Assembly (NCBI RefSeq): GCF_006345805.1
Contig: NC_043003.1
Location: 52,948,001-53,012,000, forward strand
Source: Octopus sinensis
Taxonomy: Eukaryota
DNA: 64,000 nt
Reading direction: 5' to 3'
The notes below the pieces were generated by a model. That model worked only from the letters and a program-made list of their open reading frames with translations, had not been told where the DNA came from and ran no database searches. A program made the translations under genes and the position numbers. Position 1 is the first letter of the stretch, and every line of letters begins with the position of its first letter. Positions 1-64,000 of the stretch are shown piece after piece.

Positions 1-719
1 TTTTTCTTTTTCTTTTTTTCTTTTGTTCTTTGTCTGGTAGGCTACTCTGTCGAATCGGTCGACGATAAAGGAAATAAATAATTCATACAAAACACATTCA
101 TACATAAAAGAAACACATTTATTTACGAGATCGCCAAGTAATACGTACGACTCGTTTGTTGTCAGTAATCGAAAGCAAAAGTAAAAAAAAAAAAAAAAGC
201 AGCAAACCCAAAACAAGAATAATAATATATAAATAAATAAAATTGAGACTTTCTTCTTCTTCTTTCGCAGCAAGACTTCAAAAGATGATCGATCAACATG
301 ATCAATATTTAAAAATGTTTTGTATAAAATGTCAAAACTAGAATGCTAAACAAACAAGGGGAAATAATTAGAAAGGTTTAAAAAAATTCTCAGCACTCTT
401 CTATTTTTCCTTCTCTCCTCCGTTACAACTTGCTTTCTTCTTTCTTTCCCCTTCTTGTCTTTATAATTTTTCTTTCAAAGCAGTAAACTTATTTTTTATA
501 TTTTACGACAACGACCACGATGACGAATTCGATCGAATATGACGATAAAACATGCATTGTATCCGCTCTCCTCACAAAATGTTCTTAATATTATCATTAA
601 ACTAACATGCATCGGGTTTGAGTTTTTATTAATTGTTATTCTTCTTTTATTACGATCGTCAAACAGAAATGTAATCAATGCAAATCGTCATCAATACAGT
701 TTTGTTATTTATATTTTTT

Positions 720-995
720 GTCGATTGTTAATGATGTTATTGTTGATGTTGTTTTTTTATTTTGCTGTTGTTATCGTTCGTCTTGCCGCCGTTGTTATTG
801 TTGTTGTTGTCGTGGTTGTTGTAGCCGCTACTGTTATTATTGTTGTTGCTCCTGTATTTTGTTTGTTGCCGGTAATGTCTGGCGTTGTTGATTGTTATTA
901 CTGCTACTGTGTCAATACATTCTGTCGTTGTTGTTGTTGTTGTTGCCGTTGTTATTGTTGTTGTCGTCGTCGTTGTTGTTGCTGTTGTTGTGGGT
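720..995. repeat. Degenerate (GTT)n low-complexity region
   Basis: Read directly. It explains the spurious ORF at 539-1045. Confidence 0.9.
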
Positions 996-3900
996 TAAAT
1001 TACTTTCGATCGAAATGCATGGAAACTGGAGCCCATGAATGGTAAAGTATGAAAAACATATATATATATATATATATAATAATATATATATATACATAAA
1101 AAAAACAGGGCTTTGAATAAATGAACAGTCATGAATAAAAAGTAGAAAGAAGAGAAAGAAAATACGAGCGAACACACCACACGCATTCACACTCACACTA
1201 ATATATGTGTGCATGTGTGTGAACAGAGAGAAAGAGAAAGATAAGGAGAGGGAGCGAGAGAGTTACAGAAAAAAAATGTTATATGAAAGGGAACAAAACA
1301 GAGATAACTATGAATTTTGATAAGTCACCGTTATGAGAGTTCAGGGCCTTTATTTATGATTAAGGTAATTGTCATAAAGAGCCACGGTCGAGACACACGG
1401 CCAGTTGTCCAATGACACAACAGGCCGTGTAGTAAACAAGCTGAAAGTGTGGGGGAAAGGGGGCTAAGATTTTAAGGCGGTGCTAGTGAGGAAGAGATTG
1501 AAAAAAAGAAACGAGAAGAAATTAAGGAAAAAAAAAAGCTGTACGTGTGTCGATGAGAGTGAAAATGAGTTGATAAAAATATAAAACAAAGTAACAATGC
1601 GTGGGGGAAGAAAAAAGATAAATAAAACATTGTATAAAATAAAATTAAATAGAACAACAATAAAAGGCTCGGAGAAACGATTGAATCAAAAGTACCCCAA
1701 CACAAACTTCAGCTCTGTTTGCTGATTGGCTGATTCGTCAGGCAATATAGGAGTGGCTTATTTCATTTTTTTTTCCTTCTTCCCGTCACATGGCGGTAGG
1801 AAGTAGTTTTTGTTCTGTTTTAATTGTAAAGATGTTGTTATTATTGCTTCCTTGTATAAGTTGCACACGTATACACACACAAATAACAACATAAATGCAC
1901 ACGGGATGTTCTCCGTACTTATGTATATACACACAATCAGCTGTAATATATTTGCCTGCCAGTGATTCTTTTACATAAATAACACATCGAAGTTTTAATT
2001 ATGGGAACTAGATACGAAACCCCACCCCTTCTGTCGCTTTATAACAGAATCTCGTAGCTGGATCCCGAACTCGTCAACTCGTTCACACCCACTCGTGTTT
2101 ACGTTTTTTTTTCGCCTCTTTTATTTTTCTTTTCTTTTCTTTATTATTATTTTTGTTTTATCCTTTCTTTGATATCACTTAAGTACTTATACTTTTCGCT
2201 TAGCACAAACACATTCACACACACACTCACATATACATATACAACATATGCATATAAACATACTGCATATTCACACGTTGAAACACTCGTTCGTGAAAGA
2301 CACACACATACATATATATATATATAAACAGGCATACAAATGAAATAATCGGTGCCACGCATACACATACATACACACCTCCTTTACAAACTGATCTCCA
2401 CTCTAATATACGCATGATCGTCACACAAGCATACACTTGATCCACTTGATCTCAATACAAACATACACATGATAGAGCAGTTGGTAGGGGATGAAGGTGG
2501 GTAAAATTGTAGGTGGGTGGGTGACGAAGCTAATAAGAGAAATCGTACTAATTACGGGCATATAATATAATATATACTCAGGGTTCTTTCCATCGTCTTT
2601 CTTTCTTTATTTATTTTCAGTTGATTGATAGTATAAAGCTAACTTTCAACGTGTGACAACTATAGCAACAACAACAATGCCATATACCCCGCTTTCACCT
2701 TCTCCTTTGCACCCAGCCACACCCAACTCAAAACTTTTTTTTTCCCCGTTTCTCATTTTCTCTTCACTTCAACCTTATTTTTTTTATATTTCATTTTTTG
2801 TTAATAGTTAAAAAAAAAAAAACTGAATTGTACTGCCAAATAATTGAAAAGGGTAGTCTTTGTTACCGGTGTGTAGGTGTAGGATGCGCGCACGCGTGTT
2901 TGTATGTGTATGTATGCATATATATATGTATGTATGTATGTGTGTGTGTGTGTAACACACTGTCGCAACTTAGGCGTTTATGAGGCTGTATATAACAAAA
3001 TATGTATATGTGCGTTTTTATCTATACACATATATATGTATGAGATTGTTTATTTATATTTATGTGTTTTCATATATATGTGTTCGTTTTCGAACGACCT
3101 TACATATTTTATCTAATTATTCGTTTATTCTTACTTTATTTCTTAGTTTGCGTTTTATTTATTACATATCTTTTATTTTTTGTTTTTGCTTCCACGCTCT
3201 TTCTCTCTTTTTCACCATTTCGCTTTCAGAAGCAAACAAAAAACTTTCCTGCAATGAAAAGAAATAACTTTTAATTTATTATATGCCGCTGTCACATAGA
3301 AATACGACAGATTGCTTGATGTGTTAGAGAAAATCGTTATTGAATAGGTCAATTTTCGGAAGAAAGAACCCATTCTTATGTTTTCATTTAATAATTTATT
3401 TTAAAGAAGCAGATTCGGTTTGAATGTATTTAAAACTATTTCTTTGTCCATTGTATATTTGGTGCAATGTACTAATTAATTAGTTACAATTATAAACATA
3501 CTTAAAACACAGTGGAAATTTTAAATATCAGTTTACAAATTTGATTAATTTTTCTTAAATTTGAGTTGTTTTAGAGTTCCTCATTACAGTGTCAGTTTAA
3601 TTAAACAATTACCAGACAAATGTACTCGATTTATAGAGTGTTATAGAGAAGAGGAAATGACCGATTTAAAATTATTTAAAATAAAATTTTAATGATGCGA
3701 TGACTGAGCTTAACATCTTCAGATACACTAAAACAAATGTTACAGTTCGGTGACTCATAGGAAGAGAGGAAGTTTCAGTGCATTGGAGCGGTACTTGTAG
3801 TCACTCAATAAAATGTCCATTAGAACTGGTAACCCCGAGCAAAGGTTACAGCGAACAAGCTTGAGAAAAAGGGTCTCAGTCACTGCTTCGTTGCATAATT

Positions 3901-4263
3901 TCCAAAAGTCTAAGGTCACATTCGACGAGAGACCTGTGCCACGATAGTTAATAAACTGTACGTACTTACGTATATATGTATGTATGTATAAGAGAGCAAA
4001 GTGTACGTACGCCGCTATATATATATATATATATATACATAATACAAAATGGGACAAGAACGCAAAACATCCGGACAGCTAGGTGATACAAAAAGGAACA
4101 ACAAAACATCCAGATAGACAATGCAAAACACACAAGGACGGGTCATTCGAAGCCCTCTATCCTCAGTCAAGCACCATATTATCGTCGCAATTTCGGCTAT
4201 GTATGTATGTATGTTTGTATGTGTGTATGTATGTATGTATGTATGTATGTATGTATGTATGTA

Positions 4264-4294
<31 letters not shown>

Positions 4295-4317
4295 GTATGT
4301 GTGTGTGTGTGTGAAGG

Positions 4318-4620
4318 CGGGAAGCTTATGGTTAGGCTCATATTTGGCTCATGGTCGTAAGGTCGTGAGTTCGATTCCCGGCGGCATGTTGTGCCATTGA
4401 GCAAGACACTTTATTTCACGTTGCGCCAGTCCACTCATGTGGCAAAAATGCGTTGTACCTGTAATTCAAAGGGCCAGTTTTGTCACGCTGAATCTCCGAG
4501 AACTACGTTAAGAAAGGTACGCGTGTCCGAGGAGAGCTCAGCTACATGCACAATAATTTCACGAGCATCCTGTTCCATTGATCGGATCAGCTAGAACGCT
4601 CATCATTGTAACAGACCGAG
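4318..4620 (+). mobile_element. SINE family 3, alternative 3' half
   Basis: Same core as 48899. The 3' half (..GCTGAATCTCCGAGAACTACG..TTGATCGGATCAGCT..) matches 19080-19250 and 22045-22200. Confidence 0.82.
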
Positions 4621-4623
4621 TGC

Positions 4624-4665
<42 letters not shown>

Positions 4666-4675
4666 ATATATGTAT

Positions 4676-4829
4676 GGGTGCGTGATAAGTAGTTTACTTA
4701 CCAACCACATGGTTCCGGGTTCCTTTCCACTGCGTGACACCTTGGGCAAGTGTCTTCTTCTATAGTCTCAGGCCAACCAAAGCCTTGTGAGTGGATTTGG
4801 TAGACGCAAACTGAAAGAAGCCCGTCGTA

Positions 4830-4876
<47 letters not shown>

Positions 4877-5071
4877 GTTTGTGTTTGTCCCCCCAACATC
4901 GCTTGACAACCAATGGTGGTGTGTTTACGTCCCCGTAACTTACCTGTTCGGCAAAATACCCCAATAGAATAAGTACTAGGCTTACAAAAAATAAGTCCTG
5001 GGGTCGATTTGCTCGATTAAAGGCGGTGCTCCAGCATGGCCACAGTCAAATGACTGAAACAAGTAAAAGAG

Positions 5072-5072
<1 letters not shown>
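4676..5072 (+). mobile_element. tRNA-derived SINE family 2 (CORE-like CCTTGGGCAAGTGTCTT) with internal microsatellite
   Basis: A/B-box-like head, GAAAGAAGCCCGTCG followed by (TA)n(TG)n, and tail GGCGGTGCTCCAGCATGGCC.CAGTCAAATGACTGAAACAAGTAAAAGAGTA. More than ten further copies or fragments lie in the window. Confidence 0.88.
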
Positions 5073-5102
<30 letters not shown>

Positions 5103-5587
5103 GTAGGATTTTGTTAGCAACCATCTTTCATGCCATCATTGTAAACAGCACGTTTCAAACTTGTAGAATTAAAACTTAGAATATAAGAAGAGGCAAAAAT
5201 AGGGAAATAAAATGTGAATGTCTTTCTTGAAGGTCTTATTGAAATAAAGTTAAATGAAATTGTTCCGACCGAGAATCGAAACTAAGTCATAGATTCATTG
5301 AGCTAAGTGTTTGCCTGTTTCCGGTCAAGAAATCATGCCATAATTACATAAAATAAAATAAATATAAAACTGCTTAGGAAATTGGTTTAGTAGATTAGAA
5401 ACGATCTTTCAACAAATAATGAACAATTTGTTCAATCGTTACCAAAGCAGACTATTAATATGTTGGTCTGAAAAGCTTATTTCCATATCGGACGGTCCAG
5501 CATGGTTTAAGTAACTCTCAATCATAAATAGTTGCGTATTTCAACCTTTTCCAAACTAATATTGCCTTGTTATTGCTCGCTACGTAT

Positions 5588-5760
5588 AAAGGCTGCGCGC
5601 TGGAAGAATTGTTAGCACGTCGGGCAAGATTCTCAGCAACATTTCATCTGTCCTTACGTTCTGAATGCCGGGGTCGACTTCGCTTTTCATCCTTTCGGGA
5701 TGTAATCGGCTAGTCCCCTTCCACAAAATTTCAGGCTTGTGTATATAGTAGAAAAGAATT
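5588..5760 (+). mobile_element. Old SINE family 1 copy, tail B
   Basis: Degenerate head and core, ending ..AAAATTTCAGGCTTGTG..AGTAGAAAAGAAT. Confidence 0.7.
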
Positions 5761-6451
5761 GCTCACTAGGTATCGATAAATTAAATGGTATTTCTAAAAG
5801 CTCTAAATATTTCTGTCGTTCTTCGGTATCTACACAAACTCTTTTGTAGTTGTTCCTTGGTGTCTTTTACCTGGATTTTTTATGGTTCCTATACCAAACT
5901 GTTACAGATGAAAACAAACTGGGTAGCAAAAGAGTAAACAGCAACCAAAAAAAAAAAATACAAAACATCGCAACAAAAATAACATCTATACACTGAGGAC
6001 AACAAGAACAGCAATATGAAATACATATGAGATAGCAACGAAAACAAACACCAACACACTTGAGATAGCAACAAATATAATATCAATAAACGAGAAATAG
6101 CAACAATTTAAATACAGAATAGATAACAACAAATATTCTATTGATAACAAAGGGTACTTCAATTTCAGCGCTTGCTCAGCGAGAATTAATGGCCATGTCT
6201 ACCTAAAACTACATCTGTCTCTAGTAAGAAAAGGACAATTAGATAACTTAGTAGTTGATTTTCTTAAAAGATGGGATGATCCCGGTTCGATTTCCTTTTG
6301 ATCATAAGTCTGCTCCACTAGAGTAGAACTGGAGCTAAACAATAAATATAAAAGTTTACAAATTATAAGGGAGAAAGCTTGTTAAGTATCTCAAACTCGA
6401 GTGTACATATTTTACAGGTACAAGGCATTGTTGTGTGTTTATGAAGTTTTC

Positions 6452-6728
6452 TTATTTCTTTCCGGCTCACAAGGGGCTACACATAGAGAGAGCAAACAAG
6501 GACAGACAAAGGGATTAAGTCGATTACATCGACACCAGTGCGCAACTGGTACTTATTTAATCGACCCCGAAAGGATGAAAGGCAAAGTTGATCTCGGCAG
6601 AATTTGAACTCAGAACATAAAGACAGACGAAATACCTATTTCTTTACTACCCACAAGGGGCTAAACACAGAGAGAACAAACAAGGACAGACAAACGGATT
6701 AAGTCGATTATACCGACCCCAGTGTATA
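6452..6728 (-). mobile_element. SINE family 1 dimer
   Basis: Two body and tail units joined at GAAATAC|CTATTTC (6635/6636). Confidence 0.85.
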
Positions 6729-6959
6729 ACTGTGTGATTAAGAAGGTTTCTGCGACCACGTAGCTTCAAATTCAGTTCCGCTGCGCAACAGCTTAGCATG
6801 GGTTTTCTTGTCTAACCTCGAGTCGAGCAGTATCTTATGAGTGAAATTACAAATTACACGTCTCCCTCCTTCTCTCTCTCTCTCTCTCTTTCTATATATA
6901 TAATTATATATATATATATATAGATATATATACATATATATATGTGTGTGTGTGTGTGT

Positions 6960-6996
<37 letters not shown>

Positions 6997-7009
6997 CGTG
7001 TAGTGGATG

Positions 7010-9540
7010 CTGATAGCAGATGAACCGTGTGACCAGTGACATTCGAACGCTAAAAGTGAAAGGCAGACGATCCAGTCTGATAAGACGTGAACAGAGACAG
7101 ACCGAAGAAATGTAGGCATTCACCACCTCTGCCCAACTCTTCAAGCGTATCTTCCTCTCGACCTATTTCTCGGTGAAAGTGGCCAGCCGGATGATCAGGA
7201 CAAAACCAGAATTTGAGCAATTTAACAGGCCCATCAGTCCGGTGCCACACAACATTTTTGGATGCAGAGACCTGTCTCTTCAGGTGCCTAGCTGCAAGCC
7301 CATCGACTTTTCTGCTTAATTTTGGCTTCTATCATCACCTTTAACTCCATTAGAGTGGTACTGATTGTCTTGGTGTACTCGGTGTATGACTCTATGATGG
7401 TGTCGTCGTCCATACATGTCGATACAAATCTTCCGCATCTTAGTTCACGCGGGATACTTCCCAGAGTCTCTTATTTCCATATGAGTGTCTCAAGAAATGA
7501 CATCCAGAAGCTACTAGAAAGGACATACTGAACTGTTCCGATGGCAGGACATTTCATTTGATCATCGAGTAGATATCGCTGTATTTGCAGCGATAAAATG
7601 TCGGATGACTGAACTGAAACCGGTAGATTGAGAGGACAGCTACCACTTATTGTCGCTCAACCCTGTCAAGGACTTTCGACTGATCTAAGTTGATTAGAAC
7701 CGTACCCAAACTAGGTCCCTTATAAACCCTTTCTATGATGTATTGCATTAAGTAGAAGCTGTCAGAGACAGATATATTAAGGATGGCGCATACCTGCACA
7801 TCATCGAATTGACTACCAACAAGGGACAATTTCTTAGTTAATACCTTAACCAAAATCGTGAACATTGCTTTAGTAACATTAAAAGCTGAAAATTATCAAT
7901 GTGTCCCAAGACATCTATCAACAGAACGCCGAAGAAGTCTGGAATATAAGCTTAAAGGTAATAAGGCAAACCATCCAAACTGACGATTTGCTTCTTGAAT
8001 TTCAGTGATTGTTATTGGTGTTCTGTAACACTCCACATCCTAAGCTGAGAGTAGCAGTATGTTATTAAAGTAAGCATCGAGCTTCTTCCTGCGATTCATT
8101 CCGTTACTGGTCCCGGTCAGCCAAACGAAGCGCCACTGAAAGTCGCACACATCTACTTAAAGTAAATTTACTGCGGGCCATTCAAAGACCATGTCGTGCC
8201 TTGGTTGCTCCACTAACCAGGCACGTCAAACAGTTTTCGCTCCTTTGTGGAGGCGCCATAACTCTAATAAAACAGCCTAAGTGCTTCACGTTGAAGAAAT
8301 ATTCAAAGGTCAATTTTTCTGGAAGCACATCGATTACGATGAGATCTAACTAGGTCTCCCTCAAGTTTACCTTCCTCTATCACTTCTTTCTTACTAAACC
8401 AATTGATTCTATTCTAATCGATTTTTTAAGGGCTGTCCATCATTTGTTGACAATTGCCATTATCAATATCCGCTTAACTAATTCTCTAATCCAGTCTCTG
8501 TAAGCATGGTGTACCAGGAACGACGGGTTGACTCCCTGTTACTGAGCCCTTTTCCATCAAACCTATAAAGCACGACCGTACAGATTACAAAATCGTGGCC
8601 AGTGTGGCTGATCGCTTTGAATTGGGGATAACTTACGCTTTCCCAATCTATTGGCCTGCAGAATACTGTATCTAGATACGATTTGGATTTGGTTTGTCAT
8701 TGGTACATTGTCAATGGAAAATCCAATCACTACCTGTCAGACAGTTGGATAGGTTTAAGCAGGTTTGAGAGACGTTTATACCCACAGTTCAAACGTACAT
8801 CAAAAATGGTATTCTAATACTCAACTGGCACTAAAGAGTGGCACGCTTCTAGCAAGACCTTCAAATGCCTATAGAAAACTATTGGAACGTAGGTGACTAT
8901 TCGTCTAAAGGTATTGCCTTCGCTGCTAGAAGGCGGCGAGCAGGCAGAAACGTTAGCACGCCGGGCGAAATGCTTAGCGGTATTTCTTCTGTCGCTACGT
9001 TCTGAGTTCAAATTCCGCCGAGGTCGACTTTGCCTTTCATCCTTCCGAGGTCGATGTAATCGACTTAATCCGTCTGTCTGTCCTTGTTTGTCCCCTCTGT
9101 GTTTAGCCCCTTGTGGGTAGTAAAGAAATAGGTATTGCCTTCGCTGCTGGTCACGTCCAGTACTACTAGCTTACTTTCTGAGTTCATTCACGCAGTCTGT
9201 ATCGTGAGATCCAAGCCTTCCAAAACAGCACAAGGATTTCGCTCCCGATCTCGACCAACTCGAAGATAGGTACACCTTGTATCCGCCAAAGGTGGGTGTG
9301 TAGCTAAATCTCCGAAAAATTTGGTCTCACTGATAGTCACTATATCTATATCTAGGCCGTTAAACCTATATCCAAGGTTGTTAAACATGTGATCATGTTT
9401 TCCAGACGATTCCAGGCTACATGAATTCAAATTTTTATTCCGAGTGATACCACTTTGGATAATAAAGGACAGACGCTCCGCCCTTTCTTCTAATCTTGGA
9501 AATTTCGCTTTAATTGAAAAAAAAGTTTTTCTTTTTTTCA
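7010..9540 (-). mobile_element. Decayed L1/Tx1-like LINE (AP endonuclease + RT remnants)
   Basis: LNSCSL..LDIDIVTISETK (AP endonuclease start), ILVKVLTKKL, LINLDQSKVLDRV and LKSWAEVVNAYISSV (L1/Tx1-type RT motifs). Many stops and frameshifts, interrupted by a SINE at 8928-9129. Confidence 0.65.
8928..9129 (+). mobile_element. tRNA-derived SINE family 1, tail type A, with target-site duplication
   Basis: Head AAGGCGGCGAGC.GGCAGAAACGTTAGC, core GAGTTCAAATTCCGCCGAGGTCGACTTTGCCTTTCATCC and tail ..GGGTAGTAAAGAAAT. Direct repeat AGGTATTGCCTTCGCTGCT at 8909-8927 and 9130-9148. Confidence 0.9.
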
Positions 9541-10439
9541 AAGGGTGAGTAACAAGAGGTGAATGATCAGTCCCTTTCAGTCCCGGTTAGTTTAAAAAGT
9601 TAAACCAATAAAATTAACAAATACGACTCTCTTGTAAAAATAAAAAAAAAAAACAAAAATAAATACGAAAGACAGGTACAAGTTTACGGTGTTCCTAAAA
9701 CATTTTTGGTCGCGGCAATGAGCAGCAACAACAACAGCAACTACAACAACATCAACAACAGCAAAATAATAATAGCTTCACATTTTGGCACATGGTTTCA
9801 CATTTGGGCGCATTTTGAGAGGAGGGCGTTAGTCGGTTGCACCAACCCCAATACTTGACAGGTATGTTATTTCATTGACTCAGGAGCGATGAAAGGTAAA
9901 GTCTTTTGAACTCAGAATGTTAAAAGCAAGAACAAATATTGTGAGGATTTACTCTGACGCTTGCTATATCTGCCGGCTTTTGAATATTGTGAAAATCGAA
10001 AAGTACCAAAACCTAACATTGGAAGTGAAATGTATCCATAATGCCTCAAAATCGGGAACGGTGCATTTAGGACATCTCAAAGAAAGCAATGTTCCGGCAC
10101 GAAAACCTGAAAATCCCAAACTTCATAGAAAGGACACAGTTGGCAGCAATATTCGAAACAGCACATGTATTGAGGAAACTGCTGAGTCTCTAAGCTGTAA
10201 GAAGGAGTTGAAATGTAACACTCACTCACTCACTCACTCACTAATAATAGCAGGCACGTTCGGATCCCCACCTCCAAAAAAACAAAAAAACTGTAGTAAT
10301 TTGACTGGTTTTGAAACTTCGCTAAGCTACCGCATTCATATATGAGCTCATATTCTGACCTAAGTGCGTAGAAGCATTTTATCCACGATAAAGGCACCGG
10401 GTTCCTACTGCCTACCATCCATTGATGCCAGAATCTGTC

Positions 10440-11720
10440 AATCATAGGTGGAGAAGGGTGACACACCTATAAATTGTCAACGTGAGGTGGGCTTTCCTGG
10501 AAACTACTTTTGTAGATACATTGAGTGACATCTCCATGTTGACCTTTCAAAGGAGATGGACTTCGTTAAATGAGAGGGGCTTCTCTTGACGAGATATGGG
10601 AGCGGTTTCATAGCAGCGAAGGGCGTCTCCTGTTCAGGAAAGCTTTATTCATCTTTTCGGATATTCCTTATTAGTCTTTTACGATTGTTTTAAATTATTT
10701 ATTTGTTTTTCATTTTCTCGAACAAGTCTTTTGATCTCCATGAATCGTTTGGATAGTGCTATTGTGAGGAGGGGATTCTTGCAGTTTCTCTTCCAGCTGT
10801 AGTTTTTGTTGCTGTGGGTAACTCTCTTTTTCTATCTTCTTTCATTCTCATCGCTGGTTGAGGGATATCCCGAGTCTCCTTGTTAACTCATAGAAATAAG
10901 GACAAGGCAATGTTTCCGATGACTCTAAAAATGTGCCTGGTAACGTATGTTGCTGTTATATCGTCTTAGCACTCTTAGATTTGAGGATTTGTGGTTGTTT
11001 TCTTTTTGAGGCTTCCAAATAGAAAGCTTTCTCTGCTGGATACTGTGTCTTAAGCCTTCCTCTTAGCACCTCTACAGATTATAACACTGGGATTGTTTTG
11101 TCGTCTTACTGTTCACTTGTACGTGTATGGTGACCGCACATTGACCACATATCACCGGAGGTTAAGTCGGCACTATCCAACATGAAAGCGACTTATGAGC
11201 CAAAGTTTGACGTCATTATCGATGTCCTTAGTAGCGATCCTTATATTTCTTTTTCCAAAATATCGAGGAGCCACATTACAGATAGATGTGTCCGGTATTA
11301 TTTGGGTTCCTACTTTCGTCTCATTCTATATTTTGGCAAATGTTCCTATGTTCTTCATTGATGTATTTAAGTTAATATTTCCCCTCGTTATTGATAACAT
11401 ATTACCGCATGTGTTCTACTAGAAACACAATCTTGGACATGAAGCTCGGCGGCCAATATTTCCAGATGGTGTGCAATGATCATTGACTTCAGCAAACCGG
11501 TCGAGACTGTGGTAGCTACACAGAATATTCATGTCACACAGGTAAACTCCAGCTCAGCATATCTATCTTTTTCTTTTATTGTTATTGCTGGTGCTGTTAA
11601 GCACTGACTCCTGTTCTTCAAGTACTACGATCAAAGGTACTCCATCCGATAGTGTATCTATCCAATGTGCCCTAACATTTTATTTTAGTGACAGTGAGGA
11701 ACATTGTCACCATTTATCGC
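10440..11720 (-). mobile_element. Possible ORF1 remnant of the same L1/Tx1-like LINE
   Basis: Non-microsatellite, coding-like composition upstream of and co-oriented with the ORF2 remnant. Only fragments such as YFGKRNIRI and TIPVL..EG(H)LRHS are readable. Confidence 0.35.
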
Positions 11721-11820
11721 AGGTCGAAACACAACGTAGGGGCTTTGTTCCTTCATTATTATCGGTTGTGAATAATGTTGGTTTGTGAAAAAGAAAATGT
11801 TTCTTCAGAAATGTTAACAT

Positions 11821-12050
11821 TACTCTTTTACTTGTTTCAGTCATTTGACTGCGGCCATGCTGGAGCACCACCTTTTAGTCGAGCAAATCGACTCCAGGAC
11901 TTATTCTTTGTAAGCCAAGTACTTATTTTATCGGTCTCTTTTGCCGAACCGCTAAGTTATAGGAACGCAAACACACCAACATCGGTTGTCAAGCAATGTT
12001 GGGGCAGGAGACAAACACAGACACATAAACCACACACACACACACACACA

Positions 12051-12133
<83 letters not shown>

Positions 12134-12299
12134 CACATATATACGACGGGCTTCTTTCAGTATCCGTCTACCAAATCCACTCACAAGTCTTAGGTCGGCC
12201 CGAGGCTATAGTGGGAGACACTTGCCCAAGGTGCCACGCAATGGGACTGAACCCGGAACCATGTAGTTGGTAAGCAAGCTACTTACCACACAGCCACTC
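11821..12299 (-). mobile_element. SINE family 2, full length
   Basis: Same head, core and tail as 4676-5072, with an expanded internal (CA)n(TA)n. Confidence 0.9.
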
Positions 12300-13123
12300 T
12301 AGAAGTTATTTTTACCCTTTTATTTACTTTAAAAAAATTGCTTTCTGTTTTTGATAACTAACGACTTCCAGAAAGATTCCTACGGACATCTCCGGATTTC
12401 TGACACCCTCATGCAGTTTCTAATCGTATACCTTGAAGTATTTCGCTGGTCACGAAAATTCTTCAATAAGAAGCTGGGGTTTGTTTCTCATCATCATTAA
12501 ATGTTAGCCTTATTGATCTCATTAGCTGCAGAGTAATGATCGAGGAGACTTATTCATCAAAGGCATTTCAATCGTGACTATCTTTCTTTTTTGTTTTTAA
12601 CAACAAACTCGCTTTAAAACCTCGTGGTTTTGGGTTCAGTTCTATTGCACCGCACCTTGAGCAAGTTTCTTCTACTATAGTTCCAGGTTGACTAATGCCT
12701 TGTGAATGAATTTCGTAGAATTTGCTTGACGAAAACTGTGTGGTAGCCAATTGCATATATGCGTGTGTGTGTGCATTTATCCTCACCACTATTTGACAAC
12801 AGGTGTTTGCTTACGTCCCTATAACTTAGCAGTTTAGAACAAGTAACCGATAAAATAAATACTGTATTTCAAAAATAAATCCTGGGGTCGATTTGTTTGA
12901 CTAAAACATTTCCAGGTAGTGCTACATCATGACCGCAGTCAAATGAATGACACAAGTAAAAGATTAAATACAGACGTGGCTGTGTGGTAAAACGTTTGTT
13001 TCCCAATCCCAAACACATGTTTCCGGGTTCAGTACCACTTAGGCAAGTATCTTCAACTACAGTCACGTGCCGATTAAAGTTTTGTGAGTAGATTTGGTAG
13101 ACGGAAACTAAAAGAAGACCGTC

Positions 13124-13193
<70 letters not shown>

Positions 13194-13285
13194 ATATATA
13201 TATATATCGTTTTCTTAGAAGAAACATAAATTCGGAGAAGAAGCACACTCTAAGGAGTAGAGCAGTATCTTCGGTCTGAAGATAC

Positions 13286-13441
13286 CTATTTCTTTATTAC
13301 CCACAAGGGGCTAAACACAGAGGGGACAAACAAGGACAGGCATAGGTATTAAGTCGATTACATCGACCCCAGTGCGTAACTGGCACTTAATTTATCGACC
13401 CCGAAAGGATGAAAGGCAAAGTCGACCTCGGCGGAATTTAC
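13286..13441 (-). mobile_element. SINE family 1, tail A, 5'-truncated, with 17-bp TSD
   Basis: CTTCGGTCTGAAGATAC at 13269-13285 and 13442-13458. Confidence 0.9.
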
Positions 13442-13520
13442 CTTCGGTCTGAAGATACGCCATAAAGGTACCCTTTATGACGAGAAACTCAGGGTAACCC
13501 TATAAACCGACCTTCACTAG

Positions 13521-13561
<41 letters not shown>

Positions 13562-13570
13562 GTATGTATG

Positions 13571-13604
<34 letters not shown>

Positions 13605-13689
13605 TGTATGTATGTATGCATGTATGTATGTATGTATATATGTATGTATGTATGTATATATATAGATATATATATATATTATATATATA

Positions 13690-13774
13690 CTTTATTCAAA
13701 AGCAGCAGAAATTCAGCAAAACCTGTTACTCGGAGTAACAGGTTTTGTTGAACTTCTGCTACTTTTAAATAAAG
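13690..13774. repeat. Near-perfect palindrome: 42-bp arms, 1-nt spacer
   Basis: Arms 13690-13731 and 13733-13774 differ at 4 positions, all transitions. Confidence 0.95.
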
Positions 13775-13900
13775 CATATTACTCTACCCCTGGTATTTGA
13801 GCACTCTTTTTTTCCACCTTGTTTCACATTTATGCGTTTACTCCGGTATATATATATATTATATATATATATATATATTATATATATATATATTATATAA

Positions 13901-13936
<36 letters not shown>

Positions 13937-14390
13937 AGAACATTAATATAGACAGCAGTTTGCAATGTTTCACCAAAAAAGAAAACTATAATCGTCAGTG
14001 AATGTGACTAGGGTGTTAGAAACACCTACATTGTCAGAAATCCAAGCTAAAATGGTCTTATGAAAAAGCATAAGGTTTAGAGCATTCCAATTTGTTTTCT
14101 CCCAAACCAATGCTAATTGAGTCGTGGGTGGGGGGAAACGCATTTCTAGTGTTTGTTAAATAAATGTTCTTCTCAAGCCGTGTTACACCTGTGCTTATTG
14201 GTCAATTAGTACAAAGAGAAAGAAATGAGTCTAAATATTAATTTCAATGTCTCACTTCATCTGACAGTAGAGCTAATATCGGATTGCTTCGTTCAAAAGT
14301 AGATAAACATATAACTGACGTTACCGATATTTCGCTTTTTTAAGGAAAAGTGATTTGTTTGGGGTAAAGAAAGGCTCCGCTTATATATAT

Positions 14391-14421
<31 letters not shown>

Positions 14422-14630
14422 TATATAATATATATATATATATATACAAACATATATATATATATATATGTGTGTGTGCGTGTGTGTGTATGTGTGTGTA
14501 TACATATGTATATATATATGTACACACACACGCATATACATATAGTGAGAATTTACAAAAAACAAAAGACGAAGACGAGTGTGTAAACAACAAACAGATG
14601 TATTAGTTTAACGCTCGGGAAGTGAGAAAG

Positions 14631-14669
14631 TCTTTTACGTTTCGAACCTACGCTCTTCGACAGAAAAAA
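14631..14669 (-). ncRNA. Hammerhead-like motif in a different short repeat (14545-14670)
   Basis: TTTTTT CTGTCGA A GAGC GTAG GTTC GAA ACGT A AAAGA: same architecture with an A6U core variant and unrelated flanks. Confidence 0.5.
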
Positions 14670-15107
14670 CATATATATATATATATATATCCCACAGTTC
14701 GCATTGGGGCGACAAATGCCTTGTGAATGAATTTCGTAGACGGAAACTGCCCGTCGTATGTGTGTGTGCTTGTGCCTGTCTTCTCTGAGCTCGGCAAGCG
14801 ATGCTTGTTTGCTTATGCGTAACTTAGCAGTTCAGCAAAAGTGATCGATAAAATAAGTACTAGTCTCAAAAAGTAATAAGTACAGGAGCTGATTTGTTCA
14901 GACAAACTGTTCAAGGCATTGCCCCAGCACGGCCGCAGTCCAATGACTGAAACAAAATAAAGCAAAAATAAATAATAACCACCATTTCTATCATGGGTAG
15001 AAGACCGTCTATTTTATCGACGCTCCGAACTTGGTTGGCCCGGAACTATAGTAGGAGACACTTTGCCAAGGGCCCGAAACTACGTGGCTGCAAAGCGAAC
15101 TTCTTAC

Positions 15108-15335
15108 CTATTTCTTTATTACCCACAAGGGGCTAAACACAGAGGGGACAAACAAGGACAGACAAACGGATTAAGACGATTATATTGACCCCAGTGTGTA
15201 ACTGGTACTTATTTAATCGACCCCGAAAGGATGAAAGGCAAAGTCGACCTCGGCGGAATTTGAACTCAGAACGTAGCGGCAGACAAAGTACCGCTTAGCA
15301 TTTCGCCCGGCGTGCTAACGCTTCTGTCAGACTGC
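15108..15335 (-). mobile_element. SINE family 1, tail A, inserted in the head of a family-2 SINE remnant
   Basis: Full core and tail. The flank at 15040-15107 is family-2 head sequence. Confidence 0.8.
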
Positions 15336-15664
15336 TATGCCATATACATGGTCTTATTGTTTGGGTGCCCCAATCATAATTGCTAGATCGTGGTTTCGAA
15401 TTCCAGACTGGACTCTACGTTGTGTACTTGTGCAAAACACTTCGTTTCACGTTGCTCGGCGGTCATTTAGACATCTGACGTGTGGCACACTTGTGTACCT
15501 GTACAGGCAACGTCGATTTGAAGTAGAGAATGGGTCTATGTGAACGCAAATATTTGATCACTATAAAACAAAAAGAACCATCTGTGTAGTTGCTGTTCGT
15601 ATTGTTCGACAGGAAAGTCCACGGTGTGTGTATATGTATGTATGTATGTATGTAAGTGAGTATG

Positions 15665-15698
<34 letters not shown>

Positions 15699-15792
15699 TG
15701 TATGTATGTACGTATGTACGTATGTACGTATGCATGTATATGTAGTATATGTATGTATGTGTAATAAATATCTATTTATAAACATAAAATAG

Positions 15793-15920
15793 ATGATGAT
15801 GATAATGATGATGATGATAATGATGATGACGACGACAACGACGACGATGATGGTGGTGGTGGTGATGATGATGATGAGGAGGAGGAGGAGGAGCAGGAGC
15901 AGGAGGAGGAGGAGGATGGG
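15793..15920. repeat. Trinucleotide ladder (GAT)(GAC)(GGT)(GAT)(GAG)
   Basis: Successive motifs mostly differ by a single substitution. Confidence 0.9.
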
Positions 15921-16404
15921 GATACACTCTCTCGCCGAGAATGACATATGAACGTCCAGCTGTTCAATCAACTGAACAACTTACTCATTGAATATACGTG
16001 TAAGTGGACGAGTATTCCACAGGCACGTGCACCCTTAACTGAATAGTAAAATAGAATCAGTGTCACAAGGCTTTGAATTACAAGTACAGTCTCTCCATCT
16101 ATCCAACGTCGCTCACAAGACTTGGACTGACTCGCGGCTATGGTTAAAAAAAGAAAAAAAAATGCCATGAATTGGGATAGAACTTTGACTCTATAGATTG
16201 TGAAGCGAAATTTTTAACCACTTGGTTATGCTTCCATACATCTGTGTGTTTTGTGTGGTGGTGGTGGTGGTATGGTGTGGTGTGTGTGTGTATGTGTGTG
16301 AGTGAGTGTGTATTGTGTGCATATATATATATGTATGTATGTGTATATATATATGTGTATATATATTGTATGTATATATATATATATATAATATATATAT
16401 ATAC

Positions 16405-16620
16405 ATGTGATCTCTTGAGCACCACCAGCTCAAATATTTTTTCCTCTGTCTTCCCTTCTTGGGATCTTTCCTTCTCCTTGTTTCCGACGAAGAGCTCCGC
16501 TCGAAACGTTAAACCCTCCTTCCCTTCTTTCCTGGGCGTCAATAATACTTTAATTGTTCCACGTCCTGCGTTGCTGTGTTTTTTTCTTTTTTTTTCTGTG
16601 TTTTCTTGTTTGGATTAACT
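16405..16620 (+). mobile_element. About 215-bp (TA)n-embedded non-autonomous repeat carrying a hammerhead-like motif
   Basis: Alignable end to end with 46706-46915 (-). Both end GTTTGGATTAAC-(TA)n and have (TA)n on both sides. Confidence 0.75.
16480..16514 (+). ncRNA. Minimal type-I hammerhead ribozyme-like motif
   Basis: GTTT CCGACGA A GAGC TCC GCTC GAA ACGT T AAAC: helix I 4 bp, core with U4C, one extra A, helix II 4 bp, palindromic helix III ACGT. Activity is untested. Confidence 0.55.
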
Positions 16621-16647
16621 TTATATATATATATATATACACGCATA

Positions 16648-17930
16648 TAGGGTGCGATGGGTAAATTGTCGCCATTTTATATTTTTAATTTCGTGCATGC
16701 ATGCACATTGTTTGTTTTTTAATTTGTCGACTACACAGTATAGTAGGGTCAGTTGGGCACCGTCAGTGAGAAAAACAGCACCATGACGTAATTCGCTCTG
16801 CCAGAAATTTGTAAACGACATGCTGTACTGCTTGGCATTCGCGCTGGAAGCTCCAATACGAACATTTTAGAGTGTTTGGGTGTCTATCTGAGGATAGTGC
16901 AGAGGATTCGGAAAGAGTTGGATGAGTCTAACGGTGATTACGAAAGTACGACAGCTCGGAAAACTCACTCCGATCGTTCTGATAAGAAAATAACTCCTGA
17001 ATTTGTTGGTGTGATCCAGGCTATGATTGACAACGGTTCCCCAAGTTAATCAGGCCCATCGCCAGGGACATGGGAGTGTCTGAGTTTCTTATCAGTTCGG
17101 TATTTCTCATAGAAGCTGAGAAAGGGTCAAATTTTATCCCAAGCCATTAAGAACAAGAAGAAAGGTCGCGCTACGAAGCTTAAACTCAAGTATCCCCTCC
17201 AACTGAACATACTTTGGTTTTTCTCAGACGAGAAAAAATTCTGCCAGGATCAAATGGTGAACACACACAACAACCGTTGACTTTCCGTGTCCTTAAAACA
17301 TGTACCGAGAGTGATAAAAAATCAAACACCCAGGCAACATCATGGTGTTTGGAGTGATCACTAGTGATGGTGACGTTATGGCTCCATATATCTTCCCACA
17401 CGGCCTCAGACTCAACACGGAGGCCTATATGAAGTGCTTGGAAGAGGTAGTGCTGCCCTGGGTCAAGAGAGTGGCTGCTGAAAGAGCCTATGTCTGGTAA
17501 CAAGACCCTGCACCATGCCACACAAGCAGGAAAACCCAGACATGTCTGCCAGACAATTTCTGCGACCACATCACGCCTAACATCTGGCCACCTAAATCTC
17601 CAGATTGCAAACACCTTGATTATTATGTGTGGGTTGCAGCTGAGCAAGAGACCAACAAAACTCCTTATAACACCAAAGATGAACTGAAGGCAAGGATTAT
17701 GTCAGCATTGACCAACTTAAACAAGGAAACCGTCCTGAAGAGTTTCAGGAGATTGCGAAGTCGTCTGGAGGCCGCTGTTGAAACCAATGGCGATTTTAGA
17801 GAATAAATTTAACTCTTTAGTATTTCAAGATATTTTTATGTAATTTTGGTAAATATATCTGCTAAAATGAGATGTCAGTGTTATTTTCATTTTTGCATCA
17901 TTTATACGACAATTCATTCACCGCACCCTC
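16648..17930 (+). mobile_element. Tc1/mariner DD37D (maT-type) transposon, full-length fossil
   Basis: 24-bp TIRs (19/24 identical) with TA on both sides, 1283 bp. Transposase remnant from ATG 16783 to TAA 17806 with FSDEKKF, W*QDPAPCH and WPPKSPDCKHLDYYVW. I count 37 residues between D2 and D3. Confidence 0.88.
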
Positions 17931-18288
17931 TACAGTACTGTAGTGAATGTGCATAAGTTTGTGACGGAGGCAACCCAACGCTCTCTCGCTCTCTCTTCCT
18001 CCCTGTCTCCTCCAGTCTCTCCCTCTCTCTTTGTGTTGTATGTATGTATGCATGCATGTATATGCATGTTTGCATGTGTGTATGTATGTATATTTACATA
18101 AGTACACCGAGAGAAGGAGAGGAGAGAGAGAGAGAGAGAGAGAGTCAAGACAGACGAACAAAAATAGAGGATGAAAGAGAAGGATGCAAAAAATAGGTTT
18201 GTAGGTTTGCTTGAGAGCAATAAATCGCTTCGTATTGTTTTAAAACGGAAGGACACATTGGATAATATAGTCCGACATAAATCACATG

Positions 18289-18319
<31 letters not shown>

Positions 18320-19459
18320 GGGGGCGGGTTGCTAAAATGTTTTTGGTTTTAAGGGAATCGCGAAAGGCGTGGTTGGAACCCAAGCGTCCGGGTTCTTTTA
18401 CAGGGCGTAGAAAAACTGAAGGACCGCTGCAATAAGCGTGTGAATCCGAGAGGTGAATATGTTGAGCAAAATCTTAATTAACTGATCTTCCTTTATTTTT
18501 CTTTTAATCAAAGCCAGAAGCTTTTCAGCACCCCTTCGTACGCGTGTGTATGTGTGTTTGTGTGTGTTTGTGTGCGTGTGTGTGTGTAAAAGATGAGAGT
18601 TCTCCGCTTGAATGCATTGGATTATGGGTTTGGTCAATCAAGATTTACCTAGTTCAGTAAATTGGTAGACAGTGAGCCAACAAGGGATCCTCTACGTGAC
18701 TGTTGGATTGGCTAGAAATAGCATCCGAATATCCTCAAATGCTCTCACAAGTATTTTAAAACGTATTGAATCAAAACTGGATTTCATGAGCTTAAATGAT
18801 AAAAAAAGTTAGAAGAAGCCAACGAGGGAGCCACGATGTAGTCATTCAATTTGCTGTAAATAGCAGCTAAATCTGCTTCAAATTACATGCGTCTTAAGGG
18901 AAAAATAGAACCCTGTAATGAAGGCCTATAATACAGTACTGAATTTCTCGGACATAAAGCTTAAAAAATATATATGGTTGCAGCTGGAATGCCCGACCAG
19001 GTTTGATCTGTAACATACTTAGAAGAGGAAAGAACAAGAAAGAAAAACTATTTTAAATAGCTCTTTAAATAAATGTACTTTGTCGGTTACGATGACGAAG
19101 GTTCCAGTTGATCCGATCAACAGAACAGCCAGCTCGTGAAATTAACGTGCAAATGGCTGAGCACTCCACAAACATGCGTGCCCTTAATGTAGTTCTCAAG
19201 GAAATTCAGTGTGATTGAGGATAAGACATGGTCGGTCCTTTGAAATATAGGTACAACTTATTTTGTCAGCTGAGTGAACTGAAGCAACAGGAAATAAAGT
19301 GCCAAGCTCGAAGACATTTTGCATCACCGGGTATCGAACCCGCGACATTACAATCATAAGCCAATTACCCTAACCACTAAGCCACGTACCTTCACCGAAT
19401 AAAGAGGCAAAACGAATATAAATAACATTAAAGTTTAGCATATATAAATATTGTATAAA

Positions 19460-19920
<461 letters not shown>

Positions 19921-19957
19921 TATAATAAAGATGATTTATAATTATTACTTAGTAATT

Positions 19958-20600
19958 AAAGGCGGAGAGCTAGCAGAATCGTTAGCACGCCGGGCGAATG
20001 CTTAGCGTTATTTTGTCTGCCGCTACGTTCTGAATTCAAATTCCGCCGAGGTCGACTTTGCCTTTCATCCTTTCGAAGTCGATTAAATAAGTACCAGTTT
20101 ACGCACTGGAGTCGATGTAATTGACTTAAACTCCTTCCCCAAGCTACCCATGTGGCAAAAATTTGAAATCATTACTTAGTAATTAAAGGCGGCGAGCTGG
20201 CAGAAACGTTAGCACGCCGGGCGAAATACTTAGCAGTATTTCGTTTGTTACTACGTTCTGAGTTCAAATTCCGCCGAGGTCGACTTTGCCTTTCAGCCTT
20301 TCAGGGTCGATTAAATAAGTACCAGTTACGCACTGGGGACATTATAATCGACTTAATCCGTTGTCTGTCCTTGTTTGTCCCCCCTCTGTGTAGCCCCTTG
20401 TGAGCAGTAAAGGAATTAGAATCGTTAACACACGCCAGGCAAAAAGGCTTGGCAGTATTTCGTTCGTCTTTACATTCTGAGTTCAAATTCCGCCGAGGAC
20501 GACTTTGCCTCTCATTCTTTCGTGATCGATAAAATAAGTACCAGCTGAGTGCTGGGGTTGTTCTAATCAACTAGCCCGCTCCCCTCAAATTTCAAATAGA
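19958..20600 (+). mobile_element. Three adjacent SINE family 1 copies with three different tails
   Basis: Heads at about 19958, 20186 and 20418 share the same core, then diverge after ..GATGTAATCGACT. Confidence 0.85.
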
Positions 20601-22547
20601 AATGATTATTTAGTAATTTGCAAATAAATTGAATAAATTCGTCATAATCTAGGTAAGGACAACGAGATTTCAATAGAGTCTTTCAGCGAACCAGTTTCAG
20701 TTAACGATTATAATCGTTGGTAAATCCGCCATAATGTTCAACTATTATTCAGTGATTTATCAACTACAATTAAATAATTAACAAACAATCTAACTTAGAT
20801 GGGCAGACATGAGCGAGGTGATAGAAATTTTGAAATGTTGACAGAATAAACACGTCCGGAAACACGCGGGTATGCACGTGTGCACACAGGCACACCTACG
20901 CACACATCGATAAGTATGCATGTGCGCGGCGTGTCACATATATTTACAGATATATATATATATATGTATATGTATGTATGTAGATATATGAATATATATA
21001 TATATAAGCGTAAAGTTTTACACAACATGCAGCTATATATGAGGGCAAGGTGTTCGTGTATACATTCATACATACACACACACATACATACAGATAACTC
21101 TTTTCCACTATTTAAACTACAACTTAATCTGTATTTCATGCAGCTATTCCTGAAACAAAAACAGATATAAGATATCGTCAAATTTAGCCCGAACACCCTG
21201 TACACGCGTACGCGCGCGCACACGCACACGCACACACACACACATTCTCTCTCACTCACTCACAGAAAGAGAGAAAAAAGCGACGAAGAACAGTGGGACA
21301 AGTAGAGTTAGCCAGTTACTAAGAAACTTACATATATACATGCTTACATGCATATATGCATGCATGCATGCATGTATGCATACATATGCATTGATCTCTT
21401 CTCTAATTTCAAAGTTGACAAGAAGAATGGTATTGAAGAGATGAAAGAGAAATATTGATTCCCAGCTATGAATGAATGTTCACCTGTGTTTTGTTTTGTG
21501 GTGTTGTCTGGTGTGGGTATGGTGTGTATTTGTATGTGTGTGTGTGTGTGTGAGTGTGTGTGTGTGTGTTTGCGTATATGTGTGTGGTGTGTGTGTGTAC
21601 GTGCGCGTGTGTGTATGTTTCGTAGAATAAATACGATAAATATATTTTTTTCTTAAATATTTTTTAATCGAAAGTTACAGAAGTGACCGACAGTTGAATT
21701 TCACGGGAGACACGTGTGCGTGTGTGTATGTGTGTGTGTGTGTGTACGTGCGCACGCGCATGTGTTTGTGTGAGAGAGAGTGTGTGCTTATATGTACACA
21801 TTTATGTGCATGTTCATCTCGATAAAAATAGGGTGTAAGGGCAACAGATTTACCTGTGCATCCCTATGTATCCCTAAGTTTTGTTTGGCTAGGGTTAGAG
21901 TTAGAGTTAGGGTTAATCTCAATATCGAGTATGCTTCTATGTGATTCCTCAAACTATCATAAATAGCTACCAAATCTGTCTCAAATTACAAACTGCTGAG
22001 TTAAAGAAAAAAGAATACAGAATACATTATGTAGTTATAAATATCCTGGTACTCTGTCGCTTACGACGACGTGGGTTCCAGTTGCTCGTGAGATTAACGT
22101 ACAATTGGCTGAGCCCTCCACAGACATCGCGTACCCACTTCACATACTTCTCAGGGATATTCAGCGTGACACAGAGTGTGACAAGGCTCCTTGAAATACA
22201 GGTGCTACTCATTTTTGCCAGTTGAGTAGATTGGAGCAACGTGAAATAAAATGTCTTGCTCAAAGACACAACACACCGTCGGGAATCGAACTGGTGACCG
22301 TACGATCGCAAGTCGAATACCATAACCACTTAGCCACGCGCCTTCACAGTCATAAATATACTATGCTTGAAAAGCATGTTTGGAACATCATTAACAGCAG
22401 ATCGGCTCATGAATTTAAACAACAAAAAAGCAGCATTAAAAATAACTAGTTTTTTTTTGTCAAATGAATTAGTTTTCAACGAGTTTTAAACAGTAATTTC
22501 AGGAGAAGAGGTTAGTTAATTTCATCAACTCCAGTACCTTGCTTGTA

Positions 22548-23127
22548 TTGGGTTGTCCGGAATGTTCGTACTGATTTTTAAAATAAAGAAAAAGGTCAAT
22601 AAATACTTGCCATTACATTTTTAATCAACCATTTTTAATCGACCAAATATGAACCATTTTGTTGCACAATGCGTCTCCATCTTTCCTTTAACTTGAAAAT
22701 ACCCTCTTCTCAGAATTGAGGTGGTTTCATGGCAAAGAATTCATCAAGGTATCTTTTTACATCACCCAAAGAATTGAAATTTTTACCATTAAGACTATTC
22801 TGCAGAGACCTGAATAAGTAGAAATTCGAAGGAGCAATATCTGATGAATATGGATGGTAGGGTAACACATTCCAGCCGAGCTGCAGCAATTTTTGTCTGG
22901 TTCCCAAAGCATCAAGTGCCGAAAATAAACTTTCTTACCTTCCATTTTAAAGGGTTACAGAATTAACACAGGTTATAGGAACATAAACATCCTTCTACGA
23001 AAAGATAGCTTCAACTGTGCTCTAAATGGAGGTGTAGTCAAATCCTATTTTATGGACTCAACCATGTTCTAAAATAAGTCGAAAGGTAAGCTACTATAAA
23101 TCGGCACGAACTTTCCGGACAACCCAA
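22548..23127 (-). mobile_element. Internally deleted mariner (580 bp, non-autonomous)
   Basis: TIRs TTGGGTTGTCCGGAA.GTTCGT.C.GATTT with TA on both sides. The transposase N-terminus MEGKKVYFRHLMLW is joined directly to C-terminal GTRQKLLQLGWNVLPYHPYSSDIAPSNFYLFRSLQN. Confidence 0.9.
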
Positions 23128-23439
23128 TACTTTAAATGCCCGGAAGCATTTTGTCATACGCTCTAAGAATTCTGCCAGCGCGTCGCCTTATAAATTTCAA
23201 ATAATAAACCTCATTTTTTTTCATATCCTGTATTTCTCTTTCCAGCCTTTGTTTTCATAGTTCTAGTTTCCTAAAATTTTGTCCTAAATCTCGCTATATT
23301 TTTTATGTATCGTATAAATATTCCGCACCTTCTCTTACATAAGCCACAAGTAATATATGGTACTGCTGTCTTCTTCTTCTTCTTGTCAGGACTCACATCA
23401 TTAGCCACAAAGAATAATCTCTAATTCGTGCCTACTCTA

Positions 23440-23860
23440 AGCTACTAAGAATGCATGTGGCAACTTGAAGAACCACCCACCACACGCGACAGACTGGCGG
23501 TTGCACGGGTGCGAAAGCTACGTTGTTATACTCATTCCGTAAACGGTGGCTTTTAACGGGTGTAGAGCTGAACTATCCTGGGGTACAGAGGATCCGCAAT
23601 CTAGACTAGGTTCTGAAAGTTTACCACATCATAGTGGGATACACCATGGTTCCTCTGCTTTGTGGCAGAAGTAGGAAGAAAGAGTGAGAGAAAGTTGTGG
23701 TGAAAGAGTGCAGCGGGGTTCACCCCCTCCTCACCGCCGGAACTTCGTGGAGCTTAGGTGTTTTTGCTCAATAAACATTCACAATCCCCAGTCTGGGAAG
23801 TGAATCCTCCTTCTTAGGACCGCGAGTCCGCTGTCCTAACCAATGGGCCATTGCGCCTCC
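23440..23860 (-). mobile_element. tRNA-derived SINE family 4
   Basis: Minus-strand head GGAGGCGCAATGGCCCATTGGTTAGGACAGCGGACTCGCGGTCC, whose near-identical counterpart sits at 46135-46210. Confidence 0.7.
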
Positions 23861-24409
23861 ACTGGTACTACTGCTGCGCATTTCTTTTTCCCTTATTGCA
23901 TGCAATATTTTTTTCTATCTTGAATGATGTATCTGATGTCGATTAGATAAAACCAAAAACACAATTTTCAAGCTCAAATATTTTGTAGAAGAAATGATTC
24001 CATGTAACATCCAAATCTGAAGAGCAAGAAATATCAAAAGCAATATGAAATATATTAGTGTGAACGTGGAAAACCTATGTTCTATAGTCTTTTATTCTTT
24101 TATTCTTCTATTCTTTCACTGGTTTCAGTCATTTGACTGTGGCCATGCTGGAGCACCGCCTTTAGTCGAACAAATCGATCCCAGGGACTTATTCTTTGTA
24201 AGCCAAGTACGTATTCTATCAGCCACTTTTGCAGAACCGCTAAGTTACGGGGACCTAAACACACCAACATCGGTTGTGAAGCGATGGTGGGAGAACAAAT
24301 ACAGACACACAAACATAGACATACATTTTCATATGGCCTACTACTGGGTCTTAATCCTCTGAGTTCTACTAAAATTTTTGATTTGGTCCACTTCTGAGTC
24401 TTTATGTTC

Positions 24410-24780
24410 TGTGTTCAAATGTCATCGGGGTCGAATATGTCTTTCATTCTTTTGGAATCAATAAAATAAATACCGGTTGAGTAATGGGGTCGATGTAATC
24501 TACTTAGCCCTCATCCGAAATTGCTGGAATTGTGTCAGAATTTGAAATCAATATTAATGAAAATTAAGGCGGCGAACTGGCAGAATCGTTACCGCGCCGG
24601 ACAAGATGCTTAGCGGTACTTCGTTCGTCTCTACGTTCTGAGTTCACATTCCGCCAAGGACGACTTTGCCTTTCATCCTTTCGGGGTCGATGAAATAAGT
24701 ACCAGTTGAGTACTTGAGTCGAAGTAATTAACTTAGGCTCTCCCTGAAACTGCTGGCCACGTGCCAAAATTTGAAATCAA
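24410..24780 (+). mobile_element. Two SINE family 1 copies, tail type C
   Basis: A truncated copy at 24410-24550 and a full copy at 24565-24780, both ending in ..AATTTGAAATCAA. Confidence 0.8.
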
Positions 24781-25435
24781 AATCAGCGAAAATTTACAGT
24801 AACAACATACAGAATAGAATGTGTCTCTCTATTTCAACTGTATTGATCCAACTGTATTGTCTTTTGTCCAAAGCCAGAAACTTTTCGGCATCCCCACGTA
24901 TATTAAAATATTAGCTCTTAGCTTATAATGATTTATTGATAATATTTCGAGCTTAATATATCTATTTCAACATTGATCAAAAGCGAAATCTTGCTACGTT
25001 TGACATTAGTAGAACGGATGTTTGCATGCTGTGGGGGAGAAAAGGGCAGAGAGTGAATCTTTGACTGCGAGAGAAAAACGTTGTGTTCTTCCTTGAAGTA
25101 CAACCTGAAATATCATTTTCTACTTCCCGTCGCAGTGTATGTATGACTTTACTCTCAACTCACAATCATCAGTAAGTTTCTTTTATCAACACAAACTCAC
25201 TGTTTCATACATCTCCACTCACCCACATCATCAATCAATCAATGCATCCATGCACACACACACACACACATACACATACATACAACGGGCTTCTTTTAGT
25301 TTTCGTCTACTAAAATACACTCACAAGGGGTTGATCGGCCCGAGTTTATTGTAGAAGACACTTGCCTAAGGTACCAGGCGGTGGGACTGAGCCCGGAACC
25401 ATGTGGTTGAGAAGCAAACTTCATACCACTCAGCT

Positions 25436-25496
<61 letters not shown>

Positions 25497-26041
25497 GCAT
25501 ATATGTATGTATGCATATATACCTGTATGTATGTTTATATATATGTATATATATATGTATGTGTGTATGTATGTATGTATGTATGTATGTATGTATGTAT
25601 AAATTTACATAATAAGGGTAAAAATTGATATTAATTAAATTAATATCAATTAAAACTAGTGGCCTAGCATATTGACAAAATCTGAAGATTCAGAAAATTA
25701 TATTACACACATATAAGAGGATTGACCACTAGGTGGATTCCGGCTTCGGTGCGCCAGAACGAAAACATTTGAAATATAACCCCAAATATATTTGATAGAA
25801 CTGTATGCATGTTCTCTCTCGAAAGGAGGTCTCGAATTATATTTTCCATGACGGTCACACTGAGGATTTGCAGACATTTACGTAATGTAAATGGTAACAA
25901 TGAAACCTAGGTATGTGACTAATCACTATATTTTGTATCTTTCCATTTGTCTTGCTCGCTTTACGTTCTGGTGCTTGCCAAATTTTCTTGAGAACAATTT
26001 TTCTTAGTGGTCAGACTATATGGGGTATATATAATATATAT

Positions 26042-26073
<32 letters not shown>

Positions 26074-26207
26074 GTATGTATACACACACACACACACGTA
26101 TATATATATGTATACACACTTATGTATGTATACATATATATGGTGTATGTATGTATATATATATATGTATATATATGTATATATATATGTGTGTATATAT
26201 ATGTATG

Positions 26208-26241
<34 letters not shown>

Positions 26242-26283
26242 ACAAATACATATATATTATAATATACATACATATACACACAC

Positions 26284-26337
<54 letters not shown>

Positions 26338-26359
26338 CATTTATATGTATTATATTCAG

Positions 26360-26705
26360 GAGTTCATTCCCACTGCGTAGCACCTGGGTAAGTGTCTTCT
26401 ACTATAGCCTCGGGCCGACCAAAGCCTTGTGAGTGGATTTAGTAGACGGAAACTGAAAGAAGCCTGTCGTATATATGTATAAATATATATGTATGTGTGT
26501 GTATATGTTTGTGTGTCTGTGTTTGTCTCCCCAACATCACTTCACAACCGATGGTGGTGTGTTTACGTCCCCGTAACTTAGCAGTTCGGCAAAAGAGACC
26601 GATAGAATAAGAACTAGGCTTCCAAAGTCCTGGGGTCGATCTGCTCGACTAAAGATGGTGCTCCAGCATGGCCGCAGTCAAATGACTGAAACAAGTAAAA
26701 GAGTA
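26360..26705 (+). mobile_element. SINE family 2, 5'-truncated
   Basis: Core, internal microsatellite and tail are intact. Confidence 0.88.
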
Positions 26706-29700
26706 ATCTCATTTATACGCTCATTATCATACGCACGTACAAATATATGTGTACATATCTGAGCACAAATGTGTTTGTGTATGTTTATACTTTGTTTGAA
26801 AGTACGTTTGATTTAACATTGACCCTTAATCCAAGTATTATTAATACGAAAGTATTTGCTATTATTGTTGTAACCTCTGGAGTGAACCCGGATCCTGGTG
26901 ACCTACGCTGAAGAGCAATTTCAACCACAACAGCATTGCTTTTCTATTTGGTAGGGGTGGCAGTAGGCTTGGCAGTATATCTGGTACTAGCCATGTCTAA
27001 GGCTTGCATGTTTTAAAGCGTCTTTGTTGATTAAGATGATGTGAGTTAAAGAAGATTTGGTTACTATTTTTAGCAGGCCGAGCGACCACAAAGAATCTAC
27101 CTGACGCAGTGCAGGTTATAAAAAGCTTTAGGTCTTATAGATTAGTGTCTTGACTGCATTTAGTTTTGTTTGTTCTGAATCAAGTGTTATTTGAATCGAT
27201 TTCGTCTTTTATACCACGTAAATATATTAAAGAAATTATTATAATATATTGATCTGCACCTCACCCGCTAGCTCCACACTAAGAAAATTTGTATTGTGAA
27301 AAAGATCGATCCTTGTATAATACTTTTGATTCACTACATTATGTAAGATAAACCAAATGACTCTGCACCAGCTTCGGCGTTGAGGCTCAATTGTTCGATA
27401 AACTTCATTGCCTGCTCATTGTATAAACATCAGTGGTCGACTATGGCACAGACACGTGTATCGTTAATGTAATCATACGATAGAATTAATATTATACAGT
27501 GTGACAAGGCTGTAGCTTTGAATTGCATGTACAATCCAACTGATGGGCTTCTGCACAGTTTCCACGTCCCCAGTTTCACTCATAAGACCTGCATCAAACT
27601 GAGGCATTGCTAAAAGATAATCGCCCTAGATGTCACGTAGTGAGATCAAGCTTGGGATCGTAAAGTTAACTTTTTAACCGGTTTAGTTAAGCTACGTCCA
27701 GGTTGCTTTGTGCACGTTAACTTTAAATTTCTGCTAAACCACCACCCACCTATAGCAAGTAATGATAATTTCTTGGACAGGTACAAGGATTGGAAATACG
27801 AGGGAGGAGTTAGTTGATGCCATTTACTCAGTATTCAATAGTACTTTTTTTTATTAACTTCGAATGTATGCAATGTAACGAGGATGCTGTAGGAATTTGA
27901 ACTAAAAAAACAGAGAACAATAAAAAGTAATAATGATTTCAAATTTTGGCACATGGGCACCTTGATTGTTGGCTTCTGGCATCGAGGATGTGATTTCTCT
28001 CACTATCCTACAAGCTACAATAGACGGTATACTCTGGAGACAGTAATCTCTGGGACTTGCTGTTATTGATAGTTCTGCCGTAAAAAGCTCTTCACCTTTC
28101 GCTGCCTTTCCAGCTCCTCTGGGTTGAAAACCCAGAAGTGAACCTTAATTTCTTCCAACTAGACTTGCTTTCTGTTCCATTATTCTTATCACCTTTTTCT
28201 CGGCAACCGTGACGGCGGTAGCTCTGAGATTATTTAGTCGTCTTTGGGTGAGGAAAGGGTCATCAGGACACGTCTATACAGACTCCTTCCCAACCGCATA
28301 TCATTCCTCGTCATTTCGGCGCTCACCCACCTTCCCTTTTTGTGTTGCAATTATGACGAGTCAAGTATTATCCATGTTGCTTCCAGTATCCTTTGTCTGA
28401 TGCTTGATCCTGAGTCATGTATTATGGCACGAAACTGAGGGAAGGTCCAGGTTTTTCGGGCACCAGTCGAGCCTACTGTTTTGCGTTGATCTCTTGTTTG
28501 AACACCAGAAACATACTTCCATGTGCTTAGATCGTGCCACACATCACGTAAGGGTTCATTTATCTATTCATTTGAAAGCATGTGGAAACCCTTTCTAGAC
28601 TTCACGAATTCATAATTCAGAACGCAAGGAACCAGAACAAATTTCGCAAAGCATTTTCGTTGCTGTTGTAACAATTCAACTAGCATTTTATCGACCTCGA
28701 AAGTATGAAAGACAAAGTTCACCTCGGCTGACGACATTTGAATGCAAAGAGCCAGAGCGATACATTTTGTCCAACACTCTGACAATCCTGCCGTGCTCGT
28801 CGTTTTACTTTGTTCTCCATCCAATGCCACCACCTTCTTGCACTAACACTTCATACTTCCTCCTTCGAAGCCTTTCGATGAACTCTACACATTGACCAAG
28901 TCTCCTTCGAAGGCATATCAAAAGCCCCTCTCGTTTCCGAGCAGAATAGCTCCGTTTCTTTCCCCTTAACTCTTTCTTAATCAAGCAGGGAGGAAGAATA
29001 TATTTATGACATATCTCTCATTTCTATTTCTTTTAGAACCGAAGGTTTCTTCTAACATCTCTCTTCTGCTGATTATATTAGCAAAACTTATGTTGATACG
29101 ATCCCCGCCATTCAAATTTTGGCCATTGTCAATGACCGTTTCCACAAAGATAGTAGTTTCTAAAATGATCGGTTTTTTGTGTATTTACTCCCAGAGAGCA
29201 AATATCTGATAGTTTGTTTAATTCTATTCTGATATCTTTTCCTCTTTTTTACATATCTATTAAACTTTTGGGGGCGTATCCCACTTCCTCTACCATTAGC
29301 ACTATGAATGCCATGTTTTCAATGTGTGGAAAATTATCAACTAAACTTTTTTTTAATGTCTTTTCCTTTCTTAAACATGCAGAAATAGACATCTCACATC
29401 CATCTCTAAGCAACAGGTCTGTAAGATACGACGCAAAAACAATCCAACTTTGTAAGGAAGTGGATGATACTTTCAGAACTCACGCATTTCGCAGTAGGCA
29501 TGTTTACTGCAGGCAAAAATTTGAAAGGATATTATGTCTGGTCCTTAATTTTTCTTTTCTAAATGCTTTATATATGCAAGTCGGATGTAGCTTTAAGGAA
29601 ATAACTTTGCATCTACATGGTTTCAGGTTTAGTTTAATAGCACGACATTTTGGACTATGCTTAGCAAGTGCAATTGGTATGCGAAAACTTTTCTATGGAA

Positions 29701-30379
29701 GCTCGTCGTGGGCTCCCTTCTATTTTTAACCCCTTTCCTCTTTTCTTCCTCTGATCAGTCTTTCTTGGACTTTACTTTGTTATCCGATGGAAGATTATGT
29801 CTCAAAAGTTATATTCCTTCTTTGAATGTCAACATGGTATTAACTGCAAACGTTCCATGTACTGTTGTTGATCTTTGTATTTGCTTTGCTCTCTCTCTCT
29901 CTCCCTCCCCCTCTCTATCCCTCACCACCCCTCTCTCCCTCCCTCTCATATATATATATATATATATATATTTATACACACACACATATATTTATGTATA
30001 CGTGTGTCTGCGTGTGTGTATGTATGTAGGTAAATAAACAGAAATAATGGGTATTTGTTTATCAAAGGCTCACAGCAGTTTCGGATATGCGTTTTGGTGC
30101 GTTCATTGGTTCAGCCTTATCAATCGACAGAGAATACAGGCAACTTAAAACTATCTAGTGGTTCCTTGTATTTTCTGTTGATCAAATTGATCGCCAACAA
30201 TTCACATAGACATGAACAACAACGTAAAAGTAAGCATAGACACTCACTAACAACATAATGCCCCACCTCTATCTCTTTATTTCCTTTGTGTGTGTGTGTG
30301 CGCGCGCGCGTGTGAGTGTGTGTGTATAAAACGCAAAACACTTATATCCTTATATATATATATATATAATATATGTGAG

Positions 30380-30416
<37 letters not shown>

Positions 30417-30618
30417 ATATGTATGTATATGTATGTATGTATGTGTATGTATGTATATTTATATAGTTATTATTTTAAAGCAAGTTTAAATATATCAACA
30501 GAATGTCTTTTGAGGAGAGAACTTTAGTAACAAATGTAGAGTCAAGTCTATTATAAAATTCGCTTTGACTGTGGTATCAAGTATCTTCCAACGTTCTTTT
30601 CAAAAAAACCATCAGGCC

Positions 30619-30672
<54 letters not shown>

Positions 30673-30791
30673 ATATAATATATATCTCTAAAAGTAATAT
30701 GTGACAATTATTCGGTCGCCATGATAAAACTCCGAATTTCGGATTCCGAGGTGGAAATCCATGCCGCTATTCTTCAGTTATCTGACCATCG

Positions 30792-30841
<50 letters not shown>

Positions 30842-31369
30842 ATATATACAATACATGACAAGGTATAATAATGGTCATTACATATTTTCCTTTACTGCTG
30901 TAAAATTGACTTACGGCTGTTTCTAGTATTCATTATAGGTTCATTATTGACAGATTCATTCAAACAGTCCATTGATAGGTAGAGAAAAATTGAATGACTC
31001 CGATGAAAGTAGCATTCATTTTTTTAAACCGTACAATTCTTGTCAACAGATGAAGGGACCGATTAAAGAAACCTATAAATAACGAACCTATAATGGCTAC
31101 TGGAAACAGGTGTAAGTAAAATTTACTGCAATGAAGGAAAGAAATGTAATGACTGTTATTTATACCTTGTCTCGTATATCACTCCGAGTGATATAACTGG
31201 ACTCGAACCACAGATTTACAATATAGAAAGGTGATGTATAATCTCGGACCCGGCTCCAAGAATACGCGGAGTTCTTCACTAATCTAAATATTGTTAGCCT
31301 GGTGTACTAACAGAAACTTATGATGAAGTATTTTGCTCGGAGTGATAACCCATTACTAATAACTATATA

Positions 31370-31382
31370 TATATTATATATG

Positions 31383-31455
<73 letters not shown>

Positions 31456-31460
31456 GTATG

Positions 31461-31492
<32 letters not shown>

Positions 31493-31869
31493 TATAATAT
31501 ATTAATATATATAATATTATATATATATGTATATATATATATATATCTATATATATATTATATATATATATGTATGTATGTATATATATGTATATACATA
31601 TGTATATTCATGTATGTATATATATATATGTGTGTATATATATATATGTATATATATGTATGTATATATATATATGTATATATATATATGTATGTATATA
31701 TATATATATATATATCTATATATATATATGTATGTATATATATGTATATATATATGTATATATGTATGTATATATATGTATATATATATATATATGTATA
31801 TATATGTATGTATATATATATATATATGCACATATATATATATTATATATATATATGCATATATATATG

Positions 31870-31933
<64 letters not shown>

Positions 31934-31960
31934 TGTATTATGTATGTATGTGTATGTATG
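31370..31960. repeat. Long imperfect (TA)n/(TATG)n tract
   Basis: Read directly. Similar tracts lie at 26020-26330, 25440-25600 and 13525-13690. Confidence 0.95.
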
Positions 31961-32909
31961 CATGTATGATTATCGTGCTGAAATGGTATTTGCCACAGAC
32001 ATGTTGGCGATGCTCTTCTCTTTTTCCATTCCCTGCTGTGTTTGTACTTAAGTTTAAACAGTGTATTATTATATATATATTATATATATATATATATATG
32101 ATTTGTATATACACGCACATACAGGTTCAATTTCTATACCATCTCCGCCTAGCAAATTTCAGTCACAACGTACTACTCAAACGGGAGCTATACTAGAAGA
32201 CACTTGCCCAATCCACTGCGAAGGTTAAGTCTAATAGAACCAGAAACTATATGATTGATAAGCGAACTTCTTAATTAAAGATCCATGTCTCTGTGAGTAA
32301 GGTATGGCTGTATCTTTCGTTGATTGCATATCAGCAAAGTATATAAAGGTCAATGAATGATATAAATACATAAACGAAAGAATGGAAACTTGTACCTTTA
32401 CGAACGAAGTGGCAATAGTTGTTCGCCACTGAGTAATAGACATTCTCTAGTCACCCACACTACGAAGAATGCATCGAATCTGTTACTGACCTGTAGAAAT
32501 CTGAAAACAATGATGTTACATATAATATAATATATAATATATAATACATAAACACACACACACACACTTTGATATTTTTACTTGATTCAATCATTAGACT
32601 GCGGTCATGGTGGGACACCATCTTGATCAGTTTTGTCGAAAAAAGTCGCCCCTCCCAGTACTTATGTTAGCGGTCTCTTTTACCAAACGAGGACGTAAAC
32701 AAACCAACACTAGTTGTCAAGCGGTGAGAGAGACATACACAAATGCAAACACAAAGACACCCACGCATATATATATATATGTGTAAAAAGTAAAAAATAT
32801 ATACAAACTGGGACAAGAACGTGAAACACCTAGAAGACGACACAAGAACCACAGGACGGGACATTCGAAGCCCTCAGTCATCAGTCAAGAACCGGATCAT
32901 CTTCGCATA

Positions 32910-32949
<40 letters not shown>

Positions 32950-32979
32950 CACTTTCAGTTTTAATTAAATATTAATATT

Positions 32980-33325
32980 TGATAATTTTTCACATTTTGG
33001 GACAAAGCAAGCAATTTTAGGTGGGGAGACAAATCGATTATATCTATACCTATTTCTTTATCACCCACAAGGGGCTAAACATAGAGGGGACAAACAAAGA
33101 CAGACATAGGTATTAAGTCGATTACATCGACCCCAGTGCGTAACTGGTACTTAACTTATAGGCCCCGAAAGGATGAAAGGCAAAGTCGACCTCGGCGGAA
33201 TTTGAACTCGATGAAAGGCAAAGTTGACCTCTGCGGCATTTGAACTTAGGTCGTAAAGAGCCGGAAGAAATGCTTTTAAACACTTTATTCGGCGCACTAA
33301 CGATTCTGCCAGTTCGCCACCTCAA
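32980..33325 (-). mobile_element. SINE family 1: tail-A copy (from 33050) nested inside an older tail-C copy
   Basis: Old head at 33240-33325, a duplicated segment of about 38 nt, the young body and tail A, then the remaining old tail C at 32980-33049. Confidence 0.75.
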
Positions 33326-34424
33326 AAAGTATATAATAATAAAAATTTGAATATCGTTTTAAAGTGGGGGAAAGTCATTCTAATCGAAGACACGATCGTG
33401 GTTTGGACGAGATATAAATATTACTGGTTTGTCAGGACTCAAAATGAAAAAAAAAAAAAAAAAGATAAGAAGGAAAGAAGAAGTCAATAAGTTTCACAAG
33501 TGAAGTTCGAGTGTATTGTTTGGAAATCAGAATTAATTAAGGTGTTGGAGGTAAAGATTTGCTTGAGAGCCACCGGATGGTAAAGATGGAAAAGGTGAGT
33601 AATAAAACTTAAAGTAAATAATAAAGAATGAGAAAGAAAGACTAGATAGAGAGATAGAGAGAAAGGTGGGAGAAGGTGGGAGCAGAGGGGACAGCGAAAG
33701 TTGACAATTATGTGACGAGATTGTTCTATAACGAGTATGGCTACAGTAGCACGTGTATTATTATTATTATTAAGCAAGTATATCTACACGTACGCACATA
33801 TGTGGAAAGGAATTGTTCAATCTGTGTAACGTGAGGGGGAAAAAGCGAGAGGTCGAGTTACCGAAGGGGAAAAGAGTAGTAGGCAGAGCTGAGTGACATA
33901 GGAAGTGGGTAGAAAGGGGGGAAAGAGAGGTAATGACGGAAAAGGCAGCAACAAATTAACATGCATGAATTTGCTAGCGCAATCATATTGAAGGGATACA
34001 CACATATACAGATGATTAGCAGGAAAAAAAAAAGGAAGGGATGGATGAATGAAGGAGAGGAAATGTCAAATAAAGAAGGGGACAGTAAATTAGGTGCTTA
34101 AACGTAAAGGAATAATTTTTAGATACTTTCATAGATGGTAGGGGGATTTAGAAAGTGGTCTCTTCGTTAATTAACGCTCTCCTTTTTCTTCTCTTTCTCT
34201 GTTGTATCAAAAGCTCGTTCATTCGTTGAAGGCTGTGAATATATCGATGTATCATACGACCCCTGATAACTGTAGCGTACGATTGTGCGCCCTGCAAAAC
34301 AAATAAATTTCTAGGTGAAGCGAATAAAAGTGTCTTTACAAGATGTTGTTAACAAATGGATTATTTTTATGAGCGTTTGCCCTTTAATCATATGCTAACG
34401 TCTATTCTCAATTGAAATGTAGTC

Positions 34425-34545
34425 ATTGGGGGCTTATTCCAATTGATACATGATTGCTCACCAATTACGACCAGCCATGGGCCACATATGAACAATGATC
34501 TCAGATACCATATAAATTCTCCATTCAGAAAACATTGCCAGTCTA
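34425..34545 (+). promoter_or_regulatory. Putative Gsx core promoter
   Basis: ATTGG at 34425, CCAAT at 34439 and 34461, Sox-type AACAATG at 34491, TATAAAT at 34511-34517 and an Inr-like CCAGTC whose A (34540) lies 29 nt after the TATA start. Motif arrangement only. Confidence 0.5.
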
Positions 34546-35247
34546 GGGTTAGACTTTAAATTGAACTCAGGTCTACAGACTAGGATATAATGAGAAATTA
34601 GTCCAGCAACATAACACTGATTGCTCCGACACTGACCCGTTCACATATCACTCGGCTTAAATTTAATTTTCATTATCATTGTTATTACCATTATTATCTA
34701 TATCCTACAGACAGGCTACCTGATAAACTGATGAAATCAAACGCAATGAATTTTAATTATAGGTACATCTATAATTTAATATATTCATATACATGATATA
34801 TCAGCACTTATATATTTTTAATTAATATTATAAATTTAGTTGGTACTCAGTCAATATTACTTTCAAGTTACAAACATGGAAAGATAAGGGCAGACACTTT
34901 TATAACAAAATAACTCCAACTGATTTTTATTTATTTTGATATTTATCACAAGACAAACACTAACTATTTAAAACATTTTTTTTATCAACTAAATTTCAAA
35001 GTATATTATTGAACAATATTCGCTGTGATAAAACATCTACAAATTAAAAGAAAACTCAATATTGAAAAACTTAAAAAATAACAATATATTTATAAATATA
35101 TTTCAATATAAATTATATACCATACACATATCTTTAAATATACACATATACCCATATACAAAGACAATTATCCATATTTATACATATATTTATATATTAA
35201 AATATTTCTGTTTTGAAAACACATTTAACAAAATATCTCTAGCCAAA

Positions 35248-35725
35248 ATGTCTCGATCATTCCTTGTTGATTCCTTAATTTTGAAGAAACCGAAAGTAAA
35301 TGAAAATGGTGGTAATAGTCCAGCAGGAAATACACACCCCAGTCACCAGAGCCCCTCTATTCACGGTCGTGGGTCGCCATCATCTATTTGTCCATCGAGG
35401 TTGTCCTCGACAACTCAGCCACTAACGTGTTACCCGCGACATCCATCTGATGTATTGGGATTCTGCTGTCCTCTCTGCATTCACACACCTCATCATTCTG
35501 TCGGTCAAGTGCTTGCAGGTCATACAACGGGTCTGGCAAGTGTCAAACCCTTGGGGGACATAGTAACTACAAGTTCGTCCTTGGTCGGAACTATACCAAC
35601 CACCCTCCCATCACATCACAGACAGATAGACATGCTATCGAACCAGTTACCCCATTTCCAACAAACCTCCAGTTTGCCAACTTACAGACCTACAGAACCA
35701 AGGCCAATCGGTTACATGAATTTAG
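35248..35725 (+). CDS. Gsx: Gsx (GS homeobox / ind, ParaHox) coding exon 1
   Basis: ATG at 35248 in a CAAAATG context. It encodes MSRSFLVDSLILKK, matching the N-terminus of vertebrate GSX1/GSX2 (MPRSFLVDSL / MSRSFYVDSLI), and FCCPLCI, the Gsx CPLC motif. The exon ends ATG AAT TTA G|GTGAGT, a canonical phase-1 donor at 35726. Confidence 0.93.
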
Positions 35726-35865
35726 GTGAGTATTAATATTATTTATGTATTCTTTCTGCCAGTCAGTTCATACCGCTTTTATGCCCTTCATAAAGTCAGT
35801 CTACTAGCAGCTAAGTCAGTGAGTATTACGACCATTCAAATATCTCTCTTAGTATGTACATGTGT

Positions 35866-35911
<46 letters not shown>

Positions 35912-35924
35912 GAGAGAGAGAGAG

Positions 35925-35957
<33 letters not shown>

Positions 35958-36125
35958 CATACATCCATACATACTACATACATACATATATATAGACATA
36001 CATATATATATATACACATATACATATATTATACAAGTGAGTAGACAAACGAAAGAAGGGCATTCAACACATTATTTGTTTACATGTAATATCAAGACAG
36101 TTTGATTCAAAATCAAACTGTTTTG

Positions 36126-36263
<138 letters not shown>

Positions 36264-36728
36264 AGGCGTTATACACTATCTAACATCCGTGTATATGTGA
36301 ATGCACGTATTCTCGTGCCCTCCCACGCGTATAATAGTTATATACACTTTTAACTCTGTCACTGCTACTATCATTATCAATAACTGCTCTGTCACACGAC
36401 CTACACTCAAACTAAACAACAATAACAGTCGCAACAACCATGATAGACACTTAACAGGAACAAAATTAATAACATTAATTTAATCAAAGTAGACTCAGTA
36501 TATGTCTAATCAGATATTCTTACTCCTTACATTTTTCCAGTAATGGTATGAATTTATTATATATTAATTTCAGTAATTGATTTAATCCTATAGATTCTAT
36601 AACTGAACACACACACGCACACACATGAATATATATTATGCAGCAATTAGTTTTAAGAGTCAACAGTCACTTCAATAGATTATACGTGTTGTAAAAATGT
36701 TTTACATCCTATCAAAACACACGGAAAC

Positions 36729-36774
<46 letters not shown>

Positions 36775-37370
36775 ACACACACACATAAATTTGCATACGT
36801 TCATATATTATGTTAAACATACTGAATAGGGATGCTTTTTTGCCTTCTAATTACGTATATAACTGTTTCTAATTTCTTATCCTAATTAATAGCAAATAAA
36901 TTATTAAACGCACTAATTTACATTCTATTGGCATATAATGAAGATGATGATGATGTTGATAGTAGTAGTAGCAGTAGATGTAGTAGTAGTAGTATTAATA
37001 ATAATAATGATAATAATAATAATAATTACATAATTATGATTTAAAATATCGTTATTACAATAGATTATTTCGTCTTCAACAATATATTGTAGTAACAATA
37101 TTTTAAATCATGGTTAGGTGTGATTGCAATTATATTATAGAATTATTAATTTCCATTCTATTCATATATACTAGCAAAATTATTATTGAAATATGAATTT
37201 ACATAATATTCTAATACAACAGTAAATATTTTTAAAAAATACTATTTTAAATTCAGATGGCAGATAATATTTTACATTGATGTATTCCATATACTTATCT
37301 ATATGAGCTTTGAATTCATGTACTCGCGCGAGTGTTAATGTGTGTGTATACATATATACATACATACATT

Positions 37371-37430
<60 letters not shown>

Positions 37431-38380
37431 GATATAGATACATGGATATATAGATATATTTATATATACATATGTACACACACACCGTAAATGTACACAC
37501 ACATATTGTAAATCAATAGCACCGATTGCAATGGAATTACTTTTGAAGTGAAACATATTAAGATGTTATTAAGATTAAATTGTATATGAAATTATTAAAA
37601 TTAATTTCTACATAACGCGTGTTGTCAGAATTTAGTAATATATAGGCATGTGTACCAAAGGAATAAAATGAGTGAAAAATCTATATAATACATACACACA
37701 TACATACGTAATACATACATACGTGCATACATATATAGACTTATATTGTCGACGAATGCTCGAAATGAGGAGTAGATAGACAGCCGACAACTGATGAAGG
37801 GTCCTTTCTCTGTGTTTACTTGTCCTGTTTTCCATTTTTTCTTGTTGTTTACGTATTTCATCACTTTAGGTGATGTCCTGTACCCATATATGCATGTATA
37901 TGCATGTATATATATACATATATATATGTATGTATGTATATATTACTTGATCTTCAAATAAATAATAAATAATAAACAATAATAATAATAATAATAATGA
38001 TAACATCAACAAAAAATTTGATACTTTAGCATAGAATAGTTATCTATTTAATATCAAAGTAATAACAATTTAAATAGCTGTAATCTATTTTTTTCAAATA
38101 ATTTTTTAAAATATAATTCTTAAACCAATGTAGTTTGAAGTTAATTAAAGTCAAGCAGTTTGCATTTATTTTCTTGGCTTAAAGTCAGCATCACCAGACT
38201 GTATGGAATGTAGAGGACTCAGTAATCAAGCTGAGATTAGGTACAATAGTTCATCTTTTGAACAATCTCTGTTTAATTCAGCTTGCATATAGTTTAAACA
38301 TGTATTGAATAATGTAAATATGTAATTAATAATTAATATATATATTTGTTTTTTTTTTTGTTTTTTGTTTTTTTCCATAG

Positions 38381-38449
38381 TTTTCGGTGAAATCCCTGCC
38401 AAGTCTAAGTATCTAGCGCCAGAAATCAGTGACAGTGAAGCCAGTCAAA
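38381..38449 (+). CDS. Gsx: Predicted Gsx internal coding exon 2 (69 nt, phase 1-1)
   Basis: A T-rich tract of about 30 nt ends in CATAG at 38380, and donor GTAAGT starts at 38450. The length is divisible by 3 and the exon is stop-free in the frame of exons 1 and 3: (V)FGEIPAKSKYLAPEISDSEASQ(S). No transcript evidence is available. Confidence 0.75.
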
Positions 38450-38820
38450 GTAAGTAGCAAAAAATTTATTTCAATACATTATTTTACACACACACACATT
38501 TATCCAATATTGTTTTAATACTTGTGGGAAAGGCTCGAGGGTAACAATTTCAACGAATATTTCCCTAAGAAACACAAATATAAACTGTATCTAGTTTATT
38601 AATTAATTAATACAAAGGAACCCACGTTCAGCTTCAATCTAGGATTTCGCTCTTTGGCATAGTTTATTTACCATACTGGATTCTTAACTTAAGTTCTTTC
38701 ATTGTCACAATAAAAACGATAAAAGCTAGACAATAATAAATGTTCACAAATTAATATTTCATTTTGTGTGTAATGTGCGTGCGTATGTGTATGTGTGTGT
38801 ATGTACGTATATATATATAT

Positions 38821-38871
<51 letters not shown>

Positions 38872-40917
38872 TATGATATGTAGAAAATTACAAACTGAGA
38901 CAAGAACGCATAAGAACTTAGAAGACGATACAACAAACACAGACAGGACATTCGAAGCCCTCAGTCTTCAGTCAAGAACCGGATCATCGTAGTAATTCGG
39001 CTGATATATATATATACACAAATACACACACACATATATACATATATATATACAGAGAGAGAAAGAGAGAGTTCTTAGTAAGGGATTACCATTCTGGGCA
39101 AAATACTTTATAATGACCAATCATTTATGCCTTGTGTTATATATACACACACATACATATATATGTATGTATGTATTTATGTATGTATGTATGTATGTAT
39201 GTATGTATGTATGTATGTATGTATGTATGTGTGTATGTATGTATGTATGTATTCCGTCTAGACATGAAAATGTGTTGTTAATATACATATATACTGATAT
39301 TGGCTAATTGACTAAATATTTATCAACTAGGGGCCCTTGTATAATAATACTTCTCAGTATTGTTGATGCTCTTTTATTTATTTTCCCTTATTCTATTTAT
39401 TTATTTATTTATTTATTTATTTATTTTGACCAACAACAATTATTCGACCCTTGACTGGTTGATTTTGTTTCTCTGCAGATATTCTTCGCTGACCATTGAA
39501 TTGCCTTTTAAATGTAATTGCATTCATAGTTATTTTACGGTCCGTTAGACTCACAGCAATAATGTATCCTTTCCACCTCCTTCTTTTTCCGCATCACTAG
39601 CTTACGAGTGTTTTCTCATTAATCTTCATTTACTCTTCATAAATCTCCCCTTAAAACGATGCAAATATTCCAAGAAGACATCTCTTCCTCCCTTTTCTTC
39701 TGTCAATTGAGAAGCTCAATTTATCTTTTCAGTTTTTTTCTTTCCTTTATTTTTTTTTGTTTCACCCTTACCTCCTTAAAACTTATTCTTTTTTCATCTT
39801 GTAACAATTTTTTTTTTAATCCTTTTCATCTTGTAACATTAAATTCCCCTTCAGTTTAGTCATTTCCTAATAGTAAACTTCTCACACAAACTACCTTTTC
39901 AACTCGGCTATCTTATGCTGCTTATCAATGTATTTAGCTTTTTCACTCTCACCACTTATAATCTTTAATAGCGGCCACTCAAGCTCCTTCAGTAACATAA
40001 GCTTCACTGCACACTATCACAGACAGGTTGTTATTGTTATCGTTGTCATCTGACAGTTATTGCGGAACTTCAGCCAGCTTGGGTATTGAGACGGAGTGCA
40101 AAGAGCGAACAAGAACGACAAGAGGGTAGTGGGAGATTAAATAGAAAGCGTGGTGGTAAGTGAGAGAAGATAAAGTAGATGTCGATTTATTTATTATGAG
40201 CGGAGAAGTTAAGTAGGTGGGGCTTGCGATAAATTTGCGATATGTAGATATGTAAACGCGTACTTACGCGCACTTTTTGTGTCTTATTCTACGCTTCTTT
40301 AAATGTTTTATGATACATGCATACATAGAATGAGGGTGCTACTAGTTTTTTTAACATGTATCCATCAACAATGTCTAAATGGGTTGATATTATTATAAAA
40401 GAGTGTGGAGTAGATTTAAACAAGGCGAAAAAGAATAGAACAAAAGCAAAAGAAATGCTAATCTATTTTTCATTATGATTATCAAATTATTGAGAACGGA
40501 AAAAAGAATTGTGCGTCTTTTTCTAGATGAATAAGCAAACAATAAACATACGAGTTTAAACAAAGAATAGGCAGAAAAAAGGCAACCTGAAATTTAGGAA
40601 GCGAACGAAGAGGGGATTAAGGATTTCTTTTTCTCGTTTGTATTCTAGTGTCATTGCGAGGGCCTCCCTTTCTTAATACGGTTTTTATTGAGTATACAAA
40701 ATGTTATCTCTCTTATATATTCTACAAGTCTTTATAATCCCATTAATGTTACACACACATTGTTGATATACACGCTAGATAATAAAATGGAAAGTGCGAA
40801 TATTGATTTAAAAATAAATGTGCTTTATCTGCGGATGGAAATTAATTCATAGAAATAAAATGAATTATTTCTTCATTTACTGAGCATAATTTGCTTGACT
40901 TTTAACAAGCAACATTC

Positions 40918-40996
<79 letters not shown>

Positions 40997-41481
40997 ACAC
41001 ATATGTATACAAACATATATATATATAATGTATTTGTGTATGTATATATAAACATAGATGTTGCGCATGTATATGAATGCGTATGTTTCAAAATATAACT
41101 TATTTAAATGCTTAAAATAATAGACTTGTTATTTTCGCAAAAAACCCTTAGTTTCTAGTTAAGGGTTTTCACACGTTATATTCTCTTTTCATCTGAATGA
41201 GTAATAATTATACTGTAGCATAAGTTCAGTCAATTATACCAACCAAAATATTTAATCATCATCGTATAGATGAGGAACTAAATAGTAAGAAAAATATGTC
41301 AGAACTCTATATGCAGTTACATGCAAAAATTATACACTGCTCTTAAAGCTTAAGTTTATTATAAAAAGTATTACAAAATTATATCGATTTATAGTGATGA
41401 TGTTTTCTTTCTGATATAATTTTTGTTTATAATCCAATATAAAACAGCATATTATATCTATATGTATTTTCTATTTTATAG

Positions 41482-41927
41482 GTAGCAAGTCTTCAGTGGA
41501 TGATCTGCAGAGTAGTAAGCGGATACGAACAGCATTTACTAGTAGGCAATTACTCGAACTTGAACGGGAATTCGCCGCTAATATGTATTTATCTAGACTA
41601 CGGCGTATTGAAATTGCTACATACTTAAATCTTTCTGAGAAACAAGTGAAGATCTGGTTTCAGAACAGACGTGTCAAATACAAAAAAGAAGGCACTGACG
41701 AATCACGAGAGAAATGTCGATGTCTGCGAACATGTACACCTCGAAACAGCTCCGAAAGGAAGAAGGCAAACGGTGATTTGATCGGTGAAAATAATGGCGA
41801 TATAGTTTGTAATAAAATTGCCAGAATAGACAATGGTTCCTCTGACGAAGGGGACTCTTATCACATCGAGATATCCGATGACATACACCACTGTGAATCA
41901 CCTTCAAGAAACTCTCCAAATACTTAA
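41482..41927 (+). CDS. Gsx: Gsx homeobox exon (last coding exon)
   Basis: Acceptor TTTTATAG ends at 41481 and phase 1 restores the frame. Homeodomain 41514-41693: [60 protein letters not shown], with the Gsx-diagnostic [19 protein letters not shown] CxC motif follows the homeodomain as in GSX2. TAA at 41925-41927. The predicted protein is 330 aa with exon 2 and 307 aa without. Confidence 0.96.
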
Positions 41928-42980
41928 CTGTGTGTCGAACAAGATTCTAGAATGTGCGTAAAAGTCTGAATGTGTATGTGTGTGAAAGACAAAGAAAAAG
42001 CGGAAGAAGACAGCGAACGAGCGAAAGAAAGATGAAGAGGAAAACAGAGAAGAAAAGAAAATGTTAGCTGCAATCATTTCTCGAGAAAAACTATTATAAT
42101 CATTTATCTTCTTTCACAATACACCGAAACTGTAACAGGGTTTTATCTGGATAAGAAAATCCTCAATGAATATGGTTTATACTGATTCTTTAAACGTGTA
42201 TCTTATCCTAGAAGTATCAATGCCATTCCACTTCTTTTCAAAAATTGTGGAAAAGAGAAAATATCAAAAAATCCTGTCATCAACGACACGTTTTACACAA
42301 TTTGTTCAACATTCGTCGATCACTAACTTGTTAATAAGGTTCTTTCTTTGCAAATTCACAAAATTTTGTATGAAATATTTTTTTAGAGTAAACTTCGTTA
42401 TATTATATACTTTGGTCTGGAACTAAGTCAGGCCAAAGTAGTATAACATAATTTCTTGAAGAAACATTTCTCCTAAAAATGAACATATTTAATATATTTA
42501 TTTATTTCCTGCATTAAGATATGAATAATTTTAATGTAGTTTCAACTGTTACTTAAAACTGGAAAAGAAGCTCATTTATTTTCCATTATCGGAAGTGAAC
42601 GAATTTTCCATTTCTAAGAACTAATTCTATCCTTAGAAAGAAAGAAAAAACAAAAAAAAAGCACTTTCATGTTTCTAGGGAATTTCCTACATGGTTGTTC
42701 AGTTTGCATCCAAATCTGTCTTAAACCATCCTCCCCCCCACACCTGCCCTGTATTCTTGGGAAAGAAAGTCACATTGGATAGTGTGATTCAAGATTGCCC
42801 CCCACAGTATATCTGAATAAAAGACGGGTTGATCACAGCAGCTGAACACGTCGTTCATCGTAAGTCTGCGACGATTCGAACTGATATGAAGCTAAACATC
42901 AACAACAATGGCCGCCATGTTTCATAAATTCATCGAATTTTATTGGTTATGTATTATAACAATATATTTCTTCAATATAA

Positions 42981-42986
42981 AATAAA
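42981..42986 (+). terminator. Candidate Gsx polyadenylation signal (alternative AATAAA at 42816)
   Basis: AATAAA about 1.05 kb after the stop codon, followed by GT/T-rich sequence. AATAAA is common in DNA this AT-rich. Confidence 0.25.
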
Positions 42987-43405
42987 ATACGTGTGCAATA
43001 ATTGATATTTCTTATCTTGAAGAATAAGAATTGCAGTTAAAACATTCTACTCATTCCCTCTTGTATCACAAAACATGCAGTGACAAACATGGATCGTGTT
43101 CTTATTAAAACTTTATTTTTACTTTTTATTATTTATTTTAATTTATATATATATATAAAAAGATGCTGGGTAAAAAAAAATTCCCAGATATAGGGGTTCC
43201 AAAATTGTTATTTTTTTTATGATTATCTAAAAAAAAAGATTCTAAAAATTTGAATAAAATGGTTCAAGCATGTAATCATTCGAAAAATCAATGTGTGTGT
43301 GTGTGTGTGTGAGTGTTTGTGTTTGTGTGTGTGTGTGTAATGTATATACTCACAAGGGAGCGCAAACACACATATATATAATTGTATATGTGTGCATATG
43401 TATAA

Positions 43406-43441
<36 letters not shown>

Positions 43442-43620
43442 GCATATAAATATCAAGTTTTCACCAAAGGTGGTTTGTTAAATTCCTAGCGGTGAAACTC
43501 CGAGATTACTGTCACCTAAAGAAAAATACTACATTTGTATTGTGTCCTCTTTTCTTCTTTTGCACCAATTTCGTACATCACTATAAAATATACATATATG
43601 CGTACATATACGCGCATATA

Positions 43621-43665
<45 letters not shown>

Positions 43666-43846
43666 GTATGAAACAAGTGGGGATGTGCGTTTATGTATGT
43701 GAATATACGTTTATGTGTGCATAGATTACTTATTCAGGAATATATTAAATTTCCAAAATATATTTATAGTCTCGTCTCCCTATCTCACTCTACATAGAGC
43801 AAATTTTTAATTCGCTCCTATCAGCTTTGGATCTATCTATCTATCT

Positions 43847-43916
<70 letters not shown>

Positions 43917-45210
43917 ATCTATGCATACATACATGTATGTACGTATATATATATATATATATATATATATACGCACACGTATATATGATTATATATAGCT
44001 ACACAAGATTATGTATGTGTGTATGTATGTATGTATGTATGTATGTATGTATGTATGTATGTATGTATGCATGCATGCATGTATGTATGCATGCATGTAT
44101 GTATGTATGTATGTATGTATGTATCTGTTTGGCATTAACTATCGGCTAAAAGTGTACACAATACCATGGCAAAGATTAATGATATTTTTATCTTGGTCGA
44201 GTCATCTCCTTACTACTCTGAGTTTCACCTGTCGGCACGTAGGGTCTTGTCTGAAGATCATGTGTGCCTACAGGTGAAGCTCAAAGTAGCAAAAATAGAG
44301 AAGTAACTTTTCTGTGACCCCTTTATTTAAGAGTAAAATTGCCTGACATTTTACGAGAAATTACTGTGATTTTCCAAATATTTGGTTGAAGCTAGTTTAA
44401 TTTTTCAATGCTTTTATAACTACGGCACATCAACCTTCTACAATTTTTTTTAATTGACTTGCTATTTGAAAGCTTTTTTTTTTTAGCATTCATTATTGGT
44501 GCGAACATTATGTGATAGTTCACTCATGTTTCAAGACAAAATAAAAACAAAATGAAACCAAGTATTAAAAAAATAATAAATGAAAACATTATTTTATTTT
44601 TGATTAATTAATATTGAAAAATCTTGAAATCACCCCACACGTCTTCAATTATTTATTTCTCTGTGACGTGGAGATATTCATTAATAAATCATTAAAAAAA
44701 AAGTTATGTTTTGTTATTAGTTATTCATTTTCTGGTGATATTCATGTTCACATTTGCGTTGTATTATTTTCATTGTTGCAAATATACAAATATACAGGAT
44801 GATTTAAAAGGGCATGTGTACCGTATTTGTTTTCGTCACCCTCCTTTACGTTTGGTCACTATTCCCAGCAGCTTTTGGCTGTTGGCGCCACCAAAATGAA
44901 CAATATTGTTAAAGGAGTGAAACTGTTATGATTTTTAGACGACAACTGATGAAGAGAATGTTCTTTATGTTGCATGTCTCGTGTCTCTGTTTTTTTTCGT
45001 TGTTCGGAAAAAAGTTCGTTTTCTATGTTTTTGTTTTTATGTTCTCGCTTCTCATTTTGCCAACGTTTTTTCTTTTTTGATGTCCACATATGCATGTATA
45101 TATACATATATATGTAGGTATGTACATATATGTATGTATATATGCATATATTTATATATTATTTATATTATAATAATATATATATATATATAGGTAGATA
45201 TATTGATATA

Positions 45211-45260
<50 letters not shown>

Positions 45261-46705
45261 CAATTTAATAAATAAAACATATGCATGCATACATACATAT
45301 ATGTACATACCTACATCTATATGTATATATACATGCATATATGAGTACAGGACACCCCAAATAAACGTAGAACACAACGAGAAACGAAAACATAAAAACA
45401 AAACAAGGAAATGGACTTTTTTTTAACAACGAAAAAACAGAGTACAAGACAAACAACAGAGGGAACATTCCTCTTCTTCAGCTGCCCGTTTCGACTCATT
45501 GCGTGTTTCATATATACATACATATATATATATATTTATTTTATTTATTTTATCTAGTTTCAGCTCACGAGCTGTGACCATGCTGGGGCAATATATACAT
45601 GTACATACACACGCTCACACTCACAAATGTAAAAACTAAAAAATGTACATGATACAGCTTATATTAGTTGTCCTTACGTACGTTTCACCATTGTGACTCA
45701 TTGCATTTTCTGCAGTGGGTGTTCAAACTGCAATTGCTTGTTGAAATCGAATTGCTCATCAGGGAAACACTTTACTGGATTTATGCACAGTTGTAACAAC
45801 GGCATTATACTGGAAGTAGACTCTACTCTATACTCTACGTGGAACTCTAAACTCAACAATAGTAATCGTACATTTAACTGTGCCCACAGAAAATTGTATA
45901 CATCTGTATGAGTGTGTGTGTGTGTGTATAAATACATACACATACACACATATATTCACATATATGTATATGTAAATGTATACACGCACTCACACGCACA
46001 CGCACACACACAAATATATATATATATATATATATATACCGTACTTGATCAGAAGATGGCGTAATCGCGTTTTGTTTCAGCTGGAGTAGATGCCCCTTTC
46101 GATCAAGGGTGGGCGAGCGATAAACAGTCATAATGCCCGGTCTGGGAATCGAAACCGCGATCTTACGACCGCGAGTCCGCTGCCCTAACCACTAGGCCGT
46201 TGCGCCTCCATATCGGGCGTCGTTGGCAAGAGAACAAGTTGAGCATACGTCCGTTATGTACGATAATTGTCACTGATAGCAAAATATTAAAAATCAGTCA
46301 AAATATTTACAGCCTGTTAGCACAAACTTACGAAAAATTGATTACGGTACATCGGCAGGTATGTGGAGTATTATGGCGGATTAACACCCATCGAGGCTCT
46401 ACACACGTAATTCAAAATATAAACAATTATAAATCATAAAATAAATTTTTAATTTTCAAAATGAAATAAAACTAACAGTAAAATGGAAAATAATGTCTAT
46501 TTTTGTATATTTCCACTTTGTTTGTCTTTGAAATGTTTTCTATCTTCTTTTAGTTGCAAAGTCTTTGTTTGATCTGATCCTTACTATGACATCATGAGAA
46601 CTTTAAGGAAGTTATTTTTAACCTAAAATTTATATTTCTTGATATCACCCCAACCAAAATTAATTATAAATAAATCATATATAAACAAAGTAACAATATA
46701 TATAG

Positions 46706-46915
46706 TTAATCCAAACATGAAAACACAAAGAGAAAACACAACAACGTGAGGACGTGCAACAAGTATAGTGTTATTGGACGCTCAGGAAAGGAAAGAAAGA
46801 AGGAGGACTTAACGTTTCGAGCAAAGCTCTTCGTAAGAAACATAGGAAAAGGAAAGATCCAAGGAAGGGAAGACGGAGGAAAAAAATCGCCAACGGTACG
46901 CATGCGGTCACATAT
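46706..46915 (-). mobile_element. Second copy of the 215-bp hammerhead-like repeat
   Basis: Homologous to 16405-16620 along its length. Confidence 0.75.
46807..46841 (-). ncRNA. Hammerhead-like motif, second copy
   Basis: GTTT CTTACGA A GAGC TTT GCTC GAA ACGT T AAGT. Combined with the 16480 copy, the implied ancestral core is CTGACGA. Confidence 0.5.
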
Positions 46916-46926
46916 ATATACATATA

Positions 46927-47310
46927 GGCACAGGAGTGGCTGTGTGGTAAGTAGCTTGTTTTCCAGCCACATGGTTCCGGATTCAGTCCCACTGCGTGAT
47001 ACCTTGGGCAAGTGTCTTTTACTATAGCCTCGAGTTGACCAGAGCCTTGCGAGTGGATTTGGTATACGGAAAATGAAAGAAGCTCGTTGTATATATGTAT
47101 ATATATATGTGTGTGTGTGTGTTTGTGTGTCAGTGTCCCCCCTCCCAACATCGATTGACAACCGATGCTGGTGTGTCTACATCCCCGTAACTTAGTGGTT
47201 CGGCAAAAGAGACCGATAGAATAAGTACTAGGCTTACGAAGAATAAGTATTAGGCTTACAAGAATAAGTCCTAGGGTCAAATGACTGAAATAAGTAAAAG
47301 AGTAAAGAGA
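46927..47310 (+). mobile_element. SINE family 2 with internal 22-bp duplication and deletion near the tail
   Basis: Head CAGGAGTGGCTGTGTGGTAAG. AATAAGTA.TAGGCTTAC is repeated at about 47220-47265. Confidence 0.88.
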
Positions 47311-48898
47311 GAGAGTATATATATACTAACAATTTAAATAATAATATACTCAATAGGGTCTTTTCGTCCCTTTAAACCATTTAAGATTTCTCACTATAAA
47401 AATTAATTTCTAATAAATAAAATTGAGACTGTATTGTTTTCACCAAACCATTCGTTCTAGCCCCAATTTTTAGAGCAAATTATATTTCCGATCATATAAA
47501 CTGCTTCGAATATTATTTTAGCATGGTTAAAGTGATTTCTTTTGTGTCGTAAACCATTTACTATTTCTGTGTTGCCCCCCCCCCCCGCCCCATCCCATGT
47601 CCTCATGCCCTGAACACGTGCTTATCTTGCTTAATGGTTATTAATCCAGTGCTATGAAGAGGACACCATCATTTCATTATACCATCTTTTCCAGCATACA
47701 TAACCCACATGTGATCTGCCTTGGATTATTTAATAACATTGTACACTTAAAGACGCATGGCTTGGTGGTTAGAGTGTCGGGCTCACAATTATGAAGTAGT
47801 AAATTCGATTCCTGGACCGGACTGAGTGTTGTGTTCTTGAGCAAGGCACATTATTTCATGCTTCTCCAGTTCACTCAGCTATAGAAAGGAGTTGCGACAT
47901 TACTGATGCTGAGCTGAATCGGCCTTTTCATTTCCTTTTTCTAATGCTTTTTCTAATGTAACTGATCAAAGGAGCTGGTTGGACTCATACCACTTCTACT
48001 CAGGCATTTCTGACCAGCTCACTCTCTTGCTTATAACACTCATGTTGTGTTCAGTTTCAATCACCACTCCCAGTTCTTCTGTTCATTCAGGTGTTTCTTT
48101 CAAAGGTTCAAGAAGAACAGTAATAGCATCACTCTTACTTGTCCAGGTCGGATTAAGAAGGCACTGGGCGCTACCTCTTTCTCCAGGCCTAACAAGTAAC
48201 CCCATTTCGCCTAAACAAGCATTATCACCCTGAATGAGACTTTAGTCTCTATTTTAACTGATTTCACAAAACTTTTTATGCGTGGAGTTCAACTGATACC
48301 TGCGAGTAGCAGAGAATATGTCAATCATGATCATGCCTTGTTTCATATCAGCTTCGTGGAAGAAAACAGTTGTTCATATCTGTACGTTGTTCCGAAATAT
48401 ATAGATGTAAATTTGGGCAAATTGTCTTCGTTTAAAAAAATGTTTATGAGATGAAGAACGTCAAGATTTAAACATGCGAAAACCATTTGAACTGAGAGAA
48501 GCTTGTTAAACATCATTTTCAATAATAAGTCTGTAGTTCCATTTCTATCTTTTATGTTTCACTTGCTTCTGTCACTGGAAGGTTTAGTCACGCAAATGGA
48601 CTGGTACTTATTCGAGCAGTCACTTTTGCAGGAACACTATGTCACGGGGGATTTAACAAGCCAGCACCGTTTGTCAAGCGGCTGGTGGGCACAAGCGCAA
48701 AAGCACACATACATGTATACAACAGACTCCCATAAAGTTTCCATCGAGCCGATTCACTCACAAAATATTGGTCGGAACGAGGCTATAGTAGAAGACACTT
48801 GCCCAATGTGCTGTGAAGTGGGATCATGTGGTTGAAAAGCGAGCTGCTTAACCACACAGCCATGTGTTCGCCCAAAGGAATCAGATATACATGTATTT

Positions 48899-49243
48899 GA
48901 AGGCGCATGGCTCAGTGGTTAGAGCGTCGAGCTTACAATCGTGAGGTTGTGAGCTCGAATCCCGGACCGGGCTGCGTGTTGTGTTCTTGAGCAAGACACT
49001 TTATTTCACGTTGCTCCAGTTCACTCAGCTGTAGAAATGAGTTGCGATGTCACAGGTGCCAAGCTGTATCGACCTTTGTCTTTCCCTTGGATAACACTGG
49101 TGGCGTGGAGAGGGGAGGCCGGTATGCATGGGCGACTACTGGTCTTCCATAAAACAACCTTGCCCAGACTTGTGCCTCAGAGGGTAACTCTCTAGGTGCA
49201 AAACCCATGGTCACTCATGACCGAAGGGGGTCTTTACCCTTTA
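48899..49243 (+). mobile_element. tRNA-derived SINE family 3 (TTGAGCAAGACACTTTATTTCACGTTGCTCCAG core)
   Basis: tRNA-like head GGCGCATGGCTCAGTGGTTAGAG..GAATCCCGG followed directly by the shared core. Related copies lie at 4318-4620 (+), 15350-15600 (+), 19080-19395 (-), 22045-22345 (-) and 47750-47940 (+), some with a different 3' half. Confidence 0.85.
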
Positions 49244-49608
49244 TATGTATCAGTTAAAGGTTTTTTAAATTTGCCCGGGTGAAGATCAAACTCACGACCA
49301 ACAGATATCTCTTGAGTAACATGTAATATATGCGACTGGTACACTGCCTACTACGTTACCGGGGGATTACCGGGCGTTTTCTTTTTTTTATTCGGTAAGT
49401 GATGTTTGGTTTATAAATGCGATTATATTCTCCTTCTTTAGAAAAATCAGTTTTATTTCATCTTGAATGCATTGAAATTATTCAGTAAGCTCAGATTTAG
49501 GAGACCGGGTGCAACAACTAAAACTTCTATATCAAATAGCCAGTTATGACCTAATAAAAGGCTCTTTCTTCTAAAAAATTATGAAGAGTAATTTTTGACT
49601 TTAAATCA

Positions 49609-49892
49609 ATGGCCGCAGTCAAATGCCTGAACCAAGGAAAAGGGTAAAGAGTAAAGAGTATATATGAAGTGACAAATCTCAGTCGATGATCAGTAAAGCT
49701 GTAACTTTAAAGTCTTTCCACAAAATACTTGAGGCATACTGCAATGATATTTTACTACAGGACAATCTAAAATGCTTCCAAGGAATATTGAAATCCCAAC
49801 AGCTTTACTGACCATCGACTGAGATTCGTCACTTCACATATACTCTTTACTCTTTACCCTTTTCCTTGGTTCAGTCATTTGACTGCGGCCAT
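49609..49892. repeat. Inverted duplication: 94-bp arms, 96-bp spacer
   Basis: 49609-49702 versus the reverse complement of 49799-49892 shows 4 mismatches. Confidence 0.95.
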
Positions 49893-50056
49893 GCTGGAGC
49901 ACCGCCTTTAATCGAGCAAATCGACCCCAGGACTTATTCTTTGTAAGCCTTGTACTTATTCTATCGGTCTCTTTTGCCTAACTGTTACGGAGACGTAAAC
50001 ACACCAGCATTGGCTGTCAAGCGATGTTGGGGGGACAAACACAGACACACAAACAT

Positions 50057-50089
<33 letters not shown>

Positions 50090-50250
50090 CATATATACGA
50101 CGGGCTTCTTTCAGTTTCCGTCTACGAACACTCACAAGGCTTTGGTCGGCCCGATGCTATAGTAGAAGACACTTGCTCAAGGTGCCACGCAGTGGGACTG
50201 AACCAGGAACCATGTGGTTCGTAAGCAAGCTACTTACCACACAGCCACTC
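49841..50250 (-). mobile_element. SINE family 2, full length
   Basis: Complete head-to-tail homology. Its tail takes part in the inverted duplication at 49609-49892. Confidence 0.9.
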
Positions 50251-50544
50251 TTGCATATTGTTGCAGTTACTGAAATTTATTTCGAGATTTTCCCAGCACA
50301 AATTTACTTTGTCAAATATATCTGCTTTTCTTTTTCTGAGAATCGATTCAAGACCGATAAGATCAATAAAGACGCAAAAATTTTACTTAAAATTATAAAA
50401 ACCTATTATAAAAATACAAAACTGGACTATTCCGTGTATGTTGGGAGATTCGTCCCAAACTACAAAAACATTAAGCACAAACATGGAAAAGACTTCAGTT
50501 ACTGAAAACCGTCACGTGATAATTCTTCGGTTCATCTCAATTAT

Positions 50545-50897
50545 TTCTACTCTAGGCACAAGTCCTTGGAAATTTTGGCGGGGAGGTACTTATTTTATCG
50601 ATCCTGAAAGGTAAAGTCGACGTCGGCGGAATTTGAACTCAGTACGTAGCGGCAGACGAAATACCTCTTTCTTTACTGCCCACAAGGGGCTAAACACAGA
50701 GGGAACAAACAAGGACAGACAAACGGATTAAGTCGATTATATCGACCTCAGTGCGTAACTGGTACTTATTTAATCGACCCCGAAAGAATGAAAGGCAAAG
50801 TCGAACTCGGTAGAATTTGAACTCAGAACGTAGCGGCAGACGAAATACCGCTAAGAATTTCGTCCGGCTTGCTAACGGTTCTGTCAGCTCGCCGCCC
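50545..50897 (-). mobile_element. SINE family 1 dimer (tail-A unit followed by tail-B unit)
   Basis: Junction GAAATAC|CTCTTTC at 50664/50665. Confidence 0.85.
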
Positions 50898-52414
50898 TCG
50901 GTTCGTCTCATAATTGACAAAGTAATTTCTTGTGCTTTTTCTTCCAATATTTTTTTATCTCCATGACAACGAGCAAATAGTCAGAGACAAAGATTAATCA
51001 TTTTTTTTTTCAACAGAGGGGAAACTTACTTCGCCAAAATTTTAAATTTACTGTCAACAAATACATTTAGTCTTTTTTTTAAATCTTCCATTTTCTCAAT
51101 TACATTTTCTTTCTCTCATTCAAACCAAAGCAATGGTTTCAGTTTACCTTTTTATATCAGTCCGATCTTGTGTTAAAATCACGTTTTTGGAATATGTGAG
51201 ATACTATTTCCAAACAAACAATGCACAACCGCTTTCTGAAAGGATTCCCTATAAATAAGAATTCATTTTCTCACTGTTTACTGAATCCACATTTACTATC
51301 AATTACTGCTTTCTTTTCTTAATTTAATTTTAAAACTGCGATTGTAAAGAGAAAACGAAGATTAATGTTTGAAAAACTACAAACCTGCAAAATATTAAAA
51401 AAAATATTACGAATAAAGCACAATTCTGTAACTGAGGAATGCCAGCTGTAGAGTAACTGGCAAAAAGCTGCGATGGACCAGCACGTGTCAAATGTGCATT
51501 GAACAATTATGAAAGAGTGCGCCGTGTGTCATTGCAACCCATCCGGTGCATATCATTTGCAGCATGCACCATTCGTCACCTCTGCTCTTCGTGACCATTA
51601 AAACTACTAAAAATACCAGCCAAATTGCCATTAAATTACAACCTAAAAATGACACCTTTCGATAATATCTTTAAATAATGTAATATTAGATATATGGAAA
51701 CTAAAAAGGAAAGACTTGATGTCCATGGCAAGAACGCCTCAATCAAAGCCAGTCTGAGGCGAAACACAAAACCATATACGTCGGAGGTATTGCTTATCTC
51801 TGCTATTATTCAACGAGAATAGAATTCTCGTTGAATAATATAATTATAAGAGCCTTTGTAACATGTAGTACTGATTTCGAGTCCTTCGGGCCGAAAGAAC
51901 CTAACGTAAGGCTGCATAACCTAAGTCTCAGAGAATATTCTTCAGTTGTCTCATTTTGGTTTGTCGCAGACCATATTCTGTCTGAGTGTGTGTGTTGATG
52001 GCTGGTATAATTCTGCTTACGTTTTTAGAGTCTTGATAATCAACACTTCGTTTTTGCTAAACCTTCCATGATTACTAGAGTTATCTTTGGCTCTTGAGGC
52101 AATAAAGGCTCATAATACAAGAATAGGACCATTTTATGAAACTGGCGCAACTGCAGAAACTAGTGACAATGTATGTGGCTAAATAAAGCTTAGTGGAACA
52201 TATTCTACGCCGTGAGAGTGTAGAAGAAAATCTTAACGTTTCGAACAGGATCCCACGTCATATCCCTAGTGTTTCTCTTTACATAATATATCTAACACTT
52301 AACCTCTATTTGCAAGAGAAGTAAGAGACAGCAAAACCATACGGGAACTAACAGGCAACTCGGTAACAGAGACTAGAATAAATTAATAGTGTTATCACAC
52401 ATATACAGTGATAT

Positions 52415-52996
52415 TCTTTTCTACTCTAGGTACAAGGCCTGAAATTTTGGGGGAGAGACCAGTCGATTAGATCGATCCCAGTACGCAATTGGTACTTAAT
52501 TTATCGACCTCAGAAGGATGAAAGGCAAAGTCGACCTCGGCAGAATTTGAACTCAGAACATAAAGACAGACGAAATACCTACTTCTTTACTACCCACAGG
52601 GGGCTAAACATAGAGTGGACAAACAAGGACAGACAAACGGATTAACTCAATTACATTGACCCCAGTGCGTAACTGGTACTTAATTTATCGACCTCGAAAG
52701 GATAAAAGGCAAAGTCGACCTCGGCGGAATTTGAACTCAGAACGTAGCGGCAGACGAAATACCTATTTCTTTATTACCCACAAGGGGCTAAACACAGAGG
52801 GTACAAACAAGGACAGACATAGGTATTAAGTCGATTACATCGACCCCAGTGCGTAACTGGTACTTAATTTATCGACCCCGAAAGGATGAAAGGCAAAGTC
52901 GACCTCGGCGGAATTTGAACTCACAACGTAACGCAGACGAAATACCGCTAAGCATTTCGCCCGGCGTGCTAACGTTTCTGCCAGCTCGCCGCCTTA
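52415..52996 (-). mobile_element. SINE family 1 trimer: one head and three bodies (184-bp period)
   Basis: Junctions at 52578/52579 and 52762/52763. The last unit carries tail B. Confidence 0.9.
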
Positions 52997-53411
52997 CGAA
53001 AGGCAACGAAAGCAGTATCAAAATGTCAATATATTGCCTAGGATCATGGCAACAACTTTACGGGAGAGAAGAAAGGCAATAAAACCGCATTCATATCTTT
53101 CTCAAATTTGTGGCTACATAAAGCCATGCCATTGAGAACGGTACCTATATTCAAAAACGCTCGTCTATAGTACAAGAAGAAGAATATTCTAAGTCCAGCT
53201 TGTAGACAACTGGTTCGGTTCATGTATATTATTGGTACGTATGTTATTACTCTGTATATTGAAGGTAGGCAAATCTGACACCGACTGCAATTGGGACTTA
53301 GAAGTGTTTCTTAAACTTCTCGAATTTTCTCTTACTAACTTTTCAACACTTTTTGCTACGATTCAACAAAATTAAATACACCACATATGCATTGGTGTAT
53401 GAATGTATATG

Positions 53412-53509
<98 letters not shown>

Positions 53510-54639
53510 CATTTGTGCGTGTGTGTATGTGTATATGGACAAGGTACGCGTATAGTGGCCCTCTTTTTTGCATATATGAAGATAAATTTTAACAGTGTCT
53601 TTTAAATTATATGCTTATTATTGCTTTCAATTTGCATTCTTTTTCAGTTTTTTTTTATTTACTCATTCACGATTCAGTACTTGTTATTGAAGAAGCCGTT
53701 TTGGGGATTGGGGTTAACAAGCAGTTGATCATTGTACTACATTTAAGTTAAATTTTCTGTACGGTAATTAATGAGTTTTTCAAAGCAGGCAGTACCATCC
53801 ACTTTGAGAAGTACCGACTGAGAAAGACATAATAATATTCTAGGTTTCGTTTTGTTCGTTTCCTAAATGCCTTCGCCATTGATATCGCATATTTATTGCT
53901 TGCAAATAAATATCATGATTTAAGAGAATTAGTAATAGTGATATAAATCAGGAACCCAACGAAATTATATTGTTGAAATCATGAATTTAGATCTATGGCA
54001 AGTGTTTCGTTTAGAATTGAGATGAAAATTTATTTTACATGAAAACTTTATTCTACATATTCTTCTTCGTATTGTTGAGAAACGCAACGGGAGCCTGAAG
54101 TGAAGAAAGTATAATGGAACACTGAAGTTATTTGCAAACTCGAAAATTGGATCTTGAGGCACATCAGAATTAAAGGAGTGTAGGTTAGAGAGAACCCCTT
54201 CTGGCAGGCAAGAAGCCACTGATTTAAGAGTTGAAGAATTGAGAGAGATCATATGCGAACAGTTTTACCATGAAATTCATTGCCAGGGTCTAGTAAATGT
54301 TGCTTATGTCGATTGCAACATCATTATTTTCACCTAAAATCACAAGGCGACGGTGCTCAGTTGCGCATGATATTAAAAACTACATGACCAGTATATCTGG
54401 CTTTTGAAATCCATGCTAGTGGTCATTAAGGAAGAATAAAAGGTTCAAGGTTTTGGAGGAGGGTGTTATTAATAGCTACCTCCATCACCTTTTAGATGTT
54501 GGAGGAGAGTACTATAGAATGATAGTTGGCGAGTTAACTTGCGAATATTATACATTGTACTATATTTTCCAAGATCGTGACGTATCACTTGAAGAGAAAG
54601 GGAGAGAGAGAAAATGAAAAGTTTAGTAATGACAGGGGT

Positions 54640-55350
54640 TAGCTTTAAGATACAATATTTGAATGTAAGGAAAAGGATGTTGTCAGATGTGCGGCCTTGT
54701 TGGTTGGAGCTATTTTCTGTGCTTGTTTTTAGTAGTCTAATTCTGGAATTTGTTGTATTTGGAATTTACTTAGATATTCCTTTGCCTATTTTGTTACTGA
54801 TTATGAGGCTTTCTTGTTTTCATGTTTTGAGACAAGTTTTAACATCCAGTCATCAGAGATTTTCAGGTAGGTCTCTAGGCCAATTGTGGAAATCTTCATT
54901 GTTAATTCCAATTGTAAAAGTCCACGGCCTCCCTCTTTTCTTGGCAGACAAAGTCGTTCTATATCTGCCTTAGTGTGGTGCATTGTCAACAATTTTCGTA
55001 TTTTTCTGTCAAGATTACATATTTCAATAACTGACAGTTAAGGATATTGATACTGATAGTCATGGCTGGTATGGCTAAAGTATTTATCGCTTCGATCCTG
55101 TTTCTTGCATCCAGCTCTGACTTGACTATTGCTCTTACCCTGCAGTAACATTCTCTTATGACCCTTTCCTTCAACACGGAATGTTTTATTCCGTCCCCTT
55201 CAAATACCCCTAGGTATTTGTAGCCCTCCGCTGGTTCTAATTCCTTTATGACATTCTGCTGGTCAAGATTAACATTGGATGTTTCTGTCATTTTTCCTTT
55301 GATAAAGGTAGCTTTTGCACATTTATCAAGGTCAAATCACATCCTGTCAT
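54640..55350 (-). mobile_element. Internal fragment of a divergent R4/Dong-like LINE lineage
   Basis: YKYLGVFEGD, INTLAIP and HHTKADIERLCLPRKEGGRGL are homologous to, but clearly diverged from, the 55551-60880 element. The 5'-truncated end abuts (TAA)n. Confidence 0.8.
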
Positions 55351-55357
55351 TATTATT

Positions 55358-55452
<95 letters not shown>

Positions 55453-55500
55453 TCTTCTTTTCTTCTTCTTCTTCTCTTCTTCTTCTTCTTCTTCTTCTTC

Positions 55501-55550
<50 letters not shown>
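55349..55550. repeat. Compound trinucleotide microsatellite (TAT)n(CAT)n(TCT)n(TAT)n
   Basis: Read directly. It separates two LINE copies. Confidence 0.97.
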
Positions 55551-55553
<3 letters not shown>

Positions 55554-58500
55554 TAGTTTTATTTTTTATAGCGTGCTTTCACTTCACTACCGAGCGCAGC
55601 TCTGTGTGCCTTGGGTATGTGCTGTGTGATTTGTTGTGATGCTCTGATGGTTATTGTATGGAAAGTGTTCTGCGTAGGATGTGTGCAGTGCCAGTAGTGC
55701 AATTTTCTGTATGTTATATGTGTTTGTAAGTCCTGGTGTTTTTGTTATGTATTTGTATGAATATTTTTTATCATGCCTAATGCACCTACTATGATAGGAA
55801 TTGTTTCTGTTTTTAGATTCCACATTCTGGTTACCTCTATTTCCAGTTCTTTGTATTTTGAGAGTTTCTCCATTTCTTTTAGAGACACGTTGTCATCTGC
55901 CAGTATTGATACATCAATTAGAAAGCATTTTTTTCCTTCATGATCTCTGACAACTATATCTGGTCTGTTGGCCTTAATTTCTCTATCTGTGTGTATCGGC
56001 ATATCCCAGAGTATGGTTGCTTTCTCATTTTCTGTGACCTTTTCTGGTGTGTGCCTATACCATCTTTTTTCTGTTGTTATTCCATAATGTTGGCATAGCT
56101 TCCGGTGTATGTAGGTCCCAACTCTGTCATGTCTGTGAATATATTCCTTCTTAGCCAGGACCGGGCAGCTAGAGATAACATGATTTATTGTTTCTTGTCC
56201 ATCTCCACATATTCTGCAGTTACTTGTTATATTTCTTTTCATTACATGTTTTTGGTAATTTCTGGTGGGGAGGCTTTGGTCTTGTGCTGCAATTAAAAAT
56301 CCCTCTGTCTCTGCTTTGAGTCCTGAGCTTCTCAACCATTGCTGGGATTTTTCTTTGTCTATTTCTTTTGCATTTAGTTTAGTCCAGTATTTACCGTGGA
56401 GGTGTTTTTCTTGCCATCGTTTTATCATGGTTCTTTGCTGTTCTAGTTTTAGTTTGGATTTCATTTGTTTTATAGCTTTTGTTGTTTCTTCTTCTTCTTC
56501 TTCTTCTTCTTCTTTTCTTCTTCTTCTTCTTCTTCTTCTTCTTCTTCTTCTTCTTCTCTCTTCTTCTTCTTCTTCTTCTTCTTCATATTTGTTAGGTGGT
56601 ATGATTTCTTGTTTGTATTTGTCAGCTTCCTTAAATACTGAGAACAGTTTTTTGTTTTGCTCGTGTTTTGCCGCTATTTGTATCAGTTTTCCTTCCTTCT
56701 GAAGTAGATATTCTTGCAGTCCTATGGTGGTTATTTTATAGTAGTTTTCCAGCTGTATAAGGCCTCTACCACTTCTATACGTTGTATATATAGTCTTTCT
56801 ATGTCAGATTTTGGGTGATGCATCCTAGACCCTGTCATTATTTTTCTTGTTTTCCTATCTATTTTGGTCAGTTCATTTAGTGTCCAGTTAAGAATATTGT
56901 AGCTGTAACTTATAACTGGGACGGCTAAAGTGTTAATACCAACGAGTTCAATAAGTAATGTCCCTGACCCACTTCCCATAGCAGTAGAGCAACGAAACTT
57001 GGCACAGTTATTAGTCTTTTTCTACATATGAACCACCCAGAGTTACGCATTTCTCCCATCGTTTGATGTAGCTCTGAAGACCGTTTTTGTAGAAGACCCC
57101 AGCTTGGTCCTCCAACCACGACGTGACTTCAGAAATCAAGGCTGCATCATCTGGGAAACGCTTTCCTTTCAAAAACAACTCATGGCTGGGAAGAGGTGAA
57201 AATCAGAGGGTGCAGGTCAGGAGAGTAGGGAGAATAGGGGATGAGTTCATAGCCGCACGCCTGTGCTTCTGATCTGGCGACACGCGAGTTGTGGATCGGA
57301 GCGTTGTCCTGCAGGAGGAAGATGCCTTTGCTGATCTTGCCCCGCCTCTTGATTTTGATAGCTTCTCTTAATTTCCTCAAAAGTGAAGCATAATAAACTC
57401 CTGTAATTGTGGCACCCTTTGCCAAGAAATCTGTCATCACTACTCCGTCCTGGTCCCAGAAGACTGTGAGCATGACCTTGCCAGCGGAGGGCTGCATCCT
57501 TGCCTTCTTTGGAGGAGGTGAGTCACGGTGCTTCCACTGCATTGACTGGGCTTTGGCCTCTGGATCATAGTGATGGACCCAGGTTTCATCCTGTGTAATC
57601 AGTCTTTTGAAAAATTTTGACTCATCTTCTTGGCACATCTTCAAATTCATCCTCGTGCAATCGATGCGTTCTTGCTTCTGGAAAGGTGTGAGCAGCCTGG
57701 GAATCCATCTGGCAGACACCTTTTGCATATGCAAATGGTCATGAATGATAGTTTCCACAGACCCGGTACTAATCTTGACCTCATGGGTTATTTGGCGAAT
57801 AGTTATGCGTCGATCTTCCAAAATGGCAGCCTCAACTTGACGGACAGATGCCTCATCAATGGCAGAAGGGGGCGACCAGATCTGGGAGCTGTTTCCACAA
57901 AGTTCCGACCATGTTTGAATTCACGATGCCAGCGTTTTACAAGGTCATATGATGGGGCATCATCACCATAAGTTACTTTTATTTCATCAAAAGTCTCCCG
58001 TTGTGTGCGTCCTTTCAAGTACAAAAAGCGGATCACTGCTCGACACTCAACAGGCTCCGTTTCACACTTGACTCAGTTCAAACACCTGTAAATCAGAAAC
58101 CACAATTAGTTCAGAGCTGTAATTTGCCACTTAATCTATAGAGATATAAATAATGGCACATGCAAAATTTCAGCTGCAAGTGGGTCAGAGGCATTACTTA
58201 TTGAACGCCCCTCGTATTATCTTGTTTTTAGCATTGAGCTCTGTTTTTTAGTATTGATCTGACTCGTCTATAATATTCTTTTTTTATTTTCTCTTTCATT
58301 TGTGTGTGTTGTATCTTATCTAGTTCATGGATTCCTAAGTATTTGTAAGTTTGGCTTTGGTCTAATTCTTTTATTTCATTGGTTTTATCTAGTGTGATGT
58401 TGCTACTCTTAACTAGTTTTCCTCTTTTCATGGTTACTTTGGCGCATTTTTCTAATCCAAATTTCATATCTATTTCTTTGGTAAATCCATGAAATGTCTT

Positions 58501-60880
58501 TAATAGTGTTTCCAGCTGTTTGTCATTTGCAGCGTATAGTTTTAGGTCATCCATATATAAAAGGTGGCTGATCGTTTTGCCGTAACATTTATATCCGCAT
58601 CCAGTTCTATTCAGCATTTCAGATAGAGGTGACAGTGCCAAGCAGAAAAGGAGTGGAGAGAGCGTGTCTCCCTGGAATATTCCTCTTCTAATGGGAATGG
58701 CTTTGGTTTTCATGAGTCCCTCTTTTGTTTGGAGCTGTAGCACTGTTTGCCATTTATTCATAGAGTGCCCAATGAATTTTATAATTGTTGGTGCTACTTT
58801 GTTAATGGCTAGTGTTTCGAGGATCCATGTGTGGGGGATGCTATCAAACGCCTTTTTGTAGTCAATCCAGGCCATACTGAGGCCTTTCTTCTTTCTGTAG
58901 CTGTCTTCAGTTATGGCTTTATTGATCATTAGTTGATCTTTACAGCCGTATGAGCCATTGCGGCATCCTTTCTGCTCTTCTGGAAACAGGTTGTTTTCGT
59001 CTAGGTGCTTGTTCAACCTTTGCGATATCACTGCAGTAAATGCCTTGCACATCGTAGGGAGACAGGTTTTTGGTCTGTAGTTTTCTGGTTTTGCTGTCTC
59101 ATTTGATTTGGGAATTAAGATGGTTTTCCCCTTCGTGAGCCATTCAGGCATTGTCTCTGGCTCTGCTAGTATGTTGTTAAAATTTTCAGCCAGCTTTTTG
59201 TGCATTCCTGTTAGATATTTCAACCAGAAGTTGGGGATCTTGTCATGCCCAGGTGCCTTCCAGTTGCTTAGTCTTTGCAGTGCCTGGGTGACCTCTTCAG
59301 TTGTTATGGGGGTCCAAAGTTGCTCAGATGCTGAGTTTGTTATTTCAATACTCCTTTTTTTTGGTTGTTCGTTCGCCGACCATATTTCTCTCCAGAATTC
59401 TTCCACTTCTTCTGCCGTTGGTGCTGCAGTGATTTCTATTTTATTTTTGCCAAGTTCTTGGTAGAACTTTTGGTGGTTGGAGTTGAACTTTTTGTTTTGT
59501 TCAAAGAAGCGCTGGCCTTTGTGCTTTGGCAAGGATATCTTGCTTTAGCTTTTCTTTTATCTCAGGTAAATCTTTTTGTGTGATGTATATGCGGAGTATT
59601 TTTGTTTTCTTTTTGTTGCTCAGTAGCGTTGATTGTCTACTGATTTCATTAAGAATCGACAGATCTTTTCTTATTTTTTGTATTTTGTTTTGGATGTTAT
59701 TTATCCACAGGGTTTGTTTGGGTGGTGGTACTCCTGTTTGGACGGGTTTGAGTGAGTATCCAGCTTCTTTTGTGGATGCAGTGGCTGCTGCGTATACTAA
59801 GTCATTTAGCTCAGTGATATCGCTTTTTGTTTCAGTGGCTATTAGTTCCGTGACGGCTAGGTTAATGCTGTTTATAATTGGTGTTGTTGTTTCGTCTATT
59901 TTGATTTTTTGGAGGTATGGTCGGTGGTCCATTTTGAGCTCTGTGGTTTTCAGTTCTTTGATTATTCTACTTTTTATATTATCATATTCATTAGGCTCCC
60001 ATTCATTGTTTCCAGGTTTTAGATTTGTGTCGTTTTCTTTCTTATTTGTATGTTTGTTTGTCGTGTTACATTTGTCTTCGTGTTTTACTGTTTCAGTGTT
60101 TATATTATTGGGCATTGTTGTCTGGCTTCTATCTACATTTTCTTGATGTATTTTTACTTTTAGATGTTCTATTTCTATTTCTGATATTTTTTTTGCGTTG
60201 AGAATATATCTCCGTATATTTGCTAGTTTGTTAGGGTTCAATGTTGTATCCAAGTCTATATTTATGTTGTTTTCCTTTCATATTTTATATGTATGTGTTG
60301 TTGTGTTTTCATTCTTTGGGTAGAGCACTGCTGTAAAATAAGCATGTAGGATAGAAATGTATTCCTCACGTGTCCATTTATGTCTTTTGGGTTTTATTTG
60401 CGGGACATGAGGGACAACGTCCGGCCCATTATTTTGACGGTCGTCATTTTCGTAGGGTACCGGTCCGTTCATTTCTGTTGTCACATTGTTTTGCACGTGT
60501 AGTTTTTCGTACATTTTATGTTGTAAGTTTAATGTACGTACTTCTCGATTGCTATTCTTGGGTTGAATAATATCGGTGTTATTTAATTTCTTCGTAGTTT
60601 TTTTGTACATGGTGTTTGGGGTCGGAGATGACGGGTCGTAATGTTCCGCACATGTTTACATGTGTTGTGTTCGAGGTGGAGATGATATCGAGTTAAAATA
60701 CATCATTTCGTTTCGAAAAAAGTAATAAATTTCAATGGGTATCACTTACTCAGATATAGTTCAATCCTTTGTCAAGAAATTTTTGGCTTCATACGATGTC
60801 TTTGTATTCGATGTTTGTGGATAGATTTCGGAGCGCTATTTTATCGCTCTCACATGTTTACGTCCCCGGTGTAATCTTGT
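55551..60880 (-). mobile_element. Near full-length R4/Dong-clade non-LTR retrotransposon (RT + CCHC finger + restriction-like endonuclease), disrupted
   Basis: N-terminal KWTREEY region. RT motifs KAPGHD, EQKGC..GCKDQL, IDYKKAFDSIPH, GIFQGDTLSPLLF, YMDDLKLY, FGLEKC and YKYLGI. C-terminal CRICGDGQETINHVISSC, RHD and RPDIV..IDVS..K..KY (RLE). No AP endonuclease. The 3' end ACTACTG runs into (AAT)n. Interrupted by stops, frameshifts, a mariner and a (GAA)n expansion. Confidence 0.9.
56943..58214 (-). mobile_element. Mariner (DD34D) transposon nested in the R4/Dong LINE; transposase pseudogene 57011-58060
   Basis: TIRs CGAG(GGGCG)TTCAATAAGTAATG..CTGACCCACTT at both ends, the left one lacking 5 nt. 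TA at 58215 and AA at 56941. Motifs WIPRLL, TQDETW, LQDNAPIH and YSPDL(A)PSD give 34-residue spacing after repairing a 1-nt deletion. Start codon mutated to ACG, with at least three frameshifts. Confidence 0.93.
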
Positions 60881-61352
60881 TCTTTTCTTCTTCTTCTTCT
60901 TCTTCTCTTCTTCTTTTCTTCTTCTTCTTCTTCTTCTTCTTCTTCTTCTTTCTTCTTCTTCTTCTTCTTCTTCTTCTTCTTCTTCTTCTTCTTCTTCTTT
61001 TTTTTTCTTCTTCTTCTTCGTCTTCTTCTTCTTCTTCTTCTTCTTCTTCTTCTTTTCTTCTTTCTTCTTCTTTTCTTTTCTTCTTCTTCTTCTTCTTCTT
61101 CTTCTTCTTCTTCTTCTTTTCTTCTTCTTCTTCTTCTTCTTCTTCTTCTTCTCTTCTTCTTTCTTCTTCTTCTTCTTCTTCTCTTCTTCTTCTTCTTCTT
61201 CTTTTCTTCTTCTTCTTCTTCTTCTTCTTTCTCTTCTTCTCTTCTTCTTCTTCTTCTTCTTCTTCTTCTTCTTCTTCTTCTTCTTCTTCTTCTTCTCTTC
61301 TTCTTCTTTTCTTCTTTTCTTCTTCTTCTTCTTCTTCTTATTATTATTATTA
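60881..61352. repeat. (TTC)n tract of about 460 bp followed by (TTA)n
   Basis: Pyrimidine-only on the + strand for about 458 nt, with TTTTC and TCTC slips. Confidence 0.97.
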
Positions 61353-61365
61353 TATTACATATTAT

Positions 61366-61790
61366 ATGTTTGACTTTTGTTTTATATTTGTACAAGTTGG
61401 CTCCAAGTCTCACCCGGAGACCTCAAGAGACAACAGGTTGGAAGTTCACGTTGTTGTTATGCCTAGTGTGCCATATATTTGGTTGTTTTTTGTGTTGTAC
61501 TGGTGGATGTCTTAAAAAAAACTGTTTGTTTTAAACCTTGAGATTACATAGAAAGTATTTTGCGTAGGATATGAGCAGTTCCCATGAACACTATCTTTTG
61601 AATTTCTGCCATTTTTGGGTTTCCTGGTATCTGAGTTAGGTAGCAATCAGCCCCTTTTGCTATCATTCCCAGGGCACCTATCACAACAGGTATTGTCTTA
61701 GTCATCAGGTTCCACATTTTGCTGATTTCTATTTCAAGATCTTTATATTTGCTCAGTTTTTGGTAGGTCTTGACAGATACGTTTATATCG

Positions 61791-61792
<2 letters not shown>
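61366..61792 (-). mobile_element. 5'-truncated 3' end of another R4/Dong-like lineage
   Basis: The minus strand reads DINVSVKTYQKLSKYKDLEIEISKMWNLMTKTIPVVIGALGMIAKG..GTAHILRKILSM*, followed by a 3' UTR unlike that of the main element. (TTA)n lies on both sides. Confidence 0.8.
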
Positions 61793-61865
<73 letters not shown>

Positions 61866-61868
<3 letters not shown>

Positions 61869-62210
61869 TAGTTTTATTTTTATAGAGTGCTTTCACTTCA
61901 CTACCGAGCGCAGCTCTGTGTGCCTTAGGTATGTGCTGTGATTTTCTGTGATGCTCTGATGGTTATTGTATGGAAAGTGTTCTGCGTAGGATGTGTGCAG
62001 TGCCCAGTAGTGCAATTTTCTGTATGTTATATGTGTTTGTAAGTCCTGGTGTTTTTGTTCTGTATTTGTCTGAATATTTTCTTATCATGCCTAATGCGCC
62101 TACTATGATAGGAATTGTTTCTGTTTTTAGATTCCACATTCTGGTTACCTCTATTTCCAGGTCTTTGTATTTTGAAAGTTTCTCCATTTCTTTTAGAGAC
62201 ACATTGTCAT
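61866..62210 (-). mobile_element. 5'-truncated copy of the same family as the 55551-60880 LINE
   Basis: The 3' UTR and ORF end (KYKDLEIEVTRMWNLKTETIPIIVGALG..GTAHILRRTLSIQ*) are nearly identical to 55551-55900. (TTA)n flanks both ends. Confidence 0.9.
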
Positions 62211-62212
62211 AA

Positions 62213-62251
<39 letters not shown>

Positions 62252-62399
62252 AACCATAAGAAGAGCACGACTGTGATTGATAAAAGAGATTGACTCTGTT
62301 TATTAAAATGAAAAGGAAACAAATGAACAATATTTCCATGTGTCTTTTGCCAGTTCTAAATATAAAATGAAATGAAATAAAAAAAAATAGGAAACGCTC

Positions 62400-63250
62400 A
62401 TTCAAAATTGAACCAGAATAACTGCGTTTCTTTTCACATATAACGACGTCATCAGTCTTTGGTATTTCATAAAAGGTAGCAGAAGGAAGGAAAGAAAGAC
62501 AAAACAAAAAGAAAGGAAAGAATTGGGAAAATAAAATTTATTCAGTCAAAAAGTTTAGTGTAAATATGGTGGAATTCACCTCCCTTTTTATTGATTCCTC
62601 TAGGTGGAGATGTCAACAGTTCACAAATATATCTATCCTCATGGGTTTTGAGGACTGAAAGCGCAGTGGAGTGAGGGTATTTTATGAGAATGTGCACCTT
62701 CAGGTCTTCCTCAAAATTACACCCGTTTGATGTGAAATGTTCCGCATGTTCTGTGGAATCACTGTTATTGTGCCTGACGTCGTACCTACGTCCGTTAAAT
62801 CTTTTTTTATAATCGTTCTGTTGCTCAGCCAACATAAACCATTTTGCGTTTGGCACTTCCACCGCATACACCAAATGGGAATCCTTACAGGTCCCTCCTT
62901 CTGTGTAAGTCATAACATTTCTGTTATAATTCTTGATGGAATTGGTCTGATACGTGTTATTGCACAACGAACAGGGCTTACCTCCTTTTTTGTGTGTTTT
63001 TGGAGGGTACAGCGTTCAGAAACAGCGATGGAGTCTTTATTTGAGGTACTGGTCAAAATTTCTCTAATATTCTTATTACGGCTACAATAGCCGGAAGAGG
63101 AAATATTTGAAGATATTTTTCTGAAATATGTTGGAAACTGTCATGTAACACTTTTGAAATGCCAGCGAAACTTCGGTGCCAGTTAATCATTAAAGGAATT
63201 CGGCCATAAGCATTTTTCTGACTTTATTTTTTGTAGTATTTCACTCAAGG
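62400..63250 (-). mobile_element. Penelope-like element 3' fragment (linker, GIY-YIG endonuclease, start of terminal repeat)
   Basis: RIPLMINWH, RNKNIREILT, KPCSLC and GTCKDSHLVYAVE, then after a 1-nt frameshift KMVYVG, ..RFNG, HFTSNG, EDRYICELLTSPPRGIN. This is the Penelope GIY-YIG layout. Confidence 0.8.
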
Positions 63251-64000
63251 GATTGGGGACACACCGTCTCCATGGAAGATTCCTCTCTTGATTTTCACCT
63301 CTCCTAGTACTAGCTTCCCTGCTGTCAATTCCGTTCTCCAGCATTTCATGCTACTCCATATAAGACTTCTCATATTTTCTGCTATTCCATACATTTCCAT
63401 TGCTGTTATTTTCCAGAAGTTTGCTGTTATTTTCCAGGAGTGTCTATTCATGGAGCTCTTCCACTTCATCCAATAACCTTGGACCCCATCCGATCCTGGT
63501 CTCTTCCAGTTTGGGAATTTTCTTAACTGCTTTTGTATCATTTTTGTAGTTATCTTTATGTATCTTGGACTTCTATATTTCTTAACCTATCTTGGATTTC
63601 AGGTAGCCACTCCGCTCCCTCATTATGCTCTACAGTTTGGTTCCAGATCCCACTCCTGAATGCCTTGCTTTCCACTGCATCTGGTATCCTTGTGACGTGT
63701 ATTTGTCCATCTAGTTCCTGAAACAGTTTCATCTGATTTGCTTGAAGCAATTTGTTTTGCCTGAACTGGCTTTTGCTATTGTCACATCTTTCCAGCTTTG
63801 CTTTAATTGCTCTTACTCTTTGTTTCAATTCTTCCAAAATCACAAAATAACCTTTATATCTTATTCTGTATGTTCTTTCCAGCATTATCCTTATACTTTC
63901 GTTCTGCAATTCCCCTTTTCTCAATCTATCAACTTGTCCTAAATGTCTTTTAAAATTTTTTCTCACAAATTTCTCTACGCCAGTATGGTTTTTAAAGTTC
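63247..64000 (-). mobile_element. Internally deleted fragment of a further R4/Dong-like LINE, continuing beyond the window
   Basis: EELKQRVRAIKAKLER..FRQNKL, NWKRPGSDGVQGYWMK, then a jump to VKIKRGIFHGDGVSP with the intervening RT motifs missing. Confidence 0.75.

What the first reader, a model, noticed from the sequence alone, without database searches (positions are those of the whole stretch)
38381..38449. Hidden third coding exon in Gsx
Seen: in the middle of the 5.75-kb gap between the obvious exons there is a very strong acceptor (T-run, CATAG, TTAAT branch-like motifs upstream) and a consensus GTAAGT donor. They enclose 69 stop-free nt in the right phase, adding 23 Ser/acidic-rich residues before the homeodomain. 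Established knowledge: vertebrate GSX1 and GSX2 have two exons. The exon 1 end here (..YMNL G|) aligns with the GSX2 ..HCLTM G region. Inference: this is a lineage-specific intron gain or exon gain. Because the exon is symmetric it could be skipped, giving 330-aa and 307-aa isoforms.
Basis: partly seen in the sequence, partly recalled or inferred. Interest (0 to 1): 0.7.

Follow-up and report, generated by a model that had tools for sequence, protein, structure and literature searches.

The report
Octopus-specific small coding exon in Gsx
The 69-base segment has every sequence feature of an extra coding exon in the octopus Gsx homeobox gene and is absent from cuttlefish, squid and other animals, but public octopus gene annotations already include it, so it is a modest lineage-specific exon gain and not a hidden discovery.

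Summary
The window is Octopus sinensis chromosome CM016865.1 and carries the ParaHox gene Gsx. Bases 38381-38449 are 69 nt, flanked by a T-rich tract plus CATAG and by GTAAGT. They are open only in the one frame that the phase-1 flanking exons require.

The exon is not hidden. The 330-aa three-exon product is identical to RefSeq XP_036360681.1. The same 23 residues occur in the O. bimaculoides and O. vulgaris gene models.

Across the three Octopus genomes the exon is 68/69 identical, the one change is synonymous, and both splice sites are kept. The runner-up candidate exon in the same intron has frame-breaking indels.

Sepia esculenta transcripts, Euprymna scolopes Gsx and more than 120 other Gsx proteins lack the insert. 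Haliotis and Sepia have a single phase-1 intron at this site. This points to an exon gained inside the ancestral intron, not an intron gain.

Caveats:
- I could not reach any octopus RNA evidence.
- The three annotations are not independent of each other.
- Splice signals plus an open frame of this quality arise by chance about 0.27 times per intron of this size.
- Skipping (a 307-aa isoform) is untested.

The insert is predicted to be disordered and lies just before the homeodomain.

The parts
35248..35725 (+). Gsx coding exon 1 (aa 1-159 plus the first base of codon 160). It carries the N-terminal MSRSFLVDSLILKKP motif and ends in phase 1.
   Evidence: 100% match to XP_036360681.1. N-terminal motif invariant in alignment A1. 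PMC2723086 calls this motif the SNAG repressor domain of Gsx.
35312..35317 (+). Internal alternative donor G|GTAATA inside exon 1. The O. vulgaris 192-aa model uses it, joining ..KVTENG directly to the 69-nt exon.
   Evidence: P0122 alignment; sequence context. Whether this junction rests on transcripts or on ab initio prediction is unknown (annotation method).
35726..38380 (+). Intron A (2655 nt), the 5' part of the ancestral single phase-1 intron. Donor is GTGAGT.
   Evidence: The phase-1 intron at the same position in Haliotis and Sepia is shown.
38326..38337 (+). Two TTAAT (YTRAY-type) branch-point-like motifs, 44-51 nt upstream of the exon.
   Evidence: Conserved in all three Octopus species. 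Functional use is inferred.
38345..38380 (+). T-rich polypyrimidine tract plus CATAG acceptor. No other AG lies within 88 nt upstream.
   Evidence: Best-scoring acceptor of 267 in the intron. The tract is shorter but retained in O. vulgaris and O. bimaculoides.
38381..38449 (+). 69-nt symmetric (phase 1 to phase 1) coding exon. Inclusion replaces Gly160 of the skipped form with VFGEIPAKSKYLAPEISDSEASQS (net +23 aa, aa 160-182 plus the changed junction codon).
   Evidence: Contained in the RefSeq, UniProt and ENA models of three Octopus species. 68/69 nt identical with one synonymous change. Absent from all other Gsx proteins.
38450..38455 (+). Consensus donor GTAAGT of the 69-nt exon.
   Evidence: 4th best of 291 GT sites in the intron. 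Invariant in three species.
38450..41481 (+). Intron B (3032 nt), the 3' part of the ancestral intron. It holds a CA microsatellite just after the donor and a dispersed repeat at 38857-39114.
41482..41927 (+). Gsx homeodomain exon (CDS, with stop TAA at 41925-41927). The homeodomain is aa 195-251, at 41517-41687.
   Evidence: Pfam PF00046, E=1.9e-21, residues 195-251. ORF end coordinate.

Best explanation
The 69-nt segment is a genuine small coding exon of Octopus Gsx. It arose by exonization of sequence inside the single ancestral phase-1 intron, which lies 12-13 codons upstream of the homeodomain. The gain happened after octopods and decapodiforms split; it is shown here only for the genus Octopus.

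Shown:
- The exon, its splice signals and its reading frame are present and conserved in O. sinensis, O. vulgaris and O. bimaculoides.
- It is part of the public gene models of all three species.
- All other Gsx proteins retrieved lack it and keep a spacer of about 12 aa between the intron site and the homeodomain.
- AlphaFold2 predicts the inserted residues as low-confidence coil.

Inferred:
- Inclusion lengthens the flexible linker between the conserved pre-homeodomain motif (..PRPIGYMNL) and the N-terminal arm of the homeodomain from 12 to 35 residues.
- It adds a Ser/acidic cluster (ISDSEAS) that matches the casein-kinase-2 S-x-x-D/E pattern. This would tune DNA binding or partner binding without changing the homeodomain or the N-terminal repressor motif.
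- Because the exon is symmetric, skipping would restore the ancestral 307-aa form. I consider regulated inclusion plausible (about even odds), but it is untested.
For: - Identity of the locus: Gsx on O. sinensis CM016865.1, and the 330-aa product equals XP_036360681.1.
- The same 23 aa occur in O. bimaculoides XP_014769873.1 and O. vulgaris CAI9725764.1.
- DNA conservation: 68/69 identical in both species, the only change is TAT to TAC (Tyr), and AG and GTAAGT are invariant. Aligned intron identity to O. bimaculoides is 0.81-0.875, and only 1.5% of 69-nt intron windows are as conserved.
- Best splice-site pair of 238 in-frame candidates in the intron.
- The runner-up at 40057-40155 carries many substitutions and a net 4-nt insertion that breaks the frame in O. 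bimaculoides.
- Exon GC is 45% against 29% for the intron.
- Sepia esculenta larval RNA-seq contigs (indexed in 47 blocks of the collection, 24 contigs read) join exon 1 directly to the homeodomain exon in phase 1. Haliotis asinina has two exons with a phase-1 intron at the same place.
- The spacer before the homeodomain is about 12-13 aa in more than 120 Gsx proteins, and only Octopus has +23.
- AF2: only the homeodomain helices fold, and residues 160-182 have pLDDT of about 45-52.
- No homologue of the peptide among 1.84 billion representative proteins, which fits de novo origin from intron sequence.
Against: - No octopus transcript, EST or RNA-seq junction could be examined. The protein collection holds no octopus Gsx ORF from RNA-seq assemblies; its cluster has only the three genome-derived models.
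- The three annotations are not independent. The O. vulgaris pipeline aligned the O. bimaculoides proteome. From general knowledge, NCBI's Gnomon also uses cross-species protein alignments. One early prediction could therefore have propagated.
- Splice signals plus an open frame of this quality occur by chance about 0.27 times per intron of this length.
- Conservation is not confined to the exon. The 130 nt upstream are nearly as conserved, and several other intron windows reach 96-97% identity. With one substitution there is no power to separate coding from non-coding constraint.
- The functional statements (linker length, CK2-type sites) are inference only.
Confidence: 0.75

Rival explanations
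1. Annotation artefact. The segment is a conserved intronic non-coding element (for example part of a Gsx regulatory block) that happens to carry splice-like signals and one open frame. An ab initio prediction placed it in the O. bimaculoides model, and later pipelines copied it through protein alignment. On this view real Gsx mRNA in Octopus is two-exon, as everywhere else.
For: - About 0.27 equally good candidates are expected by chance per intron.
- Conservation extends about 130 nt upstream and is matched by other intron blocks.
- The O. vulgaris annotation used the O. bimaculoides proteome.
- The O. vulgaris model has an odd exon 1 truncation, which shows the models at this locus are not all reliable.
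- The spacer before the homeodomain has a conserved length across Bilateria.
- No RNA evidence was seen here.
Against: - The best acceptor in the intron and a near-best donor sit 69 nt apart, and the only open frame is the required one.
- The exon is the most conserved part of its block (1.4% divergence against 6-8% in the flanks), and its only change is synonymous.
- There is a local GC peak.
- The runner-up candidate decays in frame while this one does not.
- From general knowledge, gene predictors rarely insert a 69-nt exon without evidence.
Confidence: 0.17
2. The exon is real but marginal. It is a recently exonized, weakly included cryptic exon, or it belongs mainly to a minor isoform such as the 192-aa O. 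vulgaris form. The dominant, functional Gsx protein would be the ancestral 307-aa form, and the insert would have no selected function.
For: - From established knowledge of exonization, newly gained symmetric exons are usually alternatively spliced with low inclusion.
- The spacer length is conserved across Gsx.
- The insert is predicted to be disordered and has no homologues.
Against: - Both RefSeq names carry no isoform label and the models include the exon. The exact 307-aa O. sinensis sequence is not in the collection.
- The peptide is 23/23 identical across three species, with strong consensus splice sites.
Confidence: 0.06
3. Intron gain. The 23 residues are ancestral coding sequence, and a new intron split a longer exon in Octopus.
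Against: - No orthologue (cuttlefish, bobtail squid, bivalves, gastropods, annelid, priapulid, arthropods, vertebrates) has residues aligned to the insert.
- The outer boundaries coincide in position and phase with the single intron of Haliotis and Sepia.
Confidence: 0.02

Closest known systems
Canonical two-exon Gsx / GSX1, GSX2 / ind (ParaHox, ANTP class)
   Same: - N-terminal MSRSFxVDSL motif and a Gsx-type homeodomain.
- A Cys-rich CCPLC motif and a post-homeodomain CRCLRTC motif.
- A phase-1 intron 12-13 codons before the homeodomain.
   Different: Octopus models carry one extra 69-nt exon in that intron. It lengthens the spacer before the homeodomain from 12 to 35 residues, and no other Gsx retrieved does this.
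Ubx linker microexons mI/mII of Drosophila (own knowledge, not tested here)
   Same: Small symmetric cassette exons that encode a disordered linker immediately N-terminal to a homeodomain. Inclusion changes the distance between an upstream short motif and the homeodomain.
   Different: - Ubx microexons are experimentally shown to be alternatively spliced, and they act on the YPWM-Exd interaction.
- Gsx has no hexapeptide; PMC2723086 lists one for Xlox and Cdx only.
- Alternative use of the octopus exon is unproven.
Lineage-specific exonization of intronic sequence, such as Alu-type exonization in primates (own knowledge)
   Same: A new symmetric exon appears inside an old intron. A long T-run provides the polypyrimidine tract. 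The peptide has no homologues, and the insertion falls in a disordered region.
   Different: No transposable-element copy of the exon region was found in the 64-kb window. The T-run is not demonstrably an antisense poly(A) tail.
Srrm3/4 (eMIC)-dependent neural microexons (own knowledge)
   Same: A short exon in a neural developmental gene, flanked by conserved intron sequence.
   Different: At 69 nt it is longer than the usual 3-27 (up to 51) nt class. No UGC motif lies between the branch region and the AG; there is no TGC in the 88 nt upstream.

Membership tests
Gsx (ParaHox homeobox gene) | Homeodomain of the Gsx type | tested here: met
   Pfam PF00046, E=1.9e-21 at residues 195-251. The listed named hits are almost all GS homeobox/Gsx proteins, and the homeodomain is nearly invariant with them.
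Gsx (ParaHox homeobox gene) | N-terminal MSRSFxVDSL (SNAG-type) motif | tested here: met
   Residues 1-10 are invariant in alignment A1. The motif is named in PMC2723086.
Gsx (ParaHox homeobox gene) | Two coding exons separated by one phase-1 intron just upstream of the homeodomain | tested here: not met
   The outer boundaries match the phase-1 intron of Haliotis and Sepia, but the Octopus models have three coding exons. This departs in gene structure, not in orthology.
Alternatively spliced cassette exon | Transcripts both with and without the exon | not testable with these tools
   No octopus RNA data were reachable. Only inclusion models exist, and the exact 307-aa O. sinensis sequence is not in the collection.
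Alternatively spliced cassette exon | Length divisible by three and conserved flanking intron sequence | tested here: met
   The exon is 69 nt, phase 1 to phase 1. The upstream 130 nt and downstream 45 nt are conserved in three species.
Transposable-element-derived exonization | Exon and/or splice sites lie within a recognisable repeat copy | tested here: inconclusive
   Self-BLAST of the exon +/-300 nt against the 64-kb window gives only T-run matches. No genome-wide repeat library was available.
eMIC/Srrm4-type neural microexon | Length of 51 nt or less, with a UGC motif close to the 3' splice site | tested here: not met
   The exon is 69 nt, and there is no TGC in the 88 nt upstream of the AG.

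The most novel reading that the evidence does not exclude
The exon is an octopod innovation that is developmentally regulated. Gsx-expressing neurogenic tissue (the lateral lips) and gut would switch between the ancestral 307-aa protein and a 330-aa form. In the longer form a phosphorylatable linker changes how the conserved pre-homeodomain motif and the homeodomain cooperate. That would be a rare case of protein-coding novelty in a deeply conserved ParaHox transcription factor, tied to cephalopod nervous-system evolution. The 192-aa O. vulgaris form (N-terminal repressor motif + new exon + homeodomain) could be a third, truncated isoform.
Probability: 0.15. Interest if true: 0.5.

Novelty: already known. 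Interest (0 to 1): 0.25.

Why it matters
Gsx is one of the three ParaHox genes, and its two-exon structure and short spacer before the homeodomain are conserved across Bilateria. A coding exon gained in the octopus lineage next to the homeodomain would be a small but concrete example of protein-level change in a core patterning and neurogenic factor. It can be tested directly with existing primers and public RNA data.

For the scan itself the lesson is practical. The exon is already in RefSeq, UniProt and ENA models, so this is not a new gene feature. What appears undescribed in the papers I could search is the comparative point that the exon is restricted to Octopus among the Gsx genes sampled.

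Tried and rejected
- Short-peptide search of the 5.8-billion-protein index with a 71-aa junction peptide returned 'no candidate'. This is a false negative of the word index, because P0001 contains the query.
- phmmer of a 46-aa junction peptide against 1.84 billion representatives gave one hit, P0131. It is a 622-aa tandem-repeat protein whose score accumulates over repeats, so it is not a homologue.
- Search for an orthologous exon in 4.3 kb of Sepia intron (L004) gave only chance-level tblastn hits with stops and no splice sites. The contig does not cover the whole intron.
- TE origin: no repeat copies in the window.
- dsRNA or editing-complement structure that might explain the flank conservation: the RNA fold of 38230-38500 has z=+0.65. 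Rejected.
- Second candidate exon at 40057-40155 (strong GGTAAGT donor, GC-rich): not conserved in frame. Rejected.
- An apparent Octopus-Sepia match of intron block 40799-40872 turned out to be AT-rich low complexity.
- The O. vulgaris Gsx paper (PMC10509229) and its supplement give primers that span the exon, but no sequence or amplicon size.
- Scallop locus look-up failed because the protein is not on record. Haliotis was used instead.
- Rfam and tRNA scans of the window found nothing.

Full report
**Locus.** The window is part of Octopus sinensis chromosome CM016865.1 (assembly GCA_006345805.1). Locus L001, fetched with the encoded protein, is identical to window 25248 onward. The only cellular gene I could recognise is the ParaHox gene Gsx, on the + strand.
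- Exon 1 runs 35248-35725 (ATG at 35248) and ends in phase 1 before GTGAGT.
- The homeodomain exon runs 41482-41927, with the stop at 41925-41927.
- Pfam finds one homeodomain at residues 195-251.
- The best database hits are GS homeobox/Gsx proteins.

**The observation.**
- Upstream there are two TTAAT motifs (38326-38330, 38333-38337), a T-rich tract (38345-38376) and CATAG.
- The exon is 69 nt (38381-38449), followed by GTAAGT.
- Only one of the three frames of the 69 nt is open, and it is the frame required by the phase-1 ends of the flanking exons.
- Inclusion gives a 330-aa protein and skipping gives 307 aa.
- The segment is 45% GC in a 29% GC intron, and the nearest upstream AG is 88 nt away.

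**Is it more than chance?**
- I used a rough consensus scoring, with frequencies taken from general knowledge and not trained on octopus. By that score the acceptor is the best of 267 AGs in the intron, the donor is 4th of 291 GTs, and the pair ranks first of 238 stop-free, in-phase, symmetric candidates.
- The same scan over both strands of the full window finds six equally good phase-1 candidates in 128 kb. That is about 0.27 per 5.76-kb intron. Sequence signals alone are suggestive, not significant.
- Comparison with O. vulgaris (L003) and O. bimaculoides (L002) adds weight. The exon is 68/69 identical in both, and the one difference is TAT/TAC (Tyr, synonymous). AG and GTAAGT are invariant, and the pyrimidine tract is retained although shorter.
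- Aligned intron identity to O. bimaculoides is 0.81-0.875. Only 1.5% of 69-nt intron windows are as conserved as the exon.
- The runner-up candidate at 40057-40155 has many substitutions and a net 4-nt insertion in O. bimaculoides, which breaks its frame.
- A caveat applies. The species are close (exons 1 and 3 are 96.4-96.9% identical), the 130 nt upstream of the exon are nearly as conserved, and other intron blocks reach 96-97%. One substitution cannot separate coding from non-coding constraint.

**It is not hidden.** The 330-aa product is exactly RefSeq XP_036360681.1, 'GS homeobox 1-like [Octopus sinensis]'.
- The 90%-identity cluster also holds O. bimaculoides XP_014769873.1 (= UniProt A0A0L8HTG2, 330 aa) and O. 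vulgaris CAI9725764.1 (192 aa). Both carry the identical 23 residues VFGEIPAKSKYLAPEISDSEASQ.
- The exact 307-aa O. sinensis skipping product is not in the collection.
- These annotations are not independent. The O. vulgaris pipeline combined Iso-Seq and RNA-seq, ab initio predictors and Spaln alignment of the O. bimaculoides proteome (PMC10700109). From general knowledge, NCBI's Gnomon also uses cross-species proteins.
- No octopus Gsx ORF derived from RNA-seq assemblies exists in the collection. The cluster has only these three genome-derived members. I therefore saw no direct RNA evidence.

**Lineage specificity.**
- Euprymna scolopes Gsx (Q49QY0) and a cuttlefish Gsx (P0002/P0123) lack the insert.
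- P0123 is indexed in 47 blocks of the Logan collection, and 24 contigs were read. Three of the run accessions shown appear in Sepia esculenta larval transcriptome papers.
- In the Sepia transcript, exon 1 joins the homeodomain exon directly in phase 1 (..AGC TTA G|GG AGA..), and the Sepia genomic contig has GTGAGT at that point.
- Haliotis asinina Gsx has two coding exons and a 2061-nt phase-1 intron at the homologous position.
- In more than 120 Gsx proteins from molluscs, annelids, priapulids, arthropods, hemichordates and vertebrates, the stretch between the intron site and KR[IM]RTAFT is about 12-13 residues. Only the Octopus models have +23.
- The outer boundaries are those of the ancestral intron, and the 23 residues have no counterpart anywhere. 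This is therefore exon gain inside an old intron, not intron gain.
- The gain is shown only for the genus Octopus. Deeper octopods could not be sampled.

**Origin.**
- No repeat copy of the exon region occurs in the window.
- No homologous exon was found in the 4.3 kb of Sepia intron available.
- An exhaustive phmmer search of a 46-aa junction peptide found only a spurious tandem-repeat protein.
- The data fit de novo exonization of unique intronic sequence. TE origin remains open without a genome-wide repeat library.

**How it probably works (inference).**
- AlphaFold2, run on a 54-sequence alignment, folds only the three homeodomain helices. Residues 160-182 are low-confidence coil.
- The exon therefore inserts a flexible segment between the conserved ..PRPIGYMNL motif at the end of exon 1 and the N-terminal arm of the homeodomain, tripling that spacer.
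- It also adds ISDSEAS, which fits the S-x-x-D/E pattern of casein kinase 2 (own knowledge).
- I consider modulation of DNA or partner binding through linker length and phosphorylation the most likely role. The closest analogy is the Ubx linker microexons (own knowledge). Gsx has no hexapeptide, so it is not a member of that mechanism.
- Regulated skipping is plausible. The exon is symmetric, its flanks are conserved, and the ancestral spacer length is conserved. It remains untested.

**Verdict.** I put the probability that this is a truly spliced coding exon at about 0.75. The main rival, at about 0.17, is a propagated annotation artefact on a conserved intronic element. Because the exon is already in public gene models, novelty is low. 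The comparative point is a modest addition.

Noticed in passing
window 35311|35312 (inside exon 1); L003 gene 10001-16581: The O. vulgaris model CAI9725764.1 (192 aa) splices from an internal donor G|GTAATA after codon 21 (..KVTENG) straight to the 69-nt exon. It skips 138 codons of exon 1 but keeps the N-terminal repressor motif, the new exon and the homeodomain. This could be a real short isoform or an annotation artefact.
   Followed up: partly
window 40000-40260 (candidate 40057-40155): A GC-rich island (about 46% GC) in intron B has a very strong GGTAAGT donor at 40156 and a 99-nt in-phase open frame. It is the runner-up exon candidate, but O. bimaculoides has many substitutions and a net 4-nt insertion that breaks the frame.
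   Followed up: yes
window 37722-37862, 38244-38380, 39427-39552, 39930-40050, 40755-40915: Several intron blocks are 96-99% identical between O. sinensis and O. bimaculoides, as conserved as the coding exons. They are candidate conserved non-coding elements of the Gsx locus.
   Followed up: no
window 38484-38498; L003 and L002 just downstream of the exon: A CA microsatellite begins about 35 nt after the exon's donor. It is short in O. sinensis, greatly expanded in O. vulgaris, and ends in an assembly gap (run of N) in O. bimaculoides.
   Followed up: partly
window 38857-39114, with copies at 32767-32939, 31320-31431 and 4116-4211: A dispersed repeat family (77-79% identity) has one copy in intron B and three elsewhere in the window. 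It is probably a short interspersed element and was not classified.
   Followed up: no
window 55745-60253, - strand: Retrotransposon remains: an ORF with a reverse-transcriptase domain (58228-59532, RVT_1 E=3.6e-31) and a zf-RVT ORF (55745-56464). A mariner-type transposase fragment (57180-57821, Transposase_1 E=5.4e-25) lies between them, suggesting nested insertion.
   Followed up: partly
window 26000-26400, 31400-32200, 60770-61500 and others: Long TA/CA-type microsatellites and Ser/Leu/Phe or Arg/Lys/Glu homopolymer-like tracts generate many spurious long ORFs (the 'YIYIYI' type).
   Followed up: no
L005-L010 (Sepia esculenta transcripts), P0124/P0130: Some cuttlefish Gsx contigs give a 316-aa ORF that starts at an upstream in-frame ATG (MAISTVNTAIFK-MSRSF..), 12 codons before the conserved start. 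The Sepia WGS contig L004 (ERR3431203) is only 96.5% identical to the S. esculenta transcript, so it comes from another Sepia species or a divergent haplotype.
   Followed up: no
tool behaviour: the search for homologous proteins returned no candidates for a 71-aa query that is a perfect substring of P0001, P0121 and (in part) P0122. Short queries can therefore give false negatives with the word index.
   Followed up: partly
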